A DNA stretch of 64,000 nt from Omnitrophica WOR_2 bacterium. GTDB taxonomy: Bacteria; Bacteroidota; Bacteroidia; Bacteroidales; Lentimicrobiaceae. Of this stretch, positions 1 through 64,000 are shown in pieces (the stretch's first letter is position 1; each line of letters opens with the position of its first letter). The DNA lies in NCBI GenBank assembly GCA_050259095.1, contig JBLMZZ010000162.1, positions 4,667-68,666 on the forward strand. The letters are read 5' to 3'. The translations under genes and the position numbers were made by a program. The notes beneath the pieces were generated by a model. That model saw nothing but the letters and a program-made list of their open reading frames with translations. It was not told the origin of the DNA and searched no databases.

Positions 1-488
1 ACTATTGTATCATTGGCGGGGATTCTTGCATCAATATACCTACCTCCGCCATAAGATTCATTACCCGATGTTTGATCGGTAAATGGAACAAACAAATAGT
101 CTTCATAGCCCTCTTTAGTCATCAAACCAACATTGCGATAAATTGTCAGCTGGTGTTGTTTGCCATTTATATTAAAAGTGGCATCTCCATATACGATATA
201 AAGAGGTAACCTTTCAGTTGTAGTTTTCATTTTAATGGTATCAGGAGATGTTTTCCTGACAAGTTTTGCATAAATAACGTATTTTTTATCTGGTTTAAAA
301 TAGCTCAAACCTACAAAAGATGCCATCCCATCTGAAGTTAATGGTGATTCTTCCGGATTTAGGAATTCTTTATCCTTTACTTTGCGTTCCTGCAGAAGTT
401 GTTTTTTGTACTGACTCGGAACATCCTGTGCATAACCTGCTATGGTTAGGAGAAATAGTATAATGAAAATTAATTTTTGTTGTTTCAT
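1..488 (-). CDS. DUF1684 family protein (3' end runs off the window start)
   Basis: Not in ORF track. Manual translation from ATG 488: MKQQKLIFIILFLLTIAGYAQ (signal peptide)...ESPL...LSYFKPD...YLFVPFTDQTSGNESYGGGRYID, which is the typical DUF1684 motif. Open to position 1. Confidence 0.85.
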   Translation of the reverse strand, partial: MKQQKLIFIILFLLTIAGYAQDVPSQYKKQLLQERKVKDKEFLNPEESPLTSDGMASFVGLSYFKPDKKYVIYAKLVRKTSPDTIKMKTTTERLPLYIVYGDATFNINGKQHQLTIYRNVGLMTKEGYEDYLFVPFTDQTSGNESYGGGRYIDARIPANDTI

Positions 489-585
489 TCTGGTTGAGTT
501 TGACACAAAAATACATTATTTAAAAACTTAAGAAGGCTAATATCTGTTATTTGTCACTCAAATTACCTTTTGAATAAAGAATCTT

Positions 586-1224
586 ATGAATTTATCTAAA
601 ATCAGGAATAACTATTTATTACATCAATTAACTGAAGAAGAAGTTGGTAATGATCCAATTATTTTCTTTGAGAAATGGATGTTACAAGCTCTTGAATCGA
701 AGGTACTGGAACCAACAGCTATGGCGCTTTCGACGGTTGATGCTGATTTAAAACCATCAGCGCGAATAATTTTATTAAAGGGTGTTGAGGACGGTAATTT
801 TATTTTTTATACTAATTATAATAGCAGAAAGGGTAAACAGATTAATAATAATCCATCTGCTGCCTTATTATTTTTTTGGAAAGAACTTGAACGGCAGGTC
901 AGAATTGAAGGTTACATTAAAAGAATATCAACAAAAGCATCAGATGATTATTTTAAAAGCAGACCATTTGAAAGCAGAATAGGATCTATTGTTTCAAACC
1001 AGAGTGAGGTTATAAATAACAGAGAATATCTTGAGACTCTTTTTAAGGAGAAAATAGAAAAATATAACTCAACTGATGATATAAAAAGACCAGACAATTG
1101 GGGTGGATATGCATTATACCCACAACTCATTGAATTTTGGCAGGGTAGGGCATCACGCCTTCACGACAGGATACAATTCAGGTTAAAAGATAGTGTTTGG
1201 GTGAAAGAACGTCTTGCCCCATGA
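586..1224 (+). CDS. pdxH: Pyridoxamine 5'-phosphate oxidase
   Basis: RIILLK, FYTNYNSRKG, LFFWKELERQVRIEG, YFKSRP, EFWQGRASRLHDR, ERLAP C-terminus. Confidence 0.97.
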   Translation: MNLSKIRNNYLLHQLTEEEVGNDPIIFFEKWMLQALESKVLEPTAMALSTVDADLKPSARIILLKGVEDGNFIFYTNYNSRKGKQINNNPSAALLFFWKELERQVRIEGYIKRISTKASDDYFKSRPFESRIGSIVSNQSEVINNREYLETLFKEKIEKYNSTDDIKRPDNWGGYALYPQLIEFWQGRASRLHDRIQFRLKDSVWVKERLAP

Positions 1225-1255
1225 AAAAGATATTGGATGCTATAGCAAAGTTGTC

Positions 1256-2809
1256 TTATTCAGGTTGATGTTCTTTACGGAGAAGGTCGTTGATTGTCTT
1301 TACCGGGTTAAATGTTATTCCTGGTACCTCAATAAAAACTGTGTTCCAGTCAGCCATTGCACCATTCCATAGTCCTGGAAGTTCCTGAGCTTTTAATTCC
1401 TGGCCATCTTTTGATTTTATTGAAATAAATCCTGTTGAAGCATCTATAAACTCCTTTAAATCATAAGGATCTCCTTCGAAATCTCTCACATAACAAACAA
1501 GATCAACCGGATTAAAATGGGTTGCTTTTTCAAAAATCTTTTTTTGTTTATCATCTGAAAAATCTATTTGAGATGATTCAACAATTTGCAATGAAATATC
1601 TCCCGAATTGTCTCTTATCCAGAAGGGACCACCACCGGGTTCACCTTCATTCTTAACCATTCCACAAAGTCTAATGGGTCTATCAAGTTTCGTATACAGG
1701 AAATCAATTTTTTCAATTGGAGAAAAGCTTCCAAATTCATCAGTAATTTTGATATAGAGTTTTTCACTACAGAAATGAACGATCTTTTTCAGTTCATTAT
1801 CAGTCAAACTACCTTCTTCAAGCAAGTCAAGATATTCGGCAATCTTTTCCCTCAATTCCATCAAATACCCACCTAATGCACGTTTATATTTATACGTAAC
1901 ATCTTTAAGGCGGTCGGGTACAACATTATCAATATTCTTTATAAAAATTATTTCACCTTCCCGATCATTAAGATTCTCAATTAAAGCACCATGTCCACCA
2001 GGTCTGAAAATTAAATTCTCATTTTCATCTCTGAATGGTTTATTGTTCTTATCTACAGCAATGGTATCAGTTGAGGACTTTTGTTTAGAGAATGTCAACT
2101 CATAGGTTACATCAAATTGCTCTTCATACTTATCTTTAATATTGTTAATTTCATCAATAAAAGTGTCAGCATGTTCCGGGGATACAGTAAAATGAATTGA
2201 AACTCTCCCTTCACTATTTGTACCGTAGTTGGTACTTTCAACAAGATGCTCTTCCATTGCCATTCGTGCACCATCAGGATAATCATGGAATTTGAGCATT
2301 GCCTTAGGTTTGCCTGCATAACCAAGCCATTGATCATTGAGCAGGAAATCTAAAACAGTTAAATAATCTTTTTCTTTTAATTTAGATTCAAGATTTACAT
2401 GGTTTTCCTCCATTATATTCTTGAGATCATTATAAAATGCAAATTTTTTCAAATTTTTAAAGAAATTCCATGCTGAATTAAAGCTTTTATCTTTTTCGAG
2501 AATTTCATCTGGATTTGATGAGTCTTTTGCCTTGTCAACAAATTCAAAAAGAGCTTTAAACATACGACTTGCAGCACCTGAAGCAGGAACGAATTTTAGA
2601 ATTTCATAATCCTCCTGATTCTTATCATAGTATTTCTGAAGCTTATCTATTTCAGAATCAGTGAAGATCTTAATTCCATTTTTTGTAGTTGCTGGTTCTA
2701 CCAAATCAATAAAGGGAAATCCTTTCTTAAAGTTATCAATTTGTTGTTCGATTACTTTAATATCGATTCCTTTTGCTTGGAATAATTTGAGATCATTGGC
2801 ATTAAACAT
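1256..2809 (-). CDS. DUF4301 family protein (nucleotide-diphospho-sugar transferase-like fold)
   Basis: KFVPASGAASRMFK, RPGGHGALIENLN, CGMVKNEGEPGGGPFW, THFNPVDLVC, ELPGLWNGAM, FNPVKT motifs. Confidence 0.88.
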   Translation of the reverse strand: MFNANDLKLFQAKGIDIKVIEQQIDNFKKGFPFIDLVEPATTKNGIKIFTDSEIDKLQKYYDKNQEDYEILKFVPASGAASRMFKALFEFVDKAKDSSNPDEILEKDKSFNSAWNFFKNLKKFAFYNDLKNIMEENHVNLESKLKEKDYLTVLDFLLNDQWLGYAGKPKAMLKFHDYPDGARMAMEEHLVESTNYGTNSEGRVSIHFTVSPEHADTFIDEINNIKDKYEEQFDVTYELTFSKQKSSTDTIAVDKNNKPFRDENENLIFRPGGHGALIENLNDREGEIIFIKNIDNVVPDRLKDVTYKYKRALGGYLMELREKIAEYLDLLEEGSLTDNELKKIVHFCSEKLYIKITDEFGSFSPIEKIDFLYTKLDRPIRLCGMVKNEGEPGGGPFWIRDNSGDISLQIVESSQIDFSDDKQKKIFEKATHFNPVDLVCYVRDFEGDPYDLKEFIDASTGFISIKSKDGQELKAQELPGLWNGAMADWNTVFIEVPGITFNPVKTINDLLRKEHQPE

Positions 2810-2971
2810 ATAATACTGGTTTGTTTTTTAGTACAAATATGTACTACTTCTGACAAAGATAAGGATTCATTAAGAAAAATACAACTATTGTTCCATACAG
2901 TAGAGCAAGATAGTGTATTAATTTCAGAATTCTCTTGTAGTGCAATAAACATGGAAAATTTTACCATCAGA

Positions 2972-3003
2972 TTGTTGGTAAACAAAAAAAGTTTATATCT
3001 TTG
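2972..3003 (+). promoter_or_regulatory. Bacteroidota sigma-A promoter for the tRNA-Leu pair
   Basis: TATCTTTG (-7, TAnnTTTG consensus) at 2996-3003 with TTG 18-21 nt upstream, 11 nt before the tRNA. Confidence 0.75.
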
Positions 3004-3014
3004 CGCACTCAATT

Positions 3015-3098
3015 GCCCAGGTGGTGAAATTGGTAGACACGCCAGCTTGAGGGGCTGGTGTCCTTAAGGATGTGCAAGTTCGAGTCTTGTCCTGGGCA
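3015..3098 (+). tRNA. tRNA-Leu (anticodon GAG)
   Basis: Acceptor stem GCCCAGG/CCTGGGC, D-loop TGGTAGAC, anticodon arm CCAGC-TTGAGGG-GCTGG, long variable arm, GTTCGAGTC T-loop; CCA not encoded. Confidence 0.97.
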
Positions 3099-3120
3099 CA
3101 ATTTCCGGTTTAGGCCGATA

Positions 3121-3146
3121 GCAGTCGAAAGGCTGCAATTTTTTTT
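3121..3146 (+). terminator. Hairpin plus T-tract between the two tRNAs (terminator or attenuator)
   Basis: GCAGTC-GAAA-GGCTGC then AATTTTTTTT. Confidence 0.55.
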
Positions 3147-3153
3147 AATAACT

Positions 3154-3237
3154 GCCCGGATGGCGGAATTGGTAGACGCGCTAGTTTCAGGGACTAGTAT
3201 ACTTACGTATGTGCAAGTTCGAGTCTTGTTCCGGGCA
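3154..3237 (+). tRNA. tRNA-Leu (anticodon CAG)
   Basis: Acceptor GCCCGGA/TCCGGGC, anticodon arm CTAGT-TTCAGGG-ACTAG, long variable arm, GTTCGAGTC T-loop; CCA not encoded. Confidence 0.97.
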
Positions 3238-3250
3238 CAATTAAATAGTA

Positions 3251-3282
3251 AAAGCCTTGTAAAGTAATTTACGAGGTTTTTT
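3251..3282 (+). terminator. Intrinsic terminator after the tRNAs
   Basis: AAAGCCTTGTAAA-GTAA-TTTACGAGGTTTTTT. Confidence 0.7.
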
Positions 3283-3532
3283 GTTATTTGAACTGTAGAT
3301 TGCAATCATCCCTTCTGTCCTTTATTTGCTCAACCATACAGATTAAGTTTCCTGATTACTAGAACCTTTATTCTTTTCGACTTAACACTCGTATTGAAAA
3401 CCATTTCCCACTAAAACTAACACACTGTTAAGTATTGTTAATCTATTGATATTGAATATATCTGGCATATTTTTTGGAGTTTTAATATCTGCTGAAGTTT
3501 GATTTGAAAACAAACTATTGGAGGATATAGAG

Positions 3533-3922
3533 ATGAAAAAGTTAATTGTTTTAGGCCTTTTTGGAATTTCATTATTTGCTTGTAGTTCACCAAAGGATAT
3601 AGCAAATTCAAGATATGCAGCTAAGTCTGTTACAATTGATACCAGTAAGTATGATATTACAATTATTGATCCTGATTTTGACAGATGGTATTTGCTAACC
3701 TACTCTGATGCTATGGATCATAGTAATGAGTTCTACAGAATGAAAAATACATTTGCTGTCGAAAACTGGAATGACTATCTAACTACAAATAAATATAGAC
3801 GGGCTATCAGTTCCTATATTACTTACAATCCCTCGATTGATTATGGAATTGATGTTAATAGAAAATTGTACTGGTACTTCAAATATATACAAGAGAATTA
3901 CCACGTTCCTCTTCTAAGATGA
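3533..3922 (+). CDS. Small lipoprotein, DUF6146-like
   Basis: ATG at 3533 gives MKKLIVLGLFGISLFA-C lipobox; YDITIIDPDFDRW and IDYGIDVNRKLYWYFKY resemble DUF6146. Confidence 0.7.
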   Translation: MKKLIVLGLFGISLFACSSPKDIANSRYAAKSVTIDTSKYDITIIDPDFDRWYLLTYSDAMDHSNEFYRMKNTFAVENWNDYLTTNKYRRAISSYITYNPSIDYGIDVNRKLYWYFKYIQENYHVPLLR

Positions 3923-3988
3923 TAGAAGTGCCTTCACCTTTCTTTATAAGATTTGTACTCTAAAATAACTTGCAAGAAGGAATGTGTC

Positions 3989-5674
3989 TCATTTTAGTTT
4001 TGGACTCTTACAGTAATTTATACTTAGGCGATCAAAGCGATTAAAATGAAGATTTAATCGTCTAAGAAAATCCTGATAATTTTTATTTTCAACTAATGAC
4101 CAATTTACTTCTGCAAGAGCTATTGCTCTGGGGAAAGCCATATATTCCACTTGTTGTGCGGAAGTTATATATTCTGTCCAAACATTTCCTTGAGAGCCAA
4201 GAATGTACTTAACTTGTCTTTTTTTTAGATCGGGAGGTAATGGATTGAAGGAATATACATTTTCAAGGGTGTTATAGCCACCAATGGCAAATGGTTCTGA
4301 AATTGGATCTCCCTGATAATAGTCAAGATAACAATGAGAACCTGGAGTCATAATTACACTATGCTTCATTTTTGCTGCAACAATTCCTCCTTCAAACCCT
4401 CTCCAGGACATTACAGTAGCACCTTTTGCTAATCCTCCTTCAAGTATTTCATCCCAGCCAATTATTTGGCGACCGTGAGTATTTAAGAATTTCTCAATAC
4501 GCTGAATAAAATAGCTTTGAAGTTCTACTGAACTTTCAAGATGTTCGACTGCCATTCTTTTTTTGCATAGATTACATGCTTCCCATCGTGTTTTAGGAGC
4601 TTCGTCACCTCCTATATGTATATAAGTTGAAGGAAAAATATCCATTACCTCAGTCAGAACATTTTCAATAAAAGTAAAAGTTTGCTCTTTACCCGCACAA
4701 AAAATATCCTCATTCACACCCCATAATGTCCAAGTATCAAAGGGACCACCGGTGCAGGAAAGTTCGGGATAAGAAGCTAATGCAGCGGTTGCATGCCCTG
4801 GCATTTCTATTTCAGGAATAACATTAATATAGCGGGCTGTAGCATACTCAACGATGTCTCTTGCTTCTTCCTGAGTGTAATATCCTCCATAAGGAATACT
4901 ATCCTGACCTTCATTTCTTTTAACAGGTGACGAACTTCTCCAGGCTCCCTTTTGAGTGAGCAGGGGATATGCTTTAATTTCAAGCCTCCATCCCTGATCA
5001 TCTGTTAGATGCCAATGAAAGTTATTCATCTTATAAAAAGCCATTACATCGATGTATCTTTTAATGAAATCAACTGAGAACATGTGTCGACAAACATCTA
5101 AATGCATACCCCGATAACCGAATCGTGGGTAATCAAAGACTTTACATCCTATAATTTTAACTTTTTGGGTTGAAGGAAATCCTTGAGCTTCCTGAAAGGT
5201 ATTTATATTGCCATTACCATGATATGCTAATTCAGTGCTGTCTGAATGAGATATGAACTGTGAAGGAATAAGTTGTGATAAGGTCTGTATCCCATAGAAA
5301 ATTCCTTTGTTTGTCCGCGCAGTTAAGGTGATATTATTTCTATTTACAATCAGTTCATAACCTTCTTCAGGAATTCTATTCTTACAATCAAGAATTAACT
5401 GGATTTGTTTTGTAAAGTGTTTGAGAGCGGGATCATTGTGAGGAACTACTCCATAGACATTCAATTGATTTGGAAATAAGGAGGCAATAAGATTTCCGAG
5501 TCTCTGTAATTCTTTACTCTCACAGTTATAGGTTATTACCGTGTTTGAATCTGGTATAAATTCTTCCCCGGTAATTTCAGTGAATGAAACCGGACATGGA
5601 ATGATAGGATGTGTTTGTGAATATCCCGATATACAGAATGTGAGCAGTAATAGCGTTAGTATGATTCTTTTCAT
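3989..5674 (-). CDS. Beta-N-acetylhexosaminidase (GH20), secreted
   Basis: DYPRFGYRGMHLDVCRH, HWHLTDDQGWR, PEIEMPGH, HIGGDEA catalytic pair, GWDEILEGG. Confidence 0.95.
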   Translation of the reverse strand: MKRIILTLLLLTFCISGYSQTHPIIPCPVSFTEITGEEFIPDSNTVITYNCESKELQRLGNLIASLFPNQLNVYGVVPHNDPALKHFTKQIQLILDCKNRIPEEGYELIVNRNNITLTARTNKGIFYGIQTLSQLIPSQFISHSDSTELAYHGNGNINTFQEAQGFPSTQKVKIIGCKVFDYPRFGYRGMHLDVCRHMFSVDFIKRYIDVMAFYKMNNFHWHLTDDQGWRLEIKAYPLLTQKGAWRSSSPVKRNEGQDSIPYGGYYTQEEARDIVEYATARYINVIPEIEMPGHATAALASYPELSCTGGPFDTWTLWGVNEDIFCAGKEQTFTFIENVLTEVMDIFPSTYIHIGGDEAPKTRWEACNLCKKRMAVEHLESSVELQSYFIQRIEKFLNTHGRQIIGWDEILEGGLAKGATVMSWRGFEGGIVAAKMKHSVIMTPGSHCYLDYYQGDPISEPFAIGGYNTLENVYSFNPLPPDLKKRQVKYILGSQGNVWTEYITSAQQVEYMAFPRAIALAEVNWSLVENKNYQDFLRRLNLHFNRFDRLSINYCKSPKLK

Positions 5675-5730
5675 AAGAGATTACTGAATGTAGAATATAA
5701 TCTACTTAATTGTGCAACTTAAACAGTACG

Positions 5731-6627
5731 TTAGAATGCCTGAGGATAAATTTTCTTTTCTGTCAGACTCAGAATCTTAGCTTTCACTATAGGTTTATCT
5801 TCCTGGTAGGTAACGCCAAACCATTGTCCTGTATTGGGAAGTACTTTTACACGGGCTTCATTAGATTTAATTAAATCATCAACGGCAGTTGGAATATAAA
5901 ATTCAGCTCTTAAATCCATAGAATTTTTTGAGATGAACTGGCTGAAGTGAGATTCTAATTGACTAAAAAAAGCAGGTTTAAAGCACCAAAAGTTCATTGA
6001 AACTAGTTTTTCTTCACCAAGTAAATATCTGTTGCCATCAGCTAATGTGTTGTATATTCCCGAATCCATTCTTACAATCTTTGTATTTTCAACTACACTT
6101 TGAAGCCATCCATCCTTATCAGCTTCACAAACGCCTCTTGATACTGTTCCGAAATCTGACAGAGTATTCTTTAATTGATAAGCTACCATAGCATAATCAG
6201 TTTCGTTCTGATTATCATTAAAAAAGTCAACTGCTTTGACGAATGCTTCATGTCCATAAAAATCATCGGCATTAATAACGGCAAATGGTTCATTAATAAG
6301 CTTTGAAGCCATTAATACAGCATGTCCTGTTCCCCATGGCTTCGTCCTGCCAATAGGAGGAGTATGTCCATCAGGTAATTTATCCAGCTCCTGGAAGACC
6401 CATTCAACAGGAATTGTTTTATTGAGTTTCTCAGCAAAAACTGATTTAAAATCTTCCTCAATATCTTTACGAATAATAAAAACTACTTTACCAAAACCTG
6501 CACGTTTAGCATCAAATACAGAATAATCAAGGATAGTTTGTCCTCCTGGTCCAACAGGATCAATTTGTTTTAATCCTCCATATCGGCTTCCAATACCGGC
6601 CGCTAAAATTAAAAGAGTAGGTTTCAT
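5731..6627 (-). CDS. Sugar-phosphate nucleotidyltransferase (NTP_transferase family)
   Basis: LILAAGIGSRYGGLKQ, KPWGTGHA, VINADDFYG, EFYIP, WFGVTY. Confidence 0.9.
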   Translation of the reverse strand: MKPTLLILAAGIGSRYGGLKQIDPVGPGGQTILDYSVFDAKRAGFGKVVFIIRKDIEEDFKSVFAEKLNKTIPVEWVFQELDKLPDGHTPPIGRTKPWGTGHAVLMASKLINEPFAVINADDFYGHEAFVKAVDFFNDNQNETDYAMVAYQLKNTLSDFGTVSRGVCEADKDGWLQSVVENTKIVRMDSGIYNTLADGNRYLLGEEKLVSMNFWCFKPAFFSQLESHFSQFISKNSMDLRAEFYIPTAVDDLIKSNEARVKVLPNTGQWFGVTYQEDKPIVKAKILSLTEKKIYPQAF

Positions 6628-6711
6628 AATATTCGTAATTAATTATTCAAAAAGCGAGGTAAATGTAAGGATAAACTAAAATGTCAGAATCGATAAATTA
6701 TTTATCAGTCG

Positions 6712-7977
6712 TTATCTTATCCTATTTCCTTTCAAAGCAAAATATAGAATATACAAATAAAGAGGTATCATAATCATGTAAGCTTCTTTATTGCCTATTA
6801 TGTCAACAAGTGATCCGTAAATAAGAGGAATAACAGCACCTCCAGCGATACCCATAACGAGAAGAGCAGAGCCGGCTTTTGTATGTTTACCAAGATCTGC
6901 AATTGCTAATGGCCAAATGCTTGGCCACATCATTGCGTTAGCAAGACCAAGTAAAGCAATAAACATAACGCTTGTAAAACCATTAGTAAGTAGGGCGATA
7001 ATAGTAAAGGTTACACCCAGGATTGTTGACACTGCAAGTGCTTTATCTTGTTTAATATACTTTGGAATAGTGATGATTCCGATGATATATCCAATTACCA
7101 TTGAAATGAGAGTCAAACTTGTAAAGTATCGAGCCTGATCAAGAGAAATTCCTAATGATTTTCCATAAAGTGCAATAGTATCACCTGCCATTACTTCAAC
7201 ACCCACATAAAAGAATATAGCGAAGAATCCCATTATAAGATGGGGATAATTGTACCAGGACTTTTTAGATAATGAAGAAAGAGCAACATCAGAAGATTCA
7301 TTTTCAAGATCAATTTCAGGCAAATGGGCCCATCTGATCATGAACCCAAGAAAAGTTAAAATTACTGCCATTATTATATATGGGAGTATCACTTTCCCTG
7401 CCAGATCATTAAGCATAACTTCTTTTTGAGCACCTGAAACGATACTCACCTGCTCCATTAGTTCGTTAGCACCGGAAAGTAATACAGCACCTAAGATTAT
7501 AGGACTAATTGTACCGGCTATTTTATTTGCAATACCCATTATTGCAATTCGTTTGGCTGCACTTTCTCTGGGTCCAATTATTGTGATATATGGATTTGAA
7601 GCAGTTTGTAATAAGGCAAGACCGGTACCCTGAACAAAAAGTCCTGTAAGGAATAACCCAAAAGTTCTATTTAATGCAGCAGGGATAAAAAGCAATGAAC
7701 CAATTGCCATTAAAAACAATCCAAGGGCCATACCATTCTTAAATCCAGTCTTTTTAAGTACTATAGATGAAGGTGGAGCCATAAATAGGTATGAAATGTA
7801 GAAAGCGAATGTTACAAAATATGCTTGCAGATTATTGAGTTCACATGATATTTTGAGAAAAGGTATCAATGTTCCATTGAGCCAGGTAACAAACCCGAAA
7901 ATAAAAAATAGAATACCAATTGTAAATATGGAAAGGAAATACGATTTCCTATCATGCTGTAATTCATTGGAGGTCAT
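6712..7977 (-). CDS. Sugar MFS transporter (FucP/GluP/NagP family)
   Basis: About 12 hydrophobic segments; FFIFGFVTWLN, LQTASNPY, FFYVGVEV, GIAGGAVIP. Confidence 0.92.
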   Translation of the reverse strand: MTSNELQHDRKSYFLSIFTIGILFFIFGFVTWLNGTLIPFLKISCELNNLQAYFVTFAFYISYLFMAPPSSIVLKKTGFKNGMALGLFLMAIGSLLFIPAALNRTFGLFLTGLFVQGTGLALLQTASNPYITIIGPRESAAKRIAIMGIANKIAGTISPIILGAVLLSGANELMEQVSIVSGAQKEVMLNDLAGKVILPYIIMAVILTFLGFMIRWAHLPEIDLENESSDVALSSLSKKSWYNYPHLIMGFFAIFFYVGVEVMAGDTIALYGKSLGISLDQARYFTSLTLISMVIGYIIGIITIPKYIKQDKALAVSTILGVTFTIIALLTNGFTSVMFIALLGLANAMMWPSIWPLAIADLGKHTKAGSALLVMGIAGGAVIPLIYGSLVDIIGNKEAYMIMIPLYLYILYFALKGNRIR

Positions 7978-8279
7978 AAAGATGTTTTTAGAAAACGATA
8001 ATAGTTATTTGTCGGGAAATCATCTTAAATCATGCTAGCTCTGGTGAGTCGGATGGTTATGAAATTAATTGCTAAAGTAAAAAAATAATCAGTAATGCTC
8101 AAAGAACCTTTCATTTTCAAAAGTAATGATGGTACTATTTTTGATACATTCACATTAATTTACCATAAATTCTCCTCTTCAAAACTTATTAACCACTATG
8201 TAAATATGGCGGTTTCATTATATTTTTTACTTAAAGGAGGTTACTTTTAGCGAGTTCGTACATAAATATTAGAATTAAA

Positions 8280-9266
8280 ATGGCTTTAGCTACTGAAATC
8301 AATAAATCCGGCATGCATAATCAAATTCTTTACACTGATCAGGATGCTAAAAATGAGTTGTATAAGTGTGCAATTTGTCCACGCTTATGCAATGTCAACA
8401 GGGTAAATGAAGCATCTGGTTATTGTAATACAAATGCTGGTTTTAATATCAGTACTATTTGTATTCATAAAGGTGAAGAACCTGTGATTAGTGGAATACA
8501 TGGTATCTGCAATGTCTTTTTCAGCCATTGTAACCTTCAATGTATTTTTTGTCAGAACTATCAAATTAGTCAAAATGGGACTAATATTCACAATATTGGG
8601 ACACTTGAACAAATAACTGAGAAAATAATTGCTTGCCTTGACCAAGGTTGTAATTCAGTTGGTTTTGTTTCAGCTTCTCATATGGTTCCACAGATGATAC
8701 TGATTATAAATGCTCTTCACGGGTTAGAAAGATATCCGACAATTATTTATAACTCAAATGGTTATGATAAAGTTGAAACATTAAAGAAGCTTGAAGGGAT
8801 CATTGACATATATCTTCCAGACTTTAAATACTCTGACAATACCTTGGGAATGGCATTCTCAAAAGTCAAAGATTATCCTGAAGTGGCATTAGCAGCTCTC
8901 AAAGAAATGTATCGACAAATGGGGCCGACTCTTATAACTGATGAAAATGAAGTAGCTGTCAGGGGAATGATTATAAGACATTTAGTATTACCGGGACAAA
9001 TAGAGAATAGTATTAACTCTCTTAGATTAATTGAGAGAGAGATTTCATCGAAAGTATGCATTTCACTTATGGCGCAATACTATCCTGTAGCTGGAGTTAT
9101 TGGACATCCAACTTTAGGAAGGTCGATTACATTGGAAGAATATGAGGTCGTATGTAATGAAATGGAAAAGCTGGGATTTATTAATGGCTGGATTCAGGAA
9201 TTAGAGAGTAACAAGGAATATCTGCCTGATTTTGATTCAATTCATCCTTTTGAAAAGACTGCATAA
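8280..9266 (+). CDS. Radical SAM protein, PflX-like
   Basis: CNLQCIFCQN (CxxxCxxC), N-terminal CxxCPRxC, HKGEEP, YNSNGY, DIYLPDFKY, IRHLVLPG. Confidence 0.9.
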   Translation: MALATEINKSGMHNQILYTDQDAKNELYKCAICPRLCNVNRVNEASGYCNTNAGFNISTICIHKGEEPVISGIHGICNVFFSHCNLQCIFCQNYQISQNGTNIHNIGTLEQITEKIIACLDQGCNSVGFVSASHMVPQMILIINALHGLERYPTIIYNSNGYDKVETLKKLEGIIDIYLPDFKYSDNTLGMAFSKVKDYPEVALAALKEMYRQMGPTLITDENEVAVRGMIIRHLVLPGQIENSINSLRLIEREISSKVCISLMAQYYPVAGVIGHPTLGRSITLEEYEVVCNEMEKLGFINGWIQELESNKEYLPDFDSIHPFEKTA

Positions 9267-9307
9267 TTAAAATATTTTGTATATTGATTGACTTTTTACA
9301 AATTATA

Positions 9308-11233
9308 ATGAAGATTACCAGACAAAGAATTTTGTTAGCTGGTTACTTGGCACTATTAGTGCCCTTTATTGTTTGTAGTCAATCAAGATTTGATTCACTT
9401 GAACTTAAATTAAAAACACTACCTGATACAGCATCCAGGCTTCCTTTATTAAAAGAATTATCAAGAACTGCCTTTGAAGCAGCAGACTATTCATCGGCAA
9501 TATATTACCTTAAACAAGAAGTAAATCAAAGTTCTAAGTCAAATGATTCTATATCATGGGCAAATGCTCATTACAGTCTTGGAATGGTTTATACAGTTAC
9601 TCTAGATTATGTTGATGCTCAAAAACACAGTTCAATAGCACTAGATTACTTTTCTAGAAACAACATGCTTGTACCTGTTGCCAATACTTGCATAAATCTT
9701 GGTTTTATTCAAAATGAGCGAAAATATACTGATAAGGCATTCAAATACTATTTGAGAGCACTAAATATCTTTGCTAGTTTAATGGACCAGGAAAACCTTG
9801 ATGCCAGTTACCTGAATCTTGGTAACTTGGGTAGAAATTTACCAAATATAGATAACTATCGAAGGACATTTCAAGAATCGAGAGACATTGCTAACTCATA
9901 TAATACTTCTTCGTTATCAGTAGTTTACTCAGCACTTGGGGTACTAAGCCTAAAAAAAAACGACCTGGAAAATGCAGAATTATATGTTTCTAAGGGATTA
10001 GAATTATCTGAAAAGAATAATGATCAGGGTTCAATTGCCAATGGACAGGTACTTTTAGGAAAAGTATATTTCAGTAAAGGTATGCATACAGAGGCTTACG
10101 CAATTACTGAAAAAGGACTTCTAGCAGCACGTGCAGTAAAGAATAGGCCTCTTATTATGGATGCTTATTCACAATTGGCAAAAATAACAATGGCATTAAA
10201 CCAACCAGGATTAGCCTATTCATTTCTAGATCAGTATGTTCAGTTGAAGGATAGTATATATAATGAACAGATGGCTATCCAACTTACCAGAGCTAATCGC
10301 CGATTTGAGATCACAGATGATAATATGGATCCAGGTAAACTCTTACGTCAAAATCTTGATCAAACACTTAATATTCAGAATAACTTTAAACTTAAGATAG
10401 CTCTACTTTTCTCACTGATAGTCATTATTATATTATTATTCTTTTTCTTTAAAAGATATTATTCGAAATCAAAAATTGCTAGCAAATTAACAGAACAGAA
10501 TAAAGTAATAGAAGAACAAAAAAACCACCTTGAAGAGCTTATTCAAACAAAAGACAGGTTCCTTTCGATTATTGCACATGATCTTAAAAATCCATTCAAC
10601 TCTCTTTTAGGTTTTGCTGACCTTGCATATAATGACTTCGATGAAATAACCGACAATGAGAAGAAATCATATCTGAATGTTATAAGGCAATCGGGGCAAC
10701 ATATATACGCTTTACTCGATAATTTGCTTAACTGGTCAAGAGCACAATCAGGACGAATTGACTTTTTCCCTGAGCCTGTTAGTTTAACTGAAAATATTGA
10801 AAATGCTGTTGAACTTGTACGAAGTTCAGCCGACAATAAACATATCTCACTGTTTTCTGATTTTTCAAGGGATGTGATAGTAAAAGCTGATAAAAATATG
10901 CTATCAACCATCTTGAGAAATCTTTTAACTAATGCTATTAAATTTACTCCTAATGGAGGATCTGTAACAGTTAGCAGCAGGATTAATCATAAGAAAGTTA
11001 CCGTCTCAGTAATAGATACAGGGGTCGGTATGACTGCTGAAGAACTTAATAAACTCTTTAAACTTGATGGTGGCTTAAAGACAGAAGGAACAGCTAATGA
11101 ATCTGGTACAGGTCTTGGTTTGATACTATGTCAGGAGTTTATGAGTCTGCATAAATCAAAAATAATAGCCGAAAGCACTCCTGGGAAAGGAAGCACTTTC
11201 AGCTTTTCACTTGATTTTATACAGCAACTTTAG
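9308..11233 (+). CDS. TPR-repeat membrane sensor histidine kinase
   Basis: TPR-like periplasmic region, one TM (IALLFSLIVIIILLFFF), H-box IAHDLKNPF, N-box NLLTNAIKF, DTGVG, GTGLGL; start moved to ATG 9308. Confidence 0.92.
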   Translation: MKITRQRILLAGYLALLVPFIVCSQSRFDSLELKLKTLPDTASRLPLLKELSRTAFEAADYSSAIYYLKQEVNQSSKSNDSISWANAHYSLGMVYTVTLDYVDAQKHSSIALDYFSRNNMLVPVANTCINLGFIQNERKYTDKAFKYYLRALNIFASLMDQENLDASYLNLGNLGRNLPNIDNYRRTFQESRDIANSYNTSSLSVVYSALGVLSLKKNDLENAELYVSKGLELSEKNNDQGSIANGQVLLGKVYFSKGMHTEAYAITEKGLLAARAVKNRPLIMDAYSQLAKITMALNQPGLAYSFLDQYVQLKDSIYNEQMAIQLTRANRRFEITDDNMDPGKLLRQNLDQTLNIQNNFKLKIALLFSLIVIIILLFFFFKRYYSKSKIASKLTEQNKVIEEQKNHLEELIQTKDRFLSIIAHDLKNPFNSLLGFADLAYNDFDEITDNEKKSYLNVIRQSGQHIYALLDNLLNWSRAQSGRIDFFPEPVSLTENIENAVELVRSSADNKHISLFSDFSRDVIVKADKNMLSTILRNLLTNAIKFTPNGGSVTVSSRINHKKVTVSVIDTGVGMTAEELNKLFKLDGGLKTEGTANESGTGLGLILCQEFMSLHKSKIIAESTPGKGSTFSFSLDFIQQL

Positions 11234-11607
11234 AATGGTAATCCTCCATTTTCATCTTCCTCTTCAAATCTGTCTCTTGTATTAAAAGAAGGAAGACTAC
11301 TATTACTATCCGCCATACCATTGCTCAGATTCATTTTCCAAGCTTCCAGATCCATAAAATAGCTTACACGACCTTCTTTCTCGTATTTGCGTCCTTTTAA
11401 ATTAAATGAAATACTTACTTCCTGACCAACTTTGTAAGTATCCAGCATTGAACACTTTTCACCTATAGCCTGAAATTTTAGATATTGAACATAGCTACCT
11501 GAAGGGTTATCTCTATACTCAACTATAAACTCTCTTTTTTTGAACTTTTCGGAAATATTCTGTGTTGGAAAAATTTCAATTATTTTACCTGATAATTCGA
11601 ATGACAT
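11230..11607 (-). CDS. DUF3127 domain protein (OB-fold, SSB-like)
   Basis: ELSGKIIEI, FKKREFIVE, V.ISFNLKGR, YFMDLEAWK, acidic tail ending LPF. Confidence 0.88.
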   Translation of the reverse strand: MSFELSGKIIEIFPTQNISEKFKKREFIVEYRDNPSGSYVQYLKFQAIGEKCSMLDTYKVGQEVSISFNLKGRKYEKEGRVSYFMDLEAWKMNLSNGMADSNSSLPSFNTRDRFEEEDENGGLPF

Positions 11608-11626
11608 TTTCTTATTTATTTAGTTA

Positions 11627-12118
11627 TTAATATGGTAATTTTTTTTCGAGATCAGCCCAATTTTTGAAGACATTCATCGATTCTTCTCTCATGAGCTGAT
11701 AAGTAGCAATTTTACGGTCACCGTGATCTTTTACAAGTTCTTTGTAAATAAAATCGTCATCAAAACCTGCTGTTGCAGCATCATGACGTGTTGCAGCATA
11801 AAAAATTCTATTTGGTCGGGCCCAATAAAGAGCACCCAGACACATGGGACAAGGTTCACAACTGCAATATATATCACAGCCTGATAATTGAAAATCTTTC
11901 AGAATGCTACATGCATTTCTTATGGCAACTATTTCAGCATGGGCAGTAGGATCATGCTGCAGGGTAACCATATTTGATCCTGTTGCTATTATAGTTCCAT
12001 CTTTAACGATTACCGCTCCAAAAGGGCCGCCATTATTCTCTTTAAGATTTATTTCAGCCATTTTAATGGCTTCTGCCATAAAATTCTGATGCATATCCAT
12101 TTCTTCCAATATATTCAT
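11627..12118 (-). CDS. Nucleoside/guanine deaminase (GuaD-like)
   Basis: GGPFGAVIV, DPTAHAEIVAIR, SCEPCPMCLGA zinc motif. Confidence 0.9.
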   Translation of the reverse strand: MNILEEMDMHQNFMAEAIKMAEINLKENNGGPFGAVIVKDGTIIATGSNMVTLQHDPTAHAEIVAIRNACSILKDFQLSGCDIYCSCEPCPMCLGALYWARPNRIFYAATRHDAATAGFDDDFIYKELVKDHGDRKIATYQLMREESMNVFKNWADLEKKLPY

Positions 12119-12806
12119 TCCAATTACCTCTTAGTGTGTCATATTTAATAGCATTCTCAAGCTTATCCAGATATTCATTTCGGGAGATCAATGATGCTCC
12201 AAGCGAATAAAGATGGTCAGTTGGCATTTGAGCATCAACAAAGTGAAAATCATTGTGTTTCAGAAAATCAAACAAGAAAAACAACGCTGCTTTAGAAGCA
12301 TCTGTTAATATGTGAAACATTGATTCGCCAAAAAAGGCTTTTCCAATCGATACGCCAAATAATCCACCTACTATATTTTCGTTATTCCAAACCTCAAGAC
12401 TATGAGCATATCCCTGATTGTAAAGCTCCGTATATGCTTCAACAGTTTCATTAAGAATCCATGTACCTGGTACTTCCTTCTCTCGTATAATCAGAGCACA
12501 ACACTGCATTGTTCTTTTAAAGTACTGATCAAAGGTAAAAGTGAAGGTGTGTTTCTTAATCTTTTGCTTTAGGCTGTGCGAAGGAATAAATGCATTAATA
12601 TTAAAGATACACCTCTCAAGAGGGGAGTGCCAAAGAATAGGAGAACTGGAGTCGTACCATGGAAATATACCTTTTTTATAGGCTTCCAGTAACCTCATTA
12701 CACTAAGGTCTCCACCGAAAGCAATTACTCCAGAATCATTAAGATCTCGTAAATCAGGGAACTTACTTTTGTTAAGATCTATTATTTTATACTCTCTCTC
12801 CTTCAT
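12063..12806 (-). CDS. aat: Leucyl/phenylalanyl-tRNA--protein transferase
   Basis: AFGGDLS, AYKKGIFPW, GTWI, GYAHSLEVW, GGLFGV, FFGESMF, DASKAA, DAQMPT.HL. Confidence 0.95.
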   Translation of the reverse strand: MKEREYKIIDLNKSKFPDLRDLNDSGVIAFGGDLSVMRLLEAYKKGIFPWYDSSSPILWHSPLERCIFNINAFIPSHSLKQKIKKHTFTFTFDQYFKRTMQCCALIIREKEVPGTWILNETVEAYTELYNQGYAHSLEVWNNENIVGGLFGVSIGKAFFGESMFHILTDASKAALFFLFDFLKHNDFHFVDAQMPTDHLYSLGASLISRNEYLDKLENAIKYDTLRGNWNEYIGRNGYASEFYGRSH

Positions 12807-12873
12807 CCTAATATAACTTCACAATATACTTATTCAAAAGTAGTGATTATACAATCTAAAAAAGATACGGCAC

Positions 12874-12903
12874 AAAAAAACCGGCTCTTTTGCCGGTTTC
12901 TTT
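12874..12903 (-). terminator. Intrinsic terminator after serC
   Basis: On minus strand AAACCGGC-AAAAGA-GCCGGTTTTTTT. Confidence 0.8.
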
Positions 12904-12916
12904 GTTAATTAAAAGA

Positions 12917-13987
12917 CTACAGATTTTCTTTTTCGAAATCTCTCATACAGTCAACTAATGCTTGTACACTTTCAATTGGGAGTGCATTATAAGTTGAAGC
13001 CCTGAATCCACCAACAGAACGATGTCCTTTAATACCAATCATTCCACGTTGTTTAGCAAATTCCATGAATGCATCTTCTTTATCTTTGTATGCTTCTTTC
13101 ATTACAAAGCAGATATTCATAATAGATCTTGAATCTTTTTCTGCAGTTCCAGTAAACATCTTGCTATTATCAATTGCATCATAAAGAAGTTTAGCTTTAT
13201 TCAAATTCATTTTCTCAATTTCTTTTACCCCTCCAATGCTCTTAATCCACCGTAATGTTTCTAGCACTGTGTAAATTGGTAGAACAGGAGGTGTATTGAA
13301 CATTGAACCTTCTTTAATATGGGTTCTATAATCAAGCATTGTAGGAATTGCACGCTCAACCTTTCCCAGAATATCTTCACGAACAATTACAAATGTAACA
13401 CCTGCAGGACCCAGGTTCTTTTGAGCACCACCATATATCATAGCATATTTTGATACATCAACCGGACGGCTTAGAATATCAGAGGACATGTCTGCCACGA
13501 GATTGACCGGAGAATCCATATCATACCTGATCTCTGTTCCATAGATAGTATTGTTGGTGGTGATGTGGAAATAATCAGCATCAACAGGTACTTGATATCC
13601 TTTAGGTATGTAAGTGAAATTCTTATCAGAAGATGAAGCTACGATGTTAACTTCACCAAATAATTTAGCTTCTTTGTTTGCTTTCTTTGCCCAAACACCT
13701 GTTTCCAGGTATGCAGCTTTCTTGTTTAATAAATTAAAAGGAACCATACAGAACTGAAGACTAGCACCGCCGCCAAGGAAAAGCACATGGTAACCTTCAG
13801 GTATGTTCATAATTTCTTTGAAGAGACTAACAGCTTCATCAATTACAGCCTGAAAATCTTTGCTTCTGTGTGAGATTTCAAGAATCGACATGCCAATTCC
13901 ATTAAAATCCAAAATTGCTTTAGCTGTGTTTTCGATGGCTACTCTCGGTAAAATTGAAGGGCCTGCATTGAAATTGTGCTTTTTCAT
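12917..13987 (-). CDS. serC: Phosphoserine aminotransferase
   Basis: Start moved to [11 protein letters not shown] (13987); [47 protein letters not shown]. Confidence 0.97.
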
Positions 13988-14070
13988 GATAAATTTTATT
14001 TGTTTGATTTTGTGTATATTTTTAAAGATAGTAATATTATCTACCTTCCAGTGTTCAATGAAAATCACAA

Positions 14071-14078
14071 CAAAGGTA
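14071..14078 (-). promoter_or_regulatory. -7 promoter element for serC
   Basis: TACCTTTG on the minus strand about 85 nt upstream of the serC ATG. Confidence 0.55.
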
Positions 14079-14184
14079 TAAAGATTTAGAAGAAAGAAAA
14101 ATCAATTTAGCCCTTCTCAGGAAATGTTTTTTAAGATTAAAATCCTTTTATCTCCAATGTTTTGGACCACAATGGTTGACAGAA

Positions 14185-15084
14185 TTAATGTGGTAATAAA
14201 TCAAGATCAGGCTTTTTGATTTTTTTTCTATCTTCTTTCTTGACCGCAGGATTTCTAGCATTTATTCCTTCAACAAAAGTCCAGTATCCTTTAAAATATA
14301 CGTACCCATCATAGATATTGCCCACAGGTACATAAGCCCATCGCTGTCCTTCAAGATTCTCATTTAGTGGCATTAATCTGTCGACAATAACTATGCTGTC
14401 ATTCACTCTACTCTGTGATTTTCTTACACCTGTAAGCGTTAATTTTTGCTTACTATAATTCAGTGTAAGACTTGCAGTTGCAGCATACTCTATGATGATT
14501 CTGCTTGTAATTCCTTCTTTATTTTTAAAAACTTCTTTACCAAAGACAACTGAACTATCATTCAGAAATGTAATTGCTTCCAATGATTTTCTTGAGGTTT
14601 GATGCTCAAATCGATCCCACCCTAACAAGAGATAAAAGTTATCTGTTTTACGTTTAGGTCCAATTGCTTTATAATACAAAGCACCAGGCCAATCATTTAA
14701 AGCATAAATTGAATCACTACTTACTTTTTTTTGGGAAGGTTTAATTGGTAATTCAATTACTTTGCCAGTCGTAGTCTTGTAAATCAAACCACAATATAAG
14801 TTCTGACCATCGTTTTGTTGAATATTCCAATTATAAAAAATAAAGGCATCATCAGTTGGTTTTGTTTGACCTATTCTTAATGATTTTATAGAATCGGGTA
14901 TAAATCCGGTTTGCGAAATGTATCTTTCTAATTGATTATAGAAAAGACTATTCAGTTCAATACGAAGTGAATCATTTCTCTCTTTTCGAGTACTATCAAG
15001 TAATTTAGTAAGAGATGATATTGATGACTGTCCCATCATCAATACAGGTAATAACATGAAAAGGAATAAGAAGGATTTTTTCAA
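14185..15084 (-). CDS. Hypothetical secreted protein
   Basis: TTG start, signal-peptide-like N-terminus, 299 aa; YLLLGWD and YVPVGNIYDGY motifs; function not recognised. Confidence 0.7.
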   Translation of the reverse strand: MKKSFLFLFMLLPVLMMGQSSISSLTKLLDSTRKERNDSLRIELNSLFYNQLERYISQTGFIPDSIKSLRIGQTKPTDDAFIFYNWNIQQNDGQNLYCGLIYKTTTGKVIELPIKPSQKKVSSDSIYALNDWPGALYYKAIGPKRKTDNFYLLLGWDRFEHQTSRKSLEAITFLNDSSVVFGKEVFKNKEGITSRIIIEYAATASLTLNYSKQKLTLTGVRKSQSRVNDSIVIVDRLMPLNENLEGQRWAYVPVGNIYDGYVYFKGYWTFVEGINARNPAVKKEDRKKIKKPDLDLLPH

Positions 15085-15115
15085 TTCAATTGAATTTAGT
15101 GATAATTGAGCTTAA

Positions 15116-15132
15116 CAAAAATATTACTTTTG
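15116..15132. promoter_or_regulatory. Back-to-back divergent -7 promoter elements
   Basis: CAAAAATA (TATTTTTG on minus, 15116-15123) abutting TACTTTTG (plus, 15125-15132) between two divergent genes. Confidence 0.65.
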
Positions 15133-15144
15133 CCTCAAAGAGCA

Positions 15145-16191
15145 ATGATGAATTCTAATTATATAGTAAACGATCAAATTAGGGAATTAGCATTTATTAT
15201 TAGAGAAAGTGTTAATAAATATGCTCAGAATAATAAGCCTGAATCTTCGTTTGAAGATACTGTATTCGATTTGATAATAGATTCAAAACTTCATAATCCT
15301 TGGTTTATTCCATTGCATATGGTTTATGCTCTTTATTCTCTTGCAGATGATCTTGAATTTTTAGCAAGCAAGATTAGAGAATCACAAGTTATAAAAGATG
15401 GATCTTTATTATCAAATAAATCTGGATGGTTGCTCAGAACCTCAAGCCCACTTGAAGGTGTAGCTGAGTTAGTTTATTTTGCCGCAATTGGCTTGTCGTG
15501 TGAAATTAAAGTTGATGCTCTGTTGTCATTTACTTTAAAAAAGGTGATTTCGCTGATTGAAATATGTCCTAAACTTGCTGGAAGGTTAGCCTTAAATGAA
15601 GGATCTTTTATCGGAATTAACTCAATAATTGCCATGACGGGGTTAAACAGTACTCAACTTGAATACTTTAATAAATATCCTGTTCTTGAGCTAGCAGGGA
15701 AAGGAGTTTCTTTGATCATTACTGGAAACGAAGATGATAAACAGTTAAGTATCCTAGCTGATTCAATATGTCAGTATTTTGGTCGCAGTAGTCAAAGCGT
15801 TAAAGTAATCTTTGTACCAGAGTCTTATGAGATAGAGAATATAAGAAGATCAATGAGTAGGTTTTCAGAACAATTGTATAATAATCGCTATTACAATAAT
15901 TATGAATACAGAAAATCATCATTGATATTTAATAAGATAGCATATAATGAAATACCACCTGTTATTATTACAGAGGACCCAAACCAGGCAGGCTATATTT
16001 CAATTTTGTGCGTACAACGTTATAAAGATCTTGACGATATTTATAAAAATGACTTGACAACAAGATTTCCTGTAAGTAACTCTGTAAATAAAATTTTAAT
16101 TCATAACGAATGTACTTTGTCATTATCGGGGTTTCAGTCTAACCTTCCAATAATAGAGCAATTTATTGAGAAACATCAATTGAATTGGTAA
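15145..16191 (+). CDS. Acyl-CoA reductase (LuxC-like) family protein, divergent, possibly catalytically inactive
   Basis: HNPWF, YFG...FVP, RYYNNYEY.K segments typical of Bacteroidota acyl-CoA reductases; start moved to ATG 15145, downstream of the -7 element. Confidence 0.7.
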   Translation: MMNSNYIVNDQIRELAFIIRESVNKYAQNNKPESSFEDTVFDLIIDSKLHNPWFIPLHMVYALYSLADDLEFLASKIRESQVIKDGSLLSNKSGWLLRTSSPLEGVAELVYFAAIGLSCEIKVDALLSFTLKKVISLIEICPKLAGRLALNEGSFIGINSIIAMTGLNSTQLEYFNKYPVLELAGKGVSLIITGNEDDKQLSILADSICQYFGRSSQSVKVIFVPESYEIENIRRSMSRFSEQLYNNRYYNNYEYRKSSLIFNKIAYNEIPPVIITEDPNQAGYISILCVQRYKDLDDIYKNDLTTRFPVSNSVNKILIHNECTLSLSGFQSNLPIIEQFIEKHQLNW

Positions 16192-16271
16192 TATCTGGCA
16201 TAAAATTCTCAGTAGAATCATGTTAAAGAGGTCATCATACAGGTCCAGCAAGAAAAAAAAATCGTTTTTGC

Positions 16272-16302
16272 TTTGTTATATTAACTAATATTTATACTTT
16301 TG
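16272..16302 (+). promoter_or_regulatory. Sigma-A promoter of rpmE2
   Basis: TTTG (16272-75), 19 nt, TACTTTTG (16295-302). Confidence 0.8.
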
Positions 16303-16388
16303 CATTCCCAAAAATTGTCGGGTATATACAAAAGGATAACCCCGGCAACATTAGGTAAAAAAAGGGCTTCATTCAAATAAACTTATCA

Positions 16389-16658
16389 ATGAAAAAAGAA
16401 ATTCATCCTAAAGAATACCGTCTGGTTGTCTTTAAAGATATGTCTAATGATGATACATTCATTACTAAATCAACAGTAGCAACTAGAGACACCATAACAA
16501 TGGAAGACGGCAAGGAATATCCACTGATAAAACTGGAAATTTCAAACACTTCTCACCCATTCTACACTGGTAAGATTAAACTTATTGATACTGCTGGTCG
16601 CGTTGATAAGTTTAAGACAAAATATCAAAAACACTTTGAAAATCGCAACAAAGCTTAA
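16389..16658 (+). CDS. rpmE2: 50S ribosomal protein L31 type B
   Basis: [17 protein letters not shown]...[13 protein letters not shown]...DTAGRVDKF; no zinc-binding cysteines. Confidence 0.97.
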
Positions 16659-16694
16659 TATAATTTTCAGTTGTTGATTGTTAATAATATTTCT

Positions 16695-16724
16695 AAAGCC
16701 CTTAAAGAATAAGGGCTTTTTTTT
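16695..16724 (+). terminator. Intrinsic terminator after rpmE2
   Basis: AAAGCCCTTA-AAGAA-TAAGGGCTTTTTTTT. Confidence 0.85.
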
Positions 16725-16768
16725 TATATTTTTGGAGAATATACTATTCATATATAAATCTACCCGTT

Positions 16769-17944
16769 ATGAATTACGTTCTTTTTGATGAATCGCGAAG
16801 GAAGAATCTATTACCATTAACTTTCATGAGACCTGTTGCTGATATCAGGTTTGGAATACTTACTATCCGTGAAAAGTGGGAAAAGTACTTGAATACAACT
16901 ACTTCCACTCTGACTGATAACTATCTTGCTGAGAAGTTCCCACTTGTAAAACAAGAGGCAAATATCATTATAAACGGGGCTATCTGTCCTAATGATAATT
17001 TATTTGCTGAAATAAGGAAACTTGAGCCGGGAAATGCTTTGATTAAAGGAGATACGATCATAGCAATGTGCATGAATGAAGAAGATTTTAAAAAACAATC
17101 AAATGCCGTTCAAGAGATAGAAACAGATGTTGACTACCTTGAAATTAATAATACCTGGGATATATTTGTACGAAATGCTCAAGCATTAAGAGATGATTTT
17201 AAAATGCTTACAGCAGGTCGTAAATCTGCACCTATTCCTTCTCATTGCTTTGCTATTGCTCAGGAAAATATTTTTATCGAAGAAGGTGCAACTATTTTAG
17301 CTTCCACACTTAACGCAACTGATGGCCCTATTTACATTGGTAAAGGTGCTGAAATAATGGAAGGTTCCAATCTCAGAGGTCCTTTGGCAATTTGTGACTA
17401 TGCTATAGTTAAAATGGGAGCCAAAATATATGGTGGCACAACTGTTGGCCCTCATTCTAAAGTTGGTGGTGAAGTAAATAATTCTGTAATTTTCGGTTAT
17501 TCAAATAAGGCTCATGATGGATTTTTAGGTCATTCCGTAATTGCTGAGTGGTGCAATTTAGGTGCCGATACAAATATTTCAAATCTGAAAAATACTTACG
17601 ATAATATTAAGCTTTGGAACTATGCTGATGAAACATTTGTTGAAACAAACCAGCAATTTTGTGGATTAATCATGGGTGATCATTCAAAATGTGGTATCAA
17701 TACTATGTTTAATACCGGTACAGTGGTTGGAGTAAGTGCAAATGTTTTTGGTTCAGGTTATCAAAGAAATTTTATTTCATCTTTTAAATGGGGTGGAGTT
17801 AATGGATTTCAAACATTTCAACCAGCTAAAGCTATTGAAATTGCCAAAGGAATGTTTAAACGTCGTAACCTTGAGTTCACAGATACTGAAGAGAGACTTC
17901 TAACCTCTGTTTTTGAGTTAACTCACAACTACCGCAGAATGTAA
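16769..17944 (+). CDS. GlmU-related putative sugar nucleotidyltransferase with hexapeptide repeats
   Basis: LLPLTFMRPVADIRFGILTIREKW N-terminus; left-handed beta-helix repeats; KAHDGFLGHS; usual neighbour of rpmE2 in Bacteroidota. Confidence 0.85.
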   Translation: MNYVLFDESRRKNLLPLTFMRPVADIRFGILTIREKWEKYLNTTTSTLTDNYLAEKFPLVKQEANIIINGAICPNDNLFAEIRKLEPGNALIKGDTIIAMCMNEEDFKKQSNAVQEIETDVDYLEINNTWDIFVRNAQALRDDFKMLTAGRKSAPIPSHCFAIAQENIFIEEGATILASTLNATDGPIYIGKGAEIMEGSNLRGPLAICDYAIVKMGAKIYGGTTVGPHSKVGGEVNNSVIFGYSNKAHDGFLGHSVIAEWCNLGADTNISNLKNTYDNIKLWNYADETFVETNQQFCGLIMGDHSKCGINTMFNTGTVVGVSANVFGSGYQRNFISSFKWGGVNGFQTFQPAKAIEIAKGMFKRRNLEFTDTEERLLTSVFELTHNYRRM

Positions 17945-18084
17945 ACCTTTTTTTATAACACTTGTTAATGGAATATCTTTTGGCGACCCTATGTAAGATG
18001 GCATAAATTTTGACATACTGCTTAAAGACTGTTTTTGGGGAAAATTTATCAAGTTAATAGAAAAGAGCTGCTAACCACTTTCAT

Positions 18085-20538
18085 ATGAGTACTAATAAAT
18101 TCAGGCCTACTGACCTGATTGAGAATGATTCTGAGTTTATTCCTCTTCTTTCTAGTGAGGATGAGGAACAAATGAATGCAGAAGAAGTGCCTGAAATACT
18201 GCCAATTTTACCACTTAGAAATACTGTGCTTTTCCCAGGTGTTGTTATACCTATAACTGTTGGAAGAGATAAATCAATTAAGCTTATAAAAGACTATTAT
18301 AAAGGTGATAGAATAATAGGAGCAGTTGCACAGAAGGATTATGAAACTGAGGACCCTGCTTTTAAAGACTTAAATGAAATTGGTACTATTGCTTATATTA
18401 TAAAAATCCTTCAAATGCCTGATGGTAGTACAACTGCAATTATTCAGGGGAAGAAGAGATTTCGTATGAAAGAAATGGTACAGGAAGATCCATATTTCAT
18501 AGCAAAAGTGCTCCCTTTTGAAACAGCTAAACCTGTCGTAAAAGATAAGAAGTTTAACGCACTGATGTCTTCTATTAAAGACCTGGCAATTCAAATTATT
18601 AACCTTTCGCCAAATCTACCATCCGATAGTGTCTTTGCAATTAGAAATATTGAAAGTCCGGTATTTCTGGTAAACTTCATTTCATCAAACCTTAATATCT
18701 CCCTTGATGAGAAACAGATGCTTCTTACAATTGATGATTTAATTGATAGAGCAAACACTGTGTTAGGGCTGCTTACTAAGGAATTGCAAATCATAGAGCT
18801 TAAAAACCAAATTCAGAATAAAGTTAAAATTGATCTTGATAAACAACAAAGAGATTATCTCTTAAATCAACAATTAAAGACTATTCAGGAAGAACTTGGA
18901 GATAATCCACATTCGCAAGATATTTCTGATTTAAAACAAAAAGCTGCCAAAAAGAAATGGCCTGCCAATGTGGCCGAGACATTTGAGAAGGAATTGGCAA
19001 AATTGCAGCGAATGAACCCAGCTGCAATGGAATACTCAATGCAGATAAATTATCTTGATGTGCTTATTGATCTGCCATGGAATGAATACACAGTTGATAA
19101 TTTTGATCTTAAAAGATCTAAAAAGATCTTGGATAAAGATCATTTTGGACTGGAAAGTGTTAAAGAACGGATCATAGAGTATTTGGCCGTCCTGAAGCTA
19201 AAAGGGGATATGAAGTCACCCATTCTGTGTCTATTTGGCCCTCCGGGTGTTGGTAAAACCTCGTTAGGTAAATCTATTGCAAAAGCCGTCAACAGGAGCT
19301 ACATAAGAATGTCTCTTGGGGGGCTGCGCGATGAAGCTGAAATCAGAGGACATCGTAAAACATACATTGGAGCAATGCCAGGTCGTGTATTACAGAGTAT
19401 CCGAAAAGCGAAAGCATCAAACCCTGTATTTGTACTCGATGAAATTGATAAAGTAATTGGCGCTAATATCAATGGTGATCCTTCTGCAGCACTACTCGAA
19501 GTACTTGATCCGGAACAGAATAGTACCTTTTATGACAATTTCGTCGAATTAGAATACGACCTTTCTAAGGTAATGTTTATTGCTACGGCAAATAATATGT
19601 CTACTGTACATCCGGCTCTGCGTGACAGAATGGAAGTAATTGAAATAAGTGGGTACTTATTGGAGGAGAAGATTGAAATTGCCCGTCGGCATTTAATTCC
19701 AAAACAACTTGCAGAGCATGGGGTTAAACCTGAACAAATAGAATTCTCAAGGAAAATCATTGAGTCTATCATAGACAAATATACAAGAGAGTCAGGCGTT
19801 AGGTTGCTCGAGAAAAATATTGCTAAGGTGATCAGGCATCAGGCTCGTTTCATTGTTGATGGTGATAAATACAATGTTAAAGTTACTGAAGCAGACCTCG
19901 CAAAAATACTTGGGATTCCAAGATTTAAGCACGAAAATGACGAAGATATTCATTCTCCTGGTGTTGTTACAGGTCTTGCCTGGACACCAGTAGGAGGGGA
20001 GATCCTTTTTGTTGAAACAAGTCTTAGTCGCGGAACAGGGGGGTTCGGTATTACCGGAAATCTTGGCGAAGTGATGAAAGAATCTGCAACTCTTGCCTTT
20101 GAGTACCTTAAATCAAAAAGTGATAAACTTAATATTGATCCTGAGCTTTTTGAAAAATTTAATGTGCATATCCATATTCCTGAAGGTGCTACTCCGAAGG
20201 ATGGACCTTCAGCAGGTATTACCATGTTCACCGCTCTTGCCTCTATCTATACACAGCGCAAAGTGAGAGCTAAACTTGCTATGACAGGTGAAATCACACT
20301 TAGAGGAAAAGTCTTACCAGTAGGTGGAATAAAAGAGAAAATTCTTGCTGCGCGTAGATCAGGTATTAAAGAAATAATATTGCCAAGAGATAACCAAAAA
20401 GATATTGAAGAAATAAATCCTGTATATATAAAAGGGTTGACTTTTCATTATGTTGAACAAATGATTGAAGTTATCAATCTTGCTCTAATGGAAAAAGAAC
20501 CTCAATTACAACTTAAAACAAAAGTAGCTCAGCAATAA
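18085..20538 (+). CDS. lon: Lon protease
   Basis: LPILPLRNTVLFPG, Walker A GPPGVGKT, LDEIDK, PKDGPSAG catalytic Ser, GGIKEK. Confidence 0.98.
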   Translation: MSTNKFRPTDLIENDSEFIPLLSSEDEEQMNAEEVPEILPILPLRNTVLFPGVVIPITVGRDKSIKLIKDYYKGDRIIGAVAQKDYETEDPAFKDLNEIGTIAYIIKILQMPDGSTTAIIQGKKRFRMKEMVQEDPYFIAKVLPFETAKPVVKDKKFNALMSSIKDLAIQIINLSPNLPSDSVFAIRNIESPVFLVNFISSNLNISLDEKQMLLTIDDLIDRANTVLGLLTKELQIIELKNQIQNKVKIDLDKQQRDYLLNQQLKTIQEELGDNPHSQDISDLKQKAAKKKWPANVAETFEKELAKLQRMNPAAMEYSMQINYLDVLIDLPWNEYTVDNFDLKRSKKILDKDHFGLESVKERIIEYLAVLKLKGDMKSPILCLFGPPGVGKTSLGKSIAKAVNRSYIRMSLGGLRDEAEIRGHRKTYIGAMPGRVLQSIRKAKASNPVFVLDEIDKVIGANINGDPSAALLEVLDPEQNSTFYDNFVELEYDLSKVMFIATANNMSTVHPALRDRMEVIEISGYLLEEKIEIARRHLIPKQLAEHGVKPEQIEFSRKIIESIIDKYTRESGVRLLEKNIAKVIRHQARFIVDGDKYNVKVTEADLAKILGIPRFKHENDEDIHSPGVVTGLAWTPVGGEILFVETSLSRGTGGFGITGNLGEVMKESATLAFEYLKSKSDKLNIDPELFEKFNVHIHIPEGATPKDGPSAGITMFTALASIYTQRKVRAKLAMTGEITLRGKVLPVGGIKEKILAARRSGIKEIILPRDNQKDIEEINPVYIKGLTFHYVEQMIEVINLALMEKEPQLQLKTKVAQQ

Positions 20539-20564
20539 CTGTTTACTGCTGAGCTACTTTAAAG

Positions 20565-22553
20565 TTATTTGGTAATAATTACTTTTTCTGTTGATTGGGT
20601 TAACCCATCATTTACTTTTAAGAAGTAAATCCCATTATTTAAGTTTCTAAGATTTAGAGGAATCAATGTTATTCCTTTATTAATATTTACAACATCCTTG
20701 AATACTACTTTTCCTTCCAAAGTAACAACATCAATATTCAAAGTTGCTGCTTTAGCTGATTCAATACTTACATTAAAGTTTCCATCAGTAGGATTTTGCA
20801 TAATCTTTATGTTACCGGCCACCGGAGGTGTAATATAATCAGTACCAACTACCAATGTTGAATTTTTCAATACAATCAAATTGTGAGGATCAAATTGCAT
20901 AGATGAAGGTTGCTTATCAAACGTGAAAGTAAAATTCTGGTTATTTGCATCATTCATAACCGTAAAAAGTGTATCACCCTGACCACCTGCAAATATTACT
21001 CTTAATTCAACCGGCATTTTAAAGAAACCAGTATTTGTTTGTGTTTGATTGATATTAAGTTTAACATTCCATTGATTATTACCTGCTGGTAAAATTTCAT
21101 AGGTACTATAATAGGTTGGGTGATTGGGTGTATATATCCACTCATTAAAAAACCAATCCAAATCCATTCCTGTTTCTTCATTCATCTTGTCGATAAAGTC
21201 AGGAATCGTTGCATTTTTATATCTAAAATTAACAGTGTCATTAGCATACTCGTAAAGGGCGTTAAAGAAAAGGGAATCACCTACTACATTTCTAAACATG
21301 TAGAGAACACATGAGCCCTTCATATAGGTAACAGAATAATTAAAAAGCACATCATTTGAAGGGGGATTAGTCGCCCAATCAGGATTAGATATAGGCCAAC
21401 CTGGATTCGTATACATATAATAGTTGGCATTAGCTTCTATTTCATCCACATAAGCTTGGTAACCATCTAGTTCACCAGTCCAAAGAGCTTCAATGTAAGT
21501 AGCAAAACCTTCATTTAACCAAATGTCTGACCATGTAGCACAGGTTATCATATCCCCAAACCATTGATGGGCATATTCATGAGCAATAAGACTTGAATAC
21601 CAGCATCCAGGGCAAATCGTGGTTAATGTCTGATTTTCCATTCCTCCCCATTGAAACAAGTTATTTACCGATGCAAATCCATTCTTTTCAAATGCATGTT
21701 CCCCAAATAAGGATACATAATAGTCAGTTAATGGCACAATCATATCTTCCATTTGGCTAGGATTCTCTCCATTCTGATAATAGAATCTGAATGGTAATGT
21801 ATCAGAAGGATTATTGGGATTTATTCTATTAACTATAGCAAGATGATAATTTACATACGAAGTAACTACCATAAGATATGTAGAGATTGGATCATGACTA
21901 ATCCACGTGTACCACAAAGAATCAGCAACAACTACTGAATCTGCAAGTCTTCCGTTTGAACCTAGTTTTACGTTAGTAGGAACTTTTGCCCGTAATTGAA
22001 GTGTGGCTTTATCACTTGGCTCATCATAACATGGAAACCACTTTCTGGCTCCTTGCGGTTCAGCATCAGTGAAAACAAATCCATTGCCAACATTAAAAGC
22101 TTCATCAATTACATTCTTATGGTTATACCTGATTATAACATTTGCCGTTTCCCCCGGTTGGTATGTTCGGTCAAGATTAATAACCAGGAGGTTTAACTGA
22201 TGTGTAAAAGACACTCCATTTCCAGAAACTGATAATATCTGTAATGAATTATTGACTGCATTAAGAGTTATTGCTGATAATGTACTGTCAATCTTGAAAG
22301 TAATTGTGTTAGTAGCAGAAAAGTTCTTTGGATATGGAGTCGTATAACACTGAAACAGGTTCATATCCAGATTGTAATTTAGTACATCAAAGGAATGCCT
22401 GGGGGAATTAGGTGATTTAATGATTGAAGGCGAGTCTGAATTCTGATGTCTTTTTGCACATATTTCACTTCCACGCATTGTACTATAATCCTGCGCATAC
22501 AAAGTAAATGAAATAAAAAGTAACAAGAAAGCCGAAGTAAATATCTTTTTCAT
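20565..22553 (-). CDS. M1 family aminopeptidase with T9SS C-terminal domain
   Basis: GGMEN, HEYAHQWFGD...WLNEGFATY, YMKG; CTD ending GIYFLKV...TEKVIITK. Confidence 0.93.
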   Translation of the reverse strand: MKKIFTSAFLLLFISFTLYAQDYSTMRGSEICAKRHQNSDSPSIIKSPNSPRHSFDVLNYNLDMNLFQCYTTPYPKNFSATNTITFKIDSTLSAITLNAVNNSLQILSVSGNGVSFTHQLNLLVINLDRTYQPGETANVIIRYNHKNVIDEAFNVGNGFVFTDAEPQGARKWFPCYDEPSDKATLQLRAKVPTNVKLGSNGRLADSVVVADSLWYTWISHDPISTYLMVVTSYVNYHLAIVNRINPNNPSDTLPFRFYYQNGENPSQMEDMIVPLTDYYVSLFGEHAFEKNGFASVNNLFQWGGMENQTLTTICPGCWYSSLIAHEYAHQWFGDMITCATWSDIWLNEGFATYIEALWTGELDGYQAYVDEIEANANYYMYTNPGWPISNPDWATNPPSNDVLFNYSVTYMKGSCVLYMFRNVVGDSLFFNALYEYANDTVNFRYKNATIPDFIDKMNEETGMDLDWFFNEWIYTPNHPTYYSTYEILPAGNNQWNVKLNINQTQTNTGFFKMPVELRVIFAGGQGDTLFTVMNDANNQNFTFTFDKQPSSMQFDPHNLIVLKNSTLVVGTDYITPPVAGNIKIMQNPTDGNFNVSIESAKAATLNIDVVTLEGKVVFKDVVNINKGITLIPLNLRNLNNGIYFLKVNDGLTQSTEKVIITK

Positions 22554-22654
22554 AAGTTAAATTTTTGGAACATCAAATATAGTATATCTGTTGCCATAAA
22601 TAGAATTCAATAGAAGCATTTTTGTGATACTTTTGCTGAAAGCAATTTTGTAAA

Positions 22655-24298
22655 ATGTACCGCTTAATCTCTATTCTGTTTTTTGCATGCTTCTTTGCAT
22701 GTTTTGGGTGCAAAAGACAGGAGCATTTTAACAAAGACAAAACCGTTTTTAAGTATAATGAATCAGCAGGAATTACCTCTCTCGACCCAGCATTTGCAAG
22801 AAATCAGGCAAACATATGGGTAGTTAACCAACTATTTAATGGGCTGGTTCAGCTTGATAGTAACCTAAACATTAAACCCTGCATTGCAAAGCGATGGGAG
22901 GTTTCAAAAGATGGTAAAAGCTATACGTTCTACCTTCGTAACGATGTTTATTTTCATGATTCTCCTATTTTTCAAAATAAGAAAGGCCGTAAACTCACGG
23001 CCGCTGATGTAGTATTTAGCTTAAACCGATTAGCCGATCCTAAACTTGCTTCACCCGGGGCATGGATCATGAATGTTGTTTCAGACACATCAGGAGCTAA
23101 ATCTGTAACAGCAATATCAGATTCTGTAGTAAGGATAAATCTCAATCAGCCTTTTCCTCCCTTTGCCGGCATGCTTAGTATGCAATACTGTTCAATTGTC
23201 CCAAGAGAAGCGATTGAGTTTTATAATCAGGATTTCAGAGTAAACCCTGTAGGTACGGGTCCCTTTATGTTTAAAATGTTAAAAGAAGGGGTAAAACTGG
23301 TTTTAGTTAAAAATCCCGCATATTTTGAGACAGATAATAATGGTAAACAACTTCCATATCTTGATGCTGTATCTATTTCTTTTATAATAGATAAGCAATC
23401 AGCTTTTCTCGAATTTATTAAAGGGAATCTTGATTTTATGTCGGGACTTGATGCCAGCTACAAAGATGAATTATTAAACCCTTCCGGCTCATTAAGAGAA
23501 AAGTACAGAGATAAAATCACTTTGATAACTCAACCCTACTTAAATACTGAGTATCTCGGTATACTGTATGATCAGAATAATCCGGTGATGAAAAACAGTC
23601 CGCTTAATGATCAGCGTATCCGCAAAGCACTTAATGTTGGATTTGATAGGGAAAAGATGATCAAATATCTTAGAAATGGTATTGGGAAACCAGGCATCAA
23701 AGGAATTATTCCTGAAGGTTTACCAGGATATAATGCCAATGCCGGATACGGATATAACTATAATCCTTCATTGGCAAAGAAGTTATTAACTGAAGCGGGA
23801 TACCCCGGTGGGAGAAATTTGCCTCCGATTACTATCTCAACAAACGCTTCATATCTTGATATTACCCAATTCATTCAGAGTCAATTATCACAATTAGGGT
23901 TTGATATAAAAATTGATGTTTCCCCTCCCGGAACACTGCGTGAAAATATTGCGCAGGCAAGAGTGCCATTTTTTAGAGGTTCATGGATTGCCGATTATCC
24001 AGATGCCGAAAATTATCTCTCATTGTTTTATTCTCAGAATAAAAGCCCTCAGGGACCTAATTATACTCAGTTCGAAAATAAGGAATTTGATAACTTATAC
24101 CGAAAAATGATAGTAGAGACTAATGATTTGTTAAGGTTAGAAATGTATCGCAAAATGGACAGCCTAATGATGGATAAATCACCTGTAATCATTTTATTTT
24201 ATGATCAGGTATTACGTTTTACAGGAAAACGGATTCATAATTTGGGTTCTAATCCTATGAATCTATTGGACCTTAAGCGTGTGATAAAATCAAAATAA
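22655..24298 (+). CDS. ABC transporter substrate-binding protein, family 5 (OppA/DppA-like lipoprotein)
   Basis: Lipobox-type N-terminus, TSLDPAFA, LFNGLV, PVGTGPF, WIADYPDAENYL. Confidence 0.9.
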   Translation: MYRLISILFFACFFACFGCKRQEHFNKDKTVFKYNESAGITSLDPAFARNQANIWVVNQLFNGLVQLDSNLNIKPCIAKRWEVSKDGKSYTFYLRNDVYFHDSPIFQNKKGRKLTAADVVFSLNRLADPKLASPGAWIMNVVSDTSGAKSVTAISDSVVRINLNQPFPPFAGMLSMQYCSIVPREAIEFYNQDFRVNPVGTGPFMFKMLKEGVKLVLVKNPAYFETDNNGKQLPYLDAVSISFIIDKQSAFLEFIKGNLDFMSGLDASYKDELLNPSGSLREKYRDKITLITQPYLNTEYLGILYDQNNPVMKNSPLNDQRIRKALNVGFDREKMIKYLRNGIGKPGIKGIIPEGLPGYNANAGYGYNYNPSLAKKLLTEAGYPGGRNLPPITISTNASYLDITQFIQSQLSQLGFDIKIDVSPPGTLRENIAQARVPFFRGSWIADYPDAENYLSLFYSQNKSPQGPNYTQFENKEFDNLYRKMIVETNDLLRLEMYRKMDSLMMDKSPVIILFYDQVLRFTGKRIHNLGSNPMNLLDLKRVIKSK

Positions 24299-24390
24299 TG
24301 GAATTTTACTGAATATTAGCTTAATAAATACTAAGTATACTTCTTTCAAACACTAAAAAAGAGAATAGACACCTCAAATAAATATTTAAT

Positions 24391-24912
24391 ATGAACTCAG
24401 AATTTACTGAAATAAAACCTGTTGATCTTAAAGAAAATGCAATAAAACTTATTGGCTATGATTGGATGCTATTAACAGCTGGTAATCTTACCAACTACAA
24501 TACTATGACTGCTAGTTGGGGAGGGATGGGAATGTTATGGAACAAACCTGTTATGTTTATTTTTGTGCGTCCTCAACGGTTTACATTTGAGTTCATTGAA
24601 AGAGAAGAATATTTTACTTGTAGTTTTTATGAAGAGAAACATCGCTCTAAGCTAAGTTTCTGTGGTACTTATTCAGGTAGAGATTGTAATAAAGCTGAAG
24701 AAGTTAATATTTCGCCTATTGAAACCGCAAACAGTGTTAGTTTCAATGAAGCTAAAATCATAATAGAATGTAAGAAAATCTATTTTCAGGATCTTGATCC
24801 TAATCATTTCATTGAAGAAGGAATAGGTGATCATTATCCCGACAATGATTACCATCGCATGTACATTGGAGAAATATCTTCAGTGTTGATTAAAAATGAG
24901 AATGAGGAATAA
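24391..24912 (+). CDS. Flavin reductase family protein
   Basis: WMLLTAG, NTMTASWGG, FVRPQRFT, GTYSGRD, DYHRMYIGEI. Confidence 0.9.
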   Translation: MNSEFTEIKPVDLKENAIKLIGYDWMLLTAGNLTNYNTMTASWGGMGMLWNKPVMFIFVRPQRFTFEFIEREEYFTCSFYEEKHRSKLSFCGTYSGRDCNKAEEVNISPIETANSVSFNEAKIIIECKKIYFQDLDPNHFIEEGIGDHYPDNDYHRMYIGEISSVLIKNENEE

Positions 24913-24970
24913 TTTAAATAACTATTCCTCTAATCAATAGATTTTTATAATTTTATGCTTCGGGGGCCGT

Positions 24971-25606
24971 TTGTTTTTTACACTAACTAAAAAATCTACT
25001 ACTTTGAGCTTTATAAAAAACATAAGAATATACTTAGGTAAGCGCTCACTTAATAATGAGTTGCGTAAGATGTCGCGAACTAAAATACCAGTCAATCTAA
25101 CCAATGCCAATAGCATTGGTATAATCTATCTGTTGAGTTCAGAAGAAGAATATAACCGTGTGAGTTTATTTACAAAGAACATGCAGGAGCAAGGTAAGAA
25201 AGTTACGGTTATTGGCTTATATCATTACAACCGAATTCCTGTATTTTATATTCCTAAACTTTCATACGACTTATTATTACCAAGAGATGTTGATTTCTTT
25301 TTCAAGCCTTCCGCACCATTTGTAGAACGATTCATCGAGAGTGATTTTGATATGCTTATTGACCTTAGCAGTCCCGAAAACTTTACATTACATTATATTG
25401 CAACACTATCAAAAGCTCATTTTAAAATTGGCCGAAAAATAGATGACAGACCCTTGCCTTATGATTTAATGATAAACACAGGATCGGAAGTTCAAAGCCA
25501 GGAGTTAATTGATCAAATTGTACATTATACTGCAAATCTGGAATTTAAAATACCCAACGAAACTAATAATATCAAATCCGACCAATCTGATAGCCATGAA
25601 GCATAA
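24971..25606 (+). CDS. Conserved Bacteroidota hypothetical protein (DUF6913-like)
   Basis: FDMLIDL...SKAHFKIG...YDLMI; overlaps the dapA start by 11 nt; start codon uncertain. Confidence 0.6.
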   Translation: MFFTLTKKSTTLSFIKNIRIYLGKRSLNNELRKMSRTKIPVNLTNANSIGIIYLLSSEEEYNRVSLFTKNMQEQGKKVTVIGLYHYNRIPVFYIPKLSYDLLLPRDVDFFFKPSAPFVERFIESDFDMLIDLSSPENFTLHYIATLSKAHFKIGRKIDDRPLPYDLMINTGSEVQSQELIDQIVHYTANLEFKIPNETNNIKSDQSDSHEA

Positions 25607-26495
25607 ATTAACAGGAACCGGTGTTGCACTGGTAACTCCTTTCCACAAACAAGGGAACATTGATTTTGGATCCTTTGAAAAATTGATAGATTATACAATA
25701 ACAAATGGAGTTAATTATCTGGTTGTATTAGGCACCACTGGAGAATCAGCTACTCTCTCTAAAGATGAGAAAAAAGCACTAATTCAATTTTCTAAAGAAA
25801 TAGTGAATAAAAGAGTTCCAATCGTTGTCGGCTTTGGCGGTAATAATACTCAGGAAGTGAATGATCAATTGAAGCTAATTGATGATGATGGTATAGATGC
25901 AATTCTATCAGTTACACCTTATTATAATAAACCTTCACAAAGAGGACTGTATCTTCATTTCCGACAGATCGCATGTGCAACTCCTTTGCCAATTATTTTA
26001 TACAATGTTCCCGGCAGAACAAGTGTTAATATGAAGCCTGAAACCACACTTCAATTGGCTTCTGAATTTGAAAATATTATAGGTATTAAAGAAGCTTCCG
26101 GTAACATGGGCCAGATAATGGAAATAATCAGACAACGGTCAAAAGACTTTCTGGTTATTTCCGGAGATGATGCTTTAACAATGCCTTTGATTGCTGCTGG
26201 TGCAAACGGTGTTATATCAGTTGTTGCCAATGCATATCCAAAAAGCTTTAGTTCAATGGTTAACGCGGCCCTGAAAGGAAATTTAAATGAAGCCAGGGAT
26301 ATTCACTATAAATTACTTCCTTTCATCGAAGCTCTATTTTCAGATGGAAGTCCCAGTGGTATCAAAGCAGCACTTGAGCAAATGAAGATACTATCAAATC
26401 ATCTACGTTTGCCTATTGTCAAAGTCAATAAATCAACTCAGAATACGCTTGTTAATCTAATTAATGAATTAAAAGAAAAAGGTATCGAAAACTGA
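25596..26495 (+). CDS. dapA: 4-hydroxy-tetrahydrodipicolinate synthase
   Basis: GTGVALVTPF, GTTGES, PYYNKP, LYNVPGRT, GIKEASG, SGDD; start at ATG 25596. Confidence 0.97.
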   Translation: MKHKLTGTGVALVTPFHKQGNIDFGSFEKLIDYTITNGVNYLVVLGTTGESATLSKDEKKALIQFSKEIVNKRVPIVVGFGGNNTQEVNDQLKLIDDDGIDAILSVTPYYNKPSQRGLYLHFRQIACATPLPIILYNVPGRTSVNMKPETTLQLASEFENIIGIKEASGNMGQIMEIIRQRSKDFLVISGDDALTMPLIAAGANGVISVVANAYPKSFSSMVNAALKGNLNEARDIHYKLLPFIEALFSDGSPSGIKAALEQMKILSNHLRLPIVKVNKSTQNTLVNLINELKEKGIEN

Positions 26496-26504
26496 TTACA
26501 CTAA

Positions 26505-28442
26505 ATGAAAACTACTTTAACCACACTTATGGTGCTGATGTCATTTGTGATATATGCACAAAAACCAGTTACTCAATATAGTGCTGAGGAATTATTTGCC
26601 AATAAAGGTGAAATATATTTCCTTTTAAAAGGAGCAGCACATGATGCTGAAAAATTAACTAAAATTATTAGTATTGATAATGTTAAAGATGGGGACATTT
26701 ATGCTTATGCTTCTGTAAAACAGTTTAATACTCTGAAATCACAGTTTAATTACACACTTTATAATCTACCAAAGCCAAGCGAGTTAATAAAAGCTGATAT
26801 GTCGAATTCATCCAGAGAAATTCTTGACTGGAATTATTATCCTACATATAGCGGTTATCTTCAGTTAATGCAAGACTTTGCGACTAATTTTCCTTCAATA
26901 TGTAAGATTGATACTATCGGTACAACAATTGAAAACAGACTTATTATCGCTGCGCGGATAAGTGATAATGCTGGAATGGAGGAAGATGAGCCTGAATTTT
27001 TATATACTTCTTCAATGCATGGTGATGAAGTAACCGGGTATATACTTACATTACATCTGATAGATTATCTATTGACAAATTACGGAATAGATGATCGGGT
27101 TACCAATATGGTTAATAACATGGATATTTGGATTAATCCTTTGGCAAATCCAGACGGAACATACGCAGGTGGAGATAATTCAGTTAATGGTGCTCAACGG
27201 TATAATGCAAATTATATTGATCTCAATCGTAATTATCCGGATCCTAATGATGGCCCTCATCCTGATGGTGAACAATGGCAACCCGAAACAGTTGCTTTTA
27301 TGAATTTTGCTGAAAATAGAGATTTTGTTTTATCAGCAAATTTTCATGGTGGGGCAGAGGTAGTAAATTATCCATGGGATACCTGGAGTAAGTTAACTGC
27401 TGATAATGCATGGTGGGTATATGTTAGCAGGGAATATGCTGATACTGTTCATCTTAATGCAGCACCTGGCTACATGTCTGATTTGAATAATGGTGTTACC
27501 AACGGTTATGCCTGGTATAGAGTTACAGGTGGTCGTCAGGACTATATGAATTATTTCCAACAATGTAGAGAAGTTACTATTGAACTCTCATCAATCAAAT
27601 TATTACCTACCAGTCAACTTTTAAATCTCTGGAATTACAATTACAGATCATTACTTAATTATATGGATGAGTCTCTGTATGGTGTTAGAGGTATCATTAC
27701 TGATACAGTTACAGGCGAACCAATTTTAGCACAGGTATATATTAGTAATCACGATCAGGATAGTAGCATGGTTTTTTCATCATCGCCCATTGGTAATTAT
27801 CATAGATTGTTAAAAGCTGGGACATATAATCTCACTTATGTTGCCGAAGGTTACATTCCCAGAACTGTTAAAAATGTAGTTGTAAATGATCATTCAACGA
27901 ATATCATAAATGTTAAACTTTGGGACGGTAAACCAATCCCTTTATTTACTTCTTCTGATACTATGGTTGCCCCTGAAAATTCATTGCAGTTCTTTGATGT
28001 ATCAGGAGGTTCTCCAACTTCAAGATTATGGACCTTTGAAGGTGGTACACCCGCTACTTCTACTGAAATCAATCCCATGGTTAAATATAATCAGGTTGGA
28101 AGTTATAATGTAACATTGAGGGTAACAAACCTCATTGGTAGTAACACTGTCGTTAAAAACGATTATATAACTGTTAAGGAAGGTGTTGATGTGAAGAATA
28201 TTGACATTTCAAATGTAAATGTATTCCCCAATCCTTTAACGGGTAACCTATTGAATATTAAATCAGTTAATACACTTAAAAGATATCAGCTAACTGAGCT
28301 TACCGGCAAGATCATTATGGATGGAAACATTCCAGGAACTAGTGCAAGTATAAATCTAACTTCTGTAGCGAATGGTATTTATGTTTTGCATGTAGTCAAT
28401 GAAAAAGGCTTATCAACTTTTAAAATCGTTATTAATCATTAG
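26505..28442 (+). CDS. M14 zinc carboxypeptidase with PKD domain and T9SS CTD
   Basis: MHGDE, NPDG, DLNRNY, ANFHGG, TIELS; PKD (WTFEGGTP..S...NP); FPNP...GIYVL CTD. Confidence 0.93.
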   Translation: MKTTLTTLMVLMSFVIYAQKPVTQYSAEELFANKGEIYFLLKGAAHDAEKLTKIISIDNVKDGDIYAYASVKQFNTLKSQFNYTLYNLPKPSELIKADMSNSSREILDWNYYPTYSGYLQLMQDFATNFPSICKIDTIGTTIENRLIIAARISDNAGMEEDEPEFLYTSSMHGDEVTGYILTLHLIDYLLTNYGIDDRVTNMVNNMDIWINPLANPDGTYAGGDNSVNGAQRYNANYIDLNRNYPDPNDGPHPDGEQWQPETVAFMNFAENRDFVLSANFHGGAEVVNYPWDTWSKLTADNAWWVYVSREYADTVHLNAAPGYMSDLNNGVTNGYAWYRVTGGRQDYMNYFQQCREVTIELSSIKLLPTSQLLNLWNYNYRSLLNYMDESLYGVRGIITDTVTGEPILAQVYISNHDQDSSMVFSSSPIGNYHRLLKAGTYNLTYVAEGYIPRTVKNVVVNDHSTNIINVKLWDGKPIPLFTSSDTMVAPENSLQFFDVSGGSPTSRLWTFEGGTPATSTEINPMVKYNQVGSYNVTLRVTNLIGSNTVVKNDYITVKEGVDVKNIDISNVNVFPNPLTGNLLNIKSVNTLKRYQLTELTGKIIMDGNIPGTSASINLTSVANGIYVLHVVNEKGLSTFKIVINH

Positions 28443-28508
28443 AATTTTGTGAATAACCAATTGCAGTAGGTCGTTCTGTTTGAATCAAATATTCAGACTG
28501 TATTAAGT

Positions 28509-28547
28509 ACAAATTAAAAAGCGGGAATAACCCGCTTTTTAATTTGT
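28509..28547. terminator. Bidirectional terminator between convergent genes
   Basis: Perfect 17-bp inverted repeat ACAAATTAAAAAGCGGG-AATAA-CCCGCTTTTTAATTTGT. Confidence 0.88.
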
Positions 28548-28607
28548 CTTATAAAATTCATTAAGTAATTTTAGGATGAAGCCTTACTTGCTTAATCACT
28601 ATTAATA

Positions 28608-30329
28608 TTATTGATATACTTCATTTTGAGGATCCCAGCTACACCAGCCTGATGCCCAGTCCTGGCTACCAAATGCACCAATGAAATTTACTTTATCAAA
28701 GAAATTAACATTTGCTGCAGGTGCATTATCCCAATGAGCTGAAGTTAAGAGTAAAGAACCTGTATTAGGAGTATTCTTAGGACTGGTAGAAGTATAAATA
28801 CTCTGATCAATTCCAGCATCCTGCCATTTATTGAGTATTTGATTTTGATAGCTTGCTGTATTATACCAGGCATTTACTTCAAATCCCGGAGCAATACTGT
28901 TATCAATTTGTTTCAATGGAATATTTAATGTCCCGTTTGGTCCTCCCCAACCATTATTTCCCCAATTCTCAACTCCAGCAAGAATAACATTTCTTACCTG
29001 AAGCTTATTATCAAGGGCATTCTGGCTCACCCCTGGTTTTGTATCATCCACGAATATTCCAACAGGAAATCCGGTCATGAATGAATTATAAAGGCAAGGT
29101 GCACTATTCTTTCTAATATGAACAGCATTCTGCAGTAATAAGCTTTGATTTATATCTGCAGCGTATTTACCTCCTATTATAGTAATATTTGCAAGTATAG
29201 GATGTGTTAACGGTGTTTTTGGAGTACCTGCACCATCATTGTCAACTTCAATACCATTCGAAGTGAACCTATCGGCTAAATTGGCATCTCTGATAGCATA
29301 TCCGTATTGAATTAATCCCACATATCCAAAATCAAAATCAAAATCATCATCAATCGTTTTGTATGATATTAGTCGTTTTGCATTAACAGTTCCTCCAAAA
29401 AACTCAAATGAATCATCCAATCCATATGAACACTGAATGTTTTCAATAACTGTTGCACTACCAACACTTGCCAGGGTAAGTGAATTGATTTCTTTGTTGT
29501 CACCTATAACTTTCCCGGCAAATTCAATACGAACATACCTAAGGATACCTGAGTTATCATCAGCAACAGTACCGCCATGTGCAGCACCATAATCACCTTC
29601 AAGGATTATTGAATTACCCTGGTTATTAGGAGCCTTACCACAAATCACTATACCACTCCAATCTCCTGCAGCTCTGCTTCCCGGAGCTTTATCTGAAGTG
29701 AAAATGATTGGCTGTGTTGCAGTGCCATCAGCAATTATCTTTGCGCCACGCTGAATTAAAAGAGTGCCTTTCGTGTCAGAGGCACCTAAAACTACAGTGC
29801 CAGGCTCAATAGTTAAGATGGCCCCATCTGCAACTTTAATGATGTCATTTATTCTCCAGAATTTATTGGCTGTCCAGGTGGTATTACTTGTGATATCACT
29901 TGTAACCTGAATTGTCTCCTTAACTGATGCTGCTAAAACTGTAATCTTAAAACTCTTTTGAGCAGACTTCTGATCAAGTGAATCAATTGCTTCAAACGCA
30001 ATATTAATTACTGTACCTTCAGGTGAACCTTCATCAATTTGATAAGTAAAATTATATGAAATCGTTTTCTCAAAACTGTAAGGTAATTCATCCAATAAGG
30101 TTCCATTCTTATAGATGTTGAGCTTTTTCAAACCTTTAACAGCATTGATTGTCACAGCAGTGGTAACATTATTACCAGGTTGACCTGATTTTTCACTATC
30201 AGTAAGTGAAATCACAGGCGCATTACCTGAAATCTGTGGGTCGTCACTATTATCTTTACAAGCATTAAAAATGAGCATTAACGCACTAAGAATCATCAGG
30301 GTGCAGAGGTAATTAGATTTTTTAATCAT
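28608..30329 (-). CDS. Surface lipoprotein with Ig-like domain and parallel beta-helix
   Basis: Lipobox FNA-C; LTIEPGT, PIIFTS, GDWSGIVICG, DNSGILRYVRIEFAG, DDSFEFFGGTV, DDDFDFDFGY, IGAFG motifs. Confidence 0.8.
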   Translation of the reverse strand: MIKKSNYLCTLMILSALMLIFNACKDNSDDPQISGNAPVISLTDSEKSGQPGNNVTTAVTINAVKGLKKLNIYKNGTLLDELPYSFEKTISYNFTYQIDEGSPEGTVINIAFEAIDSLDQKSAQKSFKITVLAASVKETIQVTSDITSNTTWTANKFWRINDIIKVADGAILTIEPGTVVLGASDTKGTLLIQRGAKIIADGTATQPIIFTSDKAPGSRAAGDWSGIVICGKAPNNQGNSIILEGDYGAAHGGTVADDNSGILRYVRIEFAGKVIGDNKEINSLTLASVGSATVIENIQCSYGLDDSFEFFGGTVNAKRLISYKTIDDDFDFDFGYVGLIQYGYAIRDANLADRFTSNGIEVDNDGAGTPKTPLTHPILANITIIGGKYAADINQSLLLQNAVHIRKNSAPCLYNSFMTGFPVGIFVDDTKPGVSQNALDNKLQVRNVILAGVENWGNNGWGGPNGTLNIPLKQIDNSIAPGFEVNAWYNTASYQNQILNKWQDAGIDQSIYTSTSPKNTPNTGSLLLTSAHWDNAPAANVNFFDKVNFIGAFGSQDWASGWCSWDPQNEVYQ

Positions 30330-30409
30330 AAATTATCACATTATTATTTGTTAACACTGAAAAATTAGTCTACAAGCATCAAAAGCTTAAATATATCTTT
30401 AAACCTGTT

Positions 30410-31081
30410 TTATTTAGTCGTATAAATCCGCTCTCCAAAAATTGCTGTTCCAATTCTAACCATATTACTACCTTCATCAATTGCGATTTTATAATCACCC
30501 GACATTCCCATTGAGAGAATTGAAAATGATTGAGTCTCACTAAAGTAGTTTAATTTTATAAGATCAAAAAAAGTTTTTAATGAATGAAATTCTTGTCTTA
30601 CCTGATTAATATTATCAGTAAAAGTGGCCATTCCCATTAAGCCGGTAATCCTGATATTTCGTAACTGTTTGTATTGTTCCGATTTTAAAAGAGTCTCAAC
30701 TTCAGTATAATCTAATCCAAACTTTGTTTCTTCCTGAGCAATATAAACTTGTAACAGGCAATCAATTACTTTACTATGTTTTTTTGCCTGATAATCAATT
30801 TCTTTTAGAAGCTTAAAACTATCTACACTATGAATCAGTGTAATAAAAGGAATAATATTTTTTACTTTATTTGTTTGTAGATGCCCAATAAGGTGCCATC
30901 TTATATCCTTAGGTAATCGTGTTTCCTTTAAAAGCAATTCCTGAACTTTATTTTCGCCAAAATCCATTATTCCTCTTTTATAGACTTCCATGATTTCATC
31001 AACTGTCCTGGTTTTGCTAACTGCAACCAGTTGTACATGCGATGGAATATCTGAAAGTATTTTCTTTATATTGTCAATCAT
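30410..31081 (-). CDS. yggS: PLP homeostasis protein YggS/PLPBP
   Basis: LVAVSKT, FGENKVQE, WHLIGHLQTNKVK, GLMGMA, LSMGMSGDY, VRIGTAIFG. Confidence 0.96.
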   Translation of the reverse strand: MIDNIKKILSDIPSHVQLVAVSKTRTVDEIMEVYKRGIMDFGENKVQELLLKETRLPKDIRWHLIGHLQTNKVKNIIPFITLIHSVDSFKLLKEIDYQAKKHSKVIDCLLQVYIAQEETKFGLDYTEVETLLKSEQYKQLRNIRITGLMGMATFTDNINQVRQEFHSLKTFFDLIKLNYFSETQSFSILSMGMSGDYKIAIDEGSNMVRIGTAIFGERIYTTK

Positions 31082-31174
31082 CTTAGCTGAATAATATAAA
31101 AGGTATGATGCAAATATAATCAGTTATTACAATTATTAAAATGAGCTTTTTAAGTCAGTAAACTATATTCTATA

Positions 31175-32107
31175 CTACTTAAACATTTTACTTAATCCTT
31201 CTCTAATTGAGTGGTTAGGATAATAATCAAGCAGTTTGCCAGCCTTGGTAATATCCGCAAACGTTATATCAACATCACCCGGTTGCATCGGTTTATATTC
31301 AATAACAACTTTAAATCCTGTTATTTCAGCTATAAGATTAATCAGATCAATGAGTGAAATTGTTTGATGATTTCCCAGGTTAATTATCTCATACCCTTTA
31401 ACTCTTTCAATTGAAGTAACTATTCCATTGACGATATCCTCAATGAATGTATAATCTCTTTTTGATAATCCATCTCCATACATGGTTATGGCTTTTCCTT
31501 CTTTAATAAGATGCCCAAATTTCTGTATAGCCATCTCGGGTCGCTGATTATGTCCATAGACAGTGAAGAACCTCAAACAGTAGATATTAAAATGATAAAG
31601 ATGATGATAAGTATAGCATAGCAATTCACCTGCTTTTTTACTGGCAGCGTAAGGTGAAATCGGATTGTCAACATTATCAGTTTCAGAGAATGGAGTCTTT
31701 TCATTATTTCCATAAACTGAAGAAGATGAAGCAAATACAAGATTATGAACTTTATGTTGACGCATTACTTCAAGCAAATTGAGTGTACCATTAACATTAA
31801 CATCATAATATAAATGCGGATCTTCTATTGAAGGTCTCACACCGGCACGTGCTGCCAAATGGACAACACATTCAGGGTTTACTTCTTCAAATACGTAAAG
31901 AAGGAATTCTTTGTCTCTTATATCACCCTCATAAAGTGTAAATTGAGGGGAGTTTATATATTCTTTAAGATTGCTTCTTTTTAATTGTGGATCATAAAAA
32001 TCGTCAAAATTGTCAATACCGGAAACAGTATTTCCTTCAATGAGCAATTGTTTAACAAGGTTTGAACCTATAAAACCGGCAGCACCGGTTACCAGTATCT
32101 TTTTCAT
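31175..32107 (-). CDS. NAD-dependent epimerase, UDP-glucuronate 4-epimerase-like
   Basis: TGAAGFIGS, HLAARAGVRPS, ASSSSVYG, YAASK, LRFFTVYG, QPGDV. Confidence 0.85.
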   Translation of the reverse strand: MKKILVTGAAGFIGSNLVKQLLIEGNTVSGIDNFDDFYDPQLKRSNLKEYINSPQFTLYEGDIRDKEFLLYVFEEVNPECVVHLAARAGVRPSIEDPHLYYDVNVNGTLNLLEVMRQHKVHNLVFASSSSVYGNNEKTPFSETDNVDNPISPYAASKKAGELLCYTYHHLYHFNIYCLRFFTVYGHNQRPEMAIQKFGHLIKEGKAITMYGDGLSKRDYTFIEDIVNGIVTSIERVKGYEIINLGNHQTISLIDLINLIAEITGFKVVIEYKPMQPGDVDITFADITKAGKLLDYYPNHSIREGLSKMFK

Positions 32108-32994
32108 TCCGGTTTAAATAATTGTTTCTTTTCCTGTTGTACGAGTTTAAGGTCGAGTGCTTCTGGCTTTAAGCTATAATATATACCCACAAGAGAAACT
32201 AATAAAGTAATGATGTAAAAAATTAAACTTAATGCAATTGAAAGATTAATATCCAGGTGTAATAACTTAGCTCCAAAAAGGAATGTAATTTCTCTTGATC
32301 CTATTCCTCCAATTGTTATTGGAAGTGCGGCAACAATTGAAGAAACTAAAAACAAAAAAAGATAAGAAGTCAAATTATCATATGAATCATTGGCAAACAA
32401 TATAAAGAGGGCTGAAAAAATTTGTAATAATTGAACTCCCAACGAAAGAGACGTTGTGATGGTTAGAACTTTATAAAATCTTTTAAAGAACTTTTTATTT
32501 ATTAATGCATAGATAAATAAGCTAATTGGAATAAGTGCCAATGCACTCATATTCCATATTTTATCAAAAGATAAAAATGGAATCAAACATAGTGATAACA
32601 TGTATAAAGCAAATACTCCATTAATGCGATCAAGCATAACCGACCAAAAAAGGTCTTTTACTCTTATGCTGAACTTCTTATTAAGCAGCCAAACTTTATA
32701 TCCATCTCCTCCAATACCACCCGGAAGAAATAAATTATAATACATTCCCAGCAAATAAAGTCTTAGGTTACTATTATCACTAAGTCTGATATTAATTGCT
32801 TCAAAAAAGTAATTAAGCCTCCATGCCGACGCCAATTTTGAGAGAGTAAAAAATGCAATAGCAACAAGAATAAAAAGATAATTTACACTATTAAAAATGA
32901 CTGTTACCTGATGGATGTCGATCTTGGTAAAGACATAATAAAGAGCTCCGGCAGAAAGCAGAATTTTTAAGAAAGCTTTGAGGAATGGCTTCAT
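32104..32994 (-). CDS. Lysylphosphatidylglycerol-synthase TM / flippase-like (UPF0104) membrane protein
   Basis: Polytopic; GMYYNLFLPGGIGGDGYK, LPITIGGIGSRE. Confidence 0.88.
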   Translation of the reverse strand: MKPFLKAFLKILLSAGALYYVFTKIDIHQVTVIFNSVNYLFILVAIAFFTLSKLASAWRLNYFFEAINIRLSDNSNLRLYLLGMYYNLFLPGGIGGDGYKVWLLNKKFSIRVKDLFWSVMLDRINGVFALYMLSLCLIPFLSFDKIWNMSALALIPISLFIYALINKKFFKRFYKVLTITTSLSLGVQLLQIFSALFILFANDSYDNLTSYLFLFLVSSIVAALPITIGGIGSREITFLFGAKLLHLDINLSIALSLIFYIITLLVSLVGIYYSLKPEALDLKLVQQEKKQLFKPE

Positions 32995-33939
32995 TTAATT
33001 TGTAAAAGTGTGTACTTTTCGAATCTTATATGGCCTTTTGTTCTGTGATTCATAATAAGTCCGCATTAGCAAGTCAGCTATTATGCCTACTGTTATAAGC
33101 TGAATACCTGCAATTAACAGTAGAATTCCAAGCAATAACATTGGCTTTCCCCAAATATCATGACCAGTGATCTTAAGTACTAAAAAATAAGTATTAATGA
33201 TCATGCCAATTATAGTCAATAATATACCAAGGCCTCCAAACAGATGCATTGGTTTTTGCATATATTTTTTAAAGAAAAGCATTAGTAACAGGTCACTTAC
33301 TACTTTAAATGTTCTGTTTATACCATACTTCGATTTCCCAAATTCTCTTGGATGGTGTTTTACATCAACTTGTGTAATTCGGGCACCTTCAAAACTTGCA
33401 AGTACAGGTATGAACCTATGCAGTTCACCATATAATCCAATATTTTTTGCAAGGTCGCTTTTAAACACCTTTAGTGTACATCCGTAATCCATTATTCTAA
33501 CACCGGTGCTGCTTCTAATTATTGAGTTAGCAATTTTGCTTGGAATTTTACGTAAGAACATACCATCCTGCCTGTTTTTTCTAACTCCTGCAACAAGATC
33601 CCATTCTTCATTAATTGCCATTTCAAGCATCATTGGAATATCGGAAGGATCATTCTGCAGATCTCCATCCATGGTAACCAAATACTCACCTCTGGCCTGT
33701 TCAATCCCTGCATATAAAGCAGAGCTCTGACCGAAATTTTTTCTTAATTCAACCAAGACAACCTTCTCATCCTTAAGATTTTTAATCTCGCGAAGAGTAG
33801 AGTCAGTAGAGCCATCATCAACGTATACAATCTCATAATCAAGTTCTTGCAGGGCATCATGAATCCTCTGATTCAATGGCTTGATATTCTGTTCTTCGTT
33901 ATACACACAAATGATAACGCTCAGTTTTGGTAGATCCAT
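32995..33939 (-). CDS. GT2 polyprenol-phosphate glycosyltransferase (ArnC/GtrB-like)
   Basis: SVIICVYNEE, VDDGSTD, RKNFGQ, TMDGDLQNDP, GELHRFIP, two C-terminal TMs. Confidence 0.92.
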   Translation of the reverse strand: MDLPKLSVIICVYNEEQNIKPLNQRIHDALQELDYEIVYVDDGSTDSTLREIKNLKDEKVVLVELRKNFGQSSALYAGIEQARGEYLVTMDGDLQNDPSDIPMMLEMAINEEWDLVAGVRKNRQDGMFLRKIPSKIANSIIRSSTGVRIMDYGCTLKVFKSDLAKNIGLYGELHRFIPVLASFEGARITQVDVKHHPREFGKSKYGINRTFKVVSDLLLMLFFKKYMQKPMHLFGGLGILLTIIGMIINTYFLVLKITGHDIWGKPMLLLGILLLIAGIQLITVGIIADLLMRTYYESQNKRPYKIRKVHTFTN

Positions 33940-34127
33940 TTATTGGTTTATTATCAAAAAAAATATAACTCTCTGTTTGATCCTGAAATTTGACCGGCTG
34001 TTGATTTTATAATTCTACAAAATTATCAAGATTTTCATGAAATATATAAAAAATAAGAAGTTGGGTGATGCTTCGATTGTTTTAACTAAGAAAAACCTAT
34101 TTTTGTGATACTTTAAATTTATACTTA

Positions 34128-35990
34128 ATGAATAAAATTATTGCCTCATTTCTCAGGCAGCTCTCTTTTTGGATTCTATTTTTCTTTATATCCCGTGCTA
34201 TATTTATTCTTTACAATATCAGGTTAATTGCTGCTGAAAATATCAGTGTTGGAGAAACCTTAGGAGCTTTTTGGCATTCATTACCTCTGGATCTTGCAAC
34301 TACTTGCTATTTACTGGTTTTCCCGTTTGTTTTGCTGGTATTACAAAGTATTTATAGCCCAGGATGGTTGAATAAAATAAATAAATACTACACCTTAATC
34401 GCAATAATTCTTTTCTCTCTGCTTACCTGTGTTGAACTAGGTATTTATCCTGAATGGAAGACCAAACTTCCATTCAAAGCACTTATGTACTTGAATCACC
34501 CTGCTGAAGTTTATAACTCAGCATCAACCTCAAGTTTCTTTCTTTTAATCTCTTTATTTTTAATTGAAACTATTGGTGGATATTGGATTTACAGAAAAGT
34601 ATTTGCTGTAGAAATAAGTGTTCCTGTTAAAAAATGGTACTTTTTCACTCCTGTATTTATAGCGTTTAGTTTACCAATATTGGTTCTGGGAGCAAGGGGA
34701 GGATGGCAGCAAATACCTATAAATCAAAGTGAATCGTATTATTCAAACCACAATATTCTCAATCTGGCATCAGTAAATTCAGCTTTTAACTTTTCCATTA
34801 GTATTATTGAGAACTATAAAAATATTGGGAAAAACCCTTATAATTTTTATCCAATTGATGAAGCGACTAAAGAAGTTAAAGATCTTTATTTTCTTCCAAA
34901 GGATACAACTGTTATGGTATTAAAGACTCAGAGGCCAAATATAGTGTTGCTTATTCTTGAAAGCTGGTCAGCTGACCTTATTGAATCTATTGGTGGTGAA
35001 AAAGGTATTACTCCTCAATTTCATGAACTTGAAAAAGGAGGCATCCTATTTACCAATCTCTATGCTACAGGTCCAAGAAGTGAACAGGCAATGGGCAGCA
35101 TCTTTAGCGGATTCCCTGCACATCCAATTTCTTCTGTTACTGTTCAACCTGACAAGTTTACAAAGCTACCTACTATTACTCATGAGTTAATAGATCAGGG
35201 TTATCATACATCATTTTACTTTGGAGGTCAGCTGCGTTATGGTAATATAAAAGGCTATATTCTTTATAATGGGTTTAAAAGAGTAGTTGAACATACTGAC
35301 TTTGGTAACAATGTTATTCGTGGAAAGCTGGGTGTACATGATGAATTTGTGCTTTCGCGTCAGTTATCAGATCTAAACAATGAAAAAGAACCATTCTTTT
35401 CCGGATTATTTACTTTGAGTTCTCACTCACCTTATGATCAACCAATGAAAAATGTATTTAATTGGGGTGGTAACGAGAATAACTATATTAATTCAGCTTA
35501 CTATACTGACAAGTGTTTGGGCAATTATTTCAGGGAAGCTAGAAAACAACCCTGGTATAAAAATACTCTATTCATCATTGTTGCTGACCATAGTCATAAT
35601 TCATACAGAAACTGGACTTTTACAACACCTGTATATCATAAAATACCTCTCTTATTCTATGGTGAAGTTATAAAAGATGAATATAGAGGAAATAAAATTA
35701 ACAGATTCTCAAATCAAATGGATCTCGCATCAACGCTTTTAAAGCAATTAGGCTTGAGCAATTCCGATTTTAAATGGAGTCGTAACTTATTTAATCCTTA
35801 CTCTCCTGAATTCGTGTATTATTCATTTGAAGAAGGATTTGGGTGGGTTACAAAAAAAGGGCACTTTGTATATGAACCAAAAATTGATCATTATAGTGAA
35901 GATACCTTCGCTCCACAAGATAAAGATTCTGTAAGAAAGCAAGGGAAATCATTTCTCGAAGTACTCTTTAATGAATATATGAACTTATAA
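34128..35990 (+). CDS. LTA synthase family / sulfatase-like membrane phosphotransferase
   Basis: Five N-terminal TMs, RGGWQ, PNIVLLILESW, TLSSHSPY, VADH. Confidence 0.9.
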   Translation: MNKIIASFLRQLSFWILFFFISRAIFILYNIRLIAAENISVGETLGAFWHSLPLDLATTCYLLVFPFVLLVLQSIYSPGWLNKINKYYTLIAIILFSLLTCVELGIYPEWKTKLPFKALMYLNHPAEVYNSASTSSFFLLISLFLIETIGGYWIYRKVFAVEISVPVKKWYFFTPVFIAFSLPILVLGARGGWQQIPINQSESYYSNHNILNLASVNSAFNFSISIIENYKNIGKNPYNFYPIDEATKEVKDLYFLPKDTTVMVLKTQRPNIVLLILESWSADLIESIGGEKGITPQFHELEKGGILFTNLYATGPRSEQAMGSIFSGFPAHPISSVTVQPDKFTKLPTITHELIDQGYHTSFYFGGQLRYGNIKGYILYNGFKRVVEHTDFGNNVIRGKLGVHDEFVLSRQLSDLNNEKEPFFSGLFTLSSHSPYDQPMKNVFNWGGNENNYINSAYYTDKCLGNYFREARKQPWYKNTLFIIVADHSHNSYRNWTFTTPVYHKIPLLFYGEVIKDEYRGNKINRFSNQMDLASTLLKQLGLSNSDFKWSRNLFNPYSPEFVYYSFEEGFGWVTKKGHFVYEPKIDHYSEDTFAPQDKDSVRKQGKSFLEVLFNEYMNL

Positions 35991-36010
35991 GTCTCTTTTT
36001 TCAAGTAACA

Positions 36011-38815
36011 ATGAGATCAACTACCTATAAATTTATAAATTATTTCAAAAATATAAGTCTTAGCAAGATGATCATGGGAAGCATGATCACTATTGCTTTC
36101 TTATTGGTATTTGTAGTTGGTTTTTATTGGGCAACCTATGAGAACCGGAAATTCAACTCTGAATTTAATAAAGTACAAGACGATCTAATTAATTATCATA
36201 GAGAACTTATTAAAAGAGAAGTTACCAGGTCAATTAATTATATTCAATTTGTACGATCTCTCTCGAAAGAGAAACTAATGTCGAATCTTAGTAACAGGGT
36301 AGATATTGCATGGAATATTGCCAACAATATTTATCAGGTTAATAAGGGCATCAAATCAGATAATGAAATCAAAAAAATGATTATTGATGCTATTAGGCCC
36401 TTTAGACTAAATAAAATTGACGATTACGTTTTCATTTATACATTAAATGGGGTTGCAGCCTTAACACCCGGTAATCCACAATTTGAAGGAAAGTCGTGTA
36501 TGCAACTTCATGATACACTTGGAAACTATATGGTACAACGTGAAGTGGATCTCATGAAAGAAGTCGACAAGGGGTTCATTGCTTATTATTTAAAAAGTAA
36601 TCACAACAACGAAGATTCGGTAGTATATAAGAACACTTATATTAGAAAATTCAGCCCGTTAGGTTGGTATTTTGGTTCAAAGGAATACATGGCTGATGTT
36701 GAGACTGATTTAAAAAATGATGTTTTAAAAAGATTGGCAAATGTGAGGTTTGACAATGAGGGATACATTTTTATACAGAATACCAAGAATGCTCCAATCA
36801 TGTCAAATGGAGCCATAATAAAAGAAGCCAGGATAGATATTACTCCATTTAATGTTAAAGAACGACAGAAGATCACCAATGTTGCATTGAATAATGGTGG
36901 ATTTGTACAATATGTACATCATAGGCCGGGATATATAGTTCAGGAACCAAAAACCGCTTATGTAGAATATGTTAAAGAATGGGATTGGATTGTAGGTGCA
37001 GGATTTTATAATAAAGAAATTGAAAGTTTGATCAATGAAAAAAGAGCTGAAATCAATGCTCAAAAAGTCAACACATTCACACGTATTTCGATTGCTTTAT
37101 TGCTGGTCCTTGGTATTGGTATAATCATCACACAACAAGTGGTAAATAGAATTAAACTCGGCTTCAAGAGATTTGACAAATTTTTTAATGAATCAAGCAA
37201 TAACTATAACCTGATTAGTGATAACGAGCTCTTCTATTCTGAATTTACTTCACTTTCTCATTCAGCCAATAGAATGGTAAATGATCTGAAGGAAACCCGA
37301 ATTGCATTTGAAAAAGAGCATTCATTGTTATCATCTATTATGGATTCCATTCCTGATATGATATTCATTAAAGATCTCAACAGCAGATATATAGGATGCA
37401 ATGAAGCTTTCTTAAACTATTTGGGCATAACCGAAGATGAATTAAAAAGCAAAACTGATTTCCAACTCTTCTCACCAGAGGCTGCTAAACTTTATGTTGA
37501 CAATGACGTGAAGATCATTGCAGATGGTATTCCAATTAGAAATGAAGAATGGATTACTTTCCCTGATGGTTCCCATCGTTTATATGATACTGTAAAGGTC
37601 CTTTGTCACGACAATTCTTCAAATATATTAGGGATTCTTTGCATTGGCAGGGATTTAACTGATCGTGATACCATTCAAAAAAAATACAAGGAGGCAAAGG
37701 AAAAGGCCGAAGAAGCCGATAGACTTAAAACTGCTTTTCTTGCAAATATGAGCCATGAGATCAGAACTCCAATGAATTCAATTGTTGGATTCTCAAATTT
37801 AATTGCTGAAGGTGGTTTGTCTGATGCAGAGCAAACAGAATACGTTGGACATATAAATACAGCAGCTAACAATCTTTTAAATCTAATCAACGATATCATT
37901 GATATTGCTAAAATTGAAGCTGGTCAGCTTACCATTAAACCTGAGTACTGTAAGATTGATAAAATAATTGAAGACTTGTTTATATCTGCTTCGGAATACA
38001 AAAGTCAGTTAAACAAGCAGAATGTTGTATTAAGTTATGAAATAGATCCTTATCTAAGATCAATAAAAATATTGACTGATCCTTACAGACTTAATCAGGT
38101 ACTTACAAACCTGGTAGTAAATGCAATAAAATTTACAAATTCAGGATCAATTGAATTCGGTTGTAAATTGAAAGAAGGTACTATCTATTTCTTTATAAAG
38201 GATACCGGTATAGGCATTACTGAAAAAGACCAATTGCAACTATTTAAACGATTCAGGCAAGTAGGAGAGGATAGAGGCCATAAAACGGGAGGAACCGGAC
38301 TTGGGTTGGCTATTTCAAAACATATTGTCGAACTGATGCAAGGTGAAATTAACGTAGCTTCTGAAAAAGGGAAAGGCTCATTATTCAGTTTTCATATTCC
38401 TTATTATCCGCTTCAGGAAGATAAAATAAAGCTGATTAAAATAAATGAAAGTGATTGGAATGATAAAGTAATTATGGTTATTGAAAACGAAGAGGCTTCC
38501 TTTAATTACTTAAAAGCTGTCTTTTCGGGTACTGGTGCTAAAATAATCAGATCATACAATAGTGAGGATGCAACTGTTCTTTTTGAGAGATCTGAAGGTA
38601 TTGATTTGATATATGCAGATATTAATCCGAATGATACAACAATCTTTGATTTTATCCATCAGGTTAAAACCATCTCTCCCAAACTTCCTATTATTGGTCA
38701 AACAAACTCTAAGTATGATGTTGATAATAACTCTTCCGGATGTGATACTATAATAGCCAAACCAGTTAAATATCATCTCATACTTCAGGTTGTTGCTCCT
38801 TATATTGAAAATTAG
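36011..38815 (+). CDS. Hybrid sensor kinase (Cache-PAS-HisKA-HATPase-receiver)
   Basis: Cache repeats (YVFIY, WDWIVGAG), PAS (IPDMIFIKD..YIGCN), ANMSHEIRTPMN, NLVVNAIKF, GTGLGLAI, C-terminal receiver. Confidence 0.93.
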   Translation: MRSTTYKFINYFKNISLSKMIMGSMITIAFLLVFVVGFYWATYENRKFNSEFNKVQDDLINYHRELIKREVTRSINYIQFVRSLSKEKLMSNLSNRVDIAWNIANNIYQVNKGIKSDNEIKKMIIDAIRPFRLNKIDDYVFIYTLNGVAALTPGNPQFEGKSCMQLHDTLGNYMVQREVDLMKEVDKGFIAYYLKSNHNNEDSVVYKNTYIRKFSPLGWYFGSKEYMADVETDLKNDVLKRLANVRFDNEGYIFIQNTKNAPIMSNGAIIKEARIDITPFNVKERQKITNVALNNGGFVQYVHHRPGYIVQEPKTAYVEYVKEWDWIVGAGFYNKEIESLINEKRAEINAQKVNTFTRISIALLLVLGIGIIITQQVVNRIKLGFKRFDKFFNESSNNYNLISDNELFYSEFTSLSHSANRMVNDLKETRIAFEKEHSLLSSIMDSIPDMIFIKDLNSRYIGCNEAFLNYLGITEDELKSKTDFQLFSPEAAKLYVDNDVKIIADGIPIRNEEWITFPDGSHRLYDTVKVLCHDNSSNILGILCIGRDLTDRDTIQKKYKEAKEKAEEADRLKTAFLANMSHEIRTPMNSIVGFSNLIAEGGLSDAEQTEYVGHINTAANNLLNLINDIIDIAKIEAGQLTIKPEYCKIDKIIEDLFISASEYKSQLNKQNVVLSYEIDPYLRSIKILTDPYRLNQVLTNLVVNAIKFTNSGSIEFGCKLKEGTIYFFIKDTGIGITEKDQLQLFKRFRQVGEDRGHKTGGTGLGLAISKHIVELMQGEINVASEKGKGSLFSFHIPYYPLQEDKIKLIKINESDWNDKVIMVIENEEASFNYLKAVFSGTGAKIIRSYNSEDATVLFERSEGIDLIYADINPNDTTIFDFIHQVKTISPKLPIIGQTNSKYDVDNNSSGCDTIIAKPVKYHLILQVVAPYIEN

Positions 38816-38991
38816 ACCAGAATAGAGATTTCCTTCAAGAAAAGTTACAGTTAATGAACGCTGTAGTCTATTACAAGATCGTTCTATTCCTATAATATCC
38901 ATAATTTTCGGGAATCTGTCAACCTTCTTATTAGAGAATATTAAGGAAAAAAGAAATTAACGCGCACAAGTAAAGAATTTAAGTATTTAGT

Positions 38992-39032
38992 AAAAAGAAG
39001 AGGTCGTCTTAAAAGGACAGCCTTCTCTTTTC
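38992..39032. terminator. Imperfect hairpin flanked by A/T tracts
   Basis: AAAAAGAAGAGGTCGTC-TTAAAAG-GACAGCCTTCTCTTTT with two mismatches. Confidence 0.5.
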
Positions 39033-39090
39033 GTTATAATATTTATACCTTAAATTAAACAATTTAGTAAATTTGTTGATGAATCATTAA

Positions 39091-39168
39091 TAGTTACTCT
39101 AGGGTTACTCTATAGTTACTCTACAGTTACTCTATAATTAGTCTACCAATTTGGTAGAGATACTGTAG
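39091..39168. repeat. 11-bp tandem array (NNGTTACTCTA x4 plus one degenerate unit) followed by a palindrome and an inverted unit
   Basis: tagttactcta gggttactcta tagttactcta cagttactcta taattagtcta; TCTACCAA-T-TTGGTAGA (39142-39158); TAGAGATACTGTAG (39155-39168). Confidence 0.9.
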
Positions 39169-39293
39169 GTTATTTATACTCTAACCATACTTTAAATGGT
39201 ATTAAATCATGTGCTCTAATAAAAAAGTAGTTAGCAGAATCATTACTGAATTACTATTAAGATAGCTAATTAGGAAAAAATTTAAAGGAGAAT

Positions 39294-39319
39294 AAAAAAA
39301 GCTGCCCTTTTGAGGCAGC
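39294..39319 (-). terminator. Intrinsic terminator of the DUF1015 / small HTH unit
   Basis: Minus strand GCTGCC-TCAAAAG-GGCAGC then TTTTTTT. Confidence 0.85.
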
Positions 39320-39347
39320 CTTAAATTTGAAATAAAATAAAATCAGA

Positions 39348-39527
39348 TTACTTTTTTACGGTATAAAAGCAAACTTTTGGAGATATAACTTTTTCGGCCT
39401 GTTTGAGTTTTTTGATAACTGAATCAACATCTTTTTTATCAAGATTTGCCAGTTCAGCAATCTGAGCAGACTTTAAAGGTGCTTCTGATTTCTTCAGAAC
39501 TTCTAATACTAAATCTTCTTTTTCCAT
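39348..39527 (-). CDS. Small winged-helix (MarR-like) protein, 59 aa
   Basis: Not in ORF track. MEKEDLVLEVLKKSEAPLKSAQIAELANLDKKDVDSVIKKLKQAEKVISPKVCFYTVKK; 18 nt downstream of the DUF1015 stop and followed by a terminator. Confidence 0.85.
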   Translation of the reverse strand: MEKEDLVLEVLKKSEAPLKSAQIAELANLDKKDVDSVIKKLKQAEKVISPKVCFYTVKK

Positions 39528-39544
39528 ATAATGTGTGTGTTAAG

Positions 39545-40792
39545 TTAGTCAAGCAAATGTACTACTAATCCACTTCTTAATTTAGGTTCAAACCAGGTTG
39601 TTTTTGGAGGCATTATATTACCGGTATCGGCAATATCTATTAGTTGTTCCAATGATACAGGGTAGAGAGCAAATGCTACAGCCATTTCGCCAATATCTAC
39701 GCGCTTTTTTAATTCACCTAATCCTCTGATGCCACCAACAAAATCAATGCGTTTAGAAGTCCTGAGATCTTTTATGTCGAGTATCTGATCAAGAACGAGT
39801 TGTGATAAAATCGTAACATCTAAAACACCAATAGGATCATTGTCATTATAAGTACCTTCACGAGCAGTTAATGAATACCATTTGTTATCGATATACATAC
39901 TGAAAGTATGCAAACGATTAGGTTTAAAAATCTCTGTACCTTTTTCTTCAATGATAAATACTTTTTCAAGTTTATTGAAAAATTCTTCCTTCGAAAGGTT
40001 GTTCAGGTCTTTAATTACACGGTTATAATCAATAATAGTTAATTGATCAGATGGGAAATGCACTGCAAGAAAGAAGTTATATTCTTCATCGCCTTTATGG
40101 TTTGGATTACTCATTTTCTTTTCTTTCCCAACTAAAGCAGCGGCAGCAGTTCTATGATGGCCGTCGGCAACATAGGTATATGGTACTTTGCTAAACAAGT
40201 CAGTTAACTGCTTAATGGTAGCTTTGTCGCGAATAACCCAAAAATGATGACCAAAACCATCAACAGCAGTGAAATTATATTCAGGTTGTTGATTGGTAAC
40301 AATCTCACTAACAATCTCATCAATCTCTTTAACTGAAGGATATGTAAAGAAAACAGGTTCCATATTTGCATTGGTAACTCTAACATGCTTCATTCTGTCT
40401 TCTTCTTTATCAGCACGGGTAAGTTCGTGTTTTTTAATAATTCCAGACAGATAGTCTTCAACGCCTGCACAACCAACCAGACCATACTGTGTTCTACCGT
40501 TCATTGTTTGAGCATAGATATAAAGGTATTCCTCTTTATCCTGATCAAGCCATTTGTTTGCGCGGAATTTGTCGAGATTAATTTTTGCCTGATTGTATAC
40601 TTCCGGAGCATGTTCATCAATGTCGGCCGGAAGATCTATTTCAGGTTTAATAATGTGTAGTAAAGAATAAGGATTACCATGTGCTTCTATTCTGGCTTCA
40701 ACGGAATTCAATACATCATAAGGACGTGAAGCAAGTTTTTCAGCAATGTTTTGAGGTGGACGTAATCCTTTGAATGGTCTAAGTATTGCCAT
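39545..40792 (-). CDS. DUF1015 family protein
   Basis: LASRPYDV, IKKHELTR..KE.DR, ANMEPVF, YVADGHHR, IMPPKTTWFEPKLRSGL. Confidence 0.95.
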   Translation of the reverse strand: MAILRPFKGLRPPQNIAEKLASRPYDVLNSVEARIEAHGNPYSLLHIIKPEIDLPADIDEHAPEVYNQAKINLDKFRANKWLDQDKEEYLYIYAQTMNGRTQYGLVGCAGVEDYLSGIIKKHELTRADKEEDRMKHVRVTNANMEPVFFTYPSVKEIDEIVSEIVTNQQPEYNFTAVDGFGHHFWVIRDKATIKQLTDLFSKVPYTYVADGHHRTAAAALVGKEKKMSNPNHKGDEEYNFFLAVHFPSDQLTIIDYNRVIKDLNNLSKEEFFNKLEKVFIIEEKGTEIFKPNRLHTFSMYIDNKWYSLTAREGTYNDNDPIGVLDVTILSQLVLDQILDIKDLRTSKRIDFVGGIRGLGELKKRVDIGEMAVAFALYPVSLEQLIDIADTGNIMPPKTTWFEPKLRSGLVVHLLD

Positions 40793-40865
40793 GCTATTAA
40801 AGTTTAAAATTAGAGTTTGTACAAATCATGGAATATCACGGTGAAGCGGTATTCAGAATATGAAG

Positions 40866-40873
40866 CAAATTTA
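40866..40873 (-). promoter_or_regulatory. -7 promoter element for DUF1015
   Basis: TAAATTTG on minus, just after the terminator at 40892-40923. Confidence 0.6.
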
Positions 40874-40891
40874 TCAATATAATTCTAAACG

Positions 40892-40923
40892 AAAAAAATG
40901 TTCTGCGTTAAACAGAACATTTT
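40892..40923 (-). terminator. Intrinsic terminator after the four-helix-bundle gene
   Basis: AAAATGTTCTG-CGTTAAA-CAGAACATTTT with a flanking A-tract (T-tract on minus). Confidence 0.8.
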
Positions 40924-40993
40924 CTTAATAATCTAAAACAAAAGCTTGTAAGTCAGATTGTTTCTATAAAAACAGATCAACCAATCAGGATAA

Positions 40994-41404
40994 CTAATCT
41001 ACATCTTCCATGTTGAGATCAGCGGCTCTTTGAAGTGACCCAATCAGTGCCCCGATCATTTTGGTCATTTCCATAAGTTGCCCTCTTGATTCTTCAACTT
41101 CTTTATCAGAAAAGTAATGTAACTTCCCGGCAAGAGAAGTATAGACAACACATTCTCTAACAGCACTTTTTGCCATTTTAAGATAATAGATAAACTGATT
41201 CTTATTTCTGGCAGAACCTTCAGATATGTTTAATGCTATAGCCTGAGCAGCAAGATTAAATCTTGACGAAAAACCTGCCTGGCTTTCAGAAGGAAATTTG
41301 AACGTTTTTCGAGCAATCCACTCAATATAATCAAGTGATTTGTGATAAATGCGCAGATCTTCAAATCTGAAGAACGTAACTACTTTTTCGAGTTCAGTAT
41401 CCAT
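40994..41404 (-). CDS. Four-helix-bundle protein (23S rRNA IVP / bAvd-like family)
   Basis: FRFEDLRIYHKS, FP.E, SIALNISEG-like (AIALNISEG), YLKMAKSAVRE; start at ATG 41404. Confidence 0.88.
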   Translation of the reverse strand: MDTELEKVVTFFRFEDLRIYHKSLDYIEWIARKTFKFPSESQAGFSSRFNLAAQAIALNISEGSARNKNQFIYYLKMAKSAVRECVVYTSLAGKLHYFSDKEVEESRGQLMEMTKMIGALIGSLQRAADLNMEDVD

Positions 41405-41482
41405 AATCAATAGCTTTTTGTTGGTTGTGTTAAGTGTGTATAGGTCCGTGGTCAATACCGGTCTGCCCAACCGGGTAAAACA

Positions 41483-42424
41483 TTAACTTACTTTGTTCAT
41501 TACTTTATTTACCTGATAAGTGGTTATTCCTTTTTCAAGAAAATCAACAATTTGTTTTGCAGCTGCTAAACCGGCATTGATGTTTGCTTCTGAAGTCTGA
41601 GCACCCATCTTTTTAGGTGTAAAGAAAAATCTGCCTTTAAACCTCTCAACAAATAGGTTTTTGTTGTCGGGCTCAATATCACTCAAATACTTAAAATCAG
41701 GTCTATCTTCGAATATTTTAACCATTCCTTCTTCATCAATCACTTCCTTCCGTGCAGTATTTACCAATACGGCCCCTTTTGGCATAAGTTTTAACAAATC
41801 ATAACCAATAGATTTCTTTGTTTGTGCGTTTGCCGGGATATGAAGTGATACATACTGACATTTTGAATAAAGTTCTTCAACAGTTTGTATAGGTTTAACA
41901 CCGTCTTTAATCATATCCTCAGGTTTTACAAAAGGATCGAAGGCATAAATTTCCATTCCAAATCCTTTTGCAATAGTGGCAACATATTTACCAACATTGC
42001 CATAAGCATGAATACCTAAAGATTTACCCCTTAATTCAGTTCCTGAAGTACCATCAAATGTATTACGAGCCATAAAAACCATCATTCCTAATGCTAGTTC
42101 AGCAACTGCATTTGAATTCTGACCTGGTGTATTCATTGCAACAACATTATTTTCTGAAGCAGCTGTCAAATCTATATTGTCATATCCTGCACCTGCACGA
42201 ACGACAATCTTTAGATTCTTACCTGCCTCGATAACTTCTTTATCAACAATATCACTCCTTATTATTACAGCATCAACATCTGCAATTGCAGTTAGAAGAT
42301 CTGTTTTAGCAGTGTACTTTTCTAGAAGTTTTAATTCATAACCAGCAGTTTCAACAATTTGACGGATTCCATCGACTGCAACTTTTGCGAATGGTTTATC
42401 AGTTGCTACGAGTACTTTTTTCAT
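41483..42424 (-). CDS. serA: D-3-phosphoglycerate dehydrogenase (short form)
   Basis: IIRSD, VRAGAGYDNID, MNTPGQNSNAVAEL, LHIP, NTARKEV, GAQTSEAN. Confidence 0.9.
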   Translation of the reverse strand: MKKVLVATDKPFAKVAVDGIRQIVETAGYELKLLEKYTAKTDLLTAIADVDAVIIRSDIVDKEVIEAGKNLKIVVRAGAGYDNIDLTAASENNVVAMNTPGQNSNAVAELALGMMVFMARNTFDGTSGTELRGKSLGIHAYGNVGKYVATIAKGFGMEIYAFDPFVKPEDMIKDGVKPIQTVEELYSKCQYVSLHIPANAQTKKSIGYDLLKLMPKGAVLVNTARKEVIDEEGMVKIFEDRPDFKYLSDIEPDNKNLFVERFKGRFFFTPKKMGAQTSEANINAGLAAAKQIVDFLEKGITTYQVNKVMNKVS

Positions 42425-42618
42425 GATTTAGTAAAATTTTAGAATTAATGTATAAAAGTAGGGAGATTATTTCCTAATACCAAATTTATTAAGCAAAATA
42501 TGTTCAGTTTCGTGCAAAATATTATTCTAATGTACAATATCGAACAGAAGCCCTGCCATTCGCTTTGTTCAAGTACCTGATAGTACTAGTTCTATCTAAC
42601 ATTTATGAATATAAGAAT

Positions 42619-43251
42619 TTATTTTCTGTAGTTCGAAAGCATATTTATCTGTTCAGGTGAGAGGTAATTCATTTCTTTATTCCCGGATAATATAATATTA
42701 CATGCTAATTCAAAGAATACTGCCTTTTGAAATGCGTCCTTATAATTTTTACCGACTGCTACTTGACCGTGATTCTGTAATTGTATAATACCTGCTGATA
42801 TTGAAGCCCCGGCAACTGCAAGAGCTAATTCTTCTGATCCGGGCATTATATAAGGTATGTGAGCGATACTACCTATATAAATTGGAACTTCTATAATGAC
42901 ATTATAATTAATTTCATTTACTTGCCAGCAAGCGAGCGCTGTTGCAGCAGGTGATTGAAAATGAAGAACTGTACTTACTTCAGGATTTTGTGCAAATATG
43001 GCTAAATGTAAAGGCAATTCCCCTGTTGGTTTACTTCCCTGAATTACTTTACGTTCAATAGGATCAAATTGAATTACCTGTTTTGGTTTCAATTCACTAA
43101 GCCAGGAACGTGTTTCAGTGACAAGTATAGTGCTGTCATTTAAGCGATGAGAAAGATTGCCACTACTGCATTTAGCTAATCCATAGTATCCAACCTTCCT
43201 TGACCAGCGAACAAACTTCTTAATTTCCTTATCAAGATCCTTATTAATCAT
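42619..43251 (-). CDS. Class II aldolase/adducin family protein
   Basis: CSSGNLSHR, KPTGELPLH, VLHFQSP, LQNHG. Confidence 0.88.
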   Translation of the reverse strand: MINKDLDKEIKKFVRWSRKVGYYGLAKCSSGNLSHRLNDSTILVTETRSWLSELKPKQVIQFDPIERKVIQGSKPTGELPLHLAIFAQNPEVSTVLHFQSPAATALACWQVNEINYNVIIEVPIYIGSIAHIPYIMPGSEELALAVAGASISAGIIQLQNHGQVAVGKNYKDAFQKAVFFELACNIILSGNKEMNYLSPEQINMLSNYRK

Positions 43252-43298
43252 TTATTATTCTTTAAGTGATTTAACGATATCAATATTCAGGTCACCAT

Positions 43299-46244
43299 TT
43301 AAAACCCTATATTGATCTCATCCGAGAACACCCATGCAGGATACCCAAAACCTTTATGCCCAACTGGACAATTCTTTATACTAACAGCTTTAAGCTTTAA
43401 ATATTTATCATTAATTGCCGGAAATTTAAAATTGAAATCTTTTATTATAGTTCCCCATTTATCCTGAGGAATATCATTATTGACAGCACCAATGAAGGTG
43501 TAATTTTTACCATCAGGTGAACTCCATAACTCTATTTTCTCAGGCATGAAAATCCATGCATTAATATCCTGAAGGAAACCCATCTGCAATGATGTTACAG
43601 GTTTTTGATTGGTAACTGTTATAATTGCTTCAATATCTTTACCTTCATATCCTTGCCATCCTCCTAATTTATAATCTTCACTACCTTTAATACCATCGAT
43701 CAGAGTATTTTCTCCGTTACCGGAATACTGAGGAGCGTAAGTGCTTAACAACTGTAAATTAATTCCGGCAGGTCTTTTTGTAAAAACAGATTGTTGAACA
43801 GGTGAAGGAACACAATTACTTTTATATCCCCTGAAGTTAACTATTGTAGTTTCAGTTATGGTAAATGGAGCACTATATAGTGCTGAATGATCAGTAACCT
43901 CTGAACCATCAATGGTGTATCTGATTTCAGCATCGTCTGATGTTCTGATGTCAACTATGGCTGAATCATCAAAAAGTTGATCAGCTTTGCCTATATAAGG
44001 AGCAACCGTTATCTTTTGAGAATCAATCGCTGTAACAGGAATATCAGCTTCAGATGAGCCCCAAGCTTTATTTGGTTTATTCCCCATAGTTAAAGTTAAA
44101 TTACCACCATTAATGATATCTTCTTGCATTATAAATGATTTGGTGTAGGGGACACCGTTCAATGTTGCTGATTGGATGTAGATATTTTTATCTGACAGGT
44201 TTATAGCATTGATGGTAAATTGCTTGCCATTTTCAAGATTGATTGTCACTTCATCAAAGGAAGGTTTACCAATAAGATATTGATTAGTACCCGGACAAAC
44301 GGAATAAAAACCCATTGAACTTAGTACAGCCCATGCTGACATTTGTCCACAGTCTTCATTACCAATGAGTCCGTCAGGTTCATTCTTGTAAAAATTTTTG
44401 ATGATATGATCTACTTTTTGCTGTGTTTTCCATGGCTGTCCAACAAAATTATAAAGATAAGCTATGTGGTGACTTGGTTCATTGCCATGAGCATATTGCC
44501 CGATAAGTCCCGTAATATCAGATTGATCACGACCTGTAGTTGCGGTTGGTGCAGTAAATAGAGCATCAAGTTTAGAAGCAAGAGCATCTTTACCTCCATG
44601 CATAGCAATAAAATTCTGCATGTCGTGAGGTACATAAAAACTATATTGCCAGGAATTTGCCTCAGTATAATTGAAATTTACCTCACGAGGATCAAAAGGA
44701 AGAAACCATGAACCATTATAACGAGCCCGCATAAATCCTGATTCTTTATCAAATATATTTTTATATGACTGGGCCCGAAGCATAAACTGGTTACTCACGT
44801 CGGGATGATTCATTTTACCCGCCACAGCGGCAATACACCAATCATCATAAGCATATTCCAATGTTTTAGAAACCGATTCCGACTCCATATTGGCCGGAAT
44901 AAAGCCATACTTTTTATAGTACTTCAATCCGGCATTATCTTTATTTGCACTTGCTAACATTGCTTTGAAAGCAACTTCGGTATCATAATCACGAATACCT
45001 TTAAGGTAAGCATCGGCAATTACAGGCACTGCATGATACCCAATCATACACCATGTTTCATTAGAGGACAGTTCCCATACCGGCAATAATCCTCCTTCAA
45101 GATATTGATTTATAAAAGTTCTAATAAAATCATTAGTCCTTTTTTGATCTATTATTGTCATTAGTGGATGGAATGCACGGTAAGTATCCCACAAAGAAAA
45201 AACAGTATAATAATCGTGATCGGTCTTATGCTCTTGTAAATCACGCCCTAAATATGACCCATTTACATCACTATATAAATTAGGACTGATCATAGTATGA
45301 TAGAGAGCAGTATAGAAAACTTTGAGGAGTTCATCGTTGTTTGACTTTACTAGTATCTTGCTCAATTCCTTATTCCAGAGTGCATTGGCATTTGATTTAG
45401 TTTTTTCAAAATCCCAATCGGGTATTTCAGCATCAAGGTTCATTCTGGCATTTTCAGCACTAATAGCAGAAATACCGATTTTTATTAATAATGGCTCACT
45501 ATTTCCTTTTCCGAAATAAAGTATTGCTTTTACATTTTTGCCTTTAGTTAATCCTTCCTTGTTTACAAGATCATCATCAAGAGCAAATAATGAAGTATTA
45601 ATTTTTTTAGAAAATTTTGCAACAAAATATACTTTCTGATCCTCTGCCCAAGAGGATGATTCTCTATATCCTTCAATTTCATGATCATTTACCAGTTTTA
45701 TCCAGGAGTCAAGTACAAGATCTCTATGTGCCAAATCAATTAATACTTTCTCCTCAACACCATTTTGAAAGAGGTACGAATGAAATCCGGCCCTTGCAGT
45801 AGCAGTCAATTCAGCATTAATGTTATCATCCTCAAGTTTTACACGATAATAACCCGGTGCAGCGGTTTCATCAGAATGACTAAACTTACTTCTATATCCC
45901 GGATTACCATCAGATCCATTATTCCAATGATCTTCACCTGTAAATGGCATAAACAAAATGTCACCATAATCAGGTATACCGGTGCCACTAAGATGAGTAT
46001 GACTGAAACCATAAATATAATTATCAGAATAATGATAACCACCACAACCATCCCAACCTTCAAGACGTGTATCGGGACTTAATTGCACCATTCCAAAAGG
46101 AACTGTTGCTCCGGGAAATGTATGTCCATGACCACCAGTTCCAATAAAAGGATTTACATAATTAGTGGGTTGGAATTGTGAATAGCATTTACCGGGCATT
46201 GATATACTCAGGGCTACCAAAAAGATAAGAATCAACGATCTCAT
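43299..46244 (-). CDS. GH92 alpha-mannosidase with C-terminal FN3-like and discoidin-like domains
   Basis: YVNPFIGTGGHGHTFPGA, GFSHTHLSGTG, SLWDTYRA, SKTLEYAYDD, YAHGNEPSHH, GNEDCGQMSAW. Confidence 0.95.
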   Translation of the reverse strand: MRSLILIFLVALSISMPGKCYSQFQPTNYVNPFIGTGGHGHTFPGATVPFGMVQLSPDTRLEGWDGCGGYHYSDNYIYGFSHTHLSGTGIPDYGDILFMPFTGEDHWNNGSDGNPGYRSKFSHSDETAAPGYYRVKLEDDNINAELTATARAGFHSYLFQNGVEEKVLIDLAHRDLVLDSWIKLVNDHEIEGYRESSSWAEDQKVYFVAKFSKKINTSLFALDDDLVNKEGLTKGKNVKAILYFGKGNSEPLLIKIGISAISAENARMNLDAEIPDWDFEKTKSNANALWNKELSKILVKSNNDELLKVFYTALYHTMISPNLYSDVNGSYLGRDLQEHKTDHDYYTVFSLWDTYRAFHPLMTIIDQKRTNDFIRTFINQYLEGGLLPVWELSSNETWCMIGYHAVPVIADAYLKGIRDYDTEVAFKAMLASANKDNAGLKYYKKYGFIPANMESESVSKTLEYAYDDWCIAAVAGKMNHPDVSNQFMLRAQSYKNIFDKESGFMRARYNGSWFLPFDPREVNFNYTEANSWQYSFYVPHDMQNFIAMHGGKDALASKLDALFTAPTATTGRDQSDITGLIGQYAHGNEPSHHIAYLYNFVGQPWKTQQKVDHIIKNFYKNEPDGLIGNEDCGQMSAWAVLSSMGFYSVCPGTNQYLIGKPSFDEVTINLENGKQFTINAINLSDKNIYIQSATLNGVPYTKSFIMQEDIINGGNLTLTMGNKPNKAWGSSEADIPVTAIDSQKITVAPYIGKADQLFDDSAIVDIRTSDDAEIRYTIDGSEVTDHSALYSAPFTITETTIVNFRGYKSNCVPSPVQQSVFTKRPAGINLQLLSTYAPQYSGNGENTLIDGIKGSEDYKLGGWQGYEGKDIEAIITVTNQKPVTSLQMGFLQDINAWIFMPEKIELWSSPDGKNYTFIGAVNNDIPQDKWGTIIKDFNFKFPAINDKYLKLKAVSIKNCPVGHKGFGYPAWVFSDEINIGF

Positions 46245-46422
46245 AACTGTTCTTTTAACTTACTAAAACGAAGAAATTGATGGATTATAAAGGGTAACTA
46301 TAAACCACCAAAGTTATGAATCATTTTACATCAAAACTATAGTAATTTGAATCGTTATAAATCAATTTCGATTGCATGAATCTAAGAAGTACCTAGCTAT
46401 TTGGGAAGTAGGCACGCTCGGA

Positions 46423-47166
46423 TTAAACAGAAAAAGAGGCAGCAATTGAGCAGATCAATTCAACTTTTGTGAAATCGGTTAAGGGGAATGAATTGGGAAA
46501 TACGTCATTAAGATTGATGTTTTCAACTTTCATTTTACCTGAGAATTCTGTTGTTGCAGAGAGGTGATATTCTTTACAGCGTGTAGCTTCAATTAATTCA
46601 ACTATGTTCTTTTCATTGATTCCCGAGCCGGGCATAATGATTATTCGACCACTTGCCTGTTTCATTAATTCTGAGATCACTAAGCTACCCGATGTAGCGG
46701 TTTTATGTCCCCCGGAAGTTAAGATTCGTTCACAACCAAGATTAATAATATCTTCAAGTGCCTGATACTGGTCTTTCACCATATCAAATGCCCTGTGAAA
46801 AGTAACAGGTAAGGGATTGCACATTTCAATCACTTCTTTCATTCTGCAAGTATCAACTGTAGCATCTGAATTGAGCATTCCAATTACAATACCCGCTGCA
46901 CCGGCAACTTTAGCGGAAAAGATATCTGATTTTATCACATCATATTCTGAACGCGAATAAAGAAAATCACCTGATCTGGGCCTAATAAGGACATTGACAG
47001 GAATTTCCAGATGTGAAATAGCAAATTCCATGAGGCCTTTTGAAGGTGTTAACCCTCCGGCACATAAAGCGCTGCAAAGCTCAATTCTATCAGCACCACC
47101 TTTTTGAGCGATAAGAGCTGATTCAACATTATCAACACATATCTCAATATTGATCTTCGTATTCAT
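46423..47166 (-). CDS. cutC: CutC family TIM-barrel protein
   Basis: IEICVD, GADRIELC, GGLTPS, IRPRSGDF, TFHRAFD, RILTSGG, IMPGSG; start at ATG 47166. Confidence 0.93.
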   Translation of the reverse strand: MNTKINIEICVDNVESALIAQKGGADRIELCSALCAGGLTPSKGLMEFAISHLEIPVNVLIRPRSGDFLYSRSEYDVIKSDIFSAKVAGAAGIVIGMLNSDATVDTCRMKEVIEMCNPLPVTFHRAFDMVKDQYQALEDIINLGCERILTSGGHKTATSGSLVISELMKQASGRIIIMPGSGINEKNIVELIEATRCKEYHLSATTEFSGKMKVENINLNDVFPNSFPLTDFTKVELICSIAASFSV

Positions 47167-47245
47167 GGCAGCAAAATTATAGTAAAAATTGGGCTTTTTG
47201 CCATAAGTTTGCACTAATAATAATTAATCATAAAATCGCAGTTTA

Positions 47246-48646
47246 ATGAAGAAAATAGCAATGGTCATCATTATGATGATTTCTACTTTAGCAATTAGTG
47301 CTCAAGATGTTATTGGTAGCTGGCATGGTTTATTAAAAGTGTCTGGAATTGAACTTAGAATTTCATTCAATATTAGTCAAAACAATGGCGTCTATTCTTC
47401 TACAATGGACAGTCCTGATCAGGGAGCATTTGGAATAGCCATGACTTCAACAGAAATAAACGACAATGGTGTTAAAATTACTTATGCAGCTGCTTCCATT
47501 GTTTATAACGGTACAGTAAAATCAAATGAATTAATCACAGGAACTTTTACACAGGGAGGAATGGATATTCCTCTCGATTTATCTCGCACGCTGCCTGAGA
47601 AAGAAGTTGTTAAAAGAACGCAGGAACCTGTGAAGCCTTATCCATATTATTCAGAGGAAGTTAAGGTTGATAACAAATTGGATTCTGTGATTTTAGCCGG
47701 TACACTAACACTTCCTTCGCGTGAGGGTAAGTATCCTGTTGTTATTCTTATTTCGGGAAGTGGACCTCAAAACAGAGATGAAGAATTACTAAATCATAAA
47801 CCTTTTCTGGTTTTATCGGATTATTTAACACGTAATGGAATTGGTGTATTTCGTTATGATGATCGTGGAACAGCAAGCTCAACTGGTAATTATAATAGTG
47901 CTACCACCGAAGATTTTGCACGCGATGTTAATGCTATTGTTGAATATCTAATGACCAGAAAAGAAATAGATCACGCTCATATTGGATTGATTGGACATAG
48001 TGAGGGAGGTATAATTGCACCCATGGTAGCTAGTAAATCAAAAGATGTTTCATTTATTGTTATGATGGCTGGAACCGGTATTCCGGGCAATGAACTATTG
48101 CTACTCCAACAGGAAGCCATATTAAAAGTATCGGGTGAAAAAGAAGCGCAAATCAAGGAAATGACTACCTTTAACAAGGAGATATTCAATATTATTTTAA
48201 ACGAATCAAACGATGATTCAATTACTTCTCAACTAACTGCATACATTAAAAAGGTGAGCAAGTCAAATCCTGAATGGATGAGTTCAAACAAATTAGATGA
48301 AGAATCTTTGATACAAATGACAGTTAAGTCTATTGATACTCCGTGGATGAAGTATTTTATTAGGCATAACCCGGCACTGGTACTTCAAAAAGTAAAATGT
48401 CCGGTCTTGGCAATCAATGGTTCAAAAGACTTACAAGTTCCACCAAAAGAAAACCTTGCAGCAATTAAGAAGGCACTTGATCTTGCCGGTAATTCAAAAG
48501 TTACCATAAAAGAACTACCCGGTCTTAATCACCTGTTCCAGGAATGTACAACAGGAAATCCATCTGAATATTCACAGATTGATCAGACTATTTCACCAGT
48601 TGCTCTTGAAGAGATATGCGGATGGATTAAAAGAACAGTGTTATAG
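47246..48646 (+). CDS. Secreted alpha/beta hydrolase (peptidase S9/S15-like)
   Basis: Signal peptide, ISGSGPQNRD, RYDDRG, GHSEGG nucleophile elbow, G..DLQV, LNHLFQ. Confidence 0.88.
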   Translation: MKKIAMVIIMMISTLAISAQDVIGSWHGLLKVSGIELRISFNISQNNGVYSSTMDSPDQGAFGIAMTSTEINDNGVKITYAAASIVYNGTVKSNELITGTFTQGGMDIPLDLSRTLPEKEVVKRTQEPVKPYPYYSEEVKVDNKLDSVILAGTLTLPSREGKYPVVILISGSGPQNRDEELLNHKPFLVLSDYLTRNGIGVFRYDDRGTASSTGNYNSATTEDFARDVNAIVEYLMTRKEIDHAHIGLIGHSEGGIIAPMVASKSKDVSFIVMMAGTGIPGNELLLLQQEAILKVSGEKEAQIKEMTTFNKEIFNIILNESNDDSITSQLTAYIKKVSKSNPEWMSSNKLDEESLIQMTVKSIDTPWMKYFIRHNPALVLQKVKCPVLAINGSKDLQVPPKENLAAIKKALDLAGNSKVTIKELPGLNHLFQECTTGNPSEYSQIDQTISPVALEEICGWIKRTVL

Positions 48647-48736
48647 AGTAATTGCAGTCAATTTCAAGTTTCAGTTTATTGACTTATAGTTACCAGAAGA
48701 AGTGACATTCCTTTTATTAAAAATTAGTATCTTGCA

Positions 48737-49567
48737 ATGATTTATTCATTGAATGTTGTGAAAGATAAAGTAGTAATAATCACAGGAGGTTCATCAGGAA
48801 TAGGACTTTCATTAGCCAAAGAATTTGGGAAACTGGGTAATAAGATAACTATTGCAGCCCGTGATTCAGATAAGTTGGAACTTGCTGCAGCAGGATTAAG
48901 AAGTAACGGAATTGAAGTATTAACTGTAGTAGCCGATGTGAGTAAAGAGGATGATTGTAAAAAGATCATTGATCATACACTTAAGCAATTTGGCAAGATT
49001 AGTATTTTGATCAATAATGCCGGAATCTCAATGAGAGCAGCGTTTAACGATACTGATTTATCAGTTCTGCATAAATTGATGGATATAAACTTTTGGGGTA
49101 CTGTATATTGTACCAAATATGCGTTGCCTCATATTTTAGCAGAGAAAGGGAGTGTGGTAGGAGTTATTTCAGTAGCAGGCTATATCGGTTTGCCGGGTCG
49201 CACAGGTTATTCTGCTTCAAAGTTTGCAGTTAGAGGATTTCTGGACACGTTGAGATGTGAAAACATAAAAACGGGTCTTCATGTATTGGTTGTTGCGCCA
49301 GGATTTACCGCAAGCAATATTAGGAATGCGGCTTTAACAGCTAATGGTAGTCAACAAGGTGAAACACCTCGTGATGAAAGTAAAATGATGTCAGCTGAGA
49401 AGGTAGCAAATAAAATTGCTAAAGCAGTAATGAAACGGAAAGATTCATTGGTACTGACTTTCTGGGAAGGGAAATTCACAGTATTCCTAAATAAGTTTTT
49501 CCCACAAATTGTTAGTAGGTTAGCTTACAATCACATGAAAAAAGAACCCGATTCACCGTTTAATTAA
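48737..49567 (+). CDS. SDR family oxidoreductase
   Basis: TGGSSGIG, NNAGIS, YSASK. Confidence 0.93.
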   Translation: MIYSLNVVKDKVVIITGGSSGIGLSLAKEFGKLGNKITIAARDSDKLELAAAGLRSNGIEVLTVVADVSKEDDCKKIIDHTLKQFGKISILINNAGISMRAAFNDTDLSVLHKLMDINFWGTVYCTKYALPHILAEKGSVVGVISVAGYIGLPGRTGYSASKFAVRGFLDTLRCENIKTGLHVLVVAPGFTASNIRNAALTANGSQQGETPRDESKMMSAEKVANKIAKAVMKRKDSLVLTFWEGKFTVFLNKFFPQIVSRLAYNHMKKEPDSPFN

Positions 49568-49620
49568 TCAATAAAGTTTTATAAATTAGTCTAATAAATT
49601 ATCCAATAAAAATATAAAAA

Positions 49621-50115
49621 ATGGAAAAGCTCAATATGGAGATACTTCTGCTTGAAGGCCTCAACGATCTTAAATTTGGTGACACCCAGGCAACAGTGGA
49701 AAAAACTTTAGGCAAACCACAAGAAACCAAAAAACTTAGTGACGAAGGTGAAGAATTAGATGATGAACTAGATACTATCCTGTGGGAGTATGATAATGAA
49801 GGCTTAACGGTATTCTTTGAAGGAAAAAACAATCATGTGCTTTCTTGCTTTGAAACTGATAATGCTGATGCTACTTTATTTGGCAAAAAGGTTTTTGAGA
49901 TGAATGAACAAGAGGTTGTTCAACTCATGAAAGAAAATGGACTAACTCAAATTGATAAGGAAGAAGAAGAATGGGGTGAAAAAAGAGTTTCATTTGATGA
50001 AGGTCTGATTGACTTCTATTTCCAGGATGATGAGTTGATTACTGTCAATTGGGGAGTCTTTGTTAACGAAGACGGCGAAATTGAAGAATTTGATGATGAG
50101 GAGGAAGAAGAATAA
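49621..50115 (+). CDS. Highly acidic hypothetical protein
   Basis: 164 aa; 50 D/E versus 13 K/R by manual count. Confidence 0.75.
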   Translation: MEKLNMEILLLEGLNDLKFGDTQATVEKTLGKPQETKKLSDEGEELDDELDTILWEYDNEGLTVFFEGKNNHVLSCFETDNADATLFGKKVFEMNEQEVVQLMKENGLTQIDKEEEEWGEKRVSFDEGLIDFYFQDDELITVNWGVFVNEDGEIEEFDDEEEEE

Positions 50116-50160
50116 ACTTTTCTTTTAATCAATAAATAATCTAAAACACTTTATTCAAAA

Positions 50161-51066
50161 TTATTGATTCAATGGATGGTATTTAAGAATATTTTTTCTT
50201 AAGTATTCTCTGTCAATATGGGTGTAGATCTCCGTGGTAGTAATAAATGCGTGACCCAGCATATCCTGAACTGCCCGGAGATCAGCACCATTTTCAACCA
50301 GATGTGTAGCAAATGAATGCCTGAAAGTATGGGGACTTACAACTTTCTTTATACCAGCAGCAGAAGCAGTTCTTTTTACTATTTCAAAAATCATTGCTCT
50401 TGTAAGCTTGGCACCTAATTGATTTAGGAAAAGAATATTCTCATTTCCGTGTTTGATATTCACATGAATACGAACATGATCCCTGTAATTTATAATTTGT
50501 CGTGACACCTTTGGTCCAATTGGTACTATCCTTTGTTTGTTACCTTTCCCTGTAATAATCACGTATCCATCTTCAAGAAATAGATTAGTTAGTTTTAAAT
50601 TGGTCAATTCACTTACACGCAAACCACACCCGTATAATGTTTCAATAATAGTCTTGTTCCTCTCTCCTAATGGATTACTAAGGTCTATTACATCAATCAT
50701 TTTATCTATTTCAGCAATTGAGAGTACTGATGGAAGTTTCTTTCCAATCTTAGGTAATTCAAGCAGTTCAGTAGGATCATTTTCAATAATGTTTTCCAAA
50801 ATCAGGTAACGATAAAATGAACGAATACCAGATATTATACGCGATTGACTACTGGCTTCAATTTCAAGTGAAGAAAGTGTTTTAATAAACTCTTTAATAT
50901 GGTTAAGGGTGAGAAGTTCGGGTAATAACCCATTCCAATGTGTAGAAGAATAATTCTCGAGTTTAGTAATATCTCTGCAATATGCTTTAATAGTATTTAC
51001 CGAATACGACCGCTCAATTTGCAACCATGCTTTAAATCCTTTGATTAAAAGCTCCCATTTCATCAT
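50161..51066 (-). CDS. xerD: Site-specific tyrosine recombinase XerD
   Basis: LYGCGLRVSEL, GKGNKQR, SPHTFRHSFATH, GADLRAVQDMLGH, TTEIYTH. Confidence 0.9.
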   Translation of the reverse strand: MMKWELLIKGFKAWLQIERSYSVNTIKAYCRDITKLENYSSTHWNGLLPELLTLNHIKEFIKTLSSLEIEASSQSRIISGIRSFYRYLILENIIENDPTELLELPKIGKKLPSVLSIAEIDKMIDVIDLSNPLGERNKTIIETLYGCGLRVSELTNLKLTNLFLEDGYVIITGKGNKQRIVPIGPKVSRQIINYRDHVRIHVNIKHGNENILFLNQLGAKLTRAMIFEIVKRTASAAGIKKVVSPHTFRHSFATHLVENGADLRAVQDMLGHAFITTTEIYTHIDREYLRKNILKYHPLNQ

Positions 51067-51177
51067 TGCGGCCTATAATTATTATTAATTTTGCACTTGG
51101 TGACTACGAACAAAATTAGTGTTAAAAGACACTGATTGGAAGAAAAATGATATGTTTCAGTTTTTTTTGAGTTATCA

Positions 51178-51208
51178 TTTGGAAGATTCAATATTTTTTG
51201 TAATTTTG
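51178..51208 (+). promoter_or_regulatory. Sigma-A promoter of rpmG
   Basis: TTTG (51178-81), 19 nt, TAATTTTG (51201-08). Confidence 0.8.
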
Positions 51209-51237
51209 CAGTCCTAAAATTTAAAGGCTTTACAACA

Positions 51238-51426
51238 ATGGCTAAGAAAAGCAAAGAAGCAAGAATTCAGGTGATTTTAGAATGCACTGAGCATAAGACA
51301 AGCGGTATGCCGGGTACTTCAAGGTATATAACTACCAAAAATAAGAAGAATACACCTGAGAGACTTGAGATTAAGAAATATAATCCAATTCTCCGCAAAA
51401 TGACTATCCATAAAGAAATTAAATAA
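51238..51426 (+). CDS. rpmG: 50S ribosomal protein L33
   Basis: [10 protein letters not shown]...[23 protein letters not shown]...HKEIK. Confidence 0.97.
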
Positions 51427-51435
51427 TAAAGCACC

Positions 51436-51591
51436 ATGGCAAAGAAAGTTGTTGCAACACTGAGAACGTCATCAGGAAAGGACTATGCAAAGGTAATTAG
51501 AATGGTAAAATCGGAAAAAACCGGTGCCTACACTTTTAAGGAAACTATTGTACCTAATGATCAGGTAAAAGATTTTCTCACAAAGAAATAA
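51436..51591 (+). CDS. DUF4295 family protein, 51 aa
   Basis: Not in ORF track. MAKKVVATLRTSSGKDYAKVIRMVKSEKTGAYTFKETIVPNDQVKDFLTKK, between rpmG and ftsY as usual in Bacteroidota. Confidence 0.92.
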   Translation: MAKKVVATLRTSSGKDYAKVIRMVKSEKTGAYTFKETIVPNDQVKDFLTKK

Positions 51592-51608
51592 TTCCTACCG
51601 AATAATAT

Positions 51609-51648
51609 AAACAGGGCCTTTTCTTGTTAATGGAGAAGACCCTGTTTT
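51609..51648 (+). terminator. Hairpin after DUF4295
   Basis: AAACAGGG...CCCTGTTTT with an imperfect inner stem. Confidence 0.6.
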
Positions 51649-51717
51649 GTATTTTATTAAAGACAGATTGGTCCCTTTTGCTTAATTTTGTCCTTATTAT
51701 TCACTTACAATTTAAAA

Positions 51718-52674
51718 ATGGGCTTATTCTCTTTTCTTTCAAAAGATAAAAAACAGGAACTCGATAAAGGACTTGAAAAAACTAAAGATAACTTTTTTAG
51801 TAAACTTTCAAAAGCAGTAATAGGGAAGTCAACTGTAGATGAAGAAGTTCTGGATAACCTGGAAGAAATACTCGTTACTTCAGATGTGGGTGTTGAAACT
51901 ACATTACGTATCATTGATAGGATTGAGAAAAGAGTTGCCCGTGATAAATACATGGGTGTAAGCGAATTAAATAAAATATTACGCGAAGAAATAATCGAAC
52001 TCCTTGATGAAACTGAACATCCTGACTTAATAAAGGAATTTAACTTCCCTAAACGAGAAAATCCTTATGTAATAATGGTTGTTGGGGTTAATGGTGTTGG
52101 CAAAACAACTACTATTGGCAAGTTAGCCTGGCAATTCAAGAAAGCAGGCAAGAGTGTTGTACTTGGAGCAGCCGATACCTTTAGAGCTGCTGCTGTCTCA
52201 CAATTGGAAATCTGGGCTGATAGGGTAGGAGTCCCTTGTATAACTCAAGGTATGGGTGCAGATCCGGCCTCCGTTGCTTTTGACGCATTAAAAGCAGCCA
52301 TTGCACGTGGTGCAGATGTCTTAATCATAGATACGGCTGGAAGATTGCATAATAAAGTAAACCTGATGAATGAACTCTCAAAGATCAGGAAAGTAATGCA
52401 AAAACTGATGCCTGACGCACCTCATGAGGTTCTCTTGGTACTAGATGCCTCTACTGGACAAAATGCTATAGAACAAGCGCGTCAATTCACTGCTGCAACA
52501 GAAGTAAATGCTCTGGCACTAACTAAATTAGATGGTACAGCAAAGGGTGGAGTAGTAATTGGTATAAGTGACCAGTTTAAAGTACCGGTTAAATATATTG
52601 GTATTGGAGAAAAGATAACTGACCTTCAACCTTTTGTAAAAGAAGAATTTGTTGATTCATTATTTAGTTCCTGA
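51718..52674 (+). CDS. ftsY: Signal recognition particle receptor FtsY
   Basis: GVNGVGKTTT, AADTFRAAA, DTAGRLH, TKLDGTAKGG; start at ATG 51718. Confidence 0.97.
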   Translation: MGLFSFLSKDKKQELDKGLEKTKDNFFSKLSKAVIGKSTVDEEVLDNLEEILVTSDVGVETTLRIIDRIEKRVARDKYMGVSELNKILREEIIELLDETEHPDLIKEFNFPKRENPYVIMVVGVNGVGKTTTIGKLAWQFKKAGKSVVLGAADTFRAAAVSQLEIWADRVGVPCITQGMGADPASVAFDALKAAIARGADVLIIDTAGRLHNKVNLMNELSKIRKVMQKLMPDAPHEVLLVLDASTGQNAIEQARQFTAATEVNALALTKLDGTAKGGVVIGISDQFKVPVKYIGIGEKITDLQPFVKEEFVDSLFSS

Positions 52675-52787
52675 TAACCTTTCAACCAGATTGTTTCTTG
52701 TTATAAGTTTCATTTCTAACGGATTGGCTTAAGAGCATCTGGGAAATGCATTCTTGTTTATTTAACTTAATTAATAACCGTTGATCA

Positions 52788-54113
52788 TTGAAGACAAAAG
52801 TTGTAAATCATAAGTCAGTAAATGTAGTAACCTTAGGGTGTTCAAAAAACCTGGTAGATTCTGAATTTATGCTCAGACAATTAAAAGCTGCCGGTTTTGA
52901 AATTCATCATGATACCAATAATGAGTCTGATGTGGTAATTGTAAATACCTGTGGTTTTATTAATGATGCAAAAGAAGAATCTATAAATACCATTCTTCAT
53001 TGGGCACAGTTACGAAAAGAAAATAAGATTGAACAGTTATATGTAATGGGTTGTCTCTCCGAAAGGTACAGAGAAGAATTGCAGAAAGAAATTCCCGAAG
53101 CTGATGGTTTCTATGGTGTTAATGATCTTAATCAACTATTACAGGATCTAAATGCACCATTTAGGAAGGAACTTTTAAGTGAGCGAATAATAACAACACC
53201 TTCACATTATGCATATTTAAAAATAGCAGAAGGTTGTGACCATCAGTGTGCGTTTTGTGCTATTCCATCAATTAGAGGTAAAAATATTTCAAAAACAATA
53301 GAAGATATTGTTAAAGAAGCTGAGTTCCTCGCTAGCGCCGGTGTAAAAGAAATTATGTTAATTGCACAGGATTTAACCTGGTATGGACAAGATCTCTATG
53401 GTAAAAAGGCATTAGCACAGTTACTTGAAAAACTAACAGCAGTTGAAGGAATAGAATGGATTAGATTACATTATGCATATCCATTAGCTTTTCCTATGGA
53501 GATATTGGATGTAATGAAGAGTAATCCAAAGATATGCCGTTATATTGATATTCCGCTTCAACATATTAACGACAGGATATTAAAATCCATGAGAAGAGGA
53601 TTAGATGGAATAAAAACAAGAAAATTAATTGAGGACATACGCAATGCAGTACCGGGTATAACAATTCGGACAAGCTTAATTGTTGGATTTCCAGGTGAAA
53701 CTGCAGAAGAATTTAATGAACTCAAATCGTTTGTCAATGAAATGCAATTTGAGAGACTGGGCGTTTTTACATACTCACATGAAGAAAATACCCCTGCTTA
53801 TGAATTGAAAGATGATGTAAGGCCTGCTGTTAAATCACGTCGTGCTGAGCAATTAATGACTTTACAGCAAGAGATATCAGAAAGAAGAAATGAATCTCTC
53901 ATTGGGTCATCCATGAAAGTTATACTTGACAGGAAAGATGATAATGTGTGGATTGGTCGCACTGAATTTGATTCACCTGAAGTTGATAATGAAGTGATAA
54001 TATCCACGCAGGGAATGCAAAATAATGGAATTGAATTAAAGGGAGGAAGTTTTGTGAATGTAAGAATCACAGGTTCTGATATCTATGATCTTTTTGGTGA
54101 AATCATACCTTAA
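52788..54113 (+). CDS. rimO: Ribosomal protein S12 methylthiotransferase
   Basis: TLGCSKNLVDSE, NTCGFI, YLKIAEGCDHQCAFC, RTSLIVGFPGE, SPEVDN TRAM domain. Confidence 0.96.
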   Translation: MKTKVVNHKSVNVVTLGCSKNLVDSEFMLRQLKAAGFEIHHDTNNESDVVIVNTCGFINDAKEESINTILHWAQLRKENKIEQLYVMGCLSERYREELQKEIPEADGFYGVNDLNQLLQDLNAPFRKELLSERIITTPSHYAYLKIAEGCDHQCAFCAIPSIRGKNISKTIEDIVKEAEFLASAGVKEIMLIAQDLTWYGQDLYGKKALAQLLEKLTAVEGIEWIRLHYAYPLAFPMEILDVMKSNPKICRYIDIPLQHINDRILKSMRRGLDGIKTRKLIEDIRNAVPGITIRTSLIVGFPGETAEEFNELKSFVNEMQFERLGVFTYSHEENTPAYELKDDVRPAVKSRRAEQLMTLQQEISERRNESLIGSSMKVILDRKDDNVWIGRTEFDSPEVDNEVIISTQGMQNNGIELKGGSFVNVRITGSDIYDLFGEIIP

Positions 54114-54124
54114 TAATTGATATA

Positions 54125-54613
54125 ATGAAAAAATTATTTAATCCTTTTATTAAGCAAGAAGGTTATCAATGTTTTGGATGTTCCCCTAATAATCCTTTCG
54201 GATTGCATCTGGAATTTGAAGAAAAAGATGATTGTGTAGAAGCAACATGGGTTCCGATAGATCATTTTCAAGGTTGGTGTAATACTTTACATGGCGGCAT
54301 ACAAGCAACTATGCTTGATGAGATTGCCAGTTGGTTGGTATTTGTAAAGCTTAATACCTCGGGAGTAACTTGTAAAATGGAAGTAAAACTTATTAAGCCG
54401 GTTAAGATGGATGAAGGAAACATTCACTTGAAGGCGATTTTAAGAGAAATGCAACGAAATATTGCTGTCATTGATTGCTTCCTTTACAATGATAAAATGG
54501 AAATGTGTACTGAAGGTGTGATGCATTATTTCACTTTCCCTGAAAAAGTTGCCCGTCAAAGATTTTGGTTCCCAGGCAAAGAAGCTTTCTACTCTCCTGT
54601 TACTGACAAATAG
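54125..54613 (+). CDS. PaaI family thioesterase
   Basis: CFGCSPNNPFGL, LHGGIQATMLDE. Confidence 0.9.
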   Translation: MKKLFNPFIKQEGYQCFGCSPNNPFGLHLEFEEKDDCVEATWVPIDHFQGWCNTLHGGIQATMLDEIASWLVFVKLNTSGVTCKMEVKLIKPVKMDEGNIHLKAILREMQRNIAVIDCFLYNDKMEMCTEGVMHYFTFPEKVARQRFWFPGKEAFYSPVTDK

Positions 54614-54741
54614 ATATTTTAATCACCTGTCAACATTAGTAGGCAAGTAACAGATCGGTATAGTAATCTGTGACTGTTTTTTGCGGTATTTGCTTTAAAG
54701 ATTAATGAATTAGTAAGCCGGATTAGTGTGTATAAAATTGG

Positions 54742-55839
54742 TTAAAAGTTTCCAAAAAGCTGAATCCAGTTGTAGTTGTCATAATGTTTACCAAGTCTCA
54801 CAATGATAAGGTTCTTAGTCGGATTACAATATACAAATTGACCCAATAGGCCTTGTGCCCAAAAAGCTCCTGAAGGGAGTACTCTCCATTGATATGAGTA
54901 TGTGAACGGCTTGGTACTTCCGGCATTAGCTTTTGAATTAAGAGATTTATAAATCCATTCTTTAGGGATTAATTGTTTGCCATTCCAATCACCGTTATTA
55001 AGATAGAGCCTTCCAAATTTAGCATAATCAAGTGCTCTGGCATTTAAACCACAAAATCCTTTTATTGTGTGATGTTTGCGACTATCAACATTCATAGTCG
55101 CATCGAATTGCATTCCCATTGGAATCCATAACTTTTGTTCAAGAAATTTATTTAATGGCATTCCGGTTGAATGCTCAATTGATAATGACAACAACAGTGT
55201 ATTTACACTAATATATTCAAATTTTTTGTCGGGTGGGTACTTCGCTTTAAGCTTACTTACATACTTCAATAGATTTCTCCCATAGTAATATTTAGCTACA
55301 TCAGCAAAAGGGGATTTATAGCTTTCATTGAATGCCAGACCGGAACGCATATTCAACAGGTCAATAATCCGAATGTCCGATAGTTGTGAGTTTAGCTCCG
55401 GAACATACTTAGTAACCGGTTCATACTCATTTGCAATATATCCTTCGGAAATTGCTATACCCATTAATGCCGAAACTACTGACTTGTTTGCAGAGAATGA
55501 TGTAAAAATAGAAGTTGAGTCATAACCCTCTTTATAATGCTCATACAGAATGGAATCATTTCGAATAACAACGAAAGCAAGAGTACCTGATTTCATTAAG
55601 AAATCATTGAATGAATTATTATTTAAAGTACCATAAGTATCAATATACTGAGGTATTTTAGCTGTTGGAGAAGAATAGAATTGGAATTTATTAGTACCAG
55701 ATTTAACTGGTACCTGTGGAGATTTCTTATAATCATTTACATCAGCATAGTTATAGATGAAATACCTTGCGACATGGCATGAAGACTGCATTAAGCAAAT
55801 AACACAGATACAAGTGATTAATAGGAATTTATTTCTCAT
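54742..55839 (-). CDS. Serine hydrolase (class C beta-lactamase-like) lipoprotein
   Basis: Lipobox QSS-C, SxxK (FSANKS), LLNMRSG, YISVN, RALDYAKFG, AQGLLGQ. Confidence 0.88.
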   Translation of the reverse strand: MRNKFLLITCICVICLMQSSCHVARYFIYNYADVNDYKKSPQVPVKSGTNKFQFYSSPTAKIPQYIDTYGTLNNNSFNDFLMKSGTLAFVVIRNDSILYEHYKEGYDSTSIFTSFSANKSVVSALMGIAISEGYIANEYEPVTKYVPELNSQLSDIRIIDLLNMRSGLAFNESYKSPFADVAKYYYGRNLLKYVSKLKAKYPPDKKFEYISVNTLLLSLSIEHSTGMPLNKFLEQKLWIPMGMQFDATMNVDSRKHHTIKGFCGLNARALDYAKFGRLYLNNGDWNGKQLIPKEWIYKSLNSKANAGSTKPFTYSYQWRVLPSGAFWAQGLLGQFVYCNPTKNLIIVRLGKHYDNYNWIQLFGNF

Positions 55840-56123
55840 GCTCTCTATTATTGTGATTTTTATTGTAAAGATAGGTCTTCCTTATTAAAAATCAATACAG
55901 ATGATGTTGCAAACAGTCCTTATTGATTGGAAGGAAGGAGTAGCTTTTTAGACTAGTGCATAGCTGTATTGTATCATGTTTGACGCAGCCCCTAATGCAG
56001 GTAGCAATATCTGTATTAATTTACAAAAAGCAACAGAGATAGATCATCAGAAATATTGTAGAGTAGCAGTGATCTAAAGGGATACATTAAAAGTCTGTAT
56101 TGAAATTGCTATTGAGAATAGTT

Positions 56124-56789
56124 CTATTTAACATTACCAAATAATGTTGTCTTTCTGACAATTAGTATAAGCTCGCTCAAAATCATTGCTGTTGCACCCC
56201 ATATTAAATTATTCCCCGACATAAAACCCGGAACCTCAATAGGTAACATTTCAGAGTTCTCAACAGTATAATTACCAACAGATCCATTTATCATAAATAA
56301 TTCGAATGGAACAACCATTATTTCAGCAACTTCCTTCTCATCAGCTATAAATTTGGGATAATGGTTAATTGCAGCAACAACCGGAGAAATGATGAAGTTA
56401 CTGGGTGGTACATATAATTCAGTCAAAACACCTAAAGGTTGAATTTCAGTTCTTTCTATTCCAATCTCTTCTTCTGTCTCTCTGAATGCTGTATCAAAAA
56501 TATCCCTATCATATATTTCTGATTTTCCACCAGGGAAAGAGATTTGTCCACTATGTACTCCTTTGTAAATAACTCTCTTTGTAAGTACTATTGAAGGTTT
56601 ATCATTTATATCAGGAAAAAAAAGGATTAATACACTACTTGGTTGAGCTTTTGAGAGATCATGGTTTTGTAATAATAATTCTTTCCTGTGTTCAGGAGCT
56701 AGCAAATCATGTGCATACGATCCCGGAAGGGGAGGAGTTAAAGCTTTTTTTAATTCTGAAGTAAATAGTTCAAACCCGTTTTGAATCAT
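56124..56789 (-). CDS. CoA pyrophosphatase (Nudix)
   Basis: HSGQISFPGGK, AFRETEEEIG, IWGATAMI. Confidence 0.92.
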   Translation of the reverse strand: MIQNGFELFTSELKKALTPPLPGSYAHDLLAPEHRKELLLQNHDLSKAQPSSVLILFFPDINDKPSIVLTKRVIYKGVHSGQISFPGGKSEIYDRDIFDTAFRETEEEIGIERTEIQPLGVLTELYVPPSNFIISPVVAAINHYPKFIADEKEVAEIMVVPFELFMINGSVGNYTVENSEMLPIEVPGFMSGNNLIWGATAMILSELILIVRKTTLFGNVK

Positions 56790-56889
56790 AATTTAGTAGA
56801 GTAAAGTAACGATTTTCCAAATATAATTTTTTTGTTCCCAACTAGTATAACTATTTTCATTATTTTAGCCATTGAATATAGAATTGCTT

Positions 56890-57162
56890 ATGGTTAAAGA
56901 AAAGAAAGCACCTGTATCAGAAATTCTGGGAACTATCTCAGACATTTATGAACTGATATTATTTAATGATAACGTAAATGATTTTACGTTTGTTATTGAA
57001 ACCCTTATTCAGGTATGTGAACTTGAACCAATACAAGCAGAGCAGATCACTTTGATAGTGCATGAAAAGGGGAAATGTGGTGTAATCTCAGGATCAGTTG
57101 AGGAACTGAGACCAATGTATGAAAAGCTTTCTAATAAAGGATTGACAGTATCAATTGAATAA
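56890..57162 (+). CDS. clpS: ATP-dependent Clp protease adaptor ClpS
   Basis: LILFNDNVNDFTFVI, QAEQITLIVHEKGKC; start at ATG 56890. Confidence 0.88.
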   Translation: MVKEKKAPVSEILGTISDIYELILFNDNVNDFTFVIETLIQVCELEPIQAEQITLIVHEKGKCGVISGSVEELRPMYEKLSNKGLTVSIE

Positions 57163-57189
57163 TATTTTTTCGCTTAAAGTACACTAATT

Positions 57190-57654
57190 ATGTCATTAAC
57201 TCTTATTTTCCTTTTAATAGCGTTGGGTTTAATATTGCTATTATTGGAAGTATTTGTAATTCCAGGTACTTCAGTTTTTGGTATTGTGGGAGGTGTCCTT
57301 ATAATTTTCTCAATCTGGCAGGCATACAAAGTTTTTGGGTCAGACAAAGGAAATATTATTGTCCTGGTAACAGTTGCACTGATTGTCGCTACACTTGTAC
57401 TTGCTTTTAAATCGAATACCTGGAAGCGAATGATGCTCAACACTAATGTAGAAGGACGAGTGAATGTGATTGAAGAAAATAAGCTTCATGTGGGTGACAT
57501 TGGAAAGACCATTTCAAGAATTTCACCGGCTGGAACAGCTATCTTTGATAATGAATTATATGAAGTTCATACGCAAGGAGATTTCATTGATCAGGAAACT
57601 GAAATAATAATTAGTAAATTAGAGGATAATAAAATCTTTGTTAAACGTAAATAA
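57190..57654 (+). CDS. NfeD family membrane protein
   Basis: Three N-terminal TMs (LLLLEVFVIPG) plus C-terminal OB domain; upstream of floA. Confidence 0.88.
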   Translation: MSLTLIFLLIALGLILLLLEVFVIPGTSVFGIVGGVLIIFSIWQAYKVFGSDKGNIIVLVTVALIVATLVLAFKSNTWKRMMLNTNVEGRVNVIEENKLHVGDIGKTISRISPAGTAIFDNELYEVHTQGDFIDQETEIIISKLEDNKIFVKRK

Positions 57655-57660
57655 AAAAAA

Positions 57661-58668
57661 ATGGAATCAGGAGTCTTATTAGTATTTGCAATTGGTATTG
57701 CGTCCATAATAGGGTTATGGATTATTTTCTACTTTATTCCTGTTGGATTGTGGTTTTCTGCATTACTTTCAGGAGTAAGAGTATCATTACTGCAACTTGT
57801 ATTCATGCGCTGGAGAAAAGTGCCACCATCGGTAATTGTAACAGCTATGATCAATGCAACAAAAGCAGGGCTCTCGATTACAAGGGATGAATTAGAAGCT
57901 CATTATCTTGCAGGAGGCAGGGTTAAATTGGTAGTTAATGCCTTAATTTCTGCTGATAAAGCTAATATTCCTTTAAATTTTAAAGCAGCTACAGCAATTG
58001 ACCTTGCAGGTCGTGATGTTTTTGAAGCTGTTCAAATGTCAGTTAATCCTAAAGTTATTAATACCCCGCCAGTTGCTGCTGTTGCAAAGGATGGTATTCA
58101 GCTTATTGCAAAAGCAAGGGTTACTGTTCGTGCCAATATCAAACAACTGGTTGGTGGTGCTGGTGAAGAAACAATACTTGCCCGAGTAGGTGAAGGAGTT
58201 GTTTCATCTATCGGATCAGCAGTTTCACATAAGGCTGTTCTCGAAAATCCTGATTCTATATCTAAGGTTGTTCTTTCAAAAGGACTTGATTCAGGTACCG
58301 CTTTTGAAATACTTTCAATAGATATTGCTGACATTGATGTTGGGAAAAACATTGGTGCTCAGCTTCAAATGGATCAGGCAAACGCTGACAAGAATATTGC
58401 ACAGGCAAAAGCTGAAGAAAGAAGGGCAATGGCTGTCGCTCTTGAACAGGAAATGAAAGCTAAAGCTCAGGAAGCCAGGGCAAAAGTTATTGAAGCTGAA
58501 GCAGAAATCCCTTTAGCAATGGCTGAATCCTTCAGATCAGGTAATATGGGTATTATGGACTATTATAAGTTTCAGAATATTCAGGCTGATACAAAGATGC
58601 GGGAGTCAATATCCGAACCACCGAAACCAAAGCAGGGTACTAAGGGGCCTGACGCTCCAATAAAGTAA
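57661..58668 (+). CDS. floA: Flotillin-like protein FloA (YqfA)
   Basis: [17 protein letters not shown]-like, [39 protein letters not shown]. Confidence 0.95.
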
Positions 58669-58679
58669 AGATTCTTATT

Positions 58680-58707
58680 ACGCCCTGAAAATCAGGGCGT
58701 TTTTTTT
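58680..58707 (+). terminator. Intrinsic terminator after floA
   Basis: ACGCCCTGA-AAA-TCAGGGCGT then TTTTTTT. Confidence 0.88.
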
Positions 58708-58726
58708 AATCATTCAATTACTAATT

Positions 58727-60913
58727 TTGTTGTGTATTACTGATTTAAGCAAAAAGAGAGTGGAGTTTAAAACAAATTATCGAAAATTACTTTATGCTTG
58801 TTATCCTCTTTTAGATAAGAAGGAGCGCCCGATTTTAAGACAGGCTTTTAATATTATATGCAGTCAGTACGAAAATAAACTTTCATTGACCAAGGAACCA
58901 CTAACAGAATATGTTACGCACATATCCGGTATCCTGATAAATGAATTAAACTTAGGATATATTTCTGCAGTTAGTGCTTTACTTTCCTTTACTGATTTAA
59001 AGAATGAACATGTTCAGCATTTTCTGAATGAGAATAACCTATCAGAATCATTAGCCATTATTGAGAGTTACAAGAAGATAGTTGAACTTCCAACCGACCG
59101 GCTAATCAATAATGTAGATAACTTTACTGGTATCATGCTATCTCTGGCAAGTGATGTAAGAGCAATTTTACTTACTCTGGCTGAAAATCTATACTTATTA
59201 AGGAATTCTTCATTGCTGGATGAGGCAACTTTTAAAATTACCCTTAATAAAGCAATAAACATTTACATCCCCTTATCCCATAAACTTGGTCTTTATAAAA
59301 TAAAAGGTGAATTAGAAGAAATATCCTTTAGCTTACAGGAGCCATTAACCTACAAGCAGCTAGCTAAGCAAATTGAGGTTGAGATAAACAGGAGCAGAGA
59401 TTTTATTCAAAAATTTACTGAACCAATCTTAACTGACCTGAGTAGAATGGGTATTAAATATACAATCAAGAGCAGGACTAAGACGGTTTCTTCTGTTCAT
59501 AATAAGATGATAAAACAGAAAATTCCATTTGATGAAATATATGATTTGTTTGCAATTAGAATAATTATTGACAGTGATCCTGAAAATGAGAAAGCTGACT
59601 GTTGGAAAGTATATTCAGTAGTTACTAATTTATATAGTCCAGAAACCAGTAGGATGCGTGATTGGATAACCATGCCCCGTCCAAATGGGTATGAATCACT
59701 GCACATTACTGTTAAAGATACTACTGGCCGATGGGTAGAAGTACAGATCAGGTCGCATAGAATGGATATTGATGCTGAATTAGGCAGTGCAGCTCATTGG
59801 AGATACAAAGGACATAAAGGTGTTATTGATACAACTGACTGGATGAATTCAGTAAGGCAAATTCTTGAAAGTAAAGATTATACTGAAGATTTGCTTACAA
59901 ATAAAAGTATTGCAACCAAGATACCTGAGGATGTTATTTATGTGTTTACCCCCGTAGGTGACTTGCTCAAGTTGAAAGAAGGATCTACAGTATTAGATTT
60001 TGCGTTTGAATTACACACTGTAATTGGTTCAAAATGTACTGGAGGCAGGGTTAATCATAAGATTGTTTCAATTAAACAAAAATTAAAAAATGGGGATGTA
60101 GTTGAAATTATCACATCAAAAAATCAAACGCCAAACAGAGATTGGTTAGGGTGGGTTGTTACCACCAGAGCAAAAAATAAGATCAAACGCTATCTTAAAG
60201 AAGCTGAGTTTAAACAAGCCGAAGTTGGTAGAGATATTCTTCGTCGCAAATTAAGCCAGCTTAAAATGCCTTTTAATGATGAAACAGTTAGTAAATTAAT
60301 AGCGTACTTCAAATTTCAAACATCACTTGAATTGTTTCAACAGTTAGCTGATAATAAAATTGAGCCTTCATTAGTTAAAGAAATACTATTAGGCCAGCTA
60401 AAAGGTAGTATTGATCAACCAGTTGTTAAAGAAGTACCCAAACACCCTGACCGAACATCTGAAAATACTATTTTGGTCAATGAATCCGCTGAATTACAAG
60501 GCTATATTCTTGCCCGATGTTGTAATCCAGTAATGGGAGATGAAATATTTGGATTTGTAATGACCGGAGGAGGTATTAAAATTCATAGAACAAATTGCCC
60601 AAATGCCCCCCGGCTAAGTTCACGATATCCTTATAGAATAATGGATGCTCAATGGTCAAAAGTGGCAGAAGGCTCTTTTTTTATTTCATCTATTCATATT
60701 AGTGGAATAGATCAACTTGGTATTTTGAATTCAATTACAGAATTACTGTCTAATGAGCTCAAGGTTGATGTAAGGAATATCGCTTTAAATAGTAAAGGTG
60801 GGAAATTTGATGGCTATATAAAAGTAAGTGTCAGAGATTCAAGACATATTGACTCTCTTATGAAAAAAATCGAAGGAATTAAAGGAGTAACAAGCGTTAA
60901 GAGAGTTCATTAG
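58727..60913 (+). CDS. Long RelA/SpoT homolog with degenerate hydrolase domain
   Basis: YDLFAIRII, NGYESLH, VEVQIR, AAHWRYK; TGS (YVFTP.G), CCNP ZFD and ACT domains; HD motif absent. Confidence 0.92.
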   Translation: MLCITDLSKKRVEFKTNYRKLLYACYPLLDKKERPILRQAFNIICSQYENKLSLTKEPLTEYVTHISGILINELNLGYISAVSALLSFTDLKNEHVQHFLNENNLSESLAIIESYKKIVELPTDRLINNVDNFTGIMLSLASDVRAILLTLAENLYLLRNSSLLDEATFKITLNKAINIYIPLSHKLGLYKIKGELEEISFSLQEPLTYKQLAKQIEVEINRSRDFIQKFTEPILTDLSRMGIKYTIKSRTKTVSSVHNKMIKQKIPFDEIYDLFAIRIIIDSDPENEKADCWKVYSVVTNLYSPETSRMRDWITMPRPNGYESLHITVKDTTGRWVEVQIRSHRMDIDAELGSAAHWRYKGHKGVIDTTDWMNSVRQILESKDYTEDLLTNKSIATKIPEDVIYVFTPVGDLLKLKEGSTVLDFAFELHTVIGSKCTGGRVNHKIVSIKQKLKNGDVVEIITSKNQTPNRDWLGWVVTTRAKNKIKRYLKEAEFKQAEVGRDILRRKLSQLKMPFNDETVSKLIAYFKFQTSLELFQQLADNKIEPSLVKEILLGQLKGSIDQPVVKEVPKHPDRTSENTILVNESAELQGYILARCCNPVMGDEIFGFVMTGGGIKIHRTNCPNAPRLSSRYPYRIMDAQWSKVAEGSFFISSIHISGIDQLGILNSITELLSNELKVDVRNIALNSKGGKFDGYIKVSVRDSRHIDSLMKKIEGIKGVTSVKRVH

Positions 60914-60950
60914 TAAATTTGCAGTTGTTTTTAGGAGATAACATAATATA

Positions 60951-61415
60951 ATGGGGAATTCCGGATTTTACGATAAAAACAAAACTCTAAGAGAAGGAGA
61001 GTACTACATTTTTAAGTATCTCAATTGCATAACCATGGAAGATAATAATAAATACATGGTTTTTGAAGATGAATTTGGTACAAAGTACTTCATAGAATTT
61101 GAACCATACCAACACTATTCACTTAAGCTTTTATCGGAAATAAGATGTTTTGTGGATAAAATCAATTGTACTGGAAGAGTATTTCTTGAACCCGAACACC
61201 CCATATATCAAGCGGGCGAAAGCTATTATTTTACCATCAAGTCTATTTTTTCAAATGAAGATGGATTAGTACTTTCGGTTGTTGATTGTTTTGATAATTT
61301 AATCAACCTTCAAACTAATGGGAAATACTTTTCTAATAAAGATCAGGGAAGTAGGATATTGGCCAAAATTACACGAATAAAAAAAGGAATACCTGAATTG
61401 ACTTTAGGAAACTAA
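60951..61415 (+). CDS. Hypothetical protein with two beta-rich OB/S1-like repeats
   Basis: Repeated GExYxF...D..G pattern (GEYYIFK / GESYYFT); VDKINCTGRVFLEPEHP. Confidence 0.65.
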   Translation: MGNSGFYDKNKTLREGEYYIFKYLNCITMEDNNKYMVFEDEFGTKYFIEFEPYQHYSLKLLSEIRCFVDKINCTGRVFLEPEHPIYQAGESYYFTIKSIFSNEDGLVLSVVDCFDNLINLQTNGKYFSNKDQGSRILAKITRIKKGIPELTLGN

Positions 61416-61523
61416 ATATCAAGATCACAACTTTCAAAATAACCCTGTTCCCTAATTTTAGGTTATGAACAAAAGTTAATAACTTCTGTTGAAAATCAGT
61501 TAATTAAATTATTGTTAAAACAC

Positions 61524-61554
61524 TTGACATCACTTATTGAATGTTGTAATTTTA
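61524..61554 (+). promoter_or_regulatory. Promoter for the intergenic ncRNA
   Basis: TTG (61524-26), 20 nt, TAATTTTA (61547-54; one mismatch to TAnnTTTG). Confidence 0.6.
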
Positions 61555-61557
61555 CCA

Positions 61558-61873
61558 CATCAGGCCAACGATACGGTGAGAATCAGGAAAGATGGATGAA
61601 GAGAAAGGCCGTAAGGAACTTATCTTTATTTATTAAGTTTTTCGCAGGATTGTTTGAAGTAGCCGTGAAAAAGCTAACATTTTAATCCGGAAGACACACC
61701 TGACTAAAAGAATTGACACGAAAGTGTTGTTCGCAAATAGTAAGTATCAACTGCTTTACGAAGCAGAATGATTGCAAGCACCGAAACAATAACCTGACGT
61801 TTTATGTCAGTTACGACTGGGATAAAGCAAAAGGGAAACCACTTCGAAAGAGTAGTTTCCCTTTTTGTTTTTT
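61558..61873 (+). ncRNA. Large structured non-coding RNA of about 310 nt; family unassigned (Bacteroidales-type motif candidate)
   Basis: Own promoter and terminator, no credible long ORF, several hairpins with GAAA and UACG tetraloops. Confidence 0.65.
61828..61873 (+). terminator. Intrinsic terminator of the ncRNA
   Basis: AAAAGGGAAAC-CACTTC-GAAA-GAGTA-GTTTCCCTTTTTGTTTTTT. Confidence 0.88.
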
Positions 61874-61969
61874 AAGTTCTTTACCTTTGTATTTTTAAAC
61901 AGAATAATTAAAACATACTGAATTAGTCTTATTGTCGCTGATTTAGGTTCTATCAATGTATTTCGTTAG

Positions 61970-62500
61970 ATGACCATACTAGAACTTTTGCAATTAGAAG
62001 CATCAAAAAGAAATATTAATCAAATAATTAGTATAATAAATCAACAGCCTGAACTTTTTGAGACTTTATGGAGTATTTTCTGCCAACAAAAAAATCCAGA
62101 GAGTAGGAGGGCAGCTTGGGCTATTGATCTTTTAAATGAGAATTTAGCTTATCTGAATGAAAAGCACTTGGAAACTATTATTAGTATGCTTCCATTATAT
62201 AAGCATGAAGGATACAAACGACATTCATTAAGGATCTTAGAGAGAAATATAATCCCCGAAACACATAAAGGTGAAGTGGTTTCTATTTGTTTTAACTGGT
62301 TAGAATCTCCATCCAGTGCTGTATCTGTTAAAATGTTTTGTTTGAAGATTCTTGAAAGAATAGCAAAAGAAGAACCGATTATCAGTCGTGAATTGATTGA
62401 CATAATAGAATTGCAATTGAATGATGCAACTCCGGGATTTAAAAGTATTGGATTAAAGACAATTAGAAGTTTGCAGAAGTTAATTGCAATTAATAATTAA
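61970..62500 (+). CDS. Hypothetical alpha-helical (HEAT/ARM-like) protein
   Basis: RRAAWAID, AVSVKMFCL..L, EP.I..EL..IIE, TPGFKS; helical repeat pattern. Confidence 0.65.
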   Translation: MTILELLQLEASKRNINQIISIINQQPELFETLWSIFCQQKNPESRRAAWAIDLLNENLAYLNEKHLETIISMLPLYKHEGYKRHSLRILERNIIPETHKGEVVSICFNWLESPSSAVSVKMFCLKILERIAKEEPIISRELIDIIELQLNDATPGFKSIGLKTIRSLQKLIAINN

Positions 62501-62539
62501 AGTTAAGAACAGAATAAAGCATTTGAAAATCTCATTTTT

Positions 62540-62836
62540 TTATTCCTCAGCTTCGGGGGTATCGGTCTCGGCGAAATTATCTTCAGCCTCTTTTTCTTCA
62601 TTTAATTCATCAAGTGTTTCGTCCTCATTCAGGCCCTTTGTATCAATTTTAACAGGAACCTTCACAAGATAACTGGCAGTTTCAGTATCTACTGTGATGG
62701 CATAGAAAAAGTCTTCACCGTGCGTCTTAACTTTAATTACATGATTGGTGTAACCAAGTGGATACTTTTTACGGATTGCTTCCATTACTTCCGCTGATAC
62801 ATTATTATAATTGACAACCAATCGTTTACGTTCCAT
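62540..62836 (-). CDS. Conserved small Bacteroidota protein with acidic tail
   Basis: KRLVVNY...KKYPLGY...TETASYLVKV followed by an E/D-rich C-terminus. Confidence 0.7.
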   Translation of the reverse strand: MERKRLVVNYNNVSAEVMEAIRKKYPLGYTNHVIKVKTHGEDFFYAITVDTETASYLVKVPVKIDTKGLNEDETLDELNEEKEAEDNFAETDTPEAEE

Positions 62837-62917
62837 AAAAGTGTTATTTTCAGATATGCAATATTATGACAGAAATTAATGAACTATGAAGCAAATATGT
62901 TAAAAAAACTAAAGATT

Positions 62918-64000
62918 TCAAATAATATTATCAGTATGTTCCAACATTATAGCTGTGCGGTTAGTTAAGTAAATTTTTAATTTGTTTGAGTGACTACTCT
63001 CATCGTATATTGAATCATAAAGTAACTTCTCGTCTAGTCTGCCATGTCCCCCAAATTTTGAATTATCAGTACATAGAACAACTTTATATGTTCCTGGTTC
63101 AGGTACATATAAAGAATAATCAGAAATACTATTATACGGATGGAAATTAAAGAGGAAGATAAGACTGTTCTTACAGAAAATGATTGTTTTATTGTTATCA
63201 TCCAAATTCAATAATTGACCAAATTCGTAATCTAGAATTCCTTTTTCAGAAGCAATATGAATCATTTCGCGATCAAAATCTGATAGAAAGTGATATTTAA
63301 GATTATTGTCTTCTTTAAGTGACCATTGTCTTCTCGCGTATAGGAAACTCCAATTATTACCTTCTCTAGGGAAATCAATCCATTCAGGATGTCCAAATTC
63401 ATTACCCATAAAGTTCAGGTATGCCTGTCCACCAAGAGAAAGTGTAAAGAATCTAATCATCTTATGTAAGGCAAGGCCACGATCTATTACTAAATTTTGG
63501 TCATCTTTATTCATATGCCAGTACATTTCTTTATCCATGAGCCAGAAAGCCAGCGTTTTATCACCAACTAATGCCTGGTCGTGAGATTCAGCATATGCAA
63601 TTGTTCTTACATTTGGCAGTCTATTATTTAGAACATGCCACATTTCAGCAATATCCCAATCTTCATCACGTGACTCTTTCAGTAATTTAATCCAGTAATC
63701 TGGAATCCCCATCCCAAGTCTATAATCGAATCCAATACCACCGTCCTCAATCTTTGAAGTTAAACCAGGCATACCAGTGACATCTTCAGCAATAGAAATA
63801 GAATTAGGATTTATTTCATGAACTAGTTTATTGGCAAGTTGCAAATAAGTAATGGCATCCCATTCCACACCATTTATAAAATAATCTAAAGGTTCATTAA
63901 TAGGGGAGTTCCCATGATGAAAATACATCATTGATCCAACCCCATCAAACCTAAAGCCGTCAAATCTAAACTCTTGTGACCAATATTTCACATTTGAAAG
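62918..64000 (-). CDS. glgB: 1,4-alpha-glucan branching enzyme (5' part lies beyond the window end)
   Basis: FDGFRFDGV, IAEDVTGMP, GFDYRL.MG.PD.W, YAESHDQALVGDKT, LNFMGNEFGHPEWIDFPREGN; frame stays open past 64000. Confidence 0.93.
   Translation of the reverse strand, partial: LSNVKYWSQEFRFDGFRFDGVGSMMYFHHGNSPINEPLDYFINGVEWDAITYLQLANKLVHEINPNSISIAEDVTGMPGLTSKIEDGGIGFDYRLGMGIPDYWIKLLKESRDEDWDIAEMWHVLNNRLPNVRTIAYAESHDQALVGDKTLAFWLMDKEMYWHMNKDDQNLVIDRGLALHKMIRFFTLSLGGQAYLNFMGNEFGHPEWIDFPREGNNWSFLYARRQWSLKEDNNLKYHFLSDFDREMIHIASEKGILDYEFGQLLNLDDNNKTIIFCKNSLIFLFNFHPYNSISDYSLYVPEPGTYKVVLCTDNSKFGGHGRLDEKLLYDSIYDESSHSNKLKIYLTNRTAIMLEHTDNII

What the first reader, a model, noticed from the sequence alone, without database searches (positions are those of the whole stretch)
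61524..61873. Stand-alone ~310-nt multi-hairpin non-coding RNA between two CDS
A 555-nt intergenic gap contains a complete transcription unit with no plausible protein. It has a Bacteroidota promoter (TTG-N20-TAATTTTA), a body of about 310 nt and a strong terminator (61828-61873). Stems seen in the sequence: GGATT/AATCC (61647-51/61684-88) enclosing TGTT/AACA and TAGC/GCTA; TGACAC-GAAA-GTGTTG (61714-29, GNRA loop); CTGCTT-TACG-AAGCAG (61751-66, UNCG-type loop); CTGAC/GTCAG (61794-61810). Two TCAGG copies (61560, 61583) and two CCTGA copies (61699, 61793) allow long-range or alternative pairing. It lacks the tRNA-like ends of tmRNA and is not a simple 6S-like rod by eye. Inference: a large trans-acting RNA. 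It may belong to an orphan Bacteroidales motif family (Bacteroidales-1 or -2 type, function unknown) or be new. This is the strongest candidate in the window for an uncharacterised system.
Basis: partly seen in the sequence, partly recalled or inferred. Interest (0 to 1): 0.75.

Follow-up and report, generated by a model that had tools for sequence, protein, structure and literature searches.

The report
Abundant new structured RNA in Bacteroidales
The gap holds a real gene for a roughly 262-nt, intricately folded non-coding RNA that matches no catalogued RNA family, occurs in Lentimicrobium and at least eleven other Bacteroidales families, and far outnumbers tmRNA, RNase P RNA and the 6S-like RNA of the same organism in the metatranscriptome runs examined; its function is unknown.

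Summary
Window 61524-61873 (+) is a stand-alone RNA gene with a Bacteroidota-type promoter, a multi-helix body and an intrinsic terminator. Stranded metatranscriptome reads cover only about 61560-61821. They stop sharply before the terminator hairpin, so the mature RNA is about 262 nt and is trimmed at its 3' end. Read depth is 150-355, against 14-16 for the organism's 6S-like RNA, 3-12 for tmRNA, 1-3 for RNase P RNA and 0 for both flanking genes.

No Rfam 15 family matches. A covariance model built from 20 relatives finds the other subgroups at 76-110 bits. In that alignment 55 of 61 base pairs show compensatory changes. The RNA is nearly universal in Lentimicrobium. Homologs of 234 to about 870 nt occur in at least 11 other Bacteroidales families, all sharing the same 5' and 3' closing module.

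Nearly all copies carry a gene-specific palindrome, GTTATTAACAATTGTTAATAAC, centred about 83 bp upstream of the start. The RNA often follows relA and a small tandem-OB-fold protein gene. tmRNA, RNase P RNA and SRP RNA are encoded elsewhere in the genome, and a separate 6S-like RNA is too.

The best reading is a new class of stable, abundant RNA that probably binds protein. The mechanism is inferred, not shown.

The parts
61473..61494 (+). Degenerate copy (TTATGAACAAAAGTTAATAAC) of the upstream palindrome GTTATTAACAATTGTTAATAAC that accompanies this RNA gene in other species. It is centred about 83 bp upstream of the RNA start.
   Evidence: Seen at the same distance from the promoter in nearly all homologs across families. 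The full palindrome occurs only at the RNA locus in each of the genomes tested. This species' copy has about 3 mismatches.
61523..61529 (+). -33 promoter element CTTGACA
   Evidence: CTTGAC is invariant in 29 aligned relatives.
61547..61554 (+). -7 promoter element TAATTTTA (Bacteroidota TAnnTTTG type)
   Evidence: Conserved as TAnnTTT(A/G) at fixed spacing. No reads lie upstream of 61560.
61560..61821 (+). Mature RNA as it accumulates, about 262 nt. The 5' end is within a few nt of 61560 and the 3' end is at 61821/22.
   Evidence: Stranded reads from X18 and X19 cover only this span. 63 of 120 (X18) and 45 of 59 (X19) molecules begin at 61821/22. Depth is 0 beyond 61845 and 0 upstream of 61560.
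61560..61583 (+). 5' half of the closing module: P1 strand UCAGG (61560-64), loop CCAACGAUA(C), P2 strand (C)GGUG (61574-78), then AGAA
   Evidence: Nearly invariant in the genus. P1 and P2 covary. In other families the same module reads YCARG-YSAGNGAUAAAAGG.
61584..61702 (+). Domain I: P3 (61584-87 with 61699-702) enclosing a GNRA-capped hairpin (CCGUAAGG, 61609-16), P5 (61637-43 with 61689-95), P6 (61647-51 with 61684-88) and P7 (61660-63 with 61673-76)
   Evidence: Consensus folds of subgroups A and B give the same architecture. Covariation is counted per helix.
61703..61741 (+). Domain II: P8 (61703-05 with 61739-41) with a GAAA-capped hairpin (61716-27)
61742..61775 (+). Conserved linker GUAAGUA and domain III: P9 (61744-49 with 61769-75; 61751-56 with 61761-66) capped by UACG
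   Evidence: GTAAGT is nearly invariant. The P9 tip covaries with 100% of cells paired (helix 14).
61779..61797 (+). 3' half of the closing module: P2 strand CACC(G), loop AAACAAUAA, P1 strand CCUGA
   Evidence: ACA-TAA-CTG is invariant. It is conserved as AAUAACARUAACYUG in other families.
61799..61828 (+). P10 hairpin capped by UACG. The mature 3' end (61821) lies within its 3' strand, seven positions short of the hairpin's 3' end at 61828.
   Evidence: Strong covariation (helices 15-17). The loop region RCUACGGY is conserved across families.
61829..61873 (+). Intrinsic terminator (stem 61829-44 with 61850-65, then a U-run). Present in the gene but almost absent from the accumulated RNA.
   Evidence: The stem covaries. 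Read depth is about 2 at 61830-44 and 0 beyond.
60951..61415 (+). Upstream 154-aa protein gene with a predicted tandem OB-fold. A frequent but not obligatory neighbour of the RNA and a candidate partner (inference).
   Evidence: AlphaFold2 mean pLDDT 87.9, two beta-barrels. Foldseek hits are tandem-OB proteins: Teb1, HIN-200, ModE di-Mop, bS1. The order relA, this gene, then the RNA recurs in two families and in metagenome contigs.

Best explanation
Shown. This is the gene for a stable, very abundant, highly structured non-coding RNA that belongs to an uncatalogued family of environmental Bacteroidales. It is transcribed on the + strand from its own Bacteroidota-type promoter. The accumulated RNA ends at the P10 hairpin; the terminator hairpin encoded downstream is almost absent from it. 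It accumulates as a species of about 262 nt. Its 5' and 3' ends pair (P1, a conserved internal loop, P2). This closes a four-way junction of GNRA- and UNCG-capped helices.

Inferred. Transcription runs to the intrinsic terminator and the transcript is then trimmed back to the P10 hairpin. The RNA acts in trans as a folded molecule, most likely as the RNA part or scaffold of a ribonucleoprotein. It probably does not act by base-pairing with mRNAs. The family-wide closing module and the P10 hairpin would be the protein-binding and 3'-end-protecting platform. The variable interior (about 190 to 800 nt) would be a structural or effector domain. Expression would be driven or controlled through the gene-specific palindrome about 83 bp upstream. 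The tandem-OB-fold protein often encoded just upstream is the leading candidate partner. The recurrent position after relA hints at a role in growth-state or stress physiology. The biochemical function is unknown.
For: Expression, strand and ends: stranded reads cover only about 61560-61821, at depth 150-355, with 0 in both flanking genes. The 3' end at 61821/22 is sharp.

Abundance in the same runs: tmRNA body 3-12, RNase P RNA 1-3 outside its universally conserved segment, 6S-like RNA 14-16. Contig depths are 13,900 against 754 and about 2,000 in X12.

A homolog from another family is equally dominant in an activated-sludge metatranscriptome: 1.2-2.8e5 against 9 for the neighbouring gene.

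Structure: model R1, built only from subgroup B, recovers subgroups A and C full-length at 76-110 bits and rejects three chance pattern hits. 89.7% of cells are paired against 32-43% when partners are slid. 55 of 61 pairs have double changes. 0 of 500 shuffles reach the observed values.

Conservation: 34 of 36 other Lentimicrobium genomes have a full copy. Eleven other families have homologs of 234-560 nt, and one form is about 870 nt, all with the same end module.

Not cis-regulatory: the downstream gene varies or is absent, and there is no read-through.

No coding potential.

Gene-specific palindrome.

OB-fold neighbour.
Against: No experiment or computation here shows protein binding or any activity. 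The RNP reading rests on analogy with other abundant stable RNAs and on gene neighbourhood.

The OB-fold gene is missing next to the RNA in about a third of the Lentimicrobium loci and in most other families. It therefore cannot be an obligatory cis-linked partner. Its Foldseek matches are at fold level only (TM about 0.3).

The relA linkage is seen in three families only. In others the neighbours are dnaG or glyS.

Abundance comes from a few rRNA-depleted metatranscriptomes and from assembler depths. Structured small RNAs can be over- or under-represented in such libraries.

Covariation was counted on an alignment fitted to the model, which favours the structure.
Confidence: 0.55

Rival explanations
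1. It is a 6S-type or Ms1-type RNA that binds RNA polymerase and sequesters it in slow growth.
For: Abundance is very high. The ends are paired and enclose a conserved internal loop. The gene sits next to relA. RF00013 and RF01693 find no 6S over threshold in any of 37 Lentimicrobium genomes or in 17 genomes of other families that gave a hit to the RNA's 3'-end pattern.
Against: A separate RNA of about 185 nt, homologous to sub-threshold Bacteroidales-1 hits, lies downstream of zapA as in other families. It is expressed in the same runs. The candidate is a branched four-way junction, not a rod with a central bubble. Its length varies from 234 to about 870 nt. It has no sequence similarity to Bacteroidales-1 RNAs.
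Confidence: 0.07
2. It is a regulatory RNA that titrates a global RNA-binding protein or other RNAs (a sponge). The variable number of tetraloop hairpins and purine-rich linkers would be repeated binding units.
For: Sponges need high copy number. Hairpin number and total length vary widely between families. The RNA is purine-rich and U-poor: A 26-44%, U 9-26%. CC-GNRA-GG hairpins recur.
Against: The best-conserved parts are the unique closing module and P10, not a repeated unit. The interior helices covary as one defined architecture within the genus. No repeated single-stranded motif of the CsrA-site kind was seen, but this was judged by eye only.
Confidence: 0.15
3. It is a ribozyme or a self-assembling ornate RNA, like the large RNAs that build multimeric particles, and works without a dedicated protein.
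For: There are many GNRA tetraloops, which are typical of tertiary docking in large RNAs. A multi-way junction is present. Loop nucleotides in the closing module are strongly conserved.
Against: No known ribozyme core matches in Rfam. No substrate or cleavage product is evident. The single sharp 3' end looks like exonucleolytic trimming to a hairpin.
Confidence: 0.12
4. It is a cis-acting leader or riboswitch for the downstream 176-aa gene, or a 3' UTR product of the upstream operon.
For: It lies between two genes on the same strand and ends in a terminator.
Against: It has its own invariant promoter. Depth is zero in both neighbouring genes against hundreds on the RNA. The downstream gene is absent in several species and different in other families. 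No riboswitch family matches.
Confidence: 0.02
5. It encodes one or more small proteins.
For: ORFs of 57 and 61 aa can be drawn in this copy.
Against: These ORFs are not conserved, and the longest ATG-ORF in homologs is 5-56 aa. Substitutions are compensatory in helices. Indels are not in multiples of three.
Confidence: 0.01

Closest known systems
OLE RNA (Rfam RF01071) and raiA motif RNA: large, abundant, ornate bacterial RNAs of unknown or partly known function
   Same: All are stand-alone genes for large RNAs with many conserved helices. They are among the most abundant non-rRNA transcripts, are restricted to one bacterial lineage, and (for OLE) work as an RNP with dedicated proteins encoded nearby.
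   Different: There is no sequence or model match. The lineage differs (Bacteroidales, not Bacillota or Actinomycetota). The architecture differs: an end-to-end closing module plus a four-way junction. Length varies about 3.5-fold. No oap-type neighbours were seen among the flanking genes examined.
6S RNA of Bacteroidales (Bacteroidales-1, RF01693) and Ms1 of mycobacteria
   Same: Abundant stable RNAs with paired 5' and 3' ends that are processed after transcription.
   Different: Ours is branched, not rod-like. It gives no match to RF01693 or RF00013. A separate 6S-like RNA exists and is expressed in the same organism.
ROOL and GOLLD RNAs
   Same: Large size range, dense tetraloop-capped helices, unknown biochemical role, discovery in metagenomic lineages.
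   Different: There is no model match. Ours is chromosomal, single-copy and syntenic next to housekeeping genes (relA, dnaG, glyS). It is not near tRNA arrays or prophages. It is mostly smaller.
Bacterial Y RNAs (Rsr/Ro partners)
   Same: A conserved stem formed by the 5' and 3' ends with a conserved internal loop, a variable distal domain, and a frequent adjacent gene for a candidate binding protein.
   Different: The neighbour is a tandem-OB protein, not a TROVE/Ro protein. Ours is much larger and far more abundant. No Rfam Y-RNA model matches.

Membership tests
6S RNA (RF00013; Bacteroidales-1, RF01693) | Match to the family covariance model | tested here: not met
   No 6S family is listed at E<=10 on the region or on 14 homologs. 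RF00013 and RF01693 do not hit this locus in the whole genome.
6S RNA (RF00013; Bacteroidales-1, RF01693) | Rod-like fold with a large central bubble flanked by closing and terminal stems | tested here: not met
   The covariation-supported structure is a four-way junction with 17 helical segments.
6S RNA (RF00013; Bacteroidales-1, RF01693) | It is the organism's 6S locus (downstream of zapA in related families) | tested here: not met
   A different, expressed RNA of about 185 nt, homologous to weak RF01693 hits, occupies the zapA-downstream site at C54:~24530-24730.
6S RNA (RF00013; Bacteroidales-1, RF01693) | Binds RNA polymerase holoenzyme and templates product RNAs | not testable with these tools
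   Needs co-purification with polymerase or small-RNA libraries.
tmRNA, RNase P RNA, SRP RNA | Match to the model, with no other copy in the genome | tested here: not met
   Genuine copies lie elsewhere: tmRNA on C177 (aragorn), RNase P RNA on C56 at 227 bits, SRP RNA on C113 at 59.5 bits. Local alignment to the organism's own RNase P RNA is no better than shuffles, z = 0.05-1.4.
OLE (RF01071), ROOL, GOLLD, raiA and other large orphan RNAs in Rfam | Match to the family covariance model | tested here: not met
   No such family is listed at E<=10 for the window region or 14 homologs, or at E<=0.1 for 10 loci from other families.
Riboswitch or cis-regulatory leader | Conserved association with the regulated downstream gene, and read-through transcripts | tested here: not met
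   The downstream gene is variable or absent. Read depth is 0 beyond 61845.
The uncatalogued Bacteroidales large-RNA family defined here | 5' YCARG-(N)SAGNGAUA...GG paired with 3' ...AAYARUARCYUGR, followed by a hairpin holding RYUACGR, then a terminator | tested here: met
   The window copy has UCAGG-CCAACGAUACGGUG and CACCGAAACAAUAACCUGA, followed by the GUUACGA hairpin. It scores 91.5 bits against R1, which was built without it.
The uncatalogued Bacteroidales large-RNA family defined here | Upstream palindrome GTTATTAACAATTGTTAATAAC centred about 83 bp before the RNA start | tested here: inconclusive
   This species has only a degenerate copy with about 3 mismatches at the right place. Most relatives have the full site.

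The most novel reading that the evidence does not exclude
The RNA is the core of a previously unknown, highly abundant ribonucleoprotein of environmental Bacteroidales. Its partner would be the lineage-restricted tandem-OB-fold protein encoded next to it. A dedicated regulator would switch it on through the gene-specific palindrome. It would act in the relA-linked growth-arrest or stress response. That would make it a new housekeeping-grade RNA machine comparable in rank to 6S or OLE.
Probability: 0.25. Interest if true: 0.9.

Novelty: categorically new. Interest (0 to 1): 0.8.

Why it matters
New bacterial RNA classes that are both large and very abundant are rare. Past examples (6S, OLE, tmRNA, RNase P RNA) each opened a field. 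In the runs examined, this RNA far exceeds the other stable RNAs checked, both in Lentimicrobium and in a related family. These lineages are recurrent in anaerobic digesters, activated sludge, sediments and soils. The RNA is missing from Rfam, so it goes unannotated in thousands of genomes and may be miscounted in metatranscriptomes.

The work here supplies concrete handles for experiments:
- a cultured host (Lentimicrobium saccharophilum carries the neighbouring protein family);
- mapped transcript ends;
- a covariation-supported structure;
- a candidate protein partner;
- a unique candidate operator.

It also shows that the Rfam Bacteroidales-1 model misses the 6S RNA of many Bacteroidales families.

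Tried and rejected
- Rfam at gathering threshold and at E<=10 on the region, on 14 homologs and on 10 loci from other families gave only terminator-driven noise such as sraA, BSnc120 and frnS.
- tmRNA, RNase P RNA and SRP RNA identity is rejected because the real genes lie elsewhere.
- A resemblance of 'ACAGCAAACCGCAAGG' and 'GGUAAGU' to the RNase P specificity domain was followed. Alignment to the organism's own RNase P RNA is no better than shuffles. These motifs are also not conserved in other families. The idea was dropped.
- The 6S-replacement idea looked good at first, since RF01693 is absent from all RNA-positive genomes. It was rejected after a separate expressed 6S-like RNA turned up downstream of zapA.
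- The pattern scan of genome contigs gave three chance hits: L036, L050 and L058 (Methanosarcina). They lack the structure and score nothing with R1. L086, L091, L092 and L109 are likewise false.
- The genome search does not accept a DNA alignment, and mafft-qinsi is not installed.
- Looking for the palindrome elsewhere in 15 genomes found only half-sites. A literature search for the palindrome found nothing relevant.
- Pfam and NCBIfam give nothing for the three small neighbouring proteins.
- Literature searches for a Lentimicrobium ncRNA or a 'Bacteroidales-2' motif found nothing relevant.
- Contig-based runs could not fix the 3' end of the family-f102 homolog.

Full report
WHAT IS THERE

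The finding lies in a 555-nt gap between a 154-aa gene (60951-61415) and a 176-aa gene (61970-62500), both on the + strand. The gap contains the following elements:
- a -33 element CTTGACA (61523-29);
- a -7 element TAATTTTA (61547-54);
- a body rich in hairpins;
- a strong terminator hairpin (61829-65) with a U-run.

The + strand folds at -88.5 kcal/mol, z = -4.0 against shuffles. The reverse strand folds about as well (z = -4.6). Energy therefore does not decide the strand. The generic sigma-70 scan does not cover Bacteroidota promoters and was uninformative.

NOT A CATALOGUED RNA

Rfam 15 at gathering thresholds finds only two tRNAs in the whole window. At E<=10 the region gives only weak hits driven by the terminator. 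Fourteen relatives and ten loci from other families also give nothing.

The organism's stable RNAs are encoded elsewhere:
- tmRNA on contig C177;
- RNase P RNA on C56, 227 bits;
- SRP RNA on C113.

CONSERVATION

BLAST finds the element once in its own genome. It finds it in 29 of 36 other genomes of the same genus and in none of 24 other families. A pattern built from the two most conserved blocks, scanned over one genome per species of the GTDB collection, returned 33 true loci. All are Lentimicrobium or unnamed Bacteroidales MAGs. Three further hits were chance matches.

Within the genus the gene order is constant: relA/spoT, then the optional 154-aa gene, then the RNA, then the optional 176-aa gene, then a 98-aa gene and glgB on the opposite strand. 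The promoter hexamers are invariant.

STRUCTURE

Consensus folds of two subgroups, computed separately, give the same architecture:
- P1 (UCAGG/CCUGA) and P2 (GGUG/CACC) join the 5' and 3' ends across a conserved internal loop.
- Inside is a four-way junction. Domain I is P3 enclosing a GNRA hairpin and P5-P7. Domain II is P8 with a GNRA hairpin. Then come a conserved GUAAGUA linker and domain III, which is P9 capped by UACG.
- P10, a UACG-capped hairpin, follows P1. The terminator comes last.

I built covariance model R1 from 20 subgroup-B sequences only (280 positions, 61 pairs). It recovers all subgroup-A and subgroup-C members full-length at 76-110 bits, and it ignores the three chance loci. 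On the resulting 37-sequence alignment:
- 89.7% of cells are paired, against 32-43% when partners are slid by 1-3 columns;
- 55 of 61 pairs have changes on both sides;
- 418 cells have double changes, against 55-105 in the slid controls;
- none of 500 shuffles reaches the observed values.

That alignment is fitted to the model, which favours the structure. The MAFFT-only alignment already shows compensatory changes in P1, P2, the P9 tip, P10 and the terminator. Window coordinates of the helices come from the subgroup-A fold. The CTGAC/GTCAG stem is not.

EXPRESSION, ENDS AND ABUNDANCE

Public metatranscriptomes hold the sequence. In two stranded raw-read runs from a soil sample, reads lie only on about 61560-61821. 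Their orientation means an RNA on the + strand. The same orientation rule holds for tmRNA, RNase P RNA and the 6S-like RNA laid from the same runs.

Depth is 150-355 in X18 and 75-193 in X19. It is zero in both flanking genes, zero upstream of 61560 and zero beyond 61845. About half of the molecules at the 3' side begin exactly at 61821/22. That position lies in the 3' strand of the P10 hairpin. The terminator hairpin is therefore removed and the RNA is trimmed back to a protective hairpin, as happens with stable RNAs. The accumulating species is about 262 nt.

Depths for the organism's other stable RNAs in the same runs:

| RNA | Depth |
|---|---|
| This RNA | 150-355 (X18) |
| 6S-like RNA | 14-16 |
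| tmRNA body | 3-12 |
| RNase P RNA, outside its universally conserved segment | 1-3 |

Assembler depths in two other runs tell the same story: 13,900 against 754 and about 2,000 in X12.

A T>C difference at 61612 in about 90% of reads changes the GUAA tetraloop to GCAA. Both are GNRA loops. This is most simply a strain difference.

NOT THE 6S RNA

Bacteroidales-1 (RF01693) is the Bacteroides 6S RNA (bioRxiv 10.1101/2024.04.05.588293; PMC7366714). It is found over threshold in none of 37 Lentimicrobium genomes and in only 4 of 24 other families. It is also found in none of 17 genomes that gave a hit to the 3' pattern. This at first suggested that the new RNA replaces 6S.

However, the weak RF01693 hits all sit just downstream of a zapA-like gene. 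This genome has zapA at C54:25062-24790 (-). It is followed by a homologous RNA of about 185 nt, with 69% column identity to three such hits and the same blocks CCCGCAU...AAACUCAAC...GGCAGCUCCA...UGCGGGUUUUUU. That RNA is expressed as a discrete transcript. The organism therefore has a separate 6S-like RNA, and the candidate is something else.

A WIDER FAMILY

R1, searched over 400 genomes of the order, found one full-length homolog in another family (48 bits). It also found short matches to the 3' end in seven more families. Reading those loci shows complete genes with the same layout:
- a promoter;
- a 5' end YCARG-YSAGNGAUAAAAGG;
- a GNRA-rich, purine-rich, U-poor interior of very different length;
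- a 3' end AUAAUAACAGUAACYUGG-CG, a hairpin holding GCUACGGY, and a terminator.

P1 covaries between families: UCAGG/CCUGA, CCAAG/CUUGG, CCAGG/CCUGG and UCAAG/CUUGA.

A strict 3' pattern hits 17 of 401 genomes of the order. Sixteen of these, in 11 families besides Lentimicrobium's, also have the 5' motif. The same pattern hits 1 of 388 genomes of other orders of the class, and that hit has no 5' motif. This pattern is strict, so the counts are lower bounds.

Core lengths run from 234 to 560 nt. A metagenome contig carries a form of about 870 nt. One genome has two tandem copies. With R1, five of the seven Lentimicrobium genomes that BLAST missed have full copies. One incomplete MAG has a fragment and one has none.

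A homolog from family f102 reaches summed contig depths of 1.2-2.8e5 against 9 for the neighbouring gene in a 151-Mb activated-sludge metatranscriptome. It is held in runs from sludge, sediment, biofilm, freshwater and biogas reactors.

A GENE-SPECIFIC UPSTREAM PALINDROME

Nearly every homolog, in every family, has GTTATTAACAATTGTTAATAAC at a fixed distance. Its centre lies about 83 bp before the start of the RNA. It is followed by one or two TGTTNA-like repeats. The window's species has a degenerate copy (TTATGAACAAAAGTTAATAAC). In the genomes tested, the full palindrome occurs only at this gene. Second hits are half-sites. It is not mentioned in the paper library. I read it as a binding site for a dedicated or high-affinity regulator. 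This is an inference.

NEIGHBOURS

relA precedes the RNA in three families. In others the neighbours are dnaG (convergent) or glyS. The RNA therefore sits among housekeeping genes, with no single conserved protein neighbour.

The 154-aa upstream protein has no Pfam or NCBIfam family. It is predicted with confidence (pLDDT 87.9) to form two beta-barrels, and its fold matches are tandem-OB proteins. Its family is tiny and lineage-restricted: 60 clusters in 5.8 billion proteins, including L. saccharophilum TBC1_12305. In four of the five contexts read as DNA, the order is relA, then the OB-fold protein, then the RNA. The exception is the most divergent paralog. It is absent from that position in about a third of Lentimicrobium loci.

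WHAT IT MOST LIKELY DOES

Shown:
- It is an independent gene.
- Steady-state level is very high.
- The 3' end is trimmed to a hairpin.
- There is a covarying multi-domain fold with a family-wide closing module.
- It is not cis-regulatory and not coding.
- It is not tmRNA, RNase P RNA, SRP RNA or 6S RNA.

Inferred:
- It is a trans-acting folded RNA that works with protein. The closing module and P10 would be the platform.
- The OB-fold protein is the best candidate partner.
- The palindrome would control expression.
- A link to growth state is suggested by relA.

Rivals are a protein or RNA sponge, a ribozyme or self-assembling RNA, and an RNA-polymerase binder. None is excluded except by the arguments given above.

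EARLIER NOTES OF THIS SCAN

Two notes from other genomes appear to describe the same family. One is a unit of about 890 nt beside a small OB-like protein gene, assigned to an 'undescribed family of about 280-1000 nt'. The other is an RNA of about 490 nt in more than 200 Bacteroidales genomes. I found them only after my own analysis. They agree with it but are not independent evidence.

VERDICT

This is a new class of RNA with strong evidence for existence, structure and expression. Its function is open.

Noticed in passing
own genome, contig C54:~24530-24730 (- strand), outside the window; locus L114:350-530: A 6S-like RNA of about 185 nt lies directly downstream of zapA. It is expressed (depth 14-16 in X18, flanks 0) and is homologous to sub-threshold Bacteroidales-1 hits in three other families. 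RF01693 and RF00013 both miss it, so the Rfam models under-cover 6S RNA in many Bacteroidales families.
   Followed up: yes
window 61473-61494; L082-L108 about 60-100 bp upstream of each RNA promoter: The perfect 22-bp palindrome GTTATTAACAATTGTTAATAAC, followed by TGTTNA repeats, sits at a fixed distance upstream of the RNA gene in almost all families. Its full form is unique in each genome tested. Its binding protein is unknown.
   Followed up: partly
L090 (G256, family f94), two RNA starts 485 nt apart: Two tandem copies of the RNA gene, each with its own palindrome and promoter.
   Followed up: no
L136:3010-4010 (metagenome-derived contig JBAXXB010000025.1): A variant of the RNA of about 870 nt, downstream of relA and the OB-fold gene. 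Its end module is divergent (CACCGG...CCGGU). It is not detected by R1.
   Followed up: partly
window 61612: About 90% of transcript reads have C instead of T (159 of 176 in X18, 89 of 93 in X19). This turns the GUAA tetraloop into GCAA, the commoner form in relatives. It is probably a strain difference, since no DNA run of the same sample was laid to exclude editing.
   Followed up: no
window 62540-62836 (- strand): A 98-aa protein with an acidic tail has no Pfam or NCBIfam family. At 74-93% identity across the genus it is much better conserved than its neighbours (35-60% for the two small flanking proteins). It lies downstream of the RNA in most of the Lentimicrobium loci whose flank reaches that far.
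   Followed up: no
L087:978-1711 in run X38: One 734-nt metatranscriptome contig (depth about 4,700) runs from inside the f102 homolog past its 3' end into the downstream region. This suggests some read-through or a downstream transcript in that organism.
   Followed up: no
window 3015-3098 and 3154-3237: Two adjacent tRNA genes with long variable arms. They are the only Rfam matches in the window at gathering threshold.
   Followed up: no
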